A DNA stretch of 63,536 nucleotides, the filler included, from Choristocarpus tenellus KU-1152 (lineage: Eukaryota > Protista > Phaeophyceae): assembly GCA_964200185.2 (NCBI GenBank). It is 12 parts of 12 records of this genome, joined end to end, with 100 filler letters (N's around TTAATTAATTAA, not from the genome) between each part and the next. Parts side by side here need not be neighbours in the genome. Positions count along the whole stretch, not along the records: positions 17,368 to 22,055 come from CAXNAD020013459.1; positions 22,156 to 25,919 come from CAXNAD020018070.1; 10 more parts are not named here. One strand, 5' to 3'. Made by a program: the position numbers and the translations under genes. Numbering within the stretch: the stretch's first letter is position 1; the number at the start of each line of letters is the position of its first letter. The notes under the pieces are model-generated. The model was not told where the DNA came from. It ran no database searches and saw only the letters and a program-made list of their open reading frames with translations. Of this stretch, positions 1 to 63,536 are shown in pieces.

Positions 1-1139
1 TAGCCCCCCCCCCCCCAGATATTTTGGGTCAAGGGCGTAGGTGAGCAACCCAGGTATAGAAGGAGCACACTAACCCAGTGTTTGCTTTACGGTTTGTTCT
101 GAGACCTCTTCTTGAAGAGTTCTAGACGTGAATCAATCAAATACTCGTAATTACGCTTCTTCAACCGCCAAGTCCAGGAATATCTTTACCTCCTGCCTTT
201 TGTGCGCATAGAGCCTTTGGTGTAGGTAGGCCTGAAGCTAGAATTAAGAGTGTGCTCAAACAAACCTTCACCTCCTCATTGGTCCAGAGCATCCTAACGT
301 GGCTCTGGGGCCCATGTCCAATCAAATTGTTGATGCAACTTGCATTCTTGCACACTACTAAAACTCTCCTTCGACACATAGATCCTCCCTCACACGTACC
401 AACTTCCTCGAGTAACAGGGGCACTGATCCCGCTTAGGGAGGACACCTTTCACTCACGATCTCCAACTTTGCTGGTATGATAATCTTGTGGATGAGTATT
501 CCTCTTGACGAAAATATACCCCGCAGACCTTCAACCCCAATAGTAGAAAGTTTTCCTGTTGTTGCAGGAACGTTGTTGATGCATGGAGGGGTCTCTAGTT
601 CAGTTGGTGAATTTGTGATGCAGCTTCTTCACCATCGTCTGCAACGCCAACTCCTGAAACTAGCGGGTGTTAGCCAATCTTTCCCGCTCTGATCGAGTTG
701 TATGTCTTGACTCGAGATGCACCCTGTACTGGACTCACAAGATGCACCTTATGAAACCACTTCCTCTTCCTCTATGAGGATTTTCCTTCCCCCCCCCACC
801 TCGCACATCTTCATTGCTTCGATCTAGACTTTCTTCCTCCCAGTTAGTAGACACTGTCCCACCTGCTTGCCTAGACACACCTCTTTTCAACACGCACCAC
901 ATGTTCGCGTTTTCATCCTTCTTTAAACCCTTTATCAGATGTGTTAATTCTTTTGAGTTGACAGGGTCTCCTCCCCCCTGTCCCTAGTCTTCCACTATTC
1001 TCTACCAAACCTTCTCATGCGAAGGTTCCTCCTCTCCTAACAATGGTTCGAATCCCTTAAACTTTGCTAATCTTCTGGTGGTCTCACAAGGAATACCGTG
1101 CGCCTCGCTTTGAAAAACATAATACCTTTTGTGATCTAG

Positions 1140-4100
1140 ATGCGTCTCACAGTGGCCCTACTGTCTTTCGGGGCCATGGTGACGATGGCCCCGAAGTGTG
1201 GCGGCCTGAGTGCATCCCATGTTGCCAGGCTGCGCGCCACTTCATTAGGTCTCAAGGGTTCAGCAAGTTCACAATGGGGGATTCCTGCTTGTGAGCGCGC
1301 AAGAAAGGTGGGAAACAACAGCGAACAGCTTTTCGTGCCCCTCCTTATATGGGCGCGTGCGTTTGTCATCGAGAATTTTTGCACCAAAGCGGTTTGCTTT
1401 GTCACTGGGCCTAACCGTATTTTTTTGACGTAGATTTCGTGACATTGTGATCCTTTGCCGTTCCTGCCTACCATGCACCCTGCTCAGCGCTCTTGAACTC
1501 ATTCAACTGGCAATGGACTAAGGTACACACTGAGACTATCATGCTGTTACCTCGCCCTTCTCCCACACACCCCTCACACACTATGCTGCTGTCAGCCTTG
1601 GAGATTCATTGAGCAGCAACACTCTTGCCAGGCCCTCCGAAGCAGGCACCTTCGCAGGTCATGTCCCGGTTCGGGACCCCTCTGGGCTAACCCTACCCCT
1701 CACGATGAGCACAACCACAACCATGATCACTCCACATATGGGGGTGTGGCCGGTTCTTCGGGAGTTGATAAAGTAGACATCAATAGGGTCAACCTGGGGG
1801 AGTTGGATGGACTACATGACCCTGCCCTACTGTCTTCTCATGGAGGACATAGCCATTGTGGAGCAGGGCACAGTCATGCTCACTTTCACTTGGATGTTAA
1901 AAGTCTCAAGGCCAAACCAACCCTTATAAGGTTGGTTAAGACAGAAAATGGCAACGTAGTGTGTGTCTTTTGAGTGGGAGTGGAGAAGAAAAAGGAGAGA
2001 GGTTTGTCATCTTGGCAAGGCTCAGGGTAGGCTGTAACCTGTAACATTAGGGTTCATTTTCATTGTATTTGCCGTCCATCTGCTGTGATGATTTGACATA
2101 ATTGTCAGAGCATCCACTTGTTCTGCATGTGGTGGCAACGACCACTTTCTGCAATATTGATACATCCCTGCACTACCCTGTTCCTATAATGAAATTAGCC
2201 AACCTTCACTGTTGACATCTGCCCAATCTTGCCCTCTAACCACCCTCAGTCAATTCCAAGTCCCCCTCCCCCATGCTCCCCCTTCCCTCTCCACCTTTGT
2301 GATACCCCCCATTTACATGGACCTAACACATCCTTTGTGCACCCCTGCAGTTCCTCTATCACTCTATGCTGAACTACTGCCTCCTCTCCCACTGAACATA
2401 CATGTCTCTGTTTGGAAAAGGCTTGTTCTTGCAGCAACATGTGTGCTTGCCCTTCCCTTATGGCGTCGGAGCAGTCGACTGGAGTGGGGTGCGCTGGGGG
2501 GCGTGTGCTTATTCCTGGGTGCAGTTGATGCTGGGAAATTTGCCATCAACCGGCTGCGTGTCAGCTTCGGGGAGCTGTGAGTGTGCTTGTTAATCCCCCT
2601 TCATGTGAAATTGAACTGGGCCTATTTTGAACCAAGAACAACCCCTGTGTTCGTTCTTGCTCCCATTTCACTTTTTGTGTTGGGGCTCCATGAAGCATTA
2701 CCACTACTGTGTTTCTGTTGTCTCCATGATTTTTACTCTTTAACTGTATTCTGGATGACTCTTGATCCATCCAGTAGAACCCCAGCACAGTTGTCAGGAG
2801 TTCACGCTGACATGTGTTGCATCTGTGGGGTACAGAGGTCATACAAGTACTTTTGCAGAATGTTATTTATAGTGTGGAGAGTCCATGTCAATACTTCATG
2901 GTCAGATGAGGTAGTGCGGTGCTATGTACAATGTGGATGGGTGAGGTGAAAGGACCCACAGACGCAGAGTTTGGGTAAGAATTAAATTTATATCGTACTT
3001 TGCCAAAGGGTCACACCCTTCAGGTTGCATGGCGGTCTCATGATGAGTGTTACACTGTCTTGTGGGTGGAGATGCCCTGGGCCTTCTTCATGTGTATCTC
3101 ATGAGCACACTTGAATCAGCTTGAGATAGCCTCATAGAAGAGGAGTATGGTAGCACTAATGAAAAATTCAAGTTGCGTACAATGATCGAGTTCTTCTAGG
3201 ACTGTATTGTGCTTGTACTTGCAAGGGAGGCGTTTTAAAGGTACGAAATGAATAGGTACAAGTGGAGTGGCATTGAAAAGATAGGATGGAAAATCGAGAA
3301 GCGTTAATTTGACTCTCTTTAAAATCAACCAAAGATGCTACCCTTGTTCATATAATTTGTTTGATTTTTTTACAGGAGTTTTTGACTCGTCTCGTAAAGA
3401 ACTGGTGACATTGTGCAGATCCTTGTTAGGTAGTCTCTGGTACAAAATGCACTTCACAACCCTAGCATGATGAATTGCTTAAGAAATGAGGTTATGTTTA
3501 GACCCTCTAGTTACTGCATACTTGTAGTTGGTTTTAATATCTGGACAAGCCTAACTTTGGATCGTTTTTTTGCTAATTTGGGTTATCTGATTCCAACAGT
3601 CATTACCTGATAACACCCAAGAGTTGTTATACACAGAAATGTCAGAGGACTAGATGGAAGCAGCGAGCCAATTGTAGAGACTATGCCAAAGAATCACTGG
3701 CACAAAAAGACACTTTGAAGTATTCGTTAAGAGTTGCAGTGAGTGATTGCACACAGAAAAAAGTTGCTTCCCTGGTAGAACCATATTGTGCCTTTCTTTT
3801 CTCAATCAGCTTTGAGGATAGATTTCGCTTCCTTCATTAGGGGCATTGTTCTATTAAATATACTACATATTACTACTAAACATTCGGAACATATTGATGC
3901 TAATGTTAATGTACACAGAAGTAGGTTTTTAGCAGCTATCCCTAGAGACAAGGCCTACAAAGTGGTGGGTATCTGTAAGTATCATCATATCGCTCCCCTT
4001 CTCTTCTATCTCCGCAGTGTCATTGAAGAGATGGGGAGAAAAAGGTATTTTTGTTAAATGGTTCTGTTTTGGAAAAGCGAAAAAAAACCCCAGCTCGCCA

Positions 4101-6185
4101 TGTGCGGTTCAGGGCAAAACACCGAGACAACCTACTGACTTTCCTACCAACAAAGTCATCCTGTGAACTATTGAGTGAAGTTTTTGTCCATTCTCAAATC
4201 GAGGTGGTGGTTGGAGATTTTTGATTTAACTCAAACAAGAATGAGGTCCTGTTTGTTTGTTGGGTTGTTTTCTTGTGTTTTTTGTTATTATCTGGGTTTG
4301 GTTCTCCCATTTGAAAAGATGCCAACGCCCATGTCACTTTAGCCTGGGGCTGGGGAGGCTGCACGTGGCCGAGGCACCAGTTATAGACGGGCAATTGGTG
4401 GATGTTGACCTCACGTCTGTTCTTCATGTACACTAGTACAATACTACTCTAAGGACGAACTTTTATTGATTGGCATGCCTGTAAAGGCACGCCTTGCAAA
4501 ATAGAGCAGTAGTAGGTGGAAAGTTTTTGTGAGACACCCAGCGGTGACCAGTGATTGCTGCGGGCTTGTGAATTACTGCGAATATTTGTACTGTTTGAGA
4601 TGTTTGCTTGATTTTGGTAGTTTCAGGTTTTTGATGTGTTCCTTGGTTGAGGGGGAGGTGAGTCTTTGTTGTGCACCAGCGGAGTATTGTAGGAAATGTT
4701 GAAAATGGTGATTTCCACAACTGTGAGGTTATTGACTTACCGGCTTTGGAATAGTGACTGTCATGTAAAAAGTAATGCAGCCATACCATGCCAAGACAAA
4801 AATTCATTTTGTGAGGAACAACTGCCAGTAAGGAGCTGTAAACATGTCCAAGCAGAGGGGTACAGCTCCCGAAGGCAAATGGCAGAAACTCATCTGTGGG
4901 TTTTGATTCTATGTACACTTTATACATTTAGAGGGGTTGTTATCTCTTCTTCAACTTGAATTGCCCCAGTGCCACTCTTGTAAGTCCTATCTTCGAACAT
5001 TTTTGTCTCAAATGTAACAAGCAAATAAGTTCAAAGTGTGTATTTTTAAAGTTAAGGTGTCTTGGCATATTTAACGGTAAGGATCATGTGTGTATTTTGG
5101 ACACAGACACAAATGGCCGCAAATGGATTCTTTTTATTGTTTACTGGCCTTTCAAATCAAAGATAGAATACTATTTGACGTAAGTAGAGTGTTACATATT
5201 TACAATTTTTGTGCATCTATTAGTCCTTAGTGGTATGTGGAAAGTTTGCAAGTGCACTTGTAGTGGTTGAGACCTGACTGCTCCATTTTTTGCTATGGCA
5301 TGCTAGGCTCTGGTGCAAGCATTGCTGTTGTTAAACTGTGTAGATGGTCCCTATTTGATTGTTGGTTAGGTATTTTGGTGTGTCTGCAGAAATGATTATT
5401 GTACAAATGCTTGTTGAATCATACTAAAGTACTACATGGTACCTTTTGTGCCTTGCTGTGTTATTGGATAAATATCTGGAAACTTTTCCAGACTTTTGCC
5501 CTTGATTTACACAGTAAGATTACTGTGCATGAAATAGTTGCAGTCACAGTCCTGTAACGTTGTGCAGGTGTAGCCTTGGAGTAGTTTAGTTTACCAGAGC
5601 AGAGCCTCCTACTCCAATCAACACTCTTGATGGCTCTGTTTTTTTCCCTGACCCTTTCCCCCCCTCTCCCATTCTGGTTGATGTTGATGATGTGGTGCCG
5701 TGAAGATATCTTGGTTGGCGCAACCACTCAGGCTTGTCAGTGAGGACCCTCAACATGGCGGAGAGGGACAGGGCTCGGGAAGTGGATGCCATTACCTGGA
5801 TAGGGGCCTTCGTCAACATTGGTCTTGCTGGCTTTAAGGTTTGGTGGGAAGGGGAGGAGTGGATGACAACAGTTAAAAAAATTAAAGATAGATGATGGCC
5901 ATGGATGCAAGGATTGAGATTGAGGAGAATCGAGTTGTGTATGTCCAGTGCTACTTGTTGCGGAGGTGTACATCTGCTTGGTCTTTGATATCATTTTGAC
6001 AAAGTTATTCTTCTTGTTACTACTCTCCGTATACCTTAGTTGTAGTTGTGGTATTGGAATTTCTTGGAAGATGTGAACGCTTTGGAGTAGCAGGGACACG
6101 TGCATCGTGATAGGGATAGATCATTGCAATTATTGATCTTGAACGAGGAATTCCTAGTAAACGCGAGTCATCAGCTCGCATTGAT

Positions 6186-6219
<34 letters not shown>

Positions 6220-6995
6220 ACCTACCGATTGAATGTTTCGGTGAAGATTCCGGACCGTGGCTTGGGGGCTTCGCGGCCGCCGCGCCGTGGGAAGTTAGCA
6301 CGTTCAGTAGCAGGGAAACTATGCCATGCCTTCAAATAATGCATCTCTTTGTAGCCATGAGTTCCATGCTTCAACTTGACCTATCTATTCCTTTGCCCCG
6401 AGTCTTCTTCTTTCCCCTTTGCCACCTGGCCCCTCCCATCCTCAAACCGTTGTTGCCACCCTCCTGACATGTTGGACCAATGAGAGATTAAGGTGTCTTG
6501 GACATCCTTCACTACAGTTCCATACCAACATCCTAGAAGTTACTTCTGGCCCATGCACTGAGCATTCTACTCCTCCATCCTCTAATCGTCCTGGCATCTG
6601 CACCTGTTGCCCCTCTGTGCTTGCTGATCATGACTTTTCCCCTTCCCATGTCCCAGTTTTTTGCAGGGATTGTTGGCCACTCTGCTGCTATGATTGCAGA
6701 TGCAGGTCACTCTCTCTCAGATTTGGTGTCAGATGCAGTGACCCTGTGGGCGGTGCGCCTGAGTCGCCTCCCACCGGACGATGATCACCCCTACGGCCAT
6801 GGAAGGTTTGAGGCGTTGGGTGCCTTTGTCATCTCGGTAATGCTCCTTACTGCAGGCTATGGCATAGGCAACCACTCATATGAGACCCTGGTGCAAATTA
6901 TCCATTCGTCCAAGGCAGCAGCGGTTGGGGGGGTGGGGGGGGTTTCCGCCCATGCTCATGTGCCCACGAGGCTGACAGCTATGGCAGCAACAGTC
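1140..6995 (+). CDS. Cation diffusion facilitator (CDF / cation efflux) transporter, MMT1/MTP6/FieF-like; 6 exons, 3' truncated by contig end
   Basis: Phase-consistent GT-AG exons 1140-1307, 1596-1930, 2421-2576, 4018-4044, 5706-5838, 6657-6995. Spliced protein contains ITWIGAFVNIGLAGFK-FFAGIVGHSAAMIADAGHSLSDLVSD...PPDDDHPYGHGRFEALG, the CDF TM1-TM3 signature. N-terminus is hydrophobic then His-rich. The small exons 4 and 5 are less certain. Confidence 0.88.
6098..6296 (+). rRNA. 18S rRNA 3'-region fragment (~200 bp, pseudogenic) inside intron 5 of the CDF gene
   Basis: Contains GAACGAGGAATTCCTAGTA, GATTACGTCCCTGCCCTTTGTACACACCGCCCGTCG and the start of V9. No other rDNA sequence flanks it. 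Confidence 0.92.
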
Positions 6996-7095
6996 NNNNN
7001 NNNNNNNNNNNNNNNNNNNNNNNNNNNNNNNNNNNNNNNTTAATTAATTAANNNNNNNNNNNNNNNNNNNNNNNNNNNNNNNNNNNNNNNNNNNN
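6996..7095. other. Artificial contig linker N44-TTAATTAATTAA-N44 (first of 11)
   Basis: Same 100-bp linker at 11552, 17268, 22056, 25920, 38238, 41567, 44421, 47335, 54672 and 58508. Confidence 0.98.
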
Positions 7096-7789
7096 AGCAT
7101 GACTCAGGAAGAAAGGCACTTTTGGCGAGAAATTTTTACACGCGCACCAAACCCGTGTGAATATCTCTGGGATTTTGTACCAAATCGCCCGAATACGATA
7201 ATTACGGTACAAAAGCTATTTTTTTAGCATGTCGAAAAAAGCGGTACAAAATTGAATGGTTTTCGATTTGGCACAAAATCGGGGTAGGTACTGTAATTAT
7301 CATCAATTAAGTATGTCCTACTACCACCTTCTGCATGGATTCCCATTCAAAAAGGAGCCCTTAAAAAGTGCCGCAACATTTACAAAAAAAAACTTATGGG
7401 CACTTTCCGCGCACCATTTTGGGAAAAATCCATCCTCCATGAAATGATCCATCCGCCATTATCTTGATCCGCTGTTAGTAGCTGTCGTCAATGGTAAGAG
7501 AGGTCCCCAAAATATGTAGTATTTGAAAACTAACAAAAACCTATCGTTGCCCCCTTGAAGGTAATGCATAATATTAAAGATATATGCTCTCTAAATTTTT
7601 CCAAATTTGTGGGGGAAAACCAAAACCCAAACCAAACTATGTTACAAGGTCTAGTGCAAATGCAAGAGTTGTCGTCAAATGCTAAGACACCTCTCTAAAA
7701 TTATTAACTATTCGAAACTGCCAACTCAACAAGGTCTCCTAAAATGTTGGTCCTACAAAGTAATGCATTCACTGGTATGTTTCTAACCT

Positions 7790-8690
7790 CACATGCGGTC
7801 GGGGGGAGACGGACAGGAGGTTATAGCAGGAAGGGGGCTGTCAAATCCCGTCTACGACAGATGGTTTCTGTCACAACACAGGTAGCCCTATCCATTCAGG
7901 TCATACACTTTAAGCTGGAAAGCTGGTTAGAGGCACAGAAAGGGAACGGTGTAGCATAACTGGCAGTAAAATAGCGAATATATTAACGTTTTTCACATTT
8001 ACGACAACTGTTACTTTTTTAGGGTTAATTCTGACATGTTAATTCTTTATTGATTTTTCCCCCGACACATCTGCAAAATGTCATAGGGCATAATAATAAA
8101 TATACACACAATCAAAATTTACACACATCAACAAAATGTCAAAGGGATTATGATAAAATGACACGGTGTAGCTTCTGCTGCAGCTGAGGCGCGAAAGCAA
8201 ACCCAGTACGAGGGCTCTTTTGATCCTCGTAGTTATAATCTCAACACCTTCGTGATGGAAAGTTTGGGATGCTCGGTAAGCAAGCGGAAATTTTCTGGAT
8301 GAGCTAGCTACGCACACGGTAGGGGAGAGAGGGACTGGAGGCTGCAGCAGGAAAGGGGCAGTCAAATCCTGCCTACAACAGACGGCCCTGTCTAGATGTG
8401 TCATGCACTTTAAGCTGGAGACACCAGGGAGATGGGCAAGGAGAGGCTTGTTAGATTCTTGCGATACTTCCCTACCTCCTTACCCTGGGGTGCAGGAATG
8501 AGCTAGGCTGGAGGTACAGGAAGGTAGTGGTATAGCATAGCTGGTAGTAAAATAGTAATAGATTACTGTTTTTCACATTTATGACAACCGTTAGGTGTTT
8601 AGGAATTTTTCTGACATGTGAATAGTTTCTTCCCCTGATATATCTGAAAAATGTCAAAGGGCATAATAATAAAAAAATAGAAAAACGTCT
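7790..8690. repeat. Diverged tandem duplication (about 7790-8100 vs 8310-8690), each copy ending in dispersed repeat family C
   Basis: Shared blocks GCAGGAA.GGGGC.GTCAAATCC, CACTTTAAGCTGGA, TAGCATA.CTGG.AGTAAAATAG, TTTTTCACATTTA.GACAAC and AAAATGTCA.AGGGCATAATAATAAA. Confidence 0.75.
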
Positions 8691-8800
8691 TTCACATTTG
8701 CGACAAGTTACTCTTTGTTTTGTTCACGAATTCTGGATTATTATTTTTTTTCTATGTTTCCATTCCACCCATTCGCCTCCTCCCCATTGTACCACCACTT

Positions 8801-8962
8801 GTGACCAACCAGTGTGACGTGACCTCTTCGCCACTGATTTCCAGTCACCCCCCACATCCGATGACCAACCAATGCGACCCCATCACCACTGATTTCCAGT
8901 CACCCCCACATCCGATGACCAACCAGTGCAACCCCTTCACCACTGATTTCCGGTCACCACCC
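8801..8962. repeat. Minisatellite, about 3 x 54 bp
   Basis: Unit TGACCAACCA.TG...CCACTGATTTCC.GTCACC occurs three times. Confidence 0.85.
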
Positions 8963-9591
8963 CACCCTTCAACCCCACTCAACCCCACACCACTTACCAT
9001 TCCCTCACACCATTCAACACCATTCCACAATCATCCAAGAACACCCTTTCATCAACTACTTCACACCGTGCCTTTGAATTAGATGACATCTACCCCGCCC
9101 GAACTTGACCTCCCCCCCTGTTCCCCAGCATCCCAGTTAGTAATTTGTACTTAACTCTTCGTTCACCCCTTGACTAATTTTTCTTTTTCCTTCCTCACCT
9201 TTCCATTTCCTCTAAAATGGTACCAACAGCTTCGCGGTCTGTGGCAATCTTGCTTTTTTTCACTGTCGGCCCAGGAGAGGTATGTAACAATATATATATA
9301 TGAAATGAACGCTTATGCCAAGAGGGGTTGAAGATTTGTATGCAGGAATGTATTGACTCCAGTGAACGGGAACTATATCCAGATCAAAGAATGGCAAAAA
9401 CGCGGGGGATAACCCCGGTGCAATTTTGATAGTCACAACCTCGAAAGGTACAAAATTGAAGTGCTTGGCTGAATTCCCCGCAAAAAACTGGTCCAGAATA
9501 GGCCCTACCTACAATACGGTGCAATTGGGCCTACCAAAAAAAAATTAGCAAGATTCTCGGACATTTTTTAAACGCCTTTTACAGACTTTCT

Positions 9592-10540
9592 ATGAACACA
9601 CACACAGATGACCCACACAGCAATATGGACCATGACGGTGAGAAAATGAGAGCCGCCGAGGCCACTCTTCCCCCTGGATCTACCCTCAGCACCTCCTCTG
9701 TCGAGAGGCGACAGAAAAGCAAGTACCATGTGAGACTCAGTGCGTTGTTAGGTCACGAGAAAGTGCGTGTAATGTGGCGCAGCACCAAGATCAAATCGCA
9801 AAATGGACCACGCGGCCGCGACATTGACGCTGAGAGAAGATGCATCGAAAGCGTTACCACACAAACGTGGTTGGATCTTCAACCACGTTGGAGCACTGCT
9901 CTACAGTCTCTACTGCCTCGGCAAAGCAGGAAGAGAGCGGCGAGTCCATCACCAGGTGTTGTAGAGTAGCGAAGTCTGTGGGGAAGCCTGGTCACGGCGG
10001 GCAAAGGAAGAACCAGAGTGACCGGCCAAAGGGAAGGTTAGGGAGGAGAGCAGTGCGACTGCGTGCCATTGCGCTCAGGAAATGCCTAAGCGAAAACCTG
10101 GGTGTAGAATATCTTAGTAGTCGACAGTTGCAGCAGGTCCTAGCTGTTTGGAAGCTCTGTGAGCCAGAGTGGCTTACGAAACGAGAAAGAAGGTGTTCGG
10201 GTTGGGCTAAAAGGGCCCTGAAGCCCGAAAGAAGGTAACCCATTTCCTGTGCTCAACGAGGAAATGTGGCAGTAAAGGCTCTAACACTGCAAATCCTGTA
10301 CCTGTGTATGAACGACAGGAAAGACCTTCAAACGGCGCTCGAGATAACAGCAGGATATGCGATGGTCAGGACGGAAACTGTGAGTAAATGGGAGAGTGAC
10401 TTCCTAACTAAGGGCCAGTACAAGGTGTTGGAGCAAGGGCGTGACGAGAGGCGTTTCGTTCTGGGCGTCAACAAGGACATCCTTGTCGAGGTCAAAGAGT
10501 GGGTGTGCGAACACACAGGAAGAAAGGGTGGGGAGGCTTT
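9592..10540 (+). pseudogene. Frameshifted coding remnant, possibly the N-terminal part of a DNA transposase
   Basis: Three staggered + ORFs (9592, 9840, 10266). The segment ALEITAGYAMVRTETVSKWESDFL...QGRDERRFVL...DILVEVKEWV resembles HTH regions of eukaryotic DDE transposases, by eye only. Confidence 0.3.
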
Positions 10541-11046
10541 TTTCCTGTCTAAACTCATACTTAAATCAAGTAATAGTGTATCTGTTGCCACTCTTGGTGA
10601 CCTACAATCCGGGGTTTGAACCCCAGTATGAGCGCTCTTTCTTCAAAAAAAGAAAAATTGCGAAAAACAAGAAATGAAGCCCGTACTCTGGAGGGCATTG
10701 TGACGGGCATCACGAATATGCTTTTATTTTTTTAATCCGATATCTGCATCAAAAGTTGCGACGGGACAACCCCAGGCATATAAGCTATTGGTACCACTAT
10801 ACCACATTCCTACCAGAATTCTCCCACCCACAAAACTCAGATTACTTCATAAACCTTCGCTTTCATGAGTTCATTGGTTTTTCCACATATCGTGGGTTAC
10901 CCGATTTTATTCACCTATGGCATGCCCGAAAAAATCGGAACAAAATTGATGTGGTGCAAAATCCCATTTGTACCATTTTGGTACAAAACCGGGCATCCGA
11001 ATATGTGCCAAATGGTACAATATCGGGAGAAATTTGGAAGCAGGAT

Positions 11047-11261
11047 TGCACACGTCTGACAACTACGACTAGTAATTGTGGCAATCGTAATCGTTGAGCT
11101 AATTTTGGAGAGTTTCAAGAATTAGTCGTAGAATCGACTAATAATCGTGGCATTCCTGGGAAATCAATCGTCGAAGCAACTAACAATCGTCAGTTTATTT
11201 TTCGACACCAATGATCGTGTTTAAATCGTTATTACGATTAAATAATCGTCAGACATGTGCA
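11047..11261. mobile_element. MITE-like element, ~215 bp, 14-bp terminal inverted repeat
   Basis: TGCACACGTCTGAC (11047-11060) vs GTCAGACATGTGCA (11248-11261), 1 mismatch. Interior is rich in AATCGT. Confidence 0.6.
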
Positions 11262-11694
11262 GCGTTGTGAAAAGACGAAATACCGAATCGACGCAAAGAC
11301 GCGCTATAACATGATTGTAACTGTACGCCACATACTCCACAGGTCAGTGGATACGTCTCGTGATCCTTACAAGCTTCATGGATAGGATGGAAAGATTGCG
11401 AGCGCTTTTTTAAAATGATGTTTATGTGTTAATGCGCATCTCCCGCCTTGCCATACGGAAAGAGAATACTGTGTGTACCTTCTACCTCAGAATCTCTTCA
11501 GATTTTCTCAAACATATTGTCACTCTCCTGGCGTAATCTTACTGTGATGCANNNNNNNNNNNNNNNNNNNNNNNNNNNNNNNNNNNNNNNNNNNNTTAAT
11601 TAATTAANNNNNNNNNNNNNNNNNNNNNNNNNNNNNNNNNNNNNNNNNNNNGGTGAAAAATGGACACCAACACCCCCCCCAGATACTTTGACCC

Positions 11695-11950
11695 TTAGCC
11701 CTCCTCCCAGAAGGTCTTGCCCTCTCCCTGACTCGAACAGTCAGTCAGGGTACATTCGCTCACTTCGCGACCGAACCCTGTGCATCTTGCACATCTTCTA
11801 CCTTGGTCGTCATCTCCCCCCAGCCTTGTAGCCCAGTCGAGGTCAGGGCAGTCATACTTGGTGTGGTCATCTTTGCCACACAAAAAACAGACTACACAGC
11901 CCTTTCCTCGACCCTTTCTGCCAGCAGCTTTACTACTTGGCCCCCTTCCT
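11695..11950 (-). mobile_element. Gag/ORF1-like fragment with CCHC zinc knuckle
   Basis: CFLCGKDDHTKYDC (CX2CX4HX4C) followed by a second, degenerate knuckle CARCTGFGREVSEC. Confidence 0.6.
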
Positions 11951-12049
11951 GTAGCAAGAGGGCATAATCATTCGGTTATTGCCATCCATCTCCACGATTG
12001 GAGAGGTTAAGCGCTGATGCAGCTGCCACACCGTCTCCTATGTTACCAT

Positions 12050-14400
12050 GACTGCTGAAGCACTCACGCACTATCCTTTGAACTTGGGTGCAGTTGAACT
12101 TGTCAATTCAGGTGCCTGCCTTGACTCCACGTCCAAATCGACTCTTCACAGACTATGTCAGGGTCAAGTAGCGCAAGGTCGCAGCTACAAACACTTCGGA
12201 TGACCTAAGAATGAACCGCAAAGCTGAAGAAATCCTCTCCCTCCTTCCCAGCGAATGTGGGGATGTTGGTGATCTTTGTAGGGTTGCTGGTAGATATCTT
12301 GTATACAATTACTTGCTCACTACTAGCCTCGTCGATCAGCACAACGTCCTAGGAACAATCGGTCCGCTACGTAGCGTGTTGAATATTCCACACTGGACCC
12401 GCAGCTTTGGTGCTTTAATGAAAGACAATGAATAGCTTGATGTAGATATGCAAAGTTAATATTACAAGGGGCTTGTGGTCTCGATTCCGCTGACTGACTT
12501 GTGGGGTGAGACAGGTGCAGACTAGCATGAAGGGTTTGCAACGTCCACATGGATAATCAGAAGAGAATACAATAATCATATATAAGTGGTACAGACCTAA
12601 ACTAAGATACACCGAAACATGTATCTTGCTCTACTTTTCCTCCATTACTCCATTACTCCACTGGTGGTGTTTATCTTTACTAATCTTCTCCACCGATGGT
12701 GTTTAAAACGTATCAGCAGCACTATCTACGAACAGGTCCCTTCATCAACCACATCCTCATCAAGATATTATCTCCGTCCTCAGAATGTCCCTCTAGTCAT
12801 CATCCCTATCTATGCCCAGATTCTCCTCATCCCAATTTTGCAAAACATCTGGTGGCATGACTATCAAAGATCTTGATACCACCACCCTAGTAGATGGTAA
12901 CACCTGTTCGACAATCCCTCCGTGAGGTTATGTGTCACATGAGTATGTTTCCTTTGATGATATATTACAATAGGAGTGTATACACCAATATCGATGTTTG
13001 GTCTCTAAACCAGACTAACTGCAAGGATAAAGGGTGGGGCGATGCGTGACCACCCAGTCCACACGTTTGTATTGACCCACTTACTCCGGTATATCTACCA
13101 CCAGAAAACAGAACAGAACAATACAGGTGGGATAACAAGACGTATCTATGACATACTTCCTTATCACTCAATACCACCAGTGGACTACTGTTACATGTCT
13201 CATTACTTCAAACATATTTGCAACACCACAGTGGTATCCATGTGTGTCCCAGGACCTAATGCTAACACCACTTACAGAGAAGGACCTAATCCACTTCAGG
13301 TGCTTGTTCCTCACCTAAGAGTTTTGAGCAACAACTACTCTACGCCAAGTATTTGCCTATTGAGGCCTTGATGACCTTGCCTGGGGTAAGTTTTACCCGT
13401 CATACCTCAATATCCTACCCAATATTGCGTATCAAGAGATGATTATGGTCGTTGCTTCAACTCATTTCACAGGAAATGGATTCTCTCGCTCAAAAAGAAT
13501 GCCGTTCCAGTGAACTATGATACAGAACAAGGTGTACGTAGTGTTCTGTATAGATTTACGTCTACCAACTACCTCCGTTTAAGTCCTTTCAAAACCCAGT
13601 CACTTGAGTAAAGCTACTAGATAACCAAAACAAGAAACTCGTCGCTGTTAAAAGAAAGGTACACTGGTAGCATTTTATGTAACAGTGCGGTACTCATCTT
13701 CTCGTAAACTTTATTGTACACAGAAATGATTGAGTTTAGGCGTAATAATTCTCCACTCTTGTTGTAATTACGATCCTATCCTCATTAGATCTCCAAAGTC
13801 CTGTCATGGTAGGTGTGCATGATGTTCCAATAGACAACTTCGTCGAGCACTACTACTGCGACTGTGATATTTTCATTTGTTGGTAATATACCTCAAATTT
13901 ATGTTACAGCAACATTATTAATGCTCATGCTGTACTTCTAATTATTGTTATGGTAGTATGTATGGATACCACCAACGACTACCCACTCAAGAGGACCATC
14001 ATCAGCATAAACTACATACTAAAAACAAGAAGCGGTAAGATATGGGTGTAGTGTACATAACATGGTGCAATCCATCCAGTTGATTGACTAACGTGATATT
14101 TACTGTGGTTTCTCCTCTTATTAGTGCACTGTTCAAAACTGAATTTTCATTTTTCCAAACCAGATCTACGAATACATTTAATTGCAAGGGATTCTGCTGT
14201 TCCTTCTACTATAGTATGAGTGGCAAGTTGTAACTAAGATCACAGTGGGTAAGTGAGGTAACCTACCACACAAACACACCCAAACTCAGTCATACTCACC
14301 AATAGTTGGCAGTAGTGTACGTAACTTGGTACCGTCCATTCCATTGACATCAAGATTGCAATCCCCATTGTTCCTCCCATCCTCTATTCTTGCAGCCATT
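12050..14400 (-). mobile_element. Highly degenerate Ty1/Copia pol-like remnant
   Basis: Only eroded traces in Copia order on the minus strand (integrase-like near 13480-13870, RT KS.YG.KQA-like near 12110-12160). Many stops. Confidence 0.3.
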
Positions 14401-14811
14401 CTATAAATACATTTCCATACTTTCACGCCAGATCTACGACTACTAATACTGCTCAAGGATCCTGTTGCTCCTCCTCTTCCCACTATTGCTACAAGCATTA
14501 TGTGAGAGCATATACAAAACTTGGGAGGGAGGGGGAGGCAGTGCACCACATTTACACACACACTTAAATATACTCAATCACACTCAATAAACAAATGAAA
14601 TTGATCATAATGCTTGAAGACAACAAAGTTGTTTGAAACTATTTTTGATCAGATCCTTTCCACACCCACAAGCAGCCACGAGTGCAGGGAATGTCTACTG
14701 ATCACTTCTGACATATTTACAAGTCTGTGTTACAAAAGCTGATTTCATGTACTTACATGTATTTGAAACAGTAAAAATAAAAATAAAAATAATGACAAGA
14801 GGCATTCCCCA

Positions 14812-16591
14812 CTAGATTACTGCATCTGATGGCGAATCCATCATTGCGGTCAGGCTCTCTCTTTGGGTCTTCACTAGTAGAAACTCTTTGGTTTCCATGA
14901 AACGCAATAGTAGGTTGGCCTCCAACATCAAATAGACCTCTTTGTATGCCTGATAAAATACCAGCCTGTGAGAGGTGTTAGCCACAAGGGGCAGGAGACA
15001 AAAAAAAAAGAGGGAAGGGACAAGACAGCCCCCTGTATGAGTTTGATACATGTAGCCACAAGGCTCTACCTTCATGAAGGAAAGGAATGAGAAAAGGCAA
15101 ACAACCATGGTATGTGCCCTCTCATCACAGGTTCTTATATATAATGTAGAGAGATCATTCATATGCTCGTTGCACATTCAAAAAAATATATATATATGCC
15201 AAAGTTCAGCAAAAATCCTTCCAGAGAGCACCAGTGAATTGCTCATCTGCCTACTGCCAATGCAATGTTGGAAGTTGCAACGAGATGTTGGAAAACCAAA
15301 ACTTACAAAGAAAAAGGTGGGTCCATCACAAAGAAACAAGAATAAATGTCTTACCTTTTGACATTTGTTGAATATTTCAAAATACTCATCAAAGAAAAGA
15401 AAAAGAAAAATGATGACGCTGTGATCCTTACAAAGATGTTCATGTTCCAAGTCAGTGTCCAAAACCTCTTGAGTCCATAAAATACTGCAGAGATCAGAAC
15501 TCTTCCACAAGAAAGTATGATGAACACAGTCGTGTACTTGGAGGAGTCATTCACACATCTCTCAATTTCATATTATACTTCAGAAGAATAGAACCTCACT
15601 ATCTTGAACACTTGAAAAACCTATCGGTCGTAATGTTGAACTTTGTATGCTCCCACAGAAAAGTCAGCAAGATACTTTGAATCACACCAAGGAGTAAGAA
15701 TGAAAATAATAAAATGGAACAGGATGTTTGTATCAACAGAAGCATATAGCACATATTGTCAGGTACCTAAATTATCTAGAAATTTCCGTTTACTGCCAAT
15801 TTGGAATCAGCACTCCATGGAGCTGTATGACGCGATGCACTTACCCCCAGGCGGTACAATAAATTATATACATACCGTTCACAGTTTTCTTTTGGTCATA
15901 TGGACGAGATGAAAACACAATTTAAGAACACTGGTGTGGATTCAAATTGAGGCAGTGTGAACGGTTCTCGGTGAGCGCCCATCAGCAGCGACGTTTTTGC
16001 CTCCTACACTACAACTATAAAACCCAAAGCTCTACCAGTTCCATCTAATTTTCAAATATCATCTGGGTAGCAATATATTTCGGAAGGTGCAGCCTCAACT
16101 CAAAGAGACTCAAAGGGAGTCCAAGCTGGTGGGTTGAAGTTAGAACTTCCTCTGCACCAAATACCTTCTCTCAATGTTCTTCTCATAATCTAACTTTTCA
16201 TAGCACTCATTTGAACTGGTTTAAAAGCCTTCCAAACTTAAACTTATAAAACCTACGAGACCACTCTACCTTGAAAGATGAGGTGATTTCGTGATAAGCT
16301 TAGAGGAAAACTCTATGAGCATTGATCAGTAGATCGAACAATGTACTAGAAGCACTTTCCTAACCCAGCGAAGTAAATTTTTCAGTACCACCAAAAAATA
16401 TATTATATATACTGGAAACTAGTGTAGTGACCACCCGCGTCTGCATTATATAAGTAGATGATGTAAAAAAAAAGTAGGGATATGTAGTACTTCTGCTCAA
16501 GGCCTCTTACCGCTTCTCTTCAGTAGGCAAGCGATCAAACAGCTCTTTTCCCCCTTCCAAGAATCCCACAATAATCTTCTTGTCTCTTGAA
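14812..16591 (-). CDS. RGS (regulator of G-protein signalling) domain protein, last two exons
   Basis: Exons 16591-16511 and 14965-14812 splice in phase 2 to SRDKKIIVGFLEGGKELFDRLPTEEKR-LVFYQAYKEVYLMLEANLLLRFMETKEF, matching the RGS C-terminal F..A..EV..L...N...RF pattern. Confidence 0.72.
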
Positions 16592-17367
16592 CTGCAAATG
16601 CAAAGAGGGGGGCGGAGATTGATATTGTCGGACACAGCACTATTTGGAACGTTCAATAGCTGCAGTGTCTCAAGCATGGATTATGATAAGGAGTTTGAAC
16701 AAAGGGTGGAAACTATCCTATAATTGGTACAAAGTACTAATAAGTTGTTTAAATATAGAAAACTGTTGAGACAGTGGCTTACATGGAATGTTATTGGGCG
16801 TAAAATGAAAGGAGAAAAGTGTGGTTTTGTCTTCAGTAGACGGCAATTACTATATACGTTTTTATTCCCGCGGCCAGCCTCTGATAGCCTGGGCCGTGGA
16901 CGATCCCAGGACTGTGCAATAGGCTGTTCGTGTAACCGTTGCAAAAGAGGACAAGACAGATAGTAAATTTGATTCAAACGAAGATGCTACTTTTAGGAAG
17001 AGGTCACGTAACCTTTGTGCAATATATGCTAGGCAGTGTATAGGGAGTTATATATTTAGTGAACAGTGGAACTCATCAGACGTATTGACTGAGTAAAGTA
17101 AGGGTCAAGGATTAGATTTGGTGTGCTTCGAGTCGTATGTTTGAATCTCGATGGATTGATTTCTTACTTTGTTCAATATAAGTGGCTGACGTAGTGTGAC
17201 TGACACAGACACATTTGACGTGTCTGATGACGTGCGCAATAGCTACTAATATAAGGAAGAGCACCCCNNNNNNNNNNNNNNNNNNNNNNNNNNNNNNNNN
17301 NNNNNNNNNNNTTAATTAATTAANNNNNNNNNNNNNNNNNNNNNNNNNNNNNNNNNNNNNNNNNNNN

Positions 17368-17607
17368 GGGTAGAGCCGCGTCCATTTGGGGGTCAAAATC
17401 CAATGTTACGATTTTGATGTAATTTTGAATATCGTGTGTGTTAGGAAATGTCAATATCCTTGTTCCGGACCCACCTTTTCATAGCGTAAACATTTTGCTT
17501 ACTCCGAAATATTTTGGAGTAGGTGAAAGTCGTATAAACCCCAAGGGAAGTCAAACCTCAAATGGATAAACAGGGCAAAACTTGTACCCTCTAAGATACT
17601 TTCACTC
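17368..17607 (-). mobile_element. MITE family B copy (truncated at contig start)
   Basis: Reverse complement of 25365-25622; ends ACCCTCTAAGATACTTTCACTC. Confidence 0.85.
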
Positions 17608-18179
17608 GACACAAGACATGGTATGGATCATGAATGTGTGTGAAGTAGAGCAAGAAGTGTAACTGGAAAAAAATTGGAAATGGTGGTGTTTTCCGAAGAA
17701 TGAAAGGGGTAAAGAGGTTCACACAGGAGTCTAATGACTCAAATATGCAGTGCAAAGATATTCAATGGCCATCGCAATGAGGTCAGGGAGGGGAGTTTGC
17801 GTTGTTGCAAATAAAACCTGTCCCAACTGCTCCCTCTCAACTTGAACTATTTCAATGTTAGCCTAGGTCAAAGGCTCAGCTACTACTGCAAGCCAATACT
17901 GAGCTTGTGGTGGGGTGACTTCCCCGCAACTCTTCATTCCAAAAGTGCATGAACACAAAACGGGCAATAGTGCAGTTGTGAAGAATCTAGAACGTCATCT
18001 CCGACTTGCACCGCTTTGTTTTGAAAGGAAACCAATCAGATGATATATAATATTTATATTATTATGCCCTCTGACATTTTGCAGATGTGTCAGGGGAAAA
18101 CCAATGAAAACTATATACATATGTGTATATAAAATGTCCTCAACATAAGAATACTATAAGACATATTATTATTGCCAAC

Positions 18180-18470
18180 AAATATATACATATATATATA
18201 TTCCTTTGTTCTTCTACAAGTTTTTCTCAGTGACTTTCTTCGGACGCGCATTTTAAACTGTATCCGTGCTGTACATATATATATATATATATTCCTTTGT
18301 TCTTCTACATGTCAAGTTTTTTCCCAATGACTTTCTTCCGACGCGCATTTTAAACTGTATCCATGCTATACATATATATATATATATATATATATATTCC
18401 TTTGTTCTTCTACATGTCAAGTTTTTTCTCAGTGACTTTCTTCCGACGCGCATTTTAAACTGTATCCATG
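18180..18470. repeat. Tandem repeat, 3 x ~95-105 bp, with a variable (TA)n tract
   Basis: TTCCTTTGTTCTTCTACA...GACTTTCTTC.GACGCGCATTTTAAACTGTATCC occurs three times. Confidence 0.9.
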
Positions 18471-18544
18471 CGAATCCCTTATTGGATGCACCGGTCTGAA
18501 CCCCACTGGGCGAACACCCTAGTAGGGTCCTATAATTATCTCAC

Positions 18545-19574
18545 CTTAGGTCCAGGTGAGTATCACAAGAGAAACTTGGGGAGTGGTTTACTTCTATCAG
18601 CCAAGGGCAGAGGTCAGAGTCCAACAGCACATCGAAGCCCAGAACCTCAAAGCACCGGCTGTCTCCACATTCACTTCTGCAAATGCCACCCCCACCTAGC
18701 CCTGTCCCAGAGCAGATTGCAGCTGGGCATCAGAATCGATCATATAACACTGCAGAGCAACAACATGGGTGAGTTTGTTCTTTTTTCAGGGGAGAGGGGG
18801 TGGGCAGGGCTAAGAGGGGGAGGTGGGGAGAGGAAAAGTTGTTCTGCCACCACAAAATTGCTCAAGAGATTTGGTCACAGAAAGAACCACCAGACAAAAG
18901 GAGCCCCTGCAATACCTAGTTACAAAGACCAAGAGCACCCATAGACTGAGTATCAGGGGAAGAGAAGATAGAGGTTGTACGTGTGTGTCCAATATGAATT
19001 ACTTGCAGTATATACTTGGGGGGGGGGGGGCAAGTGTAAGCATTAACATCAACTCCAAAGATTTAAGATTGAGCCCATTGTTGTACACTTGAGTGGTTTG
19101 TTCTTGTATTCAACATTTTTTGTCACACATGCAGAATTGTGTAGAGATCATACCGACACATTCCGAGCAACTACACACAGTATGTGCGTCCATCTACTCT
19201 TACTCACCCTTAGGAGCAGATCCATGAAAACTTGAATGGTAAACTCTTGCAAGAGAGGGCTGCACGGAGAGCAGGGTTTTTACTACCACAGACCCTATCT
19301 CCCCCCACAAGGCATCCACATTGATACCCCGAGAGCGCAACCGGCGAAAGAGCCACTCCAGGCTCCTCTTTGGTGTGTCCTCTTTGTCCTCTACCCCTTG
19401 TTCATCATCATCTTCTCTTTCTTCTTCTTCTTGTTCTGCTATCTCAACTCCTTTTGCCCTCTTCCCTACCCTCACACCCTTTCCTACAGCCCTGTATGTG
19501 TGGCTTGACGAGGGGGGGCTCTTTTTGCTGAATCCATTGATGGCATAGTTAGTGAGGTGCATGTGCTTTATCTC
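18545..19574 (-). CDS. Tubulin polyglutamylase, TTLL6/TTLL13-like, internal exons
   Basis: Exon 19574-19208 (MHLTNYAIN...KRSLEWL...[14 protein letters not shown]) and exon 18722-18545 ([35 protein letters not shown]) join in frame. A possible further upstream exon lies at about 20014-19933. Confidence 0.88.
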
Positions 19575-22329
19575 CTACAACCATGAAGGGATTGATCAGG
19601 AAGAAATGAGACAGGCAGGAGGAGACACAGGCAGAGGTATGGAAAAGGGAACCACACGAGTGAAAGGGAATGGCCGAGAATGAGGTTGGGAAGAAGGAAC
19701 AAACTAAACTATATTAGGGGTAAGTAATCGTGAACATATTTTCATGATAAACTAATATTCATGTACATGGGTACATTGCCAAAAAATCGTTATGCGAATG
19801 ATTGAGCAAGTCTTAAAACTCATCAGATTATTATTCCAAATCCTCTCTTGATTTCTACTATTCCGAAGTGAGCAGAGCATGAAAAATGGTTCCAAATATA
19901 TATATATAATTTCGTAACCTTAAACGGCGTACTTGGACTAGTCCGGCGTCACCGCGCGCACGACCGGACGATTGGCGTTTTCGTGTCTGGATAGTTGTGG
20001 ATTTTTTCTTTTGGCTGAAAACCACAATAAGATAGGGCGAGGCAAAACATATGTGCAAGAAAAAGAATAAAATTGTTTGAAGCCTGTTATGATACTATGT
20101 TGCTGGTTGACTCAAACAAACTCTCTGAGTACTCCCCGTACATGCTTGATCTCTATCTCAAGATGTAGTGCGTCTTATCAGAAGATGAATACATCAAAAT
20201 AAAGCTTACATTGTTTACTTTGAATCTCATAATATTGTGGTTTTGCACCATTCTCGATCAATTTTCGTATCATCTGAGTTCAAAATTTGAATTGTCGTTA
20301 GGATATAAGCTATTATGCAAGAATGTAGCACGAACTTCCCCTTGGACACCGGATTTCAAAAGGACACACTTCCAAGCTTCACTTGATCCATTAATCAGGT
20401 TAAAATCAAGTCGAGAATTTTGGCATGATGAACCAACTGTGGTTATATACTCATATATGAATGTGTACTCAGGAATGGGTGGGTGGCTTCATGCATTCGC
20501 TATTTATGTGCATATTCAATCACTGTTATGTTCAAAACAAGCAAGAAGCGTATCAATATCACATATCTCCAAACATGTGTGCCATCTGTGTGTCTGAGTC
20601 TATGAGCTACCAGGTGAGTCTGTCTTTCTTTTGTGGATTAAGATTTTATTAGTGATAATATGCAGTGATTTGAAGTAAAAATATTGATATCAACAACAGG
20701 AATAAATAGGGGTATGTATGACTGCAACTACCACCTCTATCTTATCACAGCTAGAAGTGAAGTTGTCGGATAACTGTGAAACTGCTGTAACTGTTGTGGT
20801 CCATGGTATGCTAGAGGGGGGGGGGGGGCTTAGTCCCTGTTGTCTACTTGGGACTTGAATGGGTGTAATAAACACATCCCAATTTGATGCCCGTTTTACA
20901 GGTGATTTCCTCCTGATTTATTCCAGGCAGGGGGGATATAGGTGCGCTCAGATGAACGAAATCGCTCTTACATCTGACATATTCACCCAAATGATAAGGA
21001 AATCACTACAGGGTCACAAATGTCCCAATGGATGCCTGAAGCCCCCTCTAGGATACTAAAAGTTCGACTCACAAAATGTGCAGAAGACCCAAGCGCGCCT
21101 ATACACAAGGTGAGCACTATCAGCAGTCATTCAAACTATTTTTTGATATTTTTGCCTTTGGCCCCAATTAGTGCTGTACTGCCATACCCAGCCCAACCAT
21201 CCACCCAAGTCAGGGCTAAGCCAATAAAGGTGCAAGGTGACATCATGTACAGCGCATATTGTTTTAGTGCCCCCTGGCATTCTGCCGATGTTGTTGTAAG
21301 GGGGACAAGAGATGTCATACAACAAGGCACAAATAATTCAATAGACATGACAACACATTCTGTGTATTGCTTACAACAAAGACCTTCCAAGTTGTTGTAC
21401 ACCTAACCCCATATACATACAGGTGCATACACAAAATCGTTTTTTTCTCACACGCATGTGTGTATACGACAAAACGCACGTTCAATAAACTTCCACTGCC
21501 CGCACACTGCGAGTGCACGACAATCAGACAGATTGCCCGAATTCCCCTGCGTTCAAGCTTATCAAACCCCAACCAACTCAATAAAGGGGTTTCCAACATT
21601 CTGGCAGGCCTTTAGACGCATGCCAAAATAATGCCTAGTCCTACTTCGGCAGAGTTTTCAGCGACACGCCTTTTTACCTAGTGCAACACCTTGTCAGAGC
21701 CAGGGAGGGACATCGATTTTTCAGAGGGACTGCTCCAGTATCACGCATCTAGAGAGAGGCCGGCGCACTTGAACAGTGTTGGAGGCGTTGTTTTGCTCTA
21801 AAAAAATCGGTAGCTGCTTGGGGTGATCTAAAGGATATGCTCCTACAGTTTCCCCCAACAATAAACAAGATCAAGAGTAATCTTCCAATACTGTTTGCCT
21901 GTCAAAGTTATGCTTGACCATTTGTGAAAATAAGATTCGAAGTAGTATTTTATGTACGTACAGATGATGATGATGTGGGACATTCGCGATATTTAGGGTT
22001 AGGGTATTATTTTACCAGAAGAAATTGGTGGAATGTTAAGAGTCGGAGTGTTTCTNNNNNNNNNNNNNNNNNNNNNNNNNNNNNNNNNNNNNNNNNNNNT
22101 TAATTAATTAANNNNNNNNNNNNNNNNNNNNNNNNNNNNNNNNNNNNNNNNNNNNCTGCAGTGCAGACGTCTTTTCTTCTGAGCTGTACACACTTTTCCT
22201 ACCAATGTCAGACCGGGCCCGGGGCCGCAGAGTAGGTGTACACAACGGTGAAATAACAGTTATTGTGTCTTCCTTCGTAAAAGCGACGAAGAGTATCATC
22301 ATCATCATCGTAGCCTTGACATAGCAAAC

Positions 22330-23552
22330 GAAAAAAATAGCACTTCTTACGAATCTTCACATTTTTTTTTAACCATAATCTCAGACTGGTCAACGTAGTA
22401 AACACACACCACTCGAAATACTCCTTTGATCCACTTCTTCTACGTACTGTTGGGTCACATGGTTTGCAACTAACTCCAACACAGGGTGTGACCAACCTTT
22501 CCACAGCCAAGGGCAAAACCTACCTCTTTGTTCACGGCGTAGATCACAATTGCGGACTTGTGAGGCATGAACTACCCGTATGTATCCGCCCAGTAGTCTA
22601 TCCAGGACATCACCAGGTCTTGCTTCGGAGCCATGTCCTTATCTTTGTTCGTGCCGTTCCTGTTGTAGTAGCGCATGTATGTATATAAATGGATGGGAGT
22701 TGTGCTGGAGGTGGATACAAGGGACGGGGGATGGAATTCTAGAGGAATCATATGCCAGCAACGGATCTCTACTTCTGTAGGTATTTACGCGTGGTAACTG
22801 CTGCAGCAGCGCAGGGACGGCCGGATGAGATGATATTGTTGAAGCATAAATAAACATATCACACGTGTATATACACATACATATATGTAACACATAACAC
22901 CACGCTGGAGGGATCTCTAACTTTGTACATCAGACATCTCGGCATGGTGACTGCAAAGTGAATGTGGCGAGTACGGTCGGATTACATTGTTCTGAGATAG
23001 GACTACTGTTCAATCATCAAGCAGGGGAAAAAATATAGCTGGTACAAATAACACTGTGTACATATGTCAAACCCACCTCTCCACGCCGGAGGATGCTCTT
23101 GCGTTATATGTACCTTTGCAAGCATCAATGATATGATTGGATTTTCTGAACGATGCCTTGAAAAACTGCGTACAAACGAGAATGTCGGCCGCGAGCATAG
23201 ATCCACCTCCAGGTTCCAAGTTAATGACAGGTACACGATCACCAAGGAAGTGCTTGCGATCGCGGTGGTTCTCACATGCCCGGATGATGTCCTGCTCTTT
23301 GGCCAACATGCATGCAAGGAAGGACTCGCTATCTGCCGGGAACTTCTTCACACAGGCTAAGCGCTTGCAGCAGTCACCCTGTTCGTTGACCGGGATGGGT
23401 TGAGTCCATTCTCGGCGAAGCTTTGCGCCGGTCGCTGAAGCGTCATTGGTAGAAAACTCCAGAGCATCATTGTTGGCGGGCTGGTGAGGGGGCAACATAG
23501 GGGGCGACGCAGGCGACAAAAGCCATCCCCTTACTGTGGGAGCAACTGTCAT
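22330..23552 (-). pseudogene. Putative Sola-like DNA transposase, N-terminal exons (copy 1), disrupted
   Basis: Exon 23552-23077 (GDCCKRLAC...VCTQFF) splices in phase 2 to 22659-22524 (VMSWIDYWADTYG*FMPHKSAIVI; in-frame TAG at 22572-22574), then degenerate W...NVKIRKKCYF. The order CC..C / VC..F / W...G..MP / W..VKI.K recalls Sola transposases. No catalytic domain lies in the contig. Confidence 0.5.
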
Positions 23553-23639
23553 GGTGTTTTGGGGCAACAAGCGGTCTTGGGCAGTGAGAAGGTCTAGGAG
23601 TGATGAGATTCGAAGCCGGGCGTATGAACGATGTTTGAG

Positions 23640-24350
23640 CTCCGGGCGATCCGTGGGACTACCCTGAGATCCATGATCCGGAAAATACGTGCATTACGAT
23701 TTTCGGAAGTTGTAAATCCGATTATATCCGTACTTACATTTTATAAATACAAAGCACATACTTCATTGATCTTGTACGTTTCCAATGTTCCGAAACCAAA
23801 GATAAAAAAAAAAACTGACACCCTCTAATTGTTTTAAATACAAAATATAAAATTGTTGGACATTTGTATTCTTAAAAATACTAGAGATGACAAAAAGCGG
23901 CTCTTGAGTTTCGGTGATCCAGTGAAGACCCAAAACACGTGCATTAGGATTTTTAGAAATAATAAATCCAGTAATAACCGTTCTTACAATTTTTGAAAAT
24001 ACAAAGCACGTACTTTATAGGTCTCACACGTTTCCAATGTTCAGAAACTAAAAGGTCACTTTCAACTGGTACCCTACAATTTATTTAAATACTAAATCCG
24101 TTTTTTGTCGACTTTAGGATTCTTAAAAATACTAGAGACGAAAAAAAGCGGCTCTTGAGTTTTGGTGATCCGTTCGGATCAATAAAACCATTGAAGAGCC
24201 AAAAGCCTTGCGTTAGGGTTTTACTAAATAATAATAATATTCTAATGTTTATATCAACAAATAAAAATACAAACCACATACTTCATTGATCCAATACGTT
24301 TGAAACGTACGAAACGAAAAGGTTACAAAAAACTGATACTCTGTATCTCT
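23640..24350. repeat. Three degenerate ~250-270 bp tandem units between divergent genes (copy 1)
   Basis: AATACAAA(G/C)CAC recurs near 23746, 23998 and 24266. ATTCTTAAAAATACTAGAGA.GA.AAAAAGCGGCTCTTGAGTTT.GGTGATCC occurs twice. Confidence 0.85.
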
Positions 24351-24552
24351 TTTCAATATGCTGTTCGATATTCGTATTTTTTATAACACAATTATCAACG
24401 GAAAGAGAAATCTGAGTTATGAGGACCGACCGACCAGATGAAATAAAGTAGCACCTCCCAGCCCTCTGTCTTCATTTCAATTCCTTCCCCTCCGTACATA
24501 CTACACGCACCTGTTATTTATCGATCCCCGTCAGACCCTCCCAATCTTCGCC

Positions 24553-25715
24553 ATGTCCAGCATTCGCTCAACAACAACCCACCCGCCCGCTGATGGCGCT
24601 GCCCACGGATCAAGATCGTGGTACAGCAATTTGAAGGGCCTGTTCTCACTCCTAGAACATCACTACCTCGGCACGTACCAGATGAAACTCGGCATCATCA
24701 CATGCACGGAGATGGTGCGTCCCCTGAGCGAGCGTGGCCTTGTGCGCGTCAGCAAGTCCATCCGTGAAAAGGGCTGGCTAGAGCAGTTTGCTCCGTCTGT
24801 CGTCATCCAACGGGACTGCTTAGGAAACGGGGACCAGCTCACCGCCGAAACTGCGCTTGGCATTCAAGGACGAACACTGGACGGAAACCATAGAATAACG
24901 GTGCTGAAGAGAGAGTTTGATCCCGAACGCGCTGTCATGATGCAGGTCTACATGGAGTTCAACCAAGCAGAAGAGAGGCTAATTGCCAATGGTGGGTGAT
25001 GAAGTGTTGTCGTTGTTTCATGATCGCCTGACTCTTCTGATCAACTAAGCAACAAAGTAAGTTGAGTGTTATCGTTGTTCCATGATCGCCTGATGACTCT
25101 TCTGATCTACCAAGTTGTTGCCGAGTTTCCTTTGTTTGGTTCATCGTCAGTCAGCCCATTGATGATCTTTTCGTTGTTGATCTTTTTTATCCCTCGTGGT
25201 CTTTCTGTCGACAGCAACATGTTGCTCACTACTGCCTGCCGCGTGTGTCCCGTGACCGCTTCCCACCTACCCCTTGTCCCGTTTGCCCACTGCATCGCCA
25301 CACTTATAGCATTCAACGACACGACCGAGAGTGTGGTTGAGCGCACGCTGTACGATAAGGTAGAGAGTGAAAGTATCTTAGAGGGTACGAGTTTTGCCCT
25401 GTTTGTCCATTTGGGGCTTGACTTCCCTCGGGGTTTTTATGACATTTTCCTACTCCGAAATGATTTTGGAGTAGGTAGAATACATACGTTATGAAAAGGT
25501 GTGTTCGGAACAAGGATATTGACACGTCGTAACAAACAGATAGCCAAAATTACATCAAAATCGCAACATTGGATTTTGACCCCCAAATGGACGCGGCTTT
25601 ACCCTCTAAGATACTTTGGCTCGTATATTTTCATCACGAGCTCGAAGAAGCTATCAAATGACAGACGAAGAAAAAAGAAGTGTCACTAGCAGAGGTCCGC
25701 AAAATGTACAAAAAT
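24553..25715 (+). pseudogene. ParB-N / sulfiredoxin-fold domain gene (copy 1), exon 2 disrupted
   Basis: Exon 1 24553-24991: VRPLSERGLVRVSKSIREKGW...TLDGNHRITVL. Exon 2 25310-25715 is interrupted by a family B MITE and a CGA>TGA stop at 25659. Confidence 0.72.
25365..25622 (+). mobile_element. MITE family B, full length (258 bp)
   Basis: TIRs GAGTGAAAGTATCTTAGAGGGTA / TACCCTCTAAGATACTTTGGCTC. Empty site is visible in the paralogue near 42105-42120. Confidence 0.92.
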
Positions 25716-25853
25716 GTGAGGGAGTTGTCAACGTTGGTGGGATGGTGGCGCTCTACTCCTCCTCTTGTTGGGTTACAGCTGTTTTGAAATCTCTCTGTGT
25801 CCTCCTATTCAACCTAAGTTGAGATAGTTATCCCGCGTTTAGCAACCCTGTCA

Positions 25854-25919
25854 GAGTGAAAGTATCTTAGAGGGTACGAGTTTTGCCCTGTTTGTCCATT
25901 TGGGGCTTGGCTTCCTATG
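25854..25919 (+). mobile_element. MITE family B left end (contig break)
   Basis: Near-identical to 25365-25430. Confidence 0.88.
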
Positions 25920-26360
25920 NNNNNNNNNNNNNNNNNNNNNNNNNNNNNNNNNNNNNNNNNNNNTTAATTAATTAANNNNNNNNNNNNNNNNNNNNNNNNN
26001 NNNNNNNNNNNNNNNNNNNGGTATACCTTCTGTGGAATGTGGCTCTCACAGGAGCAATATATACTACTAGTAATATAAGAATAACTAGGGAAACGAACCG
26101 TTATTCTATTTTTGAGAGAGTGCTTTAGATTTGGTCTACTTGTCCAAGCCATCAACAAAAATAAAAGGCGAGGAAGATTTTCAAGCGAACTGAGCTCTCG
26201 CTATGGTCCTCATTCATGAGCAAGAGCACGTTGAATCAATCGAGAAAACGAAAACGGTAAATGTTTCCGAGTTGGTGGTGGGGACGGAATGACGAAGAGA
26301 ATGCCAGGCGTCAAGGACGCCATCTTCGCCTAACTCTCAATTACATTGATATCTTCGCAG

Positions 26361-26436
26361 TAGAACTTAGTAAACACCTGAGCAACCGAGAAGGTAGGGT
26401 ACTTTCTCGGTTGCTCAGGGATTTACTAAAGTTCTA
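26361..26436. other. Near-perfect ~36-bp stem hairpin
   Basis: TAGAACTTAGTAAACACCTGAGCAACCGAGAAGGTA-GGG-TACTTTCTCGGTTGCTCAGGGATTTACTAAAGTTCTA. Confidence 0.85.
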
Positions 26437-28021
26437 ACATGCAGAGAGGACATGTTGGAATGGCGTCATTTTTAGGAAATAGGGAGGGTTAAGGTTGAGT
26501 GAATATTCCTGCTAGTCGACAACGAGCAGAAAGAAGGGCATGCAGTTCTTGGTGTCAAGAGAGCCATTCATCGTTGGACAGCTGCATGGTTTGGAATATA
26601 AAAAATATTATCATGACATAAAAAGCAACAGAGGGACACGCAATGAAGTACCTGGTGTGCGAATAGCTCGCATGTATTTCGTGGTTTTTTTAGTCTTGAT
26701 ACATCCTCGCAAGCTTTCAAAATATGCTCACGAGATTCTTCATCCTCACTACCAGGGGGCAGGGGGAAGGGGGCAGGGGGGGACAAGGTTGCATGTGCTT
26801 GGGTATATTTATCCTTCACAACGAAACGAGGAAAGGCAAGGGTCTTGAGCAAAACCCAAGAACTTAACGAGTGCGATAATGCAAGACGCAATCATTTCTG
26901 CACAAAGCATTGCAAAATGTCCAGTGCACGAAGAATTTCTCTCCAGCAAAAATGGAGCTTAACACACACAGCTTTATGCTGGTCTCTACATGGACTCACA
27001 TTGATGCACCTAGCTTGCAGGCCAGTGATGATATGTATTGCATCGACTCCTGTAGGTGATAACAGCGACAATGCATAGTTGGATTCCAGCTGGAGTGATA
27101 CAAACACGAACAATACGCAGGCAACCACTCAATATATATATATTCCAGAAATATGTTAAATTATTAAATGTCCCCTTCAAAATGGGACAGACTTATAGTG
27201 GGGAAGCAACACACCAACCCAGCGAACCAGCCACTCAGGGACATCGAAACTCTGTGAGTTATCCCAATTTGGTGGGCAATAAAAGGTTATCCCAATTCGC
27301 TGCCGCCCCCTGTTTCCGGTCCTAGGCTGATTTTCAGTGTTGTAAACCGCGACAGTTTCACTGATTTTACCTAAATTAATTGTGAACTTGAGATCATAAC
27401 TGAAAAGTTCGGTTATTGGTATATTTGGTTATTTTTTTCCTCGGATACGCAGAAGTGACACAACCTCCAGCTCCTCCACTCTACATTATTTAGTCGTTTT
27501 CGTTTTTGGTATCTGAGCTCGTGGCCCTTGTATGGATGACGCACACAATTCCATGTGGGACATGGACCAGCCATCCCTAGATTTGTTCTCATTTAAAAAG
27601 TCCCTCGTATGCATGTACTTTGTTAATTTCCTCCAAGAGACATCTCAAGAATATACTAGGATCACATAACTACGAAGTACTAAGTAGTTCAATAATGTTT
27701 CAAAGAATTCTAATAGAAGAGGAGTAGTCAAATCACGATGAATCCATCTTCACTCTTCGTAGACAACCCCTCAGCTGTAGACTGTCCAGCCTTCCCAAGG
27801 CAAGACATTAATGAGCAACATAAAATTAATCATGTCTCAGATACTACCAGGTTTCGTGCCTCTGGCGATGAAGAAAGAGAAAAGTTCAACTCGAATTTCA
27901 AGCCTCCAAAAAAGCCCCATTCCAGCTGGGGGGGGTTGTCCTACCTTGTGACGCTACTCACAACATGATGAACAGCGAGCGTTTCACAACGACACAGTAT
28001 AATCGAGGTAATCAATAATTT

Positions 28022-28252
28022 TCTTGCCCTGTTTGTCCATTTGGGGCTTGGCTTCCCTCGGGGTTTTTATAACATTTTCCCACTCCAAAATAATTTCGGA
28101 GTAGGTAAAATGTAAACGTTATGAAAAGGTGTGTCCGGAAAAGGATATTGATACTTCCTTACAAACACGACAGCCAAAATTACAACGAAATTGCAACATT
28201 GAATTTTGACCCCCAATTGGACGCGGCTCTACCCTCTTAGATACTTTGGCTC
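28022..28252 (+). mobile_element. MITE family B copy lacking the left TIR
   Basis: TTGCCCTGTTTGTCCATTTGGGGCTTGGC...ACCCTCTTAGATACTTTGGCTC. Confidence 0.85.
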
Positions 28253-28897
28253 TTGCACTCCAAGCCATCCTTCTTGCCCTATACAATACATGCCACATAT
28301 GTACAATATTGTACCCAAAAATTATCTTCCCCCTTTATTGACACCACAATTCAGACAAGTCTCATCTTGTAATCGTATAATATGGCATATATTTACCCCT
28401 TTCTCCAGATAATTGAAATGCAACTCTGCCTACCCCTCAGTTAGTTTGACTCGATGGAATCTTATCTAGGACACCCTCCTTGGCACTGGTGGAGGTTGTA
28501 TGTTTGTAACTGATGGGAAAAGGGGACTGGAATCAGTTCTTCTTTGATACGGGACTGTACGTAGGTGGAGTCGATGACAACTCAGGTAATGATATCTGAT
28601 TGGAATGGTCGTTTTCTCTCTTGATATTGCAATTTAATTCTTCCTTTACACACAATATAGCGGAGTATTTGTAAATATATCCTACGTGATATAATTCTTG
28701 TCCTTGCATCCATTTATACTTTTCTACCTTTCAATAGACCCTCATGAAGTATACTATTCATTCTTCTTTGCAATTCTGGTCTCCCTATATGTTGCCTTTC
28801 TGGGCACAGACCCGAACATCATCGCACGCATCAAATCCCCAACGTGTACCAATTAATCAAATTATTCAATTATAGTCGTTTTCCAATTTGGTTGTGG

Positions 28898-30142
28898 CTA
28901 CAAGCAATCAGATTCAGAAGTAGATAGGAAGGGACGGTTTTCCAACATGACGGAGGCCAGTTCGACACTTCCCTGTGCAAGCATCCCTAACTTCTTCCTA
29001 CTGGACTTACACAGAAGAGCGAAGGGAGGTTGTTTGATAGATTGGTAAATTTGGAAATCATTTACATGCAGCCCTAGAACTCCATATTCCTGCAAAAGTC
29101 CAAATTTAGGTTGACCGTGGTGATCGAGTCAACTAGCATTTAGGATGTCAATAGGCAGAGAAGGGGTCAATCAGCCATGATTTGTTATCCAATGAACACC
29201 ACATATGTCATCTTACCTTCAAGTAGCGTTGCTTGTCGCCTTTTACTTCTTCATCGTACTGTTTCTTTTCCTCGATAGTGGCCTGTTTCCATGCCCTTCC
29301 CAGTGCCTTATTTATTTCGTTGTTGTCCTGTAATGGTGAAGAGAACAGGCTAAAATCGTGTTCTATGCAGTTCCGATATCAGTCTATGTTTGAATACACA
29401 GGAAGACTAAGCTCCACGGGCATACCTTGACTTCAGGGTGTAACCTGACAAATTCTTTCCTCTTTGCCTTGGCAAAAACGTTGAACGCAGTAATGGCCTT
29501 CTTGGGCTGCTTAAATTTACGGGAATTGCCGCTTCCACCCCTCAGTGTCGACCTCAAACCACTCTTGGAATTTTGATCTTTCTTGTGCAGCTTGTATGCA
29601 CGGGACCTACCACTTCCACCCCCTGGTGCCGACTTCAAACCACGTTTGCAATTTGGATATTTCTTGTACCCCTCGCATGTATGGGATCTGTCTCTTCCAC
29701 CCGTTAGTGCCCACTTTGCACAGGATGAAGAGGGCTCAAGGTGGTCACCACCGAGGATCATGAAGTCATCTCTTAGAATGGTCTCCTCAACTCTCAGAAC
29801 GTATTCCTTTGTGACTCCATCAGTGTACCTTTCATGAATATTCACCTGTCAAAAGCGGAGATTGGTATTACTACGGAGAAAAAAAAGCAGTACACTTGTC
29901 ATTCAGCAGTTGATTGGTCCAGTGAACAAAATTGTCCGTACTATGTAGTAAAATTATATAATTACCAGGAACTGAGGCCTGGAAACACACTGATACCACT
30001 GGGTTGAAGGCAATGCATACCGTTCAAAGGGGAAATGCGTACCTGCTCGGAAGATACTGAGACCACCGTTACATGAGCAGAAGCATCATCTTGCAGTTTC
30101 TGAAGAAGTGAAGAGACAGTTGCAGTTCCTTCTGCACATTCC
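28898..30142 (-). CDS. HMG-box domain protein, 3' four exons (5' exons not resolved)
   Basis: Phase-consistent exons 30142-30043, 29845-29426, 29327-29217, 29089-28898. HMG box: QPKKAITAFNVFAKAKRKEFVRLHPEVK-DNNEINKALGRAWKQATIEEKKQYDEEVKGDKQRYLKE. Confidence 0.88.
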
Positions 30143-32444
30143 CTGAGAAAAAAAAATATGGGTACTGTTGAGAAAAAATAACTGAGCACCAGATGGTGCA
30201 AAATGCAGTCCACGTAGCCAGCTAACCTTAGAGCTTCCAAGTCAAGGAGAACAAGAGCATGAAACTAGAGGACTTCGCATACCCTAAAGAAACATAATGA
30301 CTGGCAATACTCTGGTTGTGTGAAACTCGTTCATGCCCCAAATTGGCGAAGACCTATTTGTATGGACGCCAGAGTTTGATAAATTAAGCCAAAGTAAACG
30401 ATAGGTACCCAGGTTTTGGTCGTTTTGCATTTTAAGCTATTTTTTAAATCTTCGCAATTCACCTATACTTCTACGGATGAAGTTCTAAGTTTGACTCGAG
30501 AACGATGTTCCTCTATTGTTTGAAAAAAATCGGTAAAATCAAGACAATGTACGAGTTTGCACATACCTTCCAGCATCGTTATAATGCAACTCTGGGTACC
30601 TCTTGTTTACTTTGTCTCACTAGTGTCCTAAGCTGGACTTGGGGAGAAGAGCGTGGATCCTTCTGTTGGGCACTTTGTCCCATTGCAAATGTAGAAGGAA
30701 ATGACAAACAGGATGAGATGTTCGTTCAAATGATCCTGTCAGGTCTTTTTGACACATGTCAATCTTGTTTTATTACAGGTCCTGACTGAGGACATCATAC
30801 ACCACAGTTTTGGGTCTGGTCCAATCCTAAGCCCACATTCGGAGACGACAGGTTTAGTCTGAGGTGAGTTCTTGATCAGAAACAAAGTCAGATCCGAGTC
30901 CTGTCCACAGCAACAACTAACTTTGGTCTTGTGGGATTACAAGTAACCCAAGTCCCCCACCTCCTCACCCTGTCATATACTGCTGTACCAATACAATGTG
31001 GATCATTTGGGAACAATATTGGAAGTCCCCTCTCACACACCACCAATTCCATGGTTGCCCAGGTCTTACATATTCTACAGTCCTCCAGAGTAAGAACGGT
31101 AGGCTGTCTATCCCACAGCACTGAGTCAAGGGTCAGATGTCACAGAAACAGGTACAATCGCAGGTACTCAGGCCCGCACTTAAGATTCATAAAGAGAAAT
31201 CCCCGTGAAAGGCCTAACTATTTTCTGCGCAATGCGAGATTATTGATTCCAGCTTGCATCGAGTAGTCAGGGAGCTCCGTATTGGTTCAGCTTCTTCATC
31301 AATTAGCACCCAATTGCCAGATGGAAAATCAGAACATGAGGGAATACTGCTCAACTGCCAGTTCAGACCACCCCTGAAGACTAAACTGGCGAATTTGATG
31401 GGCCACAAACTGGTCACTAATGAGATTCTGCATTCCTAAATCACAACAAGCAATATCAAGTTGAGTCATAAACAGATTGACAACAAGGCTTCTACCTTCG
31501 CCACTAGGTCGCTTCAAGTTGAAGGACAGTTTGATTGGACAGTGCAAACATATATCAACAACTTTATCAGCAAATGGCCAAAGGCACAGAGATATTTAAG
31601 GCCAAACCTCCTTGGCACTGGTGCTGGTGTCAGTTGTCTGTCATGGTCTTAGTGACGTTTTTTTTATATAATTTATATTTATTTTTTATTGTATTTCTGG
31701 TGAACATCTTTTCAACACACGGAGGTACGGCATTGAACTTTGGGCCTTGGTATTGGTAGCGGTGCATCCTGCATCGAAATATTCGATGCGTCTCGTTAGA
31801 CTTTCGTTTCCTGCTGTGCGAGAGTTTTCCTCAAAAATACCTTTTCCAGTATATTGTCTCTGCATTTCTTTGCACTCCTGCACTTGCTGCAATCTCTCAT
31901 TTCGTCACATCTATTCTTTACTTATATTTTCCTCTCGCTTTATATTTCCTCTTCATTGGGTCCAAGTATGCTACATTTTTTATGTTTCTCCATAATCCCA
32001 ACATGCTATTCGCAAATTGTTTGACCATCCTTGCACCATGCACCGAACTAGTGTGTATTTATCAGACCCAGATTGGAGGGGTGTTTTTGTACACACAAGG
32101 GGATTATAAATGTATGTATATGTATGTATGCCGTTAGTGCTGAAATTTTCCACCTTTCTCGGGCTTGATTGATGAAAGAATGACTGAATCCCCCGTCATT
32201 AGTCCAGCCAAAGCACATGTGATCAGTCTACTGAAGGGAGAGTTCTTGCAGCAGTAGACCGACTGTTTTTACGCTATTGTCTATACTCTCAAACCTGACC
32301 ATAGGATGTGGTTTTTTGGATTGGATGGACAAGGCATGACCTTGAATTTGGTTTTCTCCACTTTTCTCATAGGACCTGGCGATGGGTGACGATACCAACG
32401 ATGTCCAATACAGAGTATTGGCGGCTAGTGTACTACATCCTAAA

Positions 32445-32601
32445 GAGTCAGAGTATCTTAGAGGGTAGATAGAGCCACGTCCATTTTGGGGCCAAAATCC
32501 AAGGTTGCAATTTTGATTAATTTTTGGCTATCATGTTTTTTACGAGATGCCAGTATCCTTGGTCCAGGCACACCTTTTCGTAACGTACACACTTTGCCCA
32601 C
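32445..32601 (-). mobile_element. MITE family B, partial
   Basis: GAGTCAGAGTATCTTAGAGGGTAG...GTCCATTTTGGGG, matching the reverse complement of the right half of family B. Confidence 0.8.
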
Positions 32602-33223
32602 TGATCTGGTAAATGAAGAATACAGAGTAGAGGTCAGGAAATGTTGAAGTGAAGCGTACTTCATGCGGAATTAAACTTTACTCAGCATGGTTGTGCTTAA
32701 TTGGGCACCTAAGGAGATATGAAGGGTATGATGTATGCGTATGTGCTCGAAACCCTTTACAGAGGCCGAAGATGTTACGCATTAGGTGCACAAGAAAACC
32801 AATGTCAAGCTCTAATTGCAAGATGGACCTCATCCTCGGTGAAATCCAGAATAAGCTACGGGAAACAGGAACTTCCATGAGCTCCAAGGATTTCGTCAAG
32901 TTCATCAATTACAACAAGAAGACCCTTGAGATCATCAAGGATAAGTCTCCCAATAAGAATCTTTTGTCTATTGTTGTCTAGCAAACTCTCTTTTGCAGTG
33001 TATTCATCAGGTTGGAGCGTCTCCTCTGCGTATGTATATCATGCATGACCATGGTACATCCAAGAATTGCACTAAATATTTATGTATAATCCATGTGTCA
33101 TCGATACCATCTTACCAGCTCCATTATTTTTCTGCTGGTCGGCTGCAGTAGACACAAACTTGTGAGCACATCAACTCTGTTGTCCTTTGGCTGGCTCTGA
33201 CAACAGATATTAAAGCAGATAAA

Positions 33224-33402
33224 GGCTCAAAGTATCTGGGGGAGGGTGGCGACTGCCCATTCGGGGGCCCATTTTTCTTGTCCAGATTTTTGGGTGTTTT
33301 GGTTGCACGAGTCGGATGGATAATGTAAGCGCACTTGTCCTGGTCAGGGCCCGAATGGACACCGTGGTGTAGACCCCTCCCCCCACCCAGATACTTTGGA
33401 CC
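33224..33402 (+). mobile_element. MITE family A, full length (~180 bp)
   Basis: TIRs GGCTCAAAGTATCTGGGG / CCCAGATACTTTGGACC. Confidence 0.88.
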
Positions 33403-36263
33403 AAATTGAATTGGGTGAACATCAATATTTGTTTTCGCACTATACAGGACCACCACAACAACTCGATATGGGTGACTGGGTAGCAGGTATCGGCTACTTC
33501 CCTACTTTAAGGAGTCGGTTCTGCTATACCCAGCCAGCAACTATACATACATATATTTATATATTGTACCTGACGCGTCCGAGTTCAACACTTGTTACAA
33601 CAATCAAACACTACAAACTAATATAAAGTATACAATAAACAAACTCAAACAATAAAAATCACACTACTAGTACATAGTACTAGAGCAACATCATCTACAA
33701 GGCCCTACAAATTTCCTCAAAACAAGAGTGGAATTGCATCCTATGTATAAACCTCCTTACGTAACATGTATGTGATATAGGTACATGGTTGGCACGCTTG
33801 CACCTTACAAGCAAGAACCGCTACCTAGAAGATGACACATTCTGACCACTGTTGAATCCTCAAGAATTCTGATTGATGCGGACATTTTCAATATCGACGA
33901 AACTGTGACCTGGACAAAGATGTTGTGAAGTACCTGTTTGATCCATTGTAACCATTGTGAGTAACAAAAAAAATTATGAAATTTAATCATGTGCAAATCT
34001 CAGGCTGTTAGGTACAGCTTCTATTTCTACTTATATAATCTCGGAATATTTGAGCTCTATAACATGATGTCTCCAGCAGTGGATGGTCTTGGGTAGCGCA
34101 CAACAGTATTATAGCACACATGCCATATTCTGTGGTCTATGCAAGGATGCAGTCAGAGCACGAAAGGACTTATTGATGAGCAAAATCTGGTAGTTAATGA
34201 GAAGTGGGTCTGAGGTGTGACCTAAAACCTAACTATAATGTATGTATATTTGTTATCCACAACTGTATGAAATGCACCCATGAACTTTGCGTTGAAGCAT
34301 GACGATTTGCTCAGAATATTTATATGGTTAATACTGCTGAAGGTTGAGAGCAACGTCGAAACGTTGTGCTTCCAGGTGCCATGTCCAAAACTCTTTAGCA
34401 AATGCGATGTTAGTTGTAGGAGACATTGAGATATGTCTCAAATAATTTTCAACTCGAGGAGAAATTAAACCCCGCCGCCACCTTGAAGACTAGAAGAAAC
34501 TATGGGTTACTTTGCAAAATGATAAACCAACAAGGACAAGAAAAAAATACACTAACAGGACGTTGGTATTGGATGTGGCGGAGGATAGAGAGTTCTTGGC
34601 CAGTATCCACAAACCGTGAGAGTGTGCACTTCCTGCCCCTACCTTGCTTGAGTAGGGTGCAGGGGTTCCAAGAGAACCACCGAGGACAACTTCTATCTGC
34701 TATCTGATTCTCAAAGAGTCGCAGTCTCACAAGAGGACCCTACAGGCCAAGTCACATCCCGCGGTCAGGGCCCTGGTTGTCATCCATCCACTGAATTACT
34801 AAAGTTAGAAAATAAATGAAAATTCGACCACCTTGTGTACTTGTGACTAGTGGTGTTCTTCCTATAAAAAAAGACAGTGAAACCCAAAGCACTACCTACA
34901 AAATTTTCATATTGAAACCTTTACTGAGTAGAAATGTACTTCACTAAATTGAGTGTAGTCGTTTTGAAAACACAAGCGCAATTTTTGTCACATATATGGG
35001 ACCTACCTAGTAGGCTGTGTAATCCACAAAAAGCATTTTAATAGAGTTCGGTTTGGTCGGTGGTACAGTATGAATTAAGAATTAAAATGTTGGCGGTATA
35101 TGTGGGAATTTTTGTACCGTTCAGGTTAAATTCATAGCGATTTACCACTCCACTGACCTACAATTCTTACTCAGTGGGATCCTAGAATTTTCGGATTAGT
35201 CAGCTGCCAAACGACTTGTATGCTTCAATTTAGTACTTCATACACAAACTACCTCAAACAACGGAAAGTAGTACTTTGAAGTATTAGAACACCAAGAAGT
35301 TAAGAGTGAGTTTTTCTAGGGAAGCAAATGGGGTTGAGTCCTCTATGAATCCCTTTGTATTGTGTAAGTGACATATGCGAGGCTGGCAAGGTGTTGGCAG
35401 AACTGATCCTATGTACAATACATGGCGCTACATTATTACGAGTAGCCCCATGTCATCTTTCCCAATTTATTTTTTTTACTTCAGTTTTGAATGATTTAGA
35501 CTATTTGCCGCCATAGAGGTTTGCTCACTAAAGAACCTGAGAGATATAGACTAAAAAATGGTGGATTCTTACGAAATGGATATCGCGCATATCCCTGAAA
35601 CCTGAAGCTTTGTGCTTGCATACATAAAGATCAACAATTCTTGGTATCCTTCACCATACTAAAACTCTATCATAAGAACTAAATATTTATTCATAGGTCT
35701 CATGGATACTTACATAGAACTAAGATAGGTCCCCCTTCCTGAAAGGTGCTTGGACAGTGGAACTGTGTTCCCTCCTAATATTCCACCACATCAATTAACT
35801 AGATGTGATGCCACTATTTCTGCCTTTTCCTACTTTAGAGCAAATCTTAAAGGACCTGACACTACATTGTACAACTATACCTGAAGCCTTTCTTTACAAG
35901 TTGCAGTGTTCTACTCTTTATGACCTCTTACAGACACAACACGGTCTGCTCTTGGAATCATCCCTAGGACGGACGACCAAAACTCCTTGCCCCACTCATA
36001 CGCCCCAATCGCAAAAAAGTTGATCAGACAACGAATCCCGTCCACGAGAAATCATGGAAGATCCTCAATTGATAAGAAATGACGTCTTTATCACCGACAT
36101 CCATCTGTATGCAAAGTCCCACCCTTGCAGGGAATTTAGCGCTCTTTGGTGGAAGGTAAAGTGAGCACTCTCAATGCTACCATTGTTGTACCTGATTTTA
36201 CCAATATACCTGCCTTACTTGACTAGGGAGATGGGGCTCCCATAGGACTGTCAAAGAAGACTC

Positions 36264-36706
36264 GACCCGAAGTATTTATGAGGGTAGGAGTTTTGTCTAT
36301 TTGTCCGTTTGGGGTTTGGCTTGCCCACGAGTTTTTTATGCCCTTTTTCGGTTTTCTGGCTCAAAGTATCTGGAGGGGGGTGGCCGCTGTCCATTTGGGG
36401 TCATTTTTTTCATATCGCGATTTTTTCGGTGATTTGGTTGCATACGTCGGATGGACAATGTAAATGCACTTTTCCTGATTTGGGTCTAACAGACACCCTG
36501 GTGTAGCCTCCTCCCCCCCCCCCAGATACTTTGGGTCTTCTACGTGAACATAGTTACCTAAAATGTATACGACTGCGGAAATGTGTGTCCGGAGCAAGTA
36601 TATTGACACTTGCTAACGAGTACGATAAACAAAATTCATCAAAAATGCAACATTGGATTTATGATGCCGAACGGACGCTGCCCTACCCTCTCAAATGCTT
36701 TGATTC
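36264..36706 (+). mobile_element. Old MITE family B copy with nested family A insertion
   Basis: Degenerate B TIRs GACCCGAAGTATTTATGAGGGTA / TACCCTCTCAAATGCTTTGATTC. Confidence 0.75.
36358..36537 (+). mobile_element. MITE family A, full length, 4-bp TSD TTCT
   Basis: TTCT-GGCTCAAAGTATCTGG...CCAGATACTTTGGGTC-TTCT. Confidence 0.92.
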
Positions 36707-38337
36707 GCTTGCATCTGATCCTTACCCAACCAGGGTGAAAGGGGCATACAGAGCCTCCACATAAGCTTTCTAGTTGGTCTTATAGAGTAGAAATCTCACT
36801 GAACAACCCTTTCATGACCAATGATATTTCACACGACAATCCTACACAACCATTGTCCAGGAACACGATCTTCATCCATCCAACAGATAATTAAAGTTAG
36901 AAAACAATGGGAAATTCAACCACCTTGAGAGCAGTTGTCAGCAGTGATGTGTTCGCATCTTACTTATTCTGGAATACAATGCAACCCAATGCATTACTAA
37001 TCCACTTTCACATTCAACATTTTATTCAGCAAGAAATCTAGCTGATAAAGTTTTGAGTGGCAAGCTTTTCACAACGCAAGCGGTGTTTTAGTCACCAGCT
37101 CAGGGCTCAGTAGTTTGTGTAATACACAACATGACGCAGTTTCACCCACCCCCACACCACATTCTGGCGGCTAGCAAAGTGGTATGGCAACAAAATGCAC
37201 GAGTCTGTCATCAGCCGTGCCTGTCATCAAGTGGAAGAAATTAAGACTATATACCATCCAGAACAACTGTGATGATATGTGCACTCGATCGAATGATATC
37301 CTCCCGCAGGACAATTCAGAGTGAGTAGGGGGTGGTCACCGTCAAGTTCCTCGTGAAGAGTAAGTCCTGTTAGACATTTCAATATTAGCAACCCATCAAC
37401 GACAAATTTTCTAGTGCGAGTCGAAAGGAGAGACCTCCCATACGATATTTGCATGGGACCAATATCATTAAGAGGAACATGCTAGCGCATGTTCGCACCT
37501 ATGTCTACAATAAACACACTTTATCCCTCCATTACGTATGCAGCACTTTTTGTATTATGTGCATACATCTACACCCATGATAATTACACCTCTCAAAACA
37601 CACTTTCGAGATTTGTTTCTGAACATGACTATTTGCCACACTTCACAAAAACAACAGTGTTATACAGTACAACAGTCGGATATCATCCGAGAGAGGTTTA
37701 TGTATGCATATGCTCACTAAAAGGAGTCAAAATACACTGGAGGTACCCAGGGTTGCATTTTATTGACGCTGACAAAAAAATGTACTTTTTTTTACGCCAT
37801 TTGATTTTGGAACTTCATTCTGTCGAAATTTTTCTAATTAGAAATCTACACTATCGAGTCAATCTTAGCACTTCATCCATAGAAGTAGTGGATTAAAATG
37901 CAAAATAGTCAAAACCTGAGTAACTGTTGTTTACTTTGGGTCAAACGTGTTCTGGATGAACAAGATATTACATTATCTAAAAAAACATTCAGAACAACCG
38001 AGATGACAGGTACACTCGCTAAAATGATACCCTTTTACAGGATGAAGAAGAGCAGGGGGGTGATCATCATTGGGTTCCTTGTGATGAGTAGACTGTATTG
38101 TACATTTTATATTTAAATGTCAGTAATCCGTCAAGCCCAACTCTAGCATGGGTCTAAACAGAGAGGTCTTCCTAGTTCCGTCCAATAATACTTAGACCAT
38201 GCCTTGTGATCGCACAATGTGTCAAAGTATCTGGGGGNNNNNNNNNNNNNNNNNNNNNNNNNNNNNNNNNNNNNNNNNNNNTTAATTAATTAANNNNNNN
38301 NNNNNNNNNNNNNNNNNNNNNNNNNNNNNNNNNNNNN

Positions 38338-38395
38338 GAAAATTTAAATGCACTTTTTCTGATTTTGGGCCAAAGGGACCCCCCGGTGTAGACAG

Positions 38396-38426
<31 letters not shown>

Positions 38427-38440
38427 AGATACTTTGGGTC
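38338..38440 (+). mobile_element. MITE family A right end (contig start)
   Basis: TAAATGCACTTTTT...poly-C-CAGATACTTTGGGTC. Other family A-like ends at 1-30, 11652-11694, 38221-38237, 44597-44640, 47198-47334 and 58483-58507. Confidence 0.85.
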
Positions 38441-39442
38441 TTTACCTTAGTTCATTTAAGCGGTAGTGATGCGGTGTAATTTCGTACCCCCTCTGCCCCT
38501 TTTAAAGAACTTACCGAAGTGAATACTGGGTGGTGCAAGTTATTTTTTTGTTTTTATTACTCGAGTGAGATATTCTTTTTGTTTTTATTACTTGAGGGAG
38601 ATATGTACGGTATGTTAGTGCAGACACATCCCGCGTTGCAAAACGTTGCTCTTAAGTTCGGAGGGGTGTGGTAGACAATCGAACAAAAAAAAGGGGCAAT
38701 TTTTCTACTGCTTTTTCGGCCTTGTTTGTTCATGGGCTTTTTAATTAGTGCTCGGAAAGAAGGTACCTCTCAGAAGGTGCTAAGGGAATCCGCTCGCTGC
38801 CTGCGTGGCATGCCCACCGAGGAGTGTGGCGAAAGCTTCGCACGTAAAGGACTGTTCTTGATTGACTGAAAGATATTTTGCCATCTGAACATTCGTTAGC
38901 TGTATGTTGTTGAAAAAAAAAAGATTGGTGGCAGTTTTGCTCTCGGGAGACACAAGGTAAGAATGCATACATAAATGATGTTGTGGCTATGATAGTGCAA
39001 ACGGCCCTGGGTTTTGTCATGATCCTTCGAACCCGATAATAGAATTTTGCATCGAGGTCCTCCCCGGCTGTGACGCGCTGTTGGCAGTGGGGGTTGGTCC
39101 TCTGAGCTGCATGAGAGCGCCCGATGCTGGACTTCGTTGTACTCACCGGTGTGAATGATCTCTAAGACCAGGCCGATTTTACGCGATGCGTGTGAGGTGT
39201 GACAAATCTTGGATTCTTTCGGAAATGCACGCACGCTGAATTGAATGAATGTCTGACCCTTGGGAAGATACATGTTTTTTTTTTAAATTGAACACCAATC
39301 ATCCAACAAATACACATGTGCAGATAATAGATTTCTTGAGATATTTGTATTTTTATAGAACAGTCCAGGTACCATTCTAGTCCCAACTATGTTTTTTCTG
39401 ACTCACCCTCTTGTGCCTCCTTTGCTTTTGGTGTTGGTTTAG

Positions 39443-41185
39443 GTGATGGAAGTAGGTAATGACGGCGAGGGAGGAAGGCACCCCTTGCCCATTCAGCTAG
39501 GTAGGGCCGCCTCTCCTCCCTCACGCTCTTTGAAGGAGGGAGGCAGGAAGCACCGGGCCAAGGGAAAGGAAGCACAAGATTATGGTGTGGAAACCCTTGC
39601 CAGTGCCTCAACCCGATCTGTTTCTCTTGCTCCCACCACCCTCAATGATCTCCCTGGCACAACAAGTACCCCGGAGGTGGTCAATGTGGACTCTGCCAAA
39701 ACAGGTACCATCCTGCTCACCACATCCCCAAAAGCGATGGGACCTGGACCTGGACCGGAGGGTGCCGAAGTACCGCCGGAGGTTCCTCTCAGGACCAGTA
39801 CTCCTTCAGTCCGTGGTCAGACTGTATCTTGGTCAGGCTCTGGGTCAATACCCAAGATCAGGGGTAGTATCGGACCTACTGTTGGACCTAAGTGTGGGAC
39901 CAAGTCAGAAGAACCGGAGTCTGCGGTGCTGATGGTGGACCTGGCGATGGCGGAAGAGGCAGAGGATGCAAGGGTCCTCGGAAAGAACCGGTTCTTCCTT
40001 ACCAAGGAGGAGAAGAAGAGGAGGAACCGACTGGAGGCGAAGCAGAAGTTGTTAGCGGCCAAAGCAGAACGTGACAGCTGGGCTACTGAACAGACAGTGG
40101 ACCTGTCGTTGGAGGATGGGACCACTCCAGGAGGAACGAGGCAGCTAAAGGGGGGCGGACCAGAAGGGGTAGGGGATGGTTCACATGCTGGTATCGAGGG
40201 TGAAGGGGACTGCGGCATGGAATTTCTAGGTGGTACAGGTACTGGTGGAAGGCGGCTGAAGGTGTTCAAGCGCCCGAGGGTGCTGGCATCCATTTTCACT
40301 CCACAGGCAGCCTCCTCTGGTGGGGAGGGAGGGGGTTCAGGGTTGGGGAGGAAGGGACGCTTCAGATTTGGAGGGAGTATGGATGTGGATGATAATGTCG
40401 GCAACGGGGCAGTGCGGGGGCGGAACCAATGGATGGAGGATGTACCATTTCCACCATTTCCCCACGTGTTGCAGGAGGAACCTGGAATGTTCCTAGGGAG
40501 CGTTCCTGCAATGTTACCGGATTTGGGGTTGGATGAGGGGGATTGTGACCAGGGGTCTCTGCAGCCATCTTTTTTCTCAAGGTCACCGCCACAGTTTTTG
40601 CCAGGTGGTGGACTTCCCGCACTGCCGCTGGTTCCTATTGGACCGCCAAAGGACCAGGCCAGGGGCGCTGGTTCAGGATTGCTCCCTCGAAGGTCAGTAT
40701 CAGTTCATGGATTGTGTGGTTCGTCACCTTGGAGACTGGCTGCAGGGAGAACTACACCATCCATTAAGTTAAGAATGGATACTGACAAGGTGAAAGGCCA
40801 CCAAAGGGAGGGTCTCGGACTCCCAACCCCTTCTGAATTTGTTTTCTTCCCGTCTACCGATAAGATTTGGCAGGGAACAGAAACTTGTGGTCCGTGTCCA
40901 GGTCCAAGTCCAGGTCCATGTATCGGTCCAGGTCCGAATTCGGTCCCAGGGAAAAACCGAGGACGGGGGGACAGGACCAATGGCAAGAGGACAGGCGATG
41001 GTTGTCTGGACGCCTGTGGGGTGTTGAGAGGGAAGAGAGATGGTGGAAACGAATCTTCGCTTGGTAAAGAGGGAACCGCAGTGGACCACCTCGAGGAGAC
41101 GAGTTCATTGAAGGAGAAACAACGGGCGATTGCAGCAGCTGCAAAGAAGAGGGCAGAGGCCCCGGCAGATGCGCTTTGGACCGAG
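39443..41185 (+). CDS. 1743-nt internal exon, Gly/Pro-rich low-complexity protein, ending in ALWTE (possible ATAD5/ELG1- or CTF18-like clamp-loader N-terminus)
   Basis: 581 open codons between a pyrimidine-tract TTTAG acceptor and a GAG/GTCAGT donor. LWTE may begin the LWTEKYxP motif. The family call is weak. Confidence 0.6.
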
Positions 41186-41261
41186 GTCAGTGGGCCATCA
41201 TGTAGTTGTTATCTACGCCCCCCCCGCCTAGTTGTTTTATGCTCCAGCTCGTCGTTGTACA

Positions 41262-41331
41262 GGTTAAGGGTTAGGGTCAGTGTTAGGGTAGGGTTAGGGT
41301 TGGGTTGGGTTTAGGGTCAGGGTTAGGGTTG
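41262..41331 (+). repeat. Interstitial degenerate (TTAGGG)n
   Basis: Direct read. Further arrays at 44945-44972 and 54143-54178, shorter ones near 21994, 41488, 44776 and 46383. Confidence 0.9.
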
Positions 41332-41666
41332 GTGTTACACTTGTCACTTGCTTGTTCTGAAACCCACTTGATTCTTATGTACCCCCCATGTGGTTGGTTG
41401 TCGTGACTTAGGGTTAGTCGAGATGTGTCGATGATATGCACAAGCTTTTTTTTTTTGTAACGGTGGGTGTGGATGGGATCTCCGCGTTAGGGTTAGGGAA
41501 ATGAGAACAGAGGCGAGTGTTCAACTCTTGTGGGTGGTGTACAGCAAATCTGGTCCCTCCCCTCTCNNNNNNNNNNNNNNNNNNNNNNNNNNNNNNNNNN
41601 NNNNNNNNNNTTAATTAATTAANNNNNNNNNNNNNNNNNNNNNNNNNNNNNNNNNNNNNNNNNNNN

Positions 41667-41831
41667 GAAGTGTCAATATCCATGCTCTGGACACACCTTT
41701 TCATAACGTACACATTTTACCTACTCCTAAACATTTGGGAGTAGGAAAATGTCATAAAAAAAACCCATGGGAAGCCAAGTCCCAAATGGACAAACAGGGA
41801 AAAACTCATACCCTCTAAGATACTTTCTCTC
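41667..41831 (-). mobile_element. MITE family B (truncated at contig start)
   Basis: CCCAAATGGACAAACAGGG...ACCCTCTAAGATACTTTCTCTC. Confidence 0.85.
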
Positions 41832-42020
41832 GCTCAGCGGCCTGGCCTACCTAGTGCTGAAAGAAAAAACTGCTCACTTCGTCTGCGATATGGCACACAC
41901 ACATACTACATGGTCACCCGAAAATCAAGCATTTGGTTGACAGGATTGCTAAACGCGGGATAACAATATCAAATTAGGTTGAATAGGAGGACGCAGAGAG
42001 ATCGTTGAGAACTCCCTCAC

Positions 42021-42916
42021 CTTTTTGTACATTTTGCGGATCTCTGCTAGTGACGCTTCTTTTTTCTTTGTCTGTCGCTTGATAGCTTCTTCGAGCTCGT
42101 GCTGAAAATATACCTTATCGTACAGTGTGTGCTCAATCACACTCTCGGTCGCATCATTGAATGCTATAAGCGTGGCGGTGCAGTGGACGAACGGGGCAAG
42201 GGGTAGGTGGGAAGCGGTCGTGGGACACACGCTGCAGGCAGTAGTGAGCAACATGTTTCTGCTGACAGAAACACCACGAGGGATAAAAAAGATCAACAAC
42301 GAAAAGATCAACAACGGACTGACTGACGATGAACCAAAGGAAACACGGCAAAAACTTGGTAGATTAGAAGAATCATCGGGCGATCATGGAACAACGACAA
42401 CACTCAACTTACTTAGTTGCTTAGTTGATCAGAAGAGTCAGGCAATCATGGAACAACGACAACACTCCATTGCCCACAGTTGGAAATTAGCCTCTCTTCT
42501 GCTTGGTTGAACTCCATGTAGACCCGCATCATGAAAGCGCGTTTGGGATCAAACTCTCTCTTCAACACCATTATTCTATGGTTTCCGTCCAGTGTTTGTC
42601 CTTCAACGGCAAGCGCAGTGTCGGCGGTGAGATGGTCCCCGTTGCCTAAGCAGTCTCGTTGGATGACAACAGACGGAGTAAACTGCTCGAGCCAGCCTTT
42701 TTCACGGATGGACTTGCTGACACGCGCAAGGCCACGCTCGCTCAGGGGACGCACCATCTCCGTGCATGTGATGTTGCCGAGTTTCATCTTGTACGTGCCG
42801 AGGTAGTGATGTTCAAGGATCGAGGACATGCCCTTGGCATTGCTGTACGATGCTCTCGATCCATGGGCAGCGCCATCGGCGGGCAGGGGGGTCGTTGTTG
42901 AGCGAATGTTGGACAT
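42021..42916 (-). CDS. ParB-N / sulfiredoxin-fold domain gene (copy 2), exons 1-2 open
   Basis: Exon 42916-42478 (439 nt, same length as copy 1; TLDGNHRIMVL) and exon 42163-42021 (FNDATESVIEHTLYDKVYFQHELEEAIKRQTKKKEASLAEIRKMYKK) join in phase 1. Confidence 0.75.
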
Positions 42917-43139
42917 GGTGAAGATTGGGAGGGTGTGACGGGGATAGATAAGTAAGAGCTGCTGGTGGTAAGTACGGAAGGGAAGGAATGGAAATGAGGA
43001 GTGAGGGTTGGGAGGTGCTGCTTTATTTCATCTGGTCGGTCGGTCCCCAAATAACTCAGATTTCTCTTTCCGTTGATAATTGTGTTATAAAAATTACGAA
43101 ATCGAACAGTATACGATTTCATATTTAAAACAGATAGAG

Positions 43140-43850
43140 AGTATCAGTTTTTTGTGACCTTTTTGTTTCGGAACGTTTCAAATATATTAGATCAATGAAG
43201 TATGTGGTTTGTATTTTTATTTGTTGATATTAAGAATATAATATTTTTATTATTTTATAAAAACCCTAATGCACCTGTTTTGGCGGTTCAAGGGTTTTGG
43301 GTGGTTCGACGGATGCCCGAAACTCAAGAAACGTTTTTTGTCGACTTTTGTATTTTAAATGTAAATGTTGACAAAAAGCGGTTTTAGTATTTAAAAAAAT
43401 TATAGGGTACCAGTTTAAAGTGACCTTTTAGTTTCGGAATATTGGAAACGTGTAAGACCAATAAAGTAAGTGCTTTGTATTTTTCAAAATTATAAGAACG
43501 GATATAATCGGATTTAGTATTTCTAAAAACCTTAATGCACGTGTTTCGGCGGTTCAAGGGTTTCGGGTGGTCCGACGGATCGCCCGAAACTCAAAAACCG
43601 CTTTTTGTGGACATAAAAATACAAATGTCGAACAATGTAAGATTTTGTACTTAAAAAAATTAGAGGGTGTCAGTTATTTGTGACCTTTTGGTTTCGGAAC
43701 ATTGGAAACGTACAAGATCAATTAAATATGTGCTTTGTATTTAAAAAAAATGAAATTACGAATATAATCGAATATTTAATTTCTAAAAACCGTAATGCAC
43801 GTATTTTCCGGATTATGGATCTCAGGGTGGTCCGACCGATCGCCCGAATA
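43140..43850. repeat. Three degenerate tandem units between divergent genes (copy 2)
   Basis: GTG(C/G)TTTGTATTT, GACCTTTT.GTTTCGGAA and GGCGGTTCAAGGGTTT recur with ~250-270 bp spacing. Homologous to 23640-24350. Confidence 0.85.
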
Positions 43851-44096
43851 TCAAACATCGTTGATACGTCCGGCTTCGAATTCAATTGTATCATGCCCAA
43901 GAGCGACTGTTGCCTGAGACCAGATTAGAACCTATTTTTTATTTCATCACAGCGAGAATAAACGCGTTTTCCAGAACATGGATTTTATTTTGGTTCGACG
44001 GGTCTCTTCAAACTCAAACATCGTACGCTCGGCTTCGAATTCAATTCGCTCCTAGACCTTCTCACTGCCCAAGACCGCCTGTTGCCCGAAAACACC

Positions 44097-44420
44097 ATGA
44101 CAGTTGCTCCTACAACAAGGGGGTGGCTTTTGTCGCCTGCGCCGCCCCCTGTGTTGCCCCATCATCAGCCCGCCAACAATGATGCGCTGGAGCTTTCTAA
44201 CAATGGCGCTTCAGCAACTGGCGCCAAGCTTCGCCAAGAATGGGCTCAACCCATCCCGGTCAACAAACAAGGTGACTGCTGCTAGCGCTTAGCCTTTGTG
44301 AAGAAGCTCGCGGCAGATAGCGAGTCCTTCCTTGCCCACACGTTGGCCAAAGAGCAGGACATCATCCGGGCGTGTGAGAACCGCCGCGATCGCAAGCACT
44401 TCGTTGGTGACCGTGTACCT
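44097..44420 (+). pseudogene. Putative Sola-like transposase exon 1 (copy 2), premature stop, truncated by contig end
   Basis: MTVAPTTRGWLLSP...QGDCC* aligns to the minus-strand ORF starting at 23552. AAG>TAG at 44283-44285. Confidence 0.5.
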
Positions 44421-44560
44421 NNNNNNNNNNNNNNNNNNNNNNNNNNNNNNNNNNNNNNNNNNNNTTAATTAATTAANNNNNNNNNNNNNNNNNNNNNNNN
44501 NNNNNNNNNNNNNNNNNNNNGCGGTAGTGGAGTTTCACGGCCCTTCTCCCACCTACCCAC

Positions 44561-44628
<68 letters not shown>

Positions 44629-45912
44629 AGATACTTTGACATGAGACTGACATCGTTGTAGAGCGGGTGCAGTGCACAGGAGGGATCTCGTGTCTTTAGG
44701 AGCAACCACTGTCCTTGGTGTACCCCCACCGTCACACTTTTTCCCCCTTCCTACAGTTATTTTGTCACATGCAGCTTAGGGTTAGGGTTGGACTTGGATT
44801 CTTGAACGTGGGTGCGAACAAGTGGATAGTTGTGTGTGTATCCTTGAGAGGTCATGGTTCCCTGGTGAACATGACTCTCCTTTGCCATTTCTTCTGCAAT
44901 GATTCCTTTACTGGGTAGGGATGTTTTTCACGCACGAGCTAAGCTAGGGTTAGGGTTAGGGTTAGGGTTAGGTCTTTCGAAAATGCATGCGAAGAAGGGA
45001 AAAGAGTATGATGTTGGGGGTCCCCCGAGGACAGTGAGTGCTCCTGAAGACAGGGGATATCCACTGTGCACTGCAGTAGGTAGGTTTTTCAGCGCCCAGC
45101 TCTTTCATCTGCGTGTAGTGCTGCAATACAGTTCCAGCAGCTATTAATGCTTTGCAGTTGTACATTGTGTGTGTGTTGTTTTGTTTGCATGATATTTGAA
45201 GGAGTCTTTGTACTCCTCCTACTCATGTTTCCTACTAATACACACTCCGGACTAAAAGTTCTGTTATTGTAATGTGGTGTGCTGTGCTTTCATCACAACA
45301 ATCTTTCAAAAAAAGTGGTACATCAAGGCGTACGTCTATTGTGTGTGTCTGCGTGTCTGTGTGTGTGTGCATTTGGGTACATGTGGTGGTACTTTACTTG
45401 TGATGCTCTTATGCAGTGGAGTCCACTGAGTGTGTCCCAATTGACATTTGAATTAGGCTTCAACAGTCAGACTGGATATCAAACACACCACACAAAGGGC
45501 GACCTCCTGTATGTGTACCTGTAATATGTCTAGGGACTATCGATTATTCGTGTGGGATGTAGTAGGTGTGAAGCTCCCTGTGACAAGCTTTTGATACCTT
45601 GGCCGTGAGGAGGTAATTGATTGCTAATTGAATCCTCCTCCGCTTTAGAACAAAGAGAGCAAGAAAGCCTTTCCCTTTGTGCTATGTACTCCAAGTACAG
45701 TCGTGTAATAGAGATGTTTGTGGTTTGACGATAGTCTGTGTTAACTTCATGCAAACCTCGTATGGTAGTGAAACTGGTATATTTTTCGTAACCGTTTTTT
45801 TTGTTTTTGTTTTTTCTGAAGCCAAGCTTCTATACATGTGCAAAAAGAACGTATTACTCTTCACTGTGTTTTTTTTTGTGTGACCTTATTTATTATTTTT
45901 CTCAAAACTCAG

Positions 45913-46851
45913 GTGCTGCCGTTCTATGTGACTGAGAGCAACATGCTCTCTGCCCTGGATAGGCTGCTAGACCAGGTAATGACCTCTACTTCTTCTCCCG
46001 CGCTTTGCCAGTTGCCTTTTACACAAGAGTTTAGTCAGTGTTCCTTGCATAGTCTCTCCTCGAACTGGAATGACCTACAAATGATGAGTAAGGTTTGTAT
46101 AGCACATTTTATTGGGTGTATAATGAGACCGTAGTTTACCAGCAGGACAAGCAGGACACACTACTTTTAAAGACACTGTCAACATTGTGTCAGGTTTAGC
46201 TTTGCAGTTTGTGATCAGCCTCAAACCGCCTTACCATCCGATCAACCTTTCCCTGATTAGTCTCAGTGCCAATATCTTATCTCTTGGGAAAGTCAATGCC
46301 CCAACACATGGTGGAAAAATTTTCGTCACGGTAGCATCTTTTCATCGACAAATGAGCACAGCTCCTCTTGAGTAAAAGTATCTTAGGGTTAGGGTACGAG
46401 TTTTGCCCTGTTTGTCCATTTGGGGCTTTGCTTCTGACGGGGGGTTTTATGACGTTTTCCTATTCCGAAATATTTCAGAGTAGGTAAACTGTGTACATTT
46501 TGGAGTAGGCATCATGTATATGTCTGGAACAAGGATATTGACACTTACCAACAAACACGATATTCAAAATTACATCAGAATCGCAATATTAGATTTTGGC
46601 CCCCAAATGGACGCGGATCTACCCTCTAAGATACTTTTGACTCCTTGTTGAAAATTATAGTGCTGACCCGGCCCCTGACACCAAAATCCGTCTTCCCTGA
46701 TGTACACCGCTTGTTTTTTTTACTTCAAACTGTGTCTGGTCCCTCTGTACAGGCGCTGCACAGCGCTGCCAACCGGTCCTTAGACCCAACACCCCTAAAC
46801 ACAGCTGCTGCTACAGACATTGTAGCCCGAGCGTTGAGCAGGTTCCAGTAG
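45913..46851 (+). CDS. Two terminal exons of an unidentified gene
   Basis: 45913-45975 (VLPFYVTESNMLSALDRLLDQ) and 46753-46851 (ALHSAANRSLDP...LSRFQ*), canonical sites, phase 0. Confidence 0.5.
46370..46643 (+). mobile_element. MITE family B, full length, intronic
   Basis: GAGTAAAAGTATCTTAGGGTTAGGGTACGAG...ACCCTCTAAGATACTTTTGACTC. Confidence 0.88.
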
Positions 46852-48109
46852 GTTGATAGAGGGCCGAACTAGTTTTCCCAGGAAGTATTGTGTGCTGCTG
46901 CTTGGTTGGGGAGGATCGATGCTTTGTGGTCTTGTGCCTGGGACCAACCCATGCACGTAGTTAGTTCCCTACATATTTTCTTGAGTTTTGTAATTGTGAA
47001 TCACAACAGTTCAGTCGAGTCCATTTGTATGATTTCTGAGCAGTGATAATGGAGATTGAAATTGAAACCTTTTGATTAGTTGAGATCATTTGATTGCGGC
47101 CTATGTGTGCTGCTTGATGCGCTTTAAACATCCTTGCTTGGCGTTCCTCCCATCCACGTCACCATGCTCAGCACTTCACACACCTCGAGTTCATCGAGAC
47201 CCAAAGTATCTGAGGGGAGGGGGGGGGTCTACACCAGGGTGTCCATTTGGGCCAACATCAGGAAAAATGTATTTTCAGTATCCATCCGACGTATGCAACC
47301 AAATCACCCAAAATCGCGACATAAAAAAATTGACNNNNNNNNNNNNNNNNNNNNNNNNNNNNNNNNNNNNNNNNNNNNTTAATTAATTAANNNNNNNNNN
47401 NNNNNNNNNNNNNNNNNNNNNNNNNNNNNNNNNNACTTTGGCTCTCAACCTGTGAGCTAAGCACTGAGTGGAGTATCAAGAGAAAGGGCTACCTGACACC
47501 CTACAAACCGTTGTAAAAGGCCACGCACCCATAGCGTCGTTTTAAGGTCGTTGGATCTGAGTTGTACATCCTGTGGAGGTGAGATCCGAGGGGCGCCTGT
47601 AACACCATTACTAGTGGACAGGCCAAAGGTTCACACCAGTTGATGGTACTACGGTACTCAATCTAGGAATAATAGAGGGAGTAGTCTACGTTTCAACACA
47701 CTACATCCCAGGAACAATTGACTCACTATAGTGTGTAGAAGTACTCCACACTGGACTCTTAGTTAAGGTGATCAATGATATGTCTTAGCAGGACAGTATG
47801 TTGCTTGGTGCGAATAAATAATATCGGCCGATGCATCTGATATATCGATGTTTTATACCATGAACGTTGAAACCTAGGATTGGACGAATCGTGCTCTCCT
47901 GTACAGTTACAGGTCCTTCAGAGTGAATGGGTAGCATAGTGAAGGGAAGCACTGATTAAGTCATGTTGATGAACCCTGTGATATGTTCTTTACAGTCGCA
48001 GGTTGAATGGCACAATGTAATGGGGTATTCCTTGGTGTATTCAAGGGAAGAGATACATGCTCTGTGCAGAGGCTTATCGCCTTGTGAAAGAGGGCGTGTT
48101 GGTTTAACT

Positions 48110-50193
48110 CTGAACATGTATAATCCAATTGTGCATCTGGTACACTTAATGCAGAGTGACTTCGGTGTCTGAGTGGAGGCAAAGCCATCCAAAGAAAAAA
48201 TGATAATTGTATGAGATATATATGGAGATTTCGACTGTTTCAGGTTTGCTATATTAACCACGAACTTGCAACCGTAATCCATGACTAGTTGAGGTTTCAC
48301 TGTTGTGAGAAGCTGATATTAGAAAATTTGTACAGTTCACAAGGTAATGCTGCTTGGCAATGAAATGTCTATTGAATTCTAACAACTAAATTGACTCTGT
48401 GTACAGCGAGAGAACTTCCAAGAGCAACTTAGCGACATGCCCACAGCCCAGCCATTGCTGCCGTTCTCCCCATACCACTTCTCGAATCGTTCGAACATTT
48501 GCGCAAGGGTCTTTGCCACTTCTGCCCTCATGGTGGCCTGAGGCAGGAATTGGGGAGAAAATGAGCAACGTCATTTATAGTCTATCACATGTCCAAGACC
48601 ATGAGTTGGGGTCGATCAGTCTTCAGCAAAAGCATTTCGTCATGACAAACAATGCACGGAGAACTAACTTGAAACAAGACGATTTGCCTTAATAGTTCAA
48701 TTGAGCATACAGGACTCGGTATCCCCACACCTTCCTCTCCGCATTAGGCTCTCCCACGGTGGGCACAATGGTGTTGTTCATATCCTGAAGAGCGTCCAAA
48801 ATCTGCACGAGGGTGTCGTGATAAAATGTTTTTATGCTTTTGTTATGTGTGTGCCGTTGCAAGCATATAAACGCCGTATGACAGTGTTATGTATGCTTAT
48901 GTAATGTTCGGTATAATAAGTGGTAGTATTGTACATAACGATATCATGGCCAAGTCTTTGTTTCTATGTTAGGTCAAAACTGACAAAGACGGGAAGGAGC
49001 CCATAAGATAATTATAATTTCCTCCTGAGGGGCAGGAGTAGGTAGTTTGGAGGCACAGGAAGGCTGTAGTACAACATTGATAGTGGTGAAGTAACAAATA
49101 NNNNNNNNNNCTTATACTGACATATGCATAGTTTTTATTTGTTTCCCCCCTGACACATCTTTAAAATGTCAGAGGGTATATTATAATAAAAATAATTTAT
49201 ACGATATATTAGTAGTGTATGTTCACCATGTGTAAGCCAGCAGAAGCTCTCGGCGACGAGCCTTCATACACTCACCCTATCAACACGCTTACGCGAAGAT
49301 TATCAACAGAAAGGAGATCGGGTATGGAAAATGATCACCTATTTGTGGTGAATCGATAGTTGTAGGAGACGGTTTCTCCCGTCAAGATGCATGCACGCGG
49401 CAATTGCTCGTGTCGAGATTGAGACCCGCCAAAATTTTGCAAAGAATGGAAACAACAACAGTGTCTGGAGAACCGTGGCATCTAACCACCCCATGCATTC
49501 ATATCCCAACTCGATCGTGACAACACTGATCTCATAGAGGTCAGGAACGGCAGCCACTCAAGAAATCACGCTGAGCTGCACAACTCTCCGAAAATTCCTG
49601 ATCATCCTATCCATTCCTACTCGAAAGTCAACCCTACGCAGACAGTTGCTTTACTCATACCAGAGTCGAACTACGAGATACAAATGCCTAAGCCCTACTC
49701 CGGTACACACCTCGTCTACCCTGGCAGCTTCTACGGGATCAGCTGGGTAGAGCGCTCCTATGCGAGACACAAGTCGCAAAAAGGCCATGGACTGCGAAAT
49801 GGTAGTTTTCTTGCCATCAGCGCCAACGATGTCGAGAGATGGGACCTGAAGATGGAACAGGTGGACAAATTCCCTAAGTCGTCGATGGAATTGAAGTTAC
49901 AAAATTCTTCCTTTGATGATGGTGGTGGGACTCCCATTCCATGTCAACAATACTTATGTAATCCATCATTCCGATCTCATGTTGTTGGCCGGGAGAAATA
50001 TCCATTTTCGTGGAGCCTATAAATTTCTAGTCACTCTCACCGTTACCCATCGTAGATCTTCTGCTTTATAGCCCCAAACTCCGCCGACGAGATTCTCTTA
50101 TCCTCGAAGGGGATGTCAGCGATAGTGAAGGCCTGCCTAATTGACTCGGCTCTGCCCTGGAAATCGAAGTAAGGTGAGCTTGTAGGTAGCCAT
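48110..50193 (-). pseudogene. Sigma-class-like glutathione S-transferase, apparently pseudogenised
   Basis: Exons 50193-50047 (MATYKLT, +1 frameshift, YFDFQGRAESIR...IPFEDKR), 49873-49711 (QVPSL...ISQSMAFLR...LYPADPVEAARVDE), 48802-48731, 48537-48441 (GC donor) and 48168-~48110 with an in-frame stop. Confidence 0.82.
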
Positions 50194-50677
50194 TTCTTTG
50201 CGTGTTCGATATCCGAGTTAGACTTGTAGGTTTTGAGCGACGAAGAGAAAAGTGGTCTGTTGTGTTGTATGGATGGAGAGTGTGAGTATATACCATAGTA
50301 TTGTTGTGGCACTAATAATGCATGCTTTAGATATTTGGAGAATCCAATTCCCAACACAAGAAAGAATAAACGGAAAATTCTCAAAACATATTTGTTACTA
50401 TACAACATCACCAATAGGTAATAATGGTGGTGGTACTTTGTAGTACATATATTAATAAGTAGGAAGTTATTTTGCCACCTGAGCATCATGTCTTGAAACG
50501 TTTTTTTTTTTTGAATTCCCCACCAGAAGAAATGGATAAAACAATTCTATTTGGTGACACGTAGTAACGCGAGGGGAGAGAAGGTGTGGAAAACAATAGT
50601 GTGTACTTACTCCATACTCCATCATAATATACTTACTTATAAATATAGTTACTAGCATGCAATCGAATAAAATACAG

Positions 50678-50805
50678 TATTATTATGCCTTCTGACATTT
50701 CGCACATGTCTGAGGGGAAAAAACAATAAAAACTATTATCATGTCAGAAAAATGCCCTAAAAAGTAGAAGTTGTCATAAATGTGAAAAACATTGATTTTC
50801 TATTT
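50678..50805. repeat. Dispersed repeat family C with CTGACA...TGTC(A/T)G hairpin core
   Basis: TATTATGCC.TCTGACATTT.GCA.ATGT.T.AGGGGAAAA. Copies also at 7985-8100, 8566-8690, 18057-18115 and 49116-49190. Confidence 0.75.
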
Positions 50806-51249
50806 TTGTATGAGGAATAAGTAGTGTACTCAGTATTTTTCATCATATTCTTCTACAAAAGTAGTAGTGTATTATTCTACACATCGTAGTAAGGACTGTA
50901 ATATATAGGGATCGTTGAGGGGATGTAGAATAGTAGTAAGGTGTTTTGATACTGGAATGTACTTAATATGAACTATGTGATTTCCGTGCTGGCGTGTTCA
51001 AGTCAGGCTAGGGTGGCGAAGAGAATTACTCACCAAGACGGACCGGACGTGCCAAGACGAACCGCAACGGAGAGGTTGAAGACAAGTCCACCACCTGTGG
51101 GACTGGTCTCTTGAAGTGATCCCATGGCCTCAGCCTCAAGGTAGATCCCCCCACTGGTCAAGGAACTCCAAACCATAATCGACGGAACATAGTATTGGCA
51201 ATAACGGTATCATATTTTAAATATTGGGTTGGACTGAGTGCTGATTCTG

Positions 51250-51960
51250 ATGAAGTGTGTCAGGGATATCCTCTTCGGAGCCCCAACCTCTTCAGTGCAA
51301 AAATAAGCTTTACAGTTAAAGAAGAGATTAAACAGCAATGGGGTGTGAGGACAAACCCTTGATAGAGGCCTCGTTCAAATTTGAACCAGTCTGAGCATTT
51401 CCCAGAGTTCAGAGTTCATCTGTACACGAGCCGGCATTCCGACACGGAATCAATGAACAACCGAAATCAACTTATAATAGTGCACCAAATTTGGTTGGTA
51501 ACTGTCTGTAGGTCAGGTCAACACAGTCATACGCCCTCTGCAGGTCAACGAAACTCAGGCATGCAAAAGGGGACCTTCTTCTCTCGCCTTACTGGAGTAA
51601 GAGGCGTGGTATGAGCGTCATGTTGATGGTGGTTGGTCTAGGTCGGAATCTGGTTTGATCCTCTGGTAAGATTATGCCTTCCTGCTTAACGTAGGTTGTC
51701 ATATGCAACATTTTTGAGAGCTTTAGTACCATTTGATATCAGTGAGATACCATTCATTGTAGCTCCCACAGTCAGTCCGATTCTACTTCTTTGATGGCAG
51801 CATCCTTCCACTTCTGAGGTACTTGTCCTCTCACCACCATACAGTATGAACGATGTTGTGGAAGACCCGTAGGGGAAGAGTGTCTACATCAAGCCCCACA
51901 CCTTCAAGACTTCTAATGGAAGGTCACTTAGACCCACAACCTTTCAGTTGGTGAGGGAAT
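51250..51960 (-). mobile_element. Non-LTR (LINE, RTE-like) reverse transcriptase remnant
   Basis: In order on the minus strand: KVVGLSDLPLEVLK, WKDAAIK, GISLIS, LPEDQTRFRP, FVDLQRAYDCVD, SDWF..ERGLYQGFVLTP.LLFNLFF; frameshifted. Confidence 0.85.
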
Positions 51961-52371
51961 GTAAGGTACTTAGTCGATGGTCGGCTCATTTGAAAGTGGC
52001 AAGTAATAATGTAGAGGGAGGGTATTTTGGATGGATGAGTGGACACGTAACATACTTACATACTTAAACGCAACAAAAATGTTCCATTCCCCCTCTATTT
52101 TCAATTTCAGTTCATTAATAGTACTACTAGTTACAGTACCTCGTTTGGTTTCCGAAAATCGAAACCGTTTTTCCTCCACAAACATGTCTTGGACGCTGTA
52201 CTGAAGGATGTGGACAGCTCTAAGAGAACCGAACTTGGTTTGTTTCACATACAAACAAAAAAACTCCCAGTCCTGGTTCGAACGGGACTTGGAATGGCAG
52301 AACAACCATGATGGAGTGTTTCTCAGATCAAAACAACAAAAACACATAGGACAAAGAGTACTTCCGTTTAT

Positions 52372-53877
52372 ATGTCAAATCGCATAGAAGGAGGGTTATC
52401 AAGGGTGACCAGCATGGCAATGGATCGAGGCAAAGTCATCCTCACATTGGGAGTTGCTCTGACAACCATTGCGTGGATAAAGGATATGCCTTTTGCGTCA
52501 CAATCAGCGATCCAAAATCCCAACGTAAATGAGATGAACGATGTCCAATTCAGAGCGGGAGGAAGGTTGAGGGACTTGCTTGCCGACAAGCAGCAGTGCC
52601 CTCAAAGCTACCCCACCTATGGGCTGCTGGGCGACATGCTGGGTGCGTGGAATCCCAATGACCCAGACGTCCCTAGTGGTTTTGTGGAGAAACTAGAGGT
52701 GCGACTATGGCATCCGATATCTGATATATCAGGTCTTACGAGGCGTAAACCCAATCCACACTTAGCGATCTTGTACATCGGTTCCCCATGGCATAGCCTT
52801 TCGTAGTCAGGTCTTGTCTGGTGAATTATACACCCAGAGACCTCGTATGGTTGCGACCTTAAGGTATAGGCAGCGTTGTCAAAACACTGCATTTTCACGA
52901 GGGCGGCGTAGTGATGAGTATCCCTTACTGATCGGCAACGATGATGCGTATAGCCCTTGCGGGTGTGCTTAAGGGGATGGGCAAGGAAGGGTGGACGAGA
53001 TGAGAAACGCTCGACCTGTGAAGGAGGTAGGCACCCCGATATGGTACAACCCCAGGGCTGGGTAGGTGTGAAAAATATGTGTTCTCTCCATATACAATGA
53101 CAATAACTTGAAGGACTAGGTTTCTTGATCACTCCGGGTTGGCGCAAGGTTACATCCATTCATCTAAAACGATGATTATGCTTTTCCATCTTCAAAATGT
53201 TTGAAGAAAGGTGGGGAGGTGTAACACTTACAAAGATTCGTCGTTGATGAATTGGGGGTGAGAGGCACCTGGAAGAGATTGCATTGCCTACTGCCAAAAC
53301 GACATACTCATTGAATCAGTCGTGAGCGGATTTGGAAAGGTTTCGAGGCGCAATTCTTTTGCTGTACCTGCTCTCAAGCTGATTTTTAGGTGTAGGTGTG
53401 TGTTTTACGTACCCCTGAAGTATCAACTTAGAAGTAGGACTTCAGTCTGTGAGGCGAGAATACGATAGTTCAATCAGAGACAAACAGAACAGTGTTGGTT
53501 AACCTTGCAGTACAGGAAATTTGGTGGCGGCGATGGACACACGTGAAGTGTAACATTGCCTTGTTTGACTGCGTGCTTCCCCCCACCTCTCACTCCTGGG
53601 CATTCAGAAACACACTGCCTTATCCCTGTCTCAGCATCTGTCTGCTCTTAGTCTGTGGCTATCTTGAGCACAGCCAGAGCGTCCTTAGAAAAGAAAGCCC
53701 CTGGAGATTTTTTTTTTCTGTGGCAATGGATGTCTTCTTCCTTGTTCCTTTGGCTTGCCTCCCACTCACCACCCACACATCTTTGCCTGTGTTGCAAGGT
53801 GCTGAATTACTCAAATGAGGAGGAGAGGGCCAGGGCAGCGCTGCTTCGGGACTGTGAGATGCCATTCAAGATCTATG
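52372..53877 (+). CDS. First two exons of an N-terminally membrane-anchored protein (possibly JmjC/cupin-like family)
   Basis: 52372-52698 plus 53799-53877 in phase 0: VILTLGVALTTIAWI hydrophobic stretch, YPTYGLLGDMLGAWNPNDP...LE-VLNYSNEEERARAALLRDCEMPFKIY. The family call is tentative because the domain is not in the contig. Confidence 0.6.
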
Positions 53878-53939
53878 GTGAGAACCCCCCCGTTCCTGTG
53901 ATGTGTTTAAAGAGAGATTGTTTTGAGGACTGTTACTAT

Positions 53940-53940
<1 letters not shown>

Positions 53941-53982
<42 letters not shown>
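53941..53982. repeat. (CA)n microsatellite
   Basis: Direct read, about 21 units. Confidence 0.95.
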
Positions 53983-53985
<3 letters not shown>

Positions 53986-54771
53986 GGATGTTTTGTACTG
54001 TATTAAGGATTCAGCTCTGTTCATGTTAACTCTGGGAGCACCTTCGTCGCTGATAGCAGATCACAACAGCACCTTCAATACAGAGGGGTTGTGTTGGCCC
54101 TATCCACCGTTTAGGTGTTAGGCATCGAGAATGTTCGCGATGTTAGGGTTAGGGTTAGGGTTAGGGTTAGGGTCAGGGCCTTGTCCCGGCATGGTTGTCG
54201 ATATGCCTAAAGAGAGAGTAATGTATGAAATAGGTGGGGATGTAGGTGGCATTAGCTACACATGAAGTTGATGCTTTCCCCCAAAGTAAAAGGTCGATCT
54301 AAACCCCTCTCTATTAACCCCTGGTACCATTTTTGCTGCCTGCCACCCCCCTGCCCAACCCGCCTCATTTTGAAAAAAAAGAAGACGTAGCTATCGCTGT
54401 GTTGGGTAATTGCAACTGCAGTCAGGACATAACAATCTCAATAAATGCAAGCGTGTATAACCCATGGAGTGGAAAAGACTGGCAGCCGTTTTTTGATCCC
54501 TTGGTCAAATATGCTCCTCAGCTGTATTGATTCTATTTGCTCCAAACTACCATACCCAGTCAGCTACCCGGCCACAGGGAGGGGTCTCTTTTTTTTCTCC
54601 GGGGGGGGGGGGGTTTGCAGTCATGCTTTTAGGACACACGTGCAAGAAAACGCCTTCCCAGCCACAGGGAANNNNNNNNNNNNNNNNNNNNNNNNNNNNN
54701 NNNNNNNNNNNNNNNTTAATTAATTAANNNNNNNNNNNNNNNNNNNNNNNNNNNNNNNNNNNNNNNNNNNN

Positions 54772-54830
54772 CCAAGCCCCACAAATGGACAAACAGGGAA
54801 AAATTCGTACCCTCTAAGATAGTTTCACTC
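54772..54830 (-). mobile_element. MITE family B left end (contig start)
   Basis: AAATGGACAAACAGGG...TACCCTCTAAGATAGTTTCACTC. Confidence 0.85.
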
Positions 54831-57800
54831 AAACCCAACCTGTTACTTCACACACTGTAGTAAACTAGTGTATGGAGATACGTTCGTTATTCTGTACGTA
54901 CGACTCGACATCTTTATCTAATAATCCAAAACCAAAACATCCCACTGATCCTTCAACTTGACGCTTCACCCTACTAAGTTGTTTACTTTCCAGCAAATCT
55001 GACTTTGATGTGCTCACGAATTACCGATTAATGTAATTAACCTCTTCTTACGCTAATATCCTCTCCACTCCTCCTCAACCAATGTCCACTCCACTCATTC
55101 GATAACACACCAACTCTGTGGCCACTTTCCGCTTAACTACTTACTAACCAATAGATCCAATTGTCGTCGATGGTTTGGAATCACAAAACAATGCCGTCAT
55201 CAATAAGTGCTGCCAATTTCCGCCACAAAATTTCAATCACTAATACATTCCAGTCATCAACCTGTGCGGCCAATTTCTGGCACCTTTATCCAATAACCAA
55301 CCAATGCGATCGATTGTCACCACTGGTTTCCAGTCAAAAACAATCTAGTCATCATCAACTAATGCGACCAATTTCCGCCGCTGGTATCCTATCACAAACA
55401 ATTCACCGAATTTTCTTGGATGCACTCTCACACCAGTCCTCCCAAAACACCTTACCTCCATTTATGACACTCCACATTCCTTCACGGCACTCCAATCATC
55501 CTCTCCCATACTATACTGTCTTTGAAATAGGGTACATCTACCCTACCCGAGCATTACCTCCCTCTCCAATATCCCGCTCCACCGTGAGCCATTAAGAGGG
55601 TGGGAGAGTGGGAAAGAATTGCTCAAAAGTCACCTTGATCCTGCCCCCCCTTTTCCTCCTTCTACCCCAGCCTCTGACCTTGACCTTAATTGTGGCACCT
55701 CTTTATCCCTTCCCTTCATCCACTCAGTAGTCCCATTAGCGTTTCATTTACCAGTTCTGTCTAGAATGACCTTCGCTGCTAATCCCTTTCCCCCACCATT
55801 ATTAGTAGCCTTTTCTCTTCCCCTACCCCTGTATCATCTAATACCCCTGCAATTCTCAAGCTCACAGAACTCAAACTATTTCAAAACCTTCTCTTCGAAA
55901 CATCATCTGGCGAGTACATTGGAGAGGAAACATGTACCCTAAACCACAAAATGGGACACGTGGAAAGATCTGGATATCGTGGTGGGGAAGATATATATCC
56001 AATAGAATACACGCAAGAAGAGAGGCTGAGCGAGGAGTAGAGGGGCGACCAAACTCAACAAGTGACGAGAATGAAGGCACACAAGGGCAGTGCAATTAGT
56101 TGTAGTGGAACAAGTACTTCATCCAGTAGTTGTATATTGCATGATGTCACCCTTCTTACACACGCAATTTACGGCGTATTGGTTCTGACTCTTCAATACA
56201 TCGAAACACGTCCAAGCACGAGAGAATCGGGCGTTTTCTGTGTTCATAATATAGTATGTATGAAATTCCCTCCAATAAAGTGGAGAGAATAACAAAGGAG
56301 TCACACTACCTCTCGGATTAGGTGCTAAACCGAAAACGAAAGTATGGTTTCTACACCTTGTAATTTCAACGTGTGGGACGTCAAAATGGTCCTAAATTAC
56401 TGTGGGTTTCTGATATTCTCCGGAGTAAATTACATACATATATATACGTTCTCAACATCTTAGACCTTGCTTGTAGGATGGAATAAATAGTGTAGTGTTT
56501 ACCACCGGCATATATCTGACCATAGGTCAAAGGACTAGTTAGGAGTAGTAGTGGAGGAGTTCCACACTACTAGTAGCGATCACAAAATAATCCTGTTGAA
56601 CCTCAAAGAAAGATTGAACTAGAAACTGGCAAGTGACATACAGGGTAATTGGTAATAGGAGGATAAAACAAAAACGGCTACAAAAAAAAACAAAAAATTC
56701 CTCCACTTCCAACATGTCGGTTCAATCCTATCTATTTTTAAACCCAACACCTTTGCGGTGGATTTTTTTGGGAGCCTCGGTAAGAAAGCTTAGGACTACG
56801 TCAATATTTGCAAGACCCTGACTAAAAAAGGAAATCTGGTTCCATCTCGTAGCTTTATAGCCTCCTACCCCACAACCTGCTCGAAGTATAATGCTGAACA
56901 GAACAAAGTAACAATTGCATGTAAGATCAGTTGTGTTGTTGTACTGTTTCTCTGTTGCTGTTGTTGTATGAGAGATATTATCACGCTTGGGTGGTCTGAG
57001 GTGAGGTAGGTTACAACAAGAATAACACTAGTACAACCGCATTGTTGACTCAGCTGGTTAGCACCAGCAGTAAAACTTGTAGGCCAATCAAGCGGTTCAC
57101 GATTGGTACAAATAATATGCAACTAACAACGGGTGATTGCGAAGAAAGCAGGGCACACCACTACCAAACAAAAGGAGGGAATAATACACTACCCGCAGGC
57201 AGTCATCATCAATGAGGCATGCTGGCACGCATGAGGGAGGCTGTGCACGTATTTGTACCCTGAATACTACTACTACTCTCATAAGTGTTGCCCCTTGGTT
57301 TCCACCAACGTTGGGGTGACACCATAATCGATACCCCTACCAAAAGCATCGTGTATGGTACTGGACAGGCGGTACATAGCACGCACTGGCAGTGATAGTG
57401 ATTGAATTCTCATAGGTCTTTAAGGGTTGGTAGCTGCGCTTGCAGCATTTCTTTTGATCATATTGTCAATAATTGTAGATGTGTTCACTTCTGACCGATG
57501 GGGTAGTGGCGATGTATATATACTACTACTACAAAGGTTAGTGTGTGGCATATATAATCTTGTCCCGTTTGTTCTGAGTCATTCTAACTTTAAATGGCAC
57601 AATTTATACCCTTTCAAAGACTATTTACACCTTCTGGCTGACACCCAATCCCCATGGTTGAACTCAGCTAAGCCCCCTAGGAGACTGTGACTGTAGAAGA
57701 GGCAAATCTCGATCATATTTTCCCTTCAAAGTGCTGGAAGCGCGTTTTCCAGAAGGAAGTCACAGGGACCCCAAATGCTCAACGACACACCCCTCTAAGG

Positions 57801-58706
57801 TAGGATAGCTCAATAAAGACCCCTGATATGGTGTGTCTTACCACTTTGCTAACGCATGCCTCGTCAATCAATGTTAAGACCCCAAACACGGCATGAGACG
57901 AAAGTTGCAAGTGGAACAACAGATAGTTCGATGATCTCACTGAGAAAGGGAGACGACTCTTGCCTGACACATGGTAAAAGGGTGTGAGTTTTTACAAGAT
58001 GAGGATCACGTCACACCAATGAGCACAACACTATGAAAGGGTAATGAATCAAAGTCAAGATTTTGATCGTATTTGGGCGTTTGATGGTGACAGATTCCTA
58101 ATAAAGCAAATTGATTTGTTAGGAGGTAAGCGGTTAATAGTAGAAAGGTAGTGAACACCAACTTGGAGGCAAACTTCAAGGAGATAAACAAAATTTAGTC
58201 AAGTACGTTGTATAAATCAGGAGAAGGCACCAACTAAAGCAAGGCGAACCTGGTAGGAAAGAAATTGGCAGTTGCCCTGTGCAAGGATGGTCAGCAATTT
58301 GCCATCATAATATGTGAAGCAAACAATCAAAGTTGTATGGAGGAGCCAAGATCATGTTTGATGTCGACCACAGAGTCCCGCATCCTTCACGTCCACATTC
58401 GCGGATTTTGCGCGTGATGTCGAAACAACTTTTGAAAGACAGACCCGAGACATTTGCAGTGTTTCGTACTGCTCTTACTATGGACTCAAAGTATCTAGGG
58501 GGGGAGGNNNNNNNNNNNNNNNNNNNNNNNNNNNNNNNNNNNNNNNNNNNNTTAATTAATTAANNNNNNNNNNNNNNNNNNNNNNNNNNNNNNNNNNNNN
58601 NNNNNNNACGGTGTTGGTGCAAAGGTATCTTGGTAATCTAAACCCTCAATCTGTCGAAAAACCTTTTGCTACCAAACGTGCCTTGTATCTAACTACCTGA
58701 CCAAAT

Positions 58707-58884
58707 GGCTCAAAGTATCTGTGAGGGGGTGGCAGCTGTCCATTTGGGGTTTATTTTTTAATGTCGCGATTTTTGGCGATTTTATTGCATACGTCGGATG
58801 GTTACTGTAAATGCACTTTTCCTGATTTTGACCCTAATGGACACCATGCTGTAAACCCCCCACCCCTCCCAGATACTTTGGGTC
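58707..58884 (+). mobile_element. MITE family A, full length, 4-bp TSD AAAT
   Basis: AAAT-GGCTCAAAGTATCTG...CCAGATACTTTGGGTC-AAAT. Confidence 0.92.
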
Positions 58885-59399
58885 AAATTTGTTAGTCTTA
58901 CGCTTGTGAATCCATTTAGTGTCTATTGCCCTGCTTCCAGGGGGTAATACAGCCTCCACCCAAACATTATTCAACAACAAACCAGACATCTCTTCTGCTC
59001 TAGCTCAATACCATAAATCACATTCGGGAGAGCTACATGCTGCTCTTACAGTCTTGGGTTCTGGAGGGAGCTCATCCGCTCACACTCAATAGAATTATCA
59101 CTCGCACACATCACAAGGGTAGTCTCTATGGAAACAGACAAACGAGTCATAAAAAAAAATTGGACATGTTAAAAACAGTAGCTTTGGCGGAAGTAGGATG
59201 GTTGCCTGATCTGGTGCTGTGGGGAAGGATGTTGTCTTCACCATTTCCAATGCTGAGTCGTCGTAATTCTCTTTTAAAATGACTGTCCTTGGCCTCATCC
59301 ACCCCATCATCATCACCATCATTGCTATTCACTTCCATAGCCCTACTAGCAGAATGTGAAGAGAGAGAAGATTGAAAGCTATCTTCGGGATAAGTGCAA

Positions 59400-59720
59400 C
59401 AGACGTCAGAGTAACATGCACCCACTCATCGCGGCCAACATCGAAATTCAAATCAATCTTGCCATACCCCACAATGGGTAGTGATGTGCCATCAGCCACG
59501 GTCATGTTGTGGCCTTGTGGACATGTGGTGAAGTCATCATGTACTTAGAGTCTTTCGTTACACTGTTGGAAGCACCCGAATCAAAACAACACGTTTCGAA
59601 AGCATCCAATCTCACCTTGCCATTATCAGCCACAGTGGCTAACATGGTCTTGAACTTCCTAGATTCCCTAGCTGGTTCATCTGGTTCAGCTAAGTGACAT
59701 CCCGGTCATTAGCTATCGTT
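59400..59720 (-). mobile_element. Ty1/Copia protease-region remnant
   Basis: FDSGASNSV...MTVADGTSLPIVGYGKIDL on the minus strand, with a frameshift. Confidence 0.7.
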
Positions 59721-59839
59721 ACATGCAAGCTCATCCCACCCTTTGTTCTGCTCACATCAGTCCTATACCAGATGGTGCCTTGCATTTAAAAGGAGATGGG
59801 GGAAGACCTTCGCAAGTACATAACTTTCTTCCATTTAAT

Positions 59840-62800
59840 TAACCTTAGGGAACAAAACACTACCTGTTCAAGCAGTTGTTCTACCCTCTCTAGGTGTTGG
59901 CAAAATACTTTGGACAACAGTATCATAGCTGCGTTTGGAGCGAAGTTGGATTGGGGTAGAAAATAAATATATTTTTCTGGGAGCACAGTTCGCATTCCAG
60001 TCACTCAAGAAACCTCTCCTATACCCATTCTTAATCCACCAACCATCAGTCAATGTAATGTTCAAACTTTTTCAACAGACATGACGGTGGCTACAGTGTC
60101 AACTGAGTTCACCATAGTGTAAGATATAGAACACGTTTACCCCCAGGAACCGAAACTAATGTTTCATCGTGTTCTCAGGTCTTACCTGGATCAGTCAAAG
60201 ATGCTGTAGTGCCGCCAATTATCAAGATGAGCATGGACTTCATCAAACAGGAACATACCACTCTCCATGGAAATATATCATGGTCAGTCGGTCTTTAATT
60301 GTTTGGGAAGAGGGTAGATCTTGCCTAGTCAAAATTGCCAACCCTTCCAACCATGGTCTTAAGATACCTCCTTGATTTTTTGCAGGTCATATAGCACCAG
60401 TGGATTGAATTCACACCCTTTCTGAAGCACAGACCAGTGCCACAGCGACTACCCCGAACGCTCCAGAGGAGCCTAGACAAGCCCGTGATGAGTTAAAAGA
60501 GTCTTCGGTAAAAACGTCCTGGTGGATACAGTGTTATCTGATATTGAACAAGAAGAACTACTTGACCTTGTTACTAAATATCGACCTCTATTTTCACTCA
60601 CTTCTGAGGAACTAGGCTATTGAAATAATACCAGTGTTGAAGTTCCACTTAAACCAGGTACAGTTGCCGTGAATCGTCCACCATATCAGACTGCACCCAA
60701 AATACGTAAAACAATCCGTAGTTATGTGTAGGACATGGAAAATCAAGGAATAATTCAACCCTCCTCAAGTCCTTGGGCGTCACCGGTAACCATAGGGTTA
60801 TTACAAAACCTGATAGGTCTCCTCGATTCTGCGTAGACTTTAGGCTCTCATTGAATAAAAATTTGGTACGTAATTCCCGGCCGTTACCAACTATGGAAGA
60901 TAGTGTAGGTACACTATGGGGAGCAAAATATCTGTCATGTCTCAATGCTCAGTACCCACCACAGACGCCAGCGAACACCAAAAACCTGCCTTTGTGACCC
61001 TGGATGGGAAATATGAATTCAAAAGGCTACCCTTTGGTGTTGCCAAGGCACCATGGGTATATCAACGCTTCATATGAGAAACATTTTCAGCTCTAGTACC
61101 GAGTATGGTCTTACTGGTTTGTCTTGATGGCATTGTACTAGCCTCCCCAACATGGAACCACCATATCCAACTTCTTGAGAGCGTATTGTCGTTACTGCAG
61201 CAAGTAGAAGCTACCCTTAAATCATCTAAACCCCAATTTGACTCAAAATCAATTCATTATTTGGGACATGAAGTCAGCTCCGGTGGTATTGCTGTGCCAC
61301 CAGATCGAATCCAGGCTATTACCGCTCTGAACGCCCCTAAAACTGTGAAAAAAATACAATCCTTTCTAGTTCCATGAACTTTGTTAGGAAATACATTCCC
61401 CATTTGGCTACAATAACCGAACCCCTGGTGGCACTTACAAGGAAAAGCACATAAAAGTCTGGAAAGGACAAGAGTCTATCTCAACTATGGGAATGACCAC
61501 AGCAAAATTATTTTAATGAGTGTAAACGTCTATTAAGTATGGTGCCAGTGTTAAGCTTTCCAAATTTTACCAGAGAGTTCTTTATTCACGTGGACGCTAG
61601 CGATGTTGGCATTGGAGCTTTCTTGGCACAAAAAAATGAGGATGATAGTTTCCAAATTGTAGCCTACCATAGTGCTCTTTTTAAGTCAACCCAAAGACGA
61701 TATTCAGCAACTCAGAAAGAATGTCTGGCCATCATCCTTGCCATAACATACTGACGCCCATATATTTGGGGTAAGCACTTTACAGTTGTAAGTGATCATT
61801 TGGCATTGCGTTGGTTACATACACTGCAAGATACTTCCAATATGTTGACCAGGTGGGCCTTAGCCTTACAAGCTTTTGATTTCACAGTATTACATTAACT
61901 GGGACGTTTACACTACATTCCGGATATGTCATCCCGAACACGGTTGGAGGAATTTATGTTGGATGAAACACCACCTCCTCTAGCCCTACTGTGCCGCAAT
62001 ATAGGCCAAACGGAGTCGGATGTCTCAACACCCAAGGTTGACCCTGCATATGACCTATCAGTGGATAAACTAGGTGAGGTTACCAGGGTACAAAACGATA
62101 AGGAACTATTCACTAGCGCCGCTAATGTTTTCCCAGCAGTGGATCCTGAAGTACTATTCAAAGCTCAAAATGGAGACTACTTCAAAAATTTGACTAACCC
62201 AGGCGAAGCCCTTTAACCAAAAACGAAACAATGTATAAATAAATGTCTTACTTTTTCACACAAGAAATGGAAGGCAAGCAGTGTTATACAAATCGTATCA
62301 ACCCGATCACCATCGAAAGAACGATAAATCCCGAGATCAATTAGTGGTACCCACTGAGGTACAAAGCTCAATACTCCATGCCCTACATGATCATAAGGTC
62401 TGAGGACACCTTGCATTGGAGCACACCTTTGACCCGATTCGTGACCGTTTTTGGTGGCCAACTTTAATAAAGATGTCCGAGCTTGGTGCGAAACATGTCA
62501 ATCATGCCAGAGCCGCAAGACAACCTCTTCTAACCTATCAAACCCTCCAGGGCATATGCCAGTATCACGCCTATTTCAGAGAGTTGCAGTTGATTTGGTA
62601 AAGTACAAAACTCAATCAGAGAAAAATATTTATGTCTTGTCTGCTGTCGACCATTTTACGAGGTTTTATTTGCTTAGTGCCATCCCTGACAAACGAGAGG
62701 CAACTGTAGCAAAAGCATTAACAAAACGAGTGTTTTCTATTTTTAGCGCGCCAGAAACCTTACACTCAGATCAGGGTAAGGAAATTGAAAATAAACTGAT

Positions 62801-63536
62801 CCTGGAACTTCAAAAGATCTATGGATACAAGAAAAAAACAAACACTGTATCGGCCTCAAGCCAATAGCATTCTGGAAAAAAATAATAAGACAATGCATGG
62901 CATGCTAGCTATGTATTCCAATATGAAGCAATCGGATTGGGCGGCATTATTGCCTTTTGTGCAACTGTCTTACAATACCGCTTATAATACCACTGTACAC
63001 GAAACATCCTTTTATTTCATGTTTGGGAGACGTCCCACATTACCAATTGATGTCATTTTTGGAGAACCAGAGGCCATGCCTCTTTCTAGCCAGGAGTACA
63101 GTAAGCAAGCAGTGGATAATTTACAACTGGCATATGAACTGGCTGGACAGAATATCGGTGAGATGGCTTCATGCAACGAGTACAAGGCCACAAAGCACAC
63201 CATTTCTACTTTTGAAGTTGGTGCTAAGGTGTGACTTCAAAAACCTCACACTTCGGCAGACGCTCCTAAACCCAAGTTACTGTCCCCGTGTGGAGAGGAC
63301 CATATGAAGAATAACTCCGGTCTTCTACCGTGTGAAGGCGCAGGCCGACAATTGAGAAATTATTGTGCATATAGCACGACCATCCATAAAAAGAAGGCTA
63401 CCCTCCTGAACCAGACATTGACTCTCTCAATTCTTTTTTTTTGGTCAGGACAATACCTGAACCAGATATAGAACAAGGTTCGAGCGTTCAACCAATTTTA
63501 GGGTCATACTTTGTTTACGGCATTGCAGACCATAAA
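59840..63536 (+). mobile_element. Ty3/Gypsy LTR retrotransposon pol, decayed (RT-RNase H-integrase)
   Basis: GIIQPSSSPWASP, PRFCVDFR, LPFG, degenerate CLDG, YLGHEVS; RNase H IHVDASDVGIGA...YSATQKECLAI; integrase CQSC, VAVD, LHSDQG, YRPQAN..LE, WRGPY. Many stops and frameshifts. The 5' boundary is approximate. Confidence 0.93.

Follow-up and report, generated by a model that had tools for sequence, protein, structure and literature searches.

A probable Sola1-superfamily transposon module with a ParB/Srx-fold accessory gene in the brown alga Choristocarpus tenellus

Results

The window analyzed here is a stretch of 63,536 nucleotides (filler included) joined from genome parts of Choristocarpus tenellus KU-1152, and the locus under study is a 3.8-kb piece of it (positions 22,156 to 25,919; CAXNAD020018070.1). 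This piece was found to carry a divergent pair of genes, both with introns, whose ATG start codons lie 1,000 bp apart. The original prediction of two divergent intron-bearing genes about 1 kb apart was thus borne out by the open reading frames (ORFs), the GT..AG junctions and the distance between starts; both first junctions were also present as joined forms in contigs of the public run X3. The diverged second copy of this arrangement was likewise confirmed on C. tenellus contig CAXNAD020022539.1 (L002), which is collinear with the pair at 84 to 95% nucleotide identity. Repeat analysis of the AT-rich spacer between the genes (23660..24440; GC ~0.31) revealed three degenerate tandem units, each ~255 to 270 bp with short inverted repeats inside, which align at a mean column identity of 77%. 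The three-unit array was also detected in L002 and was absent from the spacers of two other relatives (L001 and L006), being kept only in the lineage of the window copy and L002. The spacer is probably a bidirectional promoter region, and its repeat units are a candidate protein-binding array.

The minus-strand gene was examined in relation to Sola1-1_Ec32 of Ectocarpus, in which a Sola1 transposase is encoded with a ParB-like gene on the opposite strand (Genome Biol 2025; PMC12477816). Exon 1 (23077..23552, minus strand) was delimited by its reading frame, its homologues and the motif order of Sola1-1_Ec32, and encodes an N-terminus of low complexity and, after it, a block containing Cys with the order CC-x-L-x-C..F, EQ, DRK-F, VP, GSM-AA, VC..F..F, and S..I..CKGT. 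The exon 1 protein had 25 homologues (weakest E-value 1e-17), with identities of 83% to L002, 55% to L001 and 29% to L004, exon 1 of the gene in the ERZ26962164 element (E-value 3e-11). Intron 1 (22660..23076; GT..AG) is removed at an in-frame junction, with the joint 22658/9-23075/6 found in five X3 contigs. Exon 2 (22524..22659; donor AAAGAG/GTAGGT) translates as ..WIDYWADTYG, a stop codon and then FMPHKSAIVIYAVNKE, while its counterparts in L004 (ORF 6230-6481, minus strand) and L006 (8082-8372, minus strand) read ..YIDHFAEVYGQLMPHENATYLYLGSKQ; the part before the stop matched a relative by BLASTP at an E-value of 9e-6. Beyond exon 2 lies a downstream region of the gene that is cut at the edge of the piece (22156..22523, minus strand), where several splice options stay open on enumeration and one X3 contig skips 22279-22491 with non-canonical ends. 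A VKI.K stretch at ~22340-22360 had been read as a transposase motif; this reading was not upheld, as BLASTP against the L006 exon was not significant.

Exons 1 and 2 were collinear with the transposase motifs of Sola1-1_Ec32, including Y.DT....MP after CKGT, in a comparison made by eye that carries no E-value. In L006, a distant relative 17.9 kb long, the same gene reads ..QVDNCGSENKN..GHTHIKIDQ.. at 3449-3694 (minus strand), matching Sola1-1_Ec32, and this segment matched Pfam DUF7869 at an E-value of 6.7e-19 (68.7 bits; cutoff 26). The Sola-type identity proposed for the minus-strand gene is therefore supported both by the shared motif order and by the match of the relative's catalytic exon to DUF7869, and on this sequence evidence the gene is assigned to a Sola1 transposase, of which it encodes the N-terminal portion. 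The exons in the window probably form its DNA-binding part, and the DDD catalytic exons of this copy would be expected beyond 22156.

The plus-strand gene opens with an exon (24553..24991) defined by its ATG start, homologues, an AlphaFold2 model and Foldseek. As predicted, this exon bears the pattern R..L....V.KSI..KGW...P.VV...LDGNHR, with LDGNHR at residues 109 to 114, and the motif is kept across homologues: among 60 of these, D110 and G111 were invariant, and H113 and R114 were present in >=90%. A total of 95 representative homologue clusters were detected at an E-value <=1e-3, the named ones all from brown algae. Because the plus-strand exon has 95 homologues and the minus-strand exon 25, the motifs of both are judged from these alignments to be beyond chance.

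Searches at the sequence level did not place the plus-strand exon: no match was found in Pfam, NCBIfam, PHROGs or the PDB, the expected ParBc family (PF02195) included, with no Pfam match even at an E-value <=1. A profile search of PDB sequences returned phycocyanin matches alone, which were spurious, and the 60 homologues gave single sub-threshold hints in Pfam (GmrSD_N, 0.015; DUF6551, 0.02; DUF3723, 0.06). The AlphaFold2 model of exon 1 (pLDDT 87.6, pTM 0.77) was informative when compared with the PDB by Foldseek, as all of the best 50 matches were of the ParB/Srx fold (ParB, PadC, Noc, KorB, Srx, SbnI, and SerK), with a best E-value of 2e-4 and probabilities up to 1.00. The query-normalized TM scores were 0.4 to 0.5 over ~105 aligned residues at 11 to 22% identity, and LDGNHR, which corresponds to the conserved phosphate-binding Gly/Arg motif of the fold, was positioned at a strand-helix junction, where strand 106-110 ends and helix 112-121 begins. 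The predicted structure thus bears out the ParB/Srx identity proposed for this gene, and its N-terminal domain is modeled as a ParB/Srx nucleotide-binding fold.

Downstream of this domain, intron 1 (24992..25309; donor GT at 24992, acceptor AG at 25308-9) contains a 62- to 65-bp tandem duplication (25003-25114). An X3 contig carries the spliced joint 24986-25309, with AAAC between the two sides, and reads I-A-N-A-F-N. Exon 2 (25310..25715; donor GTGAGG at 25716) is in two parts, 25310-25362 and 25626-25715, with a miniature inverted-repeat transposable element (MITE) between them, and its translation runs on as ...IANAFNDTTESVVERTLYDK; past exon 1, a Sphacelaria homologue (P0009) reads on as ..IANSFNDATESVLERSIYDRIYFQNELHK... 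The region after the ParB-like domain is helical in the model at low confidence (pLDDT 40 to 69), and the gene is readable for ~195 residues before the edge of the piece at 25919.

The copy in the window has decayed. An in-frame TAG interrupts transposase exon 2 at 22572-22574, where a relative has Gln, and an in-frame TGA interrupts ParB-gene exon 2 at 25659-25661, where L002 has CGA. The MITE within the latter exon (25363..25625; ~258 bp plus one copy of a GTA, or TA, target duplication) has 23-nt terminal inverted repeats (TIRs), GAGTGAAAGTATCTTAGAGGGTA, and was delimited by (i) the empty site in L002, whose ParB exon 2 is uninterrupted; and (ii) hundreds of contigs with unrelated flanks that stop exactly at the MITE edges (25365 and 25622). 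The MITE recurs at 25854..25919, where a second copy, 98% identical to the first, is cut by the edge of the piece; this copy is missing from L002, whose alignment stops at 25853, and loose contig ends fall at 25854. Because of the TAG, the TGA and the MITE in an exon, neither protein can be made, and the window copy is a dead, pseudogenized fragment. Since the 3.8-kb piece is cut on both sides, the catalytic core, TIRs and target site duplication (TSD) of this copy are not visible.

Relatives of the pair were examined for copy number and mobility. In the runs X1 and X2 from the source organism, 30 to 60 variant contigs were detected per position across both genes. Full-length relatives in the assembly ERZ26962164 are 17.9 kb long, 98 to 99% identical to one another and set in unrelated flanks, and all full copies are bounded by 517-bp TIRs that hold 121-nt subterminal repeats. 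A perfect 4-bp TSD was found in two of the four full copies (AATA in L005 and CAGT in L010) and was not found in the other two. Clustering at 90% identity gave clusters of 45 and 111 near-identical proteins in ERZ26962164, at unrelated loci. The dozens of variants per position, together with the TIR-bounded relatives and their TSDs, place the window unit in a multicopy DNA transposon, as had been proposed; from the identity of its copies, the 17.9-kb family looks recently active. An element of only two genes, as originally envisaged, was rejected: the 17.9-kb relative carries the pair in its middle amid many further ORFs, ~10 of them without a Pfam match, and Sola1-1_Ec32 measures 21.5 kb.

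The head-to-head arrangement was found in L001, L002, and L004 to L010, with a remnant in L011, and its orientation is kept down to 29 to 33% protein identity with a spacer of ~0.7 to 1 kb. Comparison of the window copy with L001 gave dN/dS values of 0.18 (ParB-like gene) and 0.23 (transposase), and comparison with L002 gave values of 0.38 to 0.55. These ratios indicate that both genes are under purifying selection.

Discussion

Overall, the data are best explained by the piece being the central bidirectional module of a brown-algal Sola1-superfamily DNA transposon with a ParB/Srx-fold accessory gene, present here as a decayed copy (probability about 0.85). From the shared AT-rich spacer, the transposase gene would be read leftwards and the accessory gene rightwards. 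In intact copies, the transposase would excise and integrate the whole 18- to 21-kb element by DDD-type cut-and-paste, and the ParB-like protein, encoded by the element, may bind the element's own DNA in a nucleotide-dependent manner. Possible actions are marking or compacting the element, or drawing its far ends together, any of which might aid the transposition or persistence of so long an element.

The layout was not originally known from a described element; however, it has been published for Sola1-1_Ec32 of Ectocarpus (2025; PMC12477816), and the copy in the window is therefore a further example of a kind already known. Both are brown-algal Sola1 copies with a ParB-like gene opposite the transposase and the same motif order in the transposase N-terminus. 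Sola1-1_Ec32 is giant (21.5 kb, compared with 17.9 kb in the relative) and, like the relative, has long TIRs (imperfect and 282 bp in Sola1-1_Ec32, 517 bp in the relative) and a 4-bp TSD, seen in two of the four full copies of the relative and given for Sola-1 in a supplement table (PMC12477816). The termini differ, with AACCG in Sola1-1_Ec32 and AACAGGG in the relative. The accessory proteins may also differ, as the 1104-aa Ectocarpus protein has a DNA methyltransferase domain fused to the ParB-like domain (PMC12477816) and no such fusion was found in the 454-aa Pylaiella relative. The suggestion that a methyltransferase might be fused to the ParB-like domain found no support in our searches, with no methyltransferase Pfam match in P0110 (Pylaiella, 454 aa, partial), P0030 or the plus-strand ORFs of L006, and no plausible (D/N/S)PP(Y/F/W) motif on the strand of the ParB-like gene; the gene in the window is itself cut after ~195 residues.

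A second parallel is PAG3 of the red-algal Plavaka (KDZ/CACTA-type) giant transposons of Bostrychia moritziana, which has an N-terminal ParB-like domain, a 2OG-dependent oxygenase domain and adjoining repeat arrays proposed as its binding sites (10.1101/2025.02.11.637652). PAG3 and the window gene are alike as ParB-N accessory genes of giant algal DNA transposons with repeat arrays alongside, here the three ~260-bp units with inverted repeats directly upstream of the ParB-like gene. They differ in the transposase superfamily, in the oxygenase of PAG3 and in that the window array is not kept in more distant relatives. The bacterial CTPase domain of ParB, Noc and KorB, PadC and sulfiredoxin share the fold and a Gly-x-x-Arg-type motif at the strand-helix junction. 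CTPase ParBs carry a GERRxRA motif. The window protein has DGNHR instead, lacks a ParBc match and is only 11 to 22% identical to the bacterial structures; judged by this motif, it appears nearer to the DGxHR/DGQHR nuclease-like and DndB-like branches.

The role of the ParB-like gene was considered further. A tentative extension of the transposon reading, possible but short of probable, casts the ParB/Srx-fold protein as a second component that this Sola1 lineage requires and with which it co-evolves, and not as cargo; the protein would act as a nucleotide-switched DNA clamp or a nuclease. It would load on element-internal repeats (e.g., the arrays of the spacer or the subterminal 121-nt repeats of the TIRs) and bridge or mark the ends of the ~18- to 21-kb element. 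If true, plasmid ParB-parS systems would have a counterpart in a eukaryotic transposon, here working without the methyltransferase domain that the Ectocarpus protein carries. The opposite view, that the gene is a passenger of host or foreign origin, captured once (Pack-type) and with no role in the giant Sola1 element, is unlikely. Giant algal transposons do bear many accessory genes of obscure function (PMC12477816), and the ERZ26962164 element has ~10 further ORFs lacking a Pfam match; however, a passenger accords poorly with (i) the order and spacer length retained at 29 to 33% protein identity; (ii) purifying selection that is no weaker on the ParB exon than on the transposase (0.18 versus 0.23); and (iii) the recurrence of ParB-N accessory genes across unrelated algal transposon superfamilies (10.1101/2025.02.11.637652).

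Readings in which the locus is not a transposon fared worse. Brown-algal genomes contain many viral insertions, ParB-like domains are a typical feature of phages and plasmids, and phaeoviruses and polinton-like viruses also have long TIRs, like those of the 18-kb relative, and DNA-handling genes of prokaryotic type. That the piece is a fragment of such an integrated DNA virus is nonetheless very improbable, as no capsid, packaging ATPase, polymerase or integrase Pfam match was found among the larger ORFs tested, the long gene encodes a DDD-type transposase and contains spliceosomal introns, and the 4-bp TSD and Sola1 match suit a cut-and-paste transposon. Least credible of all is an ordinary divergent host gene pair, segmentally duplicated and not mobile, which the introns and the 3.8 kb visible without ends might suggest but which is already contradicted by the dozens of diverged variants per position, the nonsense codons in both genes, the MITE within an exon, the presence of relatives at many unrelated loci within TIR-bounded elements that show 4-bp TSDs, and the match of the minus-strand gene to a curated transposase.

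With the piece read as a Sola1 transposon module, Sola1 transposases are seen to be paired with ParB-like proteins not in Ectocarpus alone; the pairing spans from the early-branching Choristocarpus to the Ectocarpales (Pylaiella) and ERZ26962164, and it accounts for one family of proteins that brown-algal assemblies list as "unnamed protein products". The near-identical copies in ERZ26962164 are candidate material for examining ParB-like binding, nucleotide use and the effect on transposition. Furthermore, the findings support the view that prokaryote-type ParB domains may be working parts of giant algal transposons.

Organization and splicing of the divergent gene pair

The studied piece (22156-25919; 3,764 bp) consists of GC-rich coding blocks (0.50-0.58) that flank an AT-rich centre (0.31). 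On the plus strand, exon 1 of the ParB-like gene opens with an ATG and occupies 24553-24991, with the segments ...VRPLSERGLVRVSKSIREKGWLEQFAPSVVIQ...GRTLDGNHRITVLK... inside it; a GT..AG intron (24992-25309) follows, and exon 2 starts after 25309 with ...IANAFNDTTESVVERTLYDK. On the minus strand, transposase exon 1 (23552-23077) starts with an ATG and is followed by a GT..AG intron (23076-22660); exon 2 (22659-22524) ends in ...AVNKE/GTAGGT. Database searches were run exon by exon, with exons joined in scripts solely for reading-frame checks. When contigs of the public sequencing run X3 were mapped to the piece, five of them showed the joint 22658/9-23075/6, whose minus-strand ends read GT..AG, and the boundaries of transposase intron 1 agreed with this joint and with the reading-frame check. 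The joint 24986-25309 was seen once, in a diverged copy that reads I-A-N-A-F-N. Both exon sets could be read, both first junctions were found joined in X3, and 1,000 bp separate one start codon from the other; the original prediction of two divergent intron-containing genes about 1 kb apart was therefore confirmed. X3 depth over 22156-25919 was high on the exons and 10-200 times lower on the introns and spacer, and from this exon-biased depth X3 looks like transcript data. Each of the two first introns was missing from some X3 contigs, and the joined forms may alternatively be intron-less DNA copies. If X3 does represent transcripts, each gene has some copies that are expressed and spliced.

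Rfam gave no match in the piece. Intron 1 of the ParB-like gene contains a 62-65-bp tandem duplication at 25003-25114 (25003-25049 recurs at 25065-25114, 90-93% identical), of which some run contigs carry a single-unit form (joint 25097 to 25036). The spacer between the genes consists of three degenerate units, each about 255-270 bp long and containing short inverted repeats. This three-unit array is common to the Choristocarpus contig L002 and is found in neither the Logan contig L001 nor the 17.9-kb element of the ENA assembly ERZ26962164. It recalls the repeat arrays that lie beside ParB-type accessory genes in red-algal Plavaka elements (10.1101/2025.02.11.637652); a role of the units as binding sites is speculative, because the array is poorly conserved.

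Predicted ParB/Srx fold of the plus-strand gene

Neither first exon of the pair gave anything usable in searches against Pfam, PHROGs, and NCBIfam or with phmmer against PDB sequences, the single PHROG match among the two (E 0.016) being to a PHROG of unknown function. Run exhaustively against 1.84 billion representatives, phmmer recovered 95 clusters at E<=1e-3 for the ParB-like exon 1. Those with names are 'unnamed protein products' from three brown algae: Choristocarpus tenellus (80% identity), Sphacelaria rigidula, and Pylaiella littoralis. Across 60 aligned members, D110 and G111 were invariant, and R56, G62, G74, P81, H113, and R114 nearly so. The AlphaFold2 model of exon 1 built on this alignment reached a pLDDT of 87.6 and a pTM of 0.77, with the DGNHR motif positioned at a strand-helix junction. 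All of its top 50 Foldseek matches in the PDB (50/50) had the ParB/Srx fold, including PadC, ParB with CDP or CTPgammaS, Noc, KorB, sulfiredoxin, SbnI, and a serine kinase. The confident model and its structural matches support the predicted ParB/Srx assignment at the level of fold, even though the plus-strand gene family is not recognised by the Pfam ParBc model. Single members gave sub-threshold Pfam hints of GmrSD_N, DUF6551, and DUF3723. Weak PDB-sequence matches of the 60-homologue profile to phycocyanin, which shared the 'DGN.R' stretch alone, were treated as spurious.

Longer annotated relatives, such as the partial 454-aa Pylaiella protein P0110, run on into a helical region without a Pfam domain. 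The model of P0110 beyond the N-domain had a pLDDT below 70, too uncertain for a structure search, and a homologue search with its region 36-290 returned its own cluster alone. Beyond the ParB-like domain, the relatives examined had no methyltransferase motif, and those parts of the predicted accessory protein that can be seen here contain no methyltransferase domain.

Sola-type features of the minus-strand gene

As a lone query, transposase exon 1 had no match in the homologue search, and a protein-atlas search gave unnamed eukaryotic clusters that offered no lead. A four-sequence exon-1 profile recovered 25 homologues (weakest E 1e-17), none with a name or Pfam domain; one 90% cluster has 111 members. 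A survey of Ectocarpus transposons describes the 21.5-kb Sola1-1_Ec32 family (PMC12477816). Read by eye from the printed supplement of that survey, the motif order of the window exon 1 is that of the Ec32 transposase (CC-x-L-x-C..F, EQ, DRK-F, VP, GSM-AA, VC..F..F, S..I..CKGT; PMC12477816), and ..Y.DT....MP.. is common to the window exon 2 and the same protein. The relative in the ERZ26962164 element has an exon 1 homologous to that of the window (29% identity, E 3e-11) and a homologous exon 2 (..YIDHFAEVYGQLMPHE..), after which come exons reading ..QVDNCGSENKN...GHTHIKIDQ.. that match both the Ec32 core and Pfam DUF7869 (E 6.7e-19). The motif order shared with Ec32 and, independently, the DUF7869 exons of this relative support the proposal that the minus-strand gene is a Sola-type transposase. 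The VKI.K motif named in the original prediction falls in a stretch that is at most a putative exon: as candidates for a third exon, 'VKIRKK' and 'YDDDDD..YFTVVY' each resemble Ec32 and the ERZ26962164 copy L006 only loosely (BLASTP E 0.84).

Transposon structure in relatives of the pair

The piece does not contain the ends of an element, so relatives were used to judge its transposon status. A diverged copy lies on the Choristocarpus contig L002 (3 kb), which runs collinear with 23035-25853, including the spacer and introns, and is 84-95% identical to it in nucleotide sequence. Both genes are also head-to-head in L001, at 55-69% protein identity. When the contigs of four public runs were mapped to the piece, 30-60 variant contigs per position covered both genes, and the module is therefore multicopy in the run organism.

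In ERZ26962164 the pair sits mid-way in a 17.9-kb repeat, whose copies are 98-99% identical and lie between unrelated flanks on separate contigs that reach 2.2 Mb in length (L005 190-18125, L006 255-18112, L007 470-18342, and L010 986-18785). The ends of this element are 517-bp terminal inverted repeats (TIRs), AACAGGG...CCCTGTT. Perfect 4-bp target site duplications (TSDs) flank two of the four complete copies (AATA and CAGT), and the chance of at least two such matches in four copies is estimated at ~1e-4; L006 and L007 had no TSD at any boundary offset. Both hallmarks anticipated for a transposon are present in these relatives, the TSDs in two of the four complete copies, and the piece itself is without ends. 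The notion of a two-gene transposon did not hold, as the 17.9-kb relative has about ten further open reading frames (130-320 aa, without a Pfam match) besides the pair; one of 322 aa has an '...ITVHWYTP...' block between acidic and Ser-rich tracts. Each TIR also includes two 121-nt direct subterminal repeats, 93% identical at a spacing of 129 bp (L006 310-559), to which the transposase or the accessory protein may bind.

The ParB-like gene of Pylaiella has, 1.1 kb upstream and likewise divergent, a weak remnant of transposase exon 1. Helitron-type genes (PIF1 helicase, DUF6570) are located upstream of this ParB-like gene at a distance of 3.8 kb, on the Pylaiella littoralis contig L011 (CAXMZX020001026.1), where 851-6225 is a nest of transposons in which they adjoin the Sola1 transposase exon remnant.

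Selection and decay

When the window copy is compared with L001, the ParB-like gene has a dN/dS of 0.18 and the transposase one of 0.23; for the two close copies, the window copy and L002, the ratio is relaxed to 0.38-0.55. Both genes were thus under purifying selection along the lineage. The window copy itself is dead: an in-frame TAG (22572-22574) interrupts transposase exon 2 where a relative has Gln, a TGA (25659-25661) replaces the CGA of L002 in ParB-like exon 2, and a 258-bp MITE (25363/5-25622), flanked by GTA or TA duplications, interrupts the same exon at a site that is empty in L002. The MITE has 23-nt TIRs (GAGTGAAAGTATCTTAGAGGGTA), and a second copy begins at 25854, giving two insertions within 500 bp (25363-25625 and 25854-25919). 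A 2-bp TA and a 3-bp GTA target duplication are indistinguishable here and do not assign the MITE to a superfamily. Hundreds of run contigs with unrelated flanks stop exactly at the MITE borders, so it is among the commonest repeats of this genome. L002 is free of both MITEs and of the TGA, although at 2660-2672 it has GG in place of the AG acceptor of ParB-like intron 1 and is therefore probably defective as well.

Identity and significance of the element

We consider it likely (probability about 0.85) that the locus is the core of a Sola1 transposon in which the transposase is head-to-head with a ParB-like gene. The analysis showed the fold of the ParB-like domain, homology to the transposase, linkage of the two genes, selection on both, and a high copy number, together with the TIRs and TSDs of the relatives. 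The DDD transposase would move the element by cut-and-paste, and the ParB-like protein would be an element-encoded, nucleotide-dependent DNA-binding factor acting on the element's own DNA; any specific accessory role for this protein is a tentative and rather doubtful proposal. The layout of Sola1 transposase and ParB-like gene was already published in 2025 for Ectocarpus Sola1-1_Ec32, where the ParB-like gene lies opposite the transposase (PMC12477816), so the earlier view that it had not been described no longer holds. What is new here is that the two genes have been paired since ancient times and have stayed so in brown algae and beyond them, and that a 17.9-kb family with this pair, seemingly recently active, is present in another genome.
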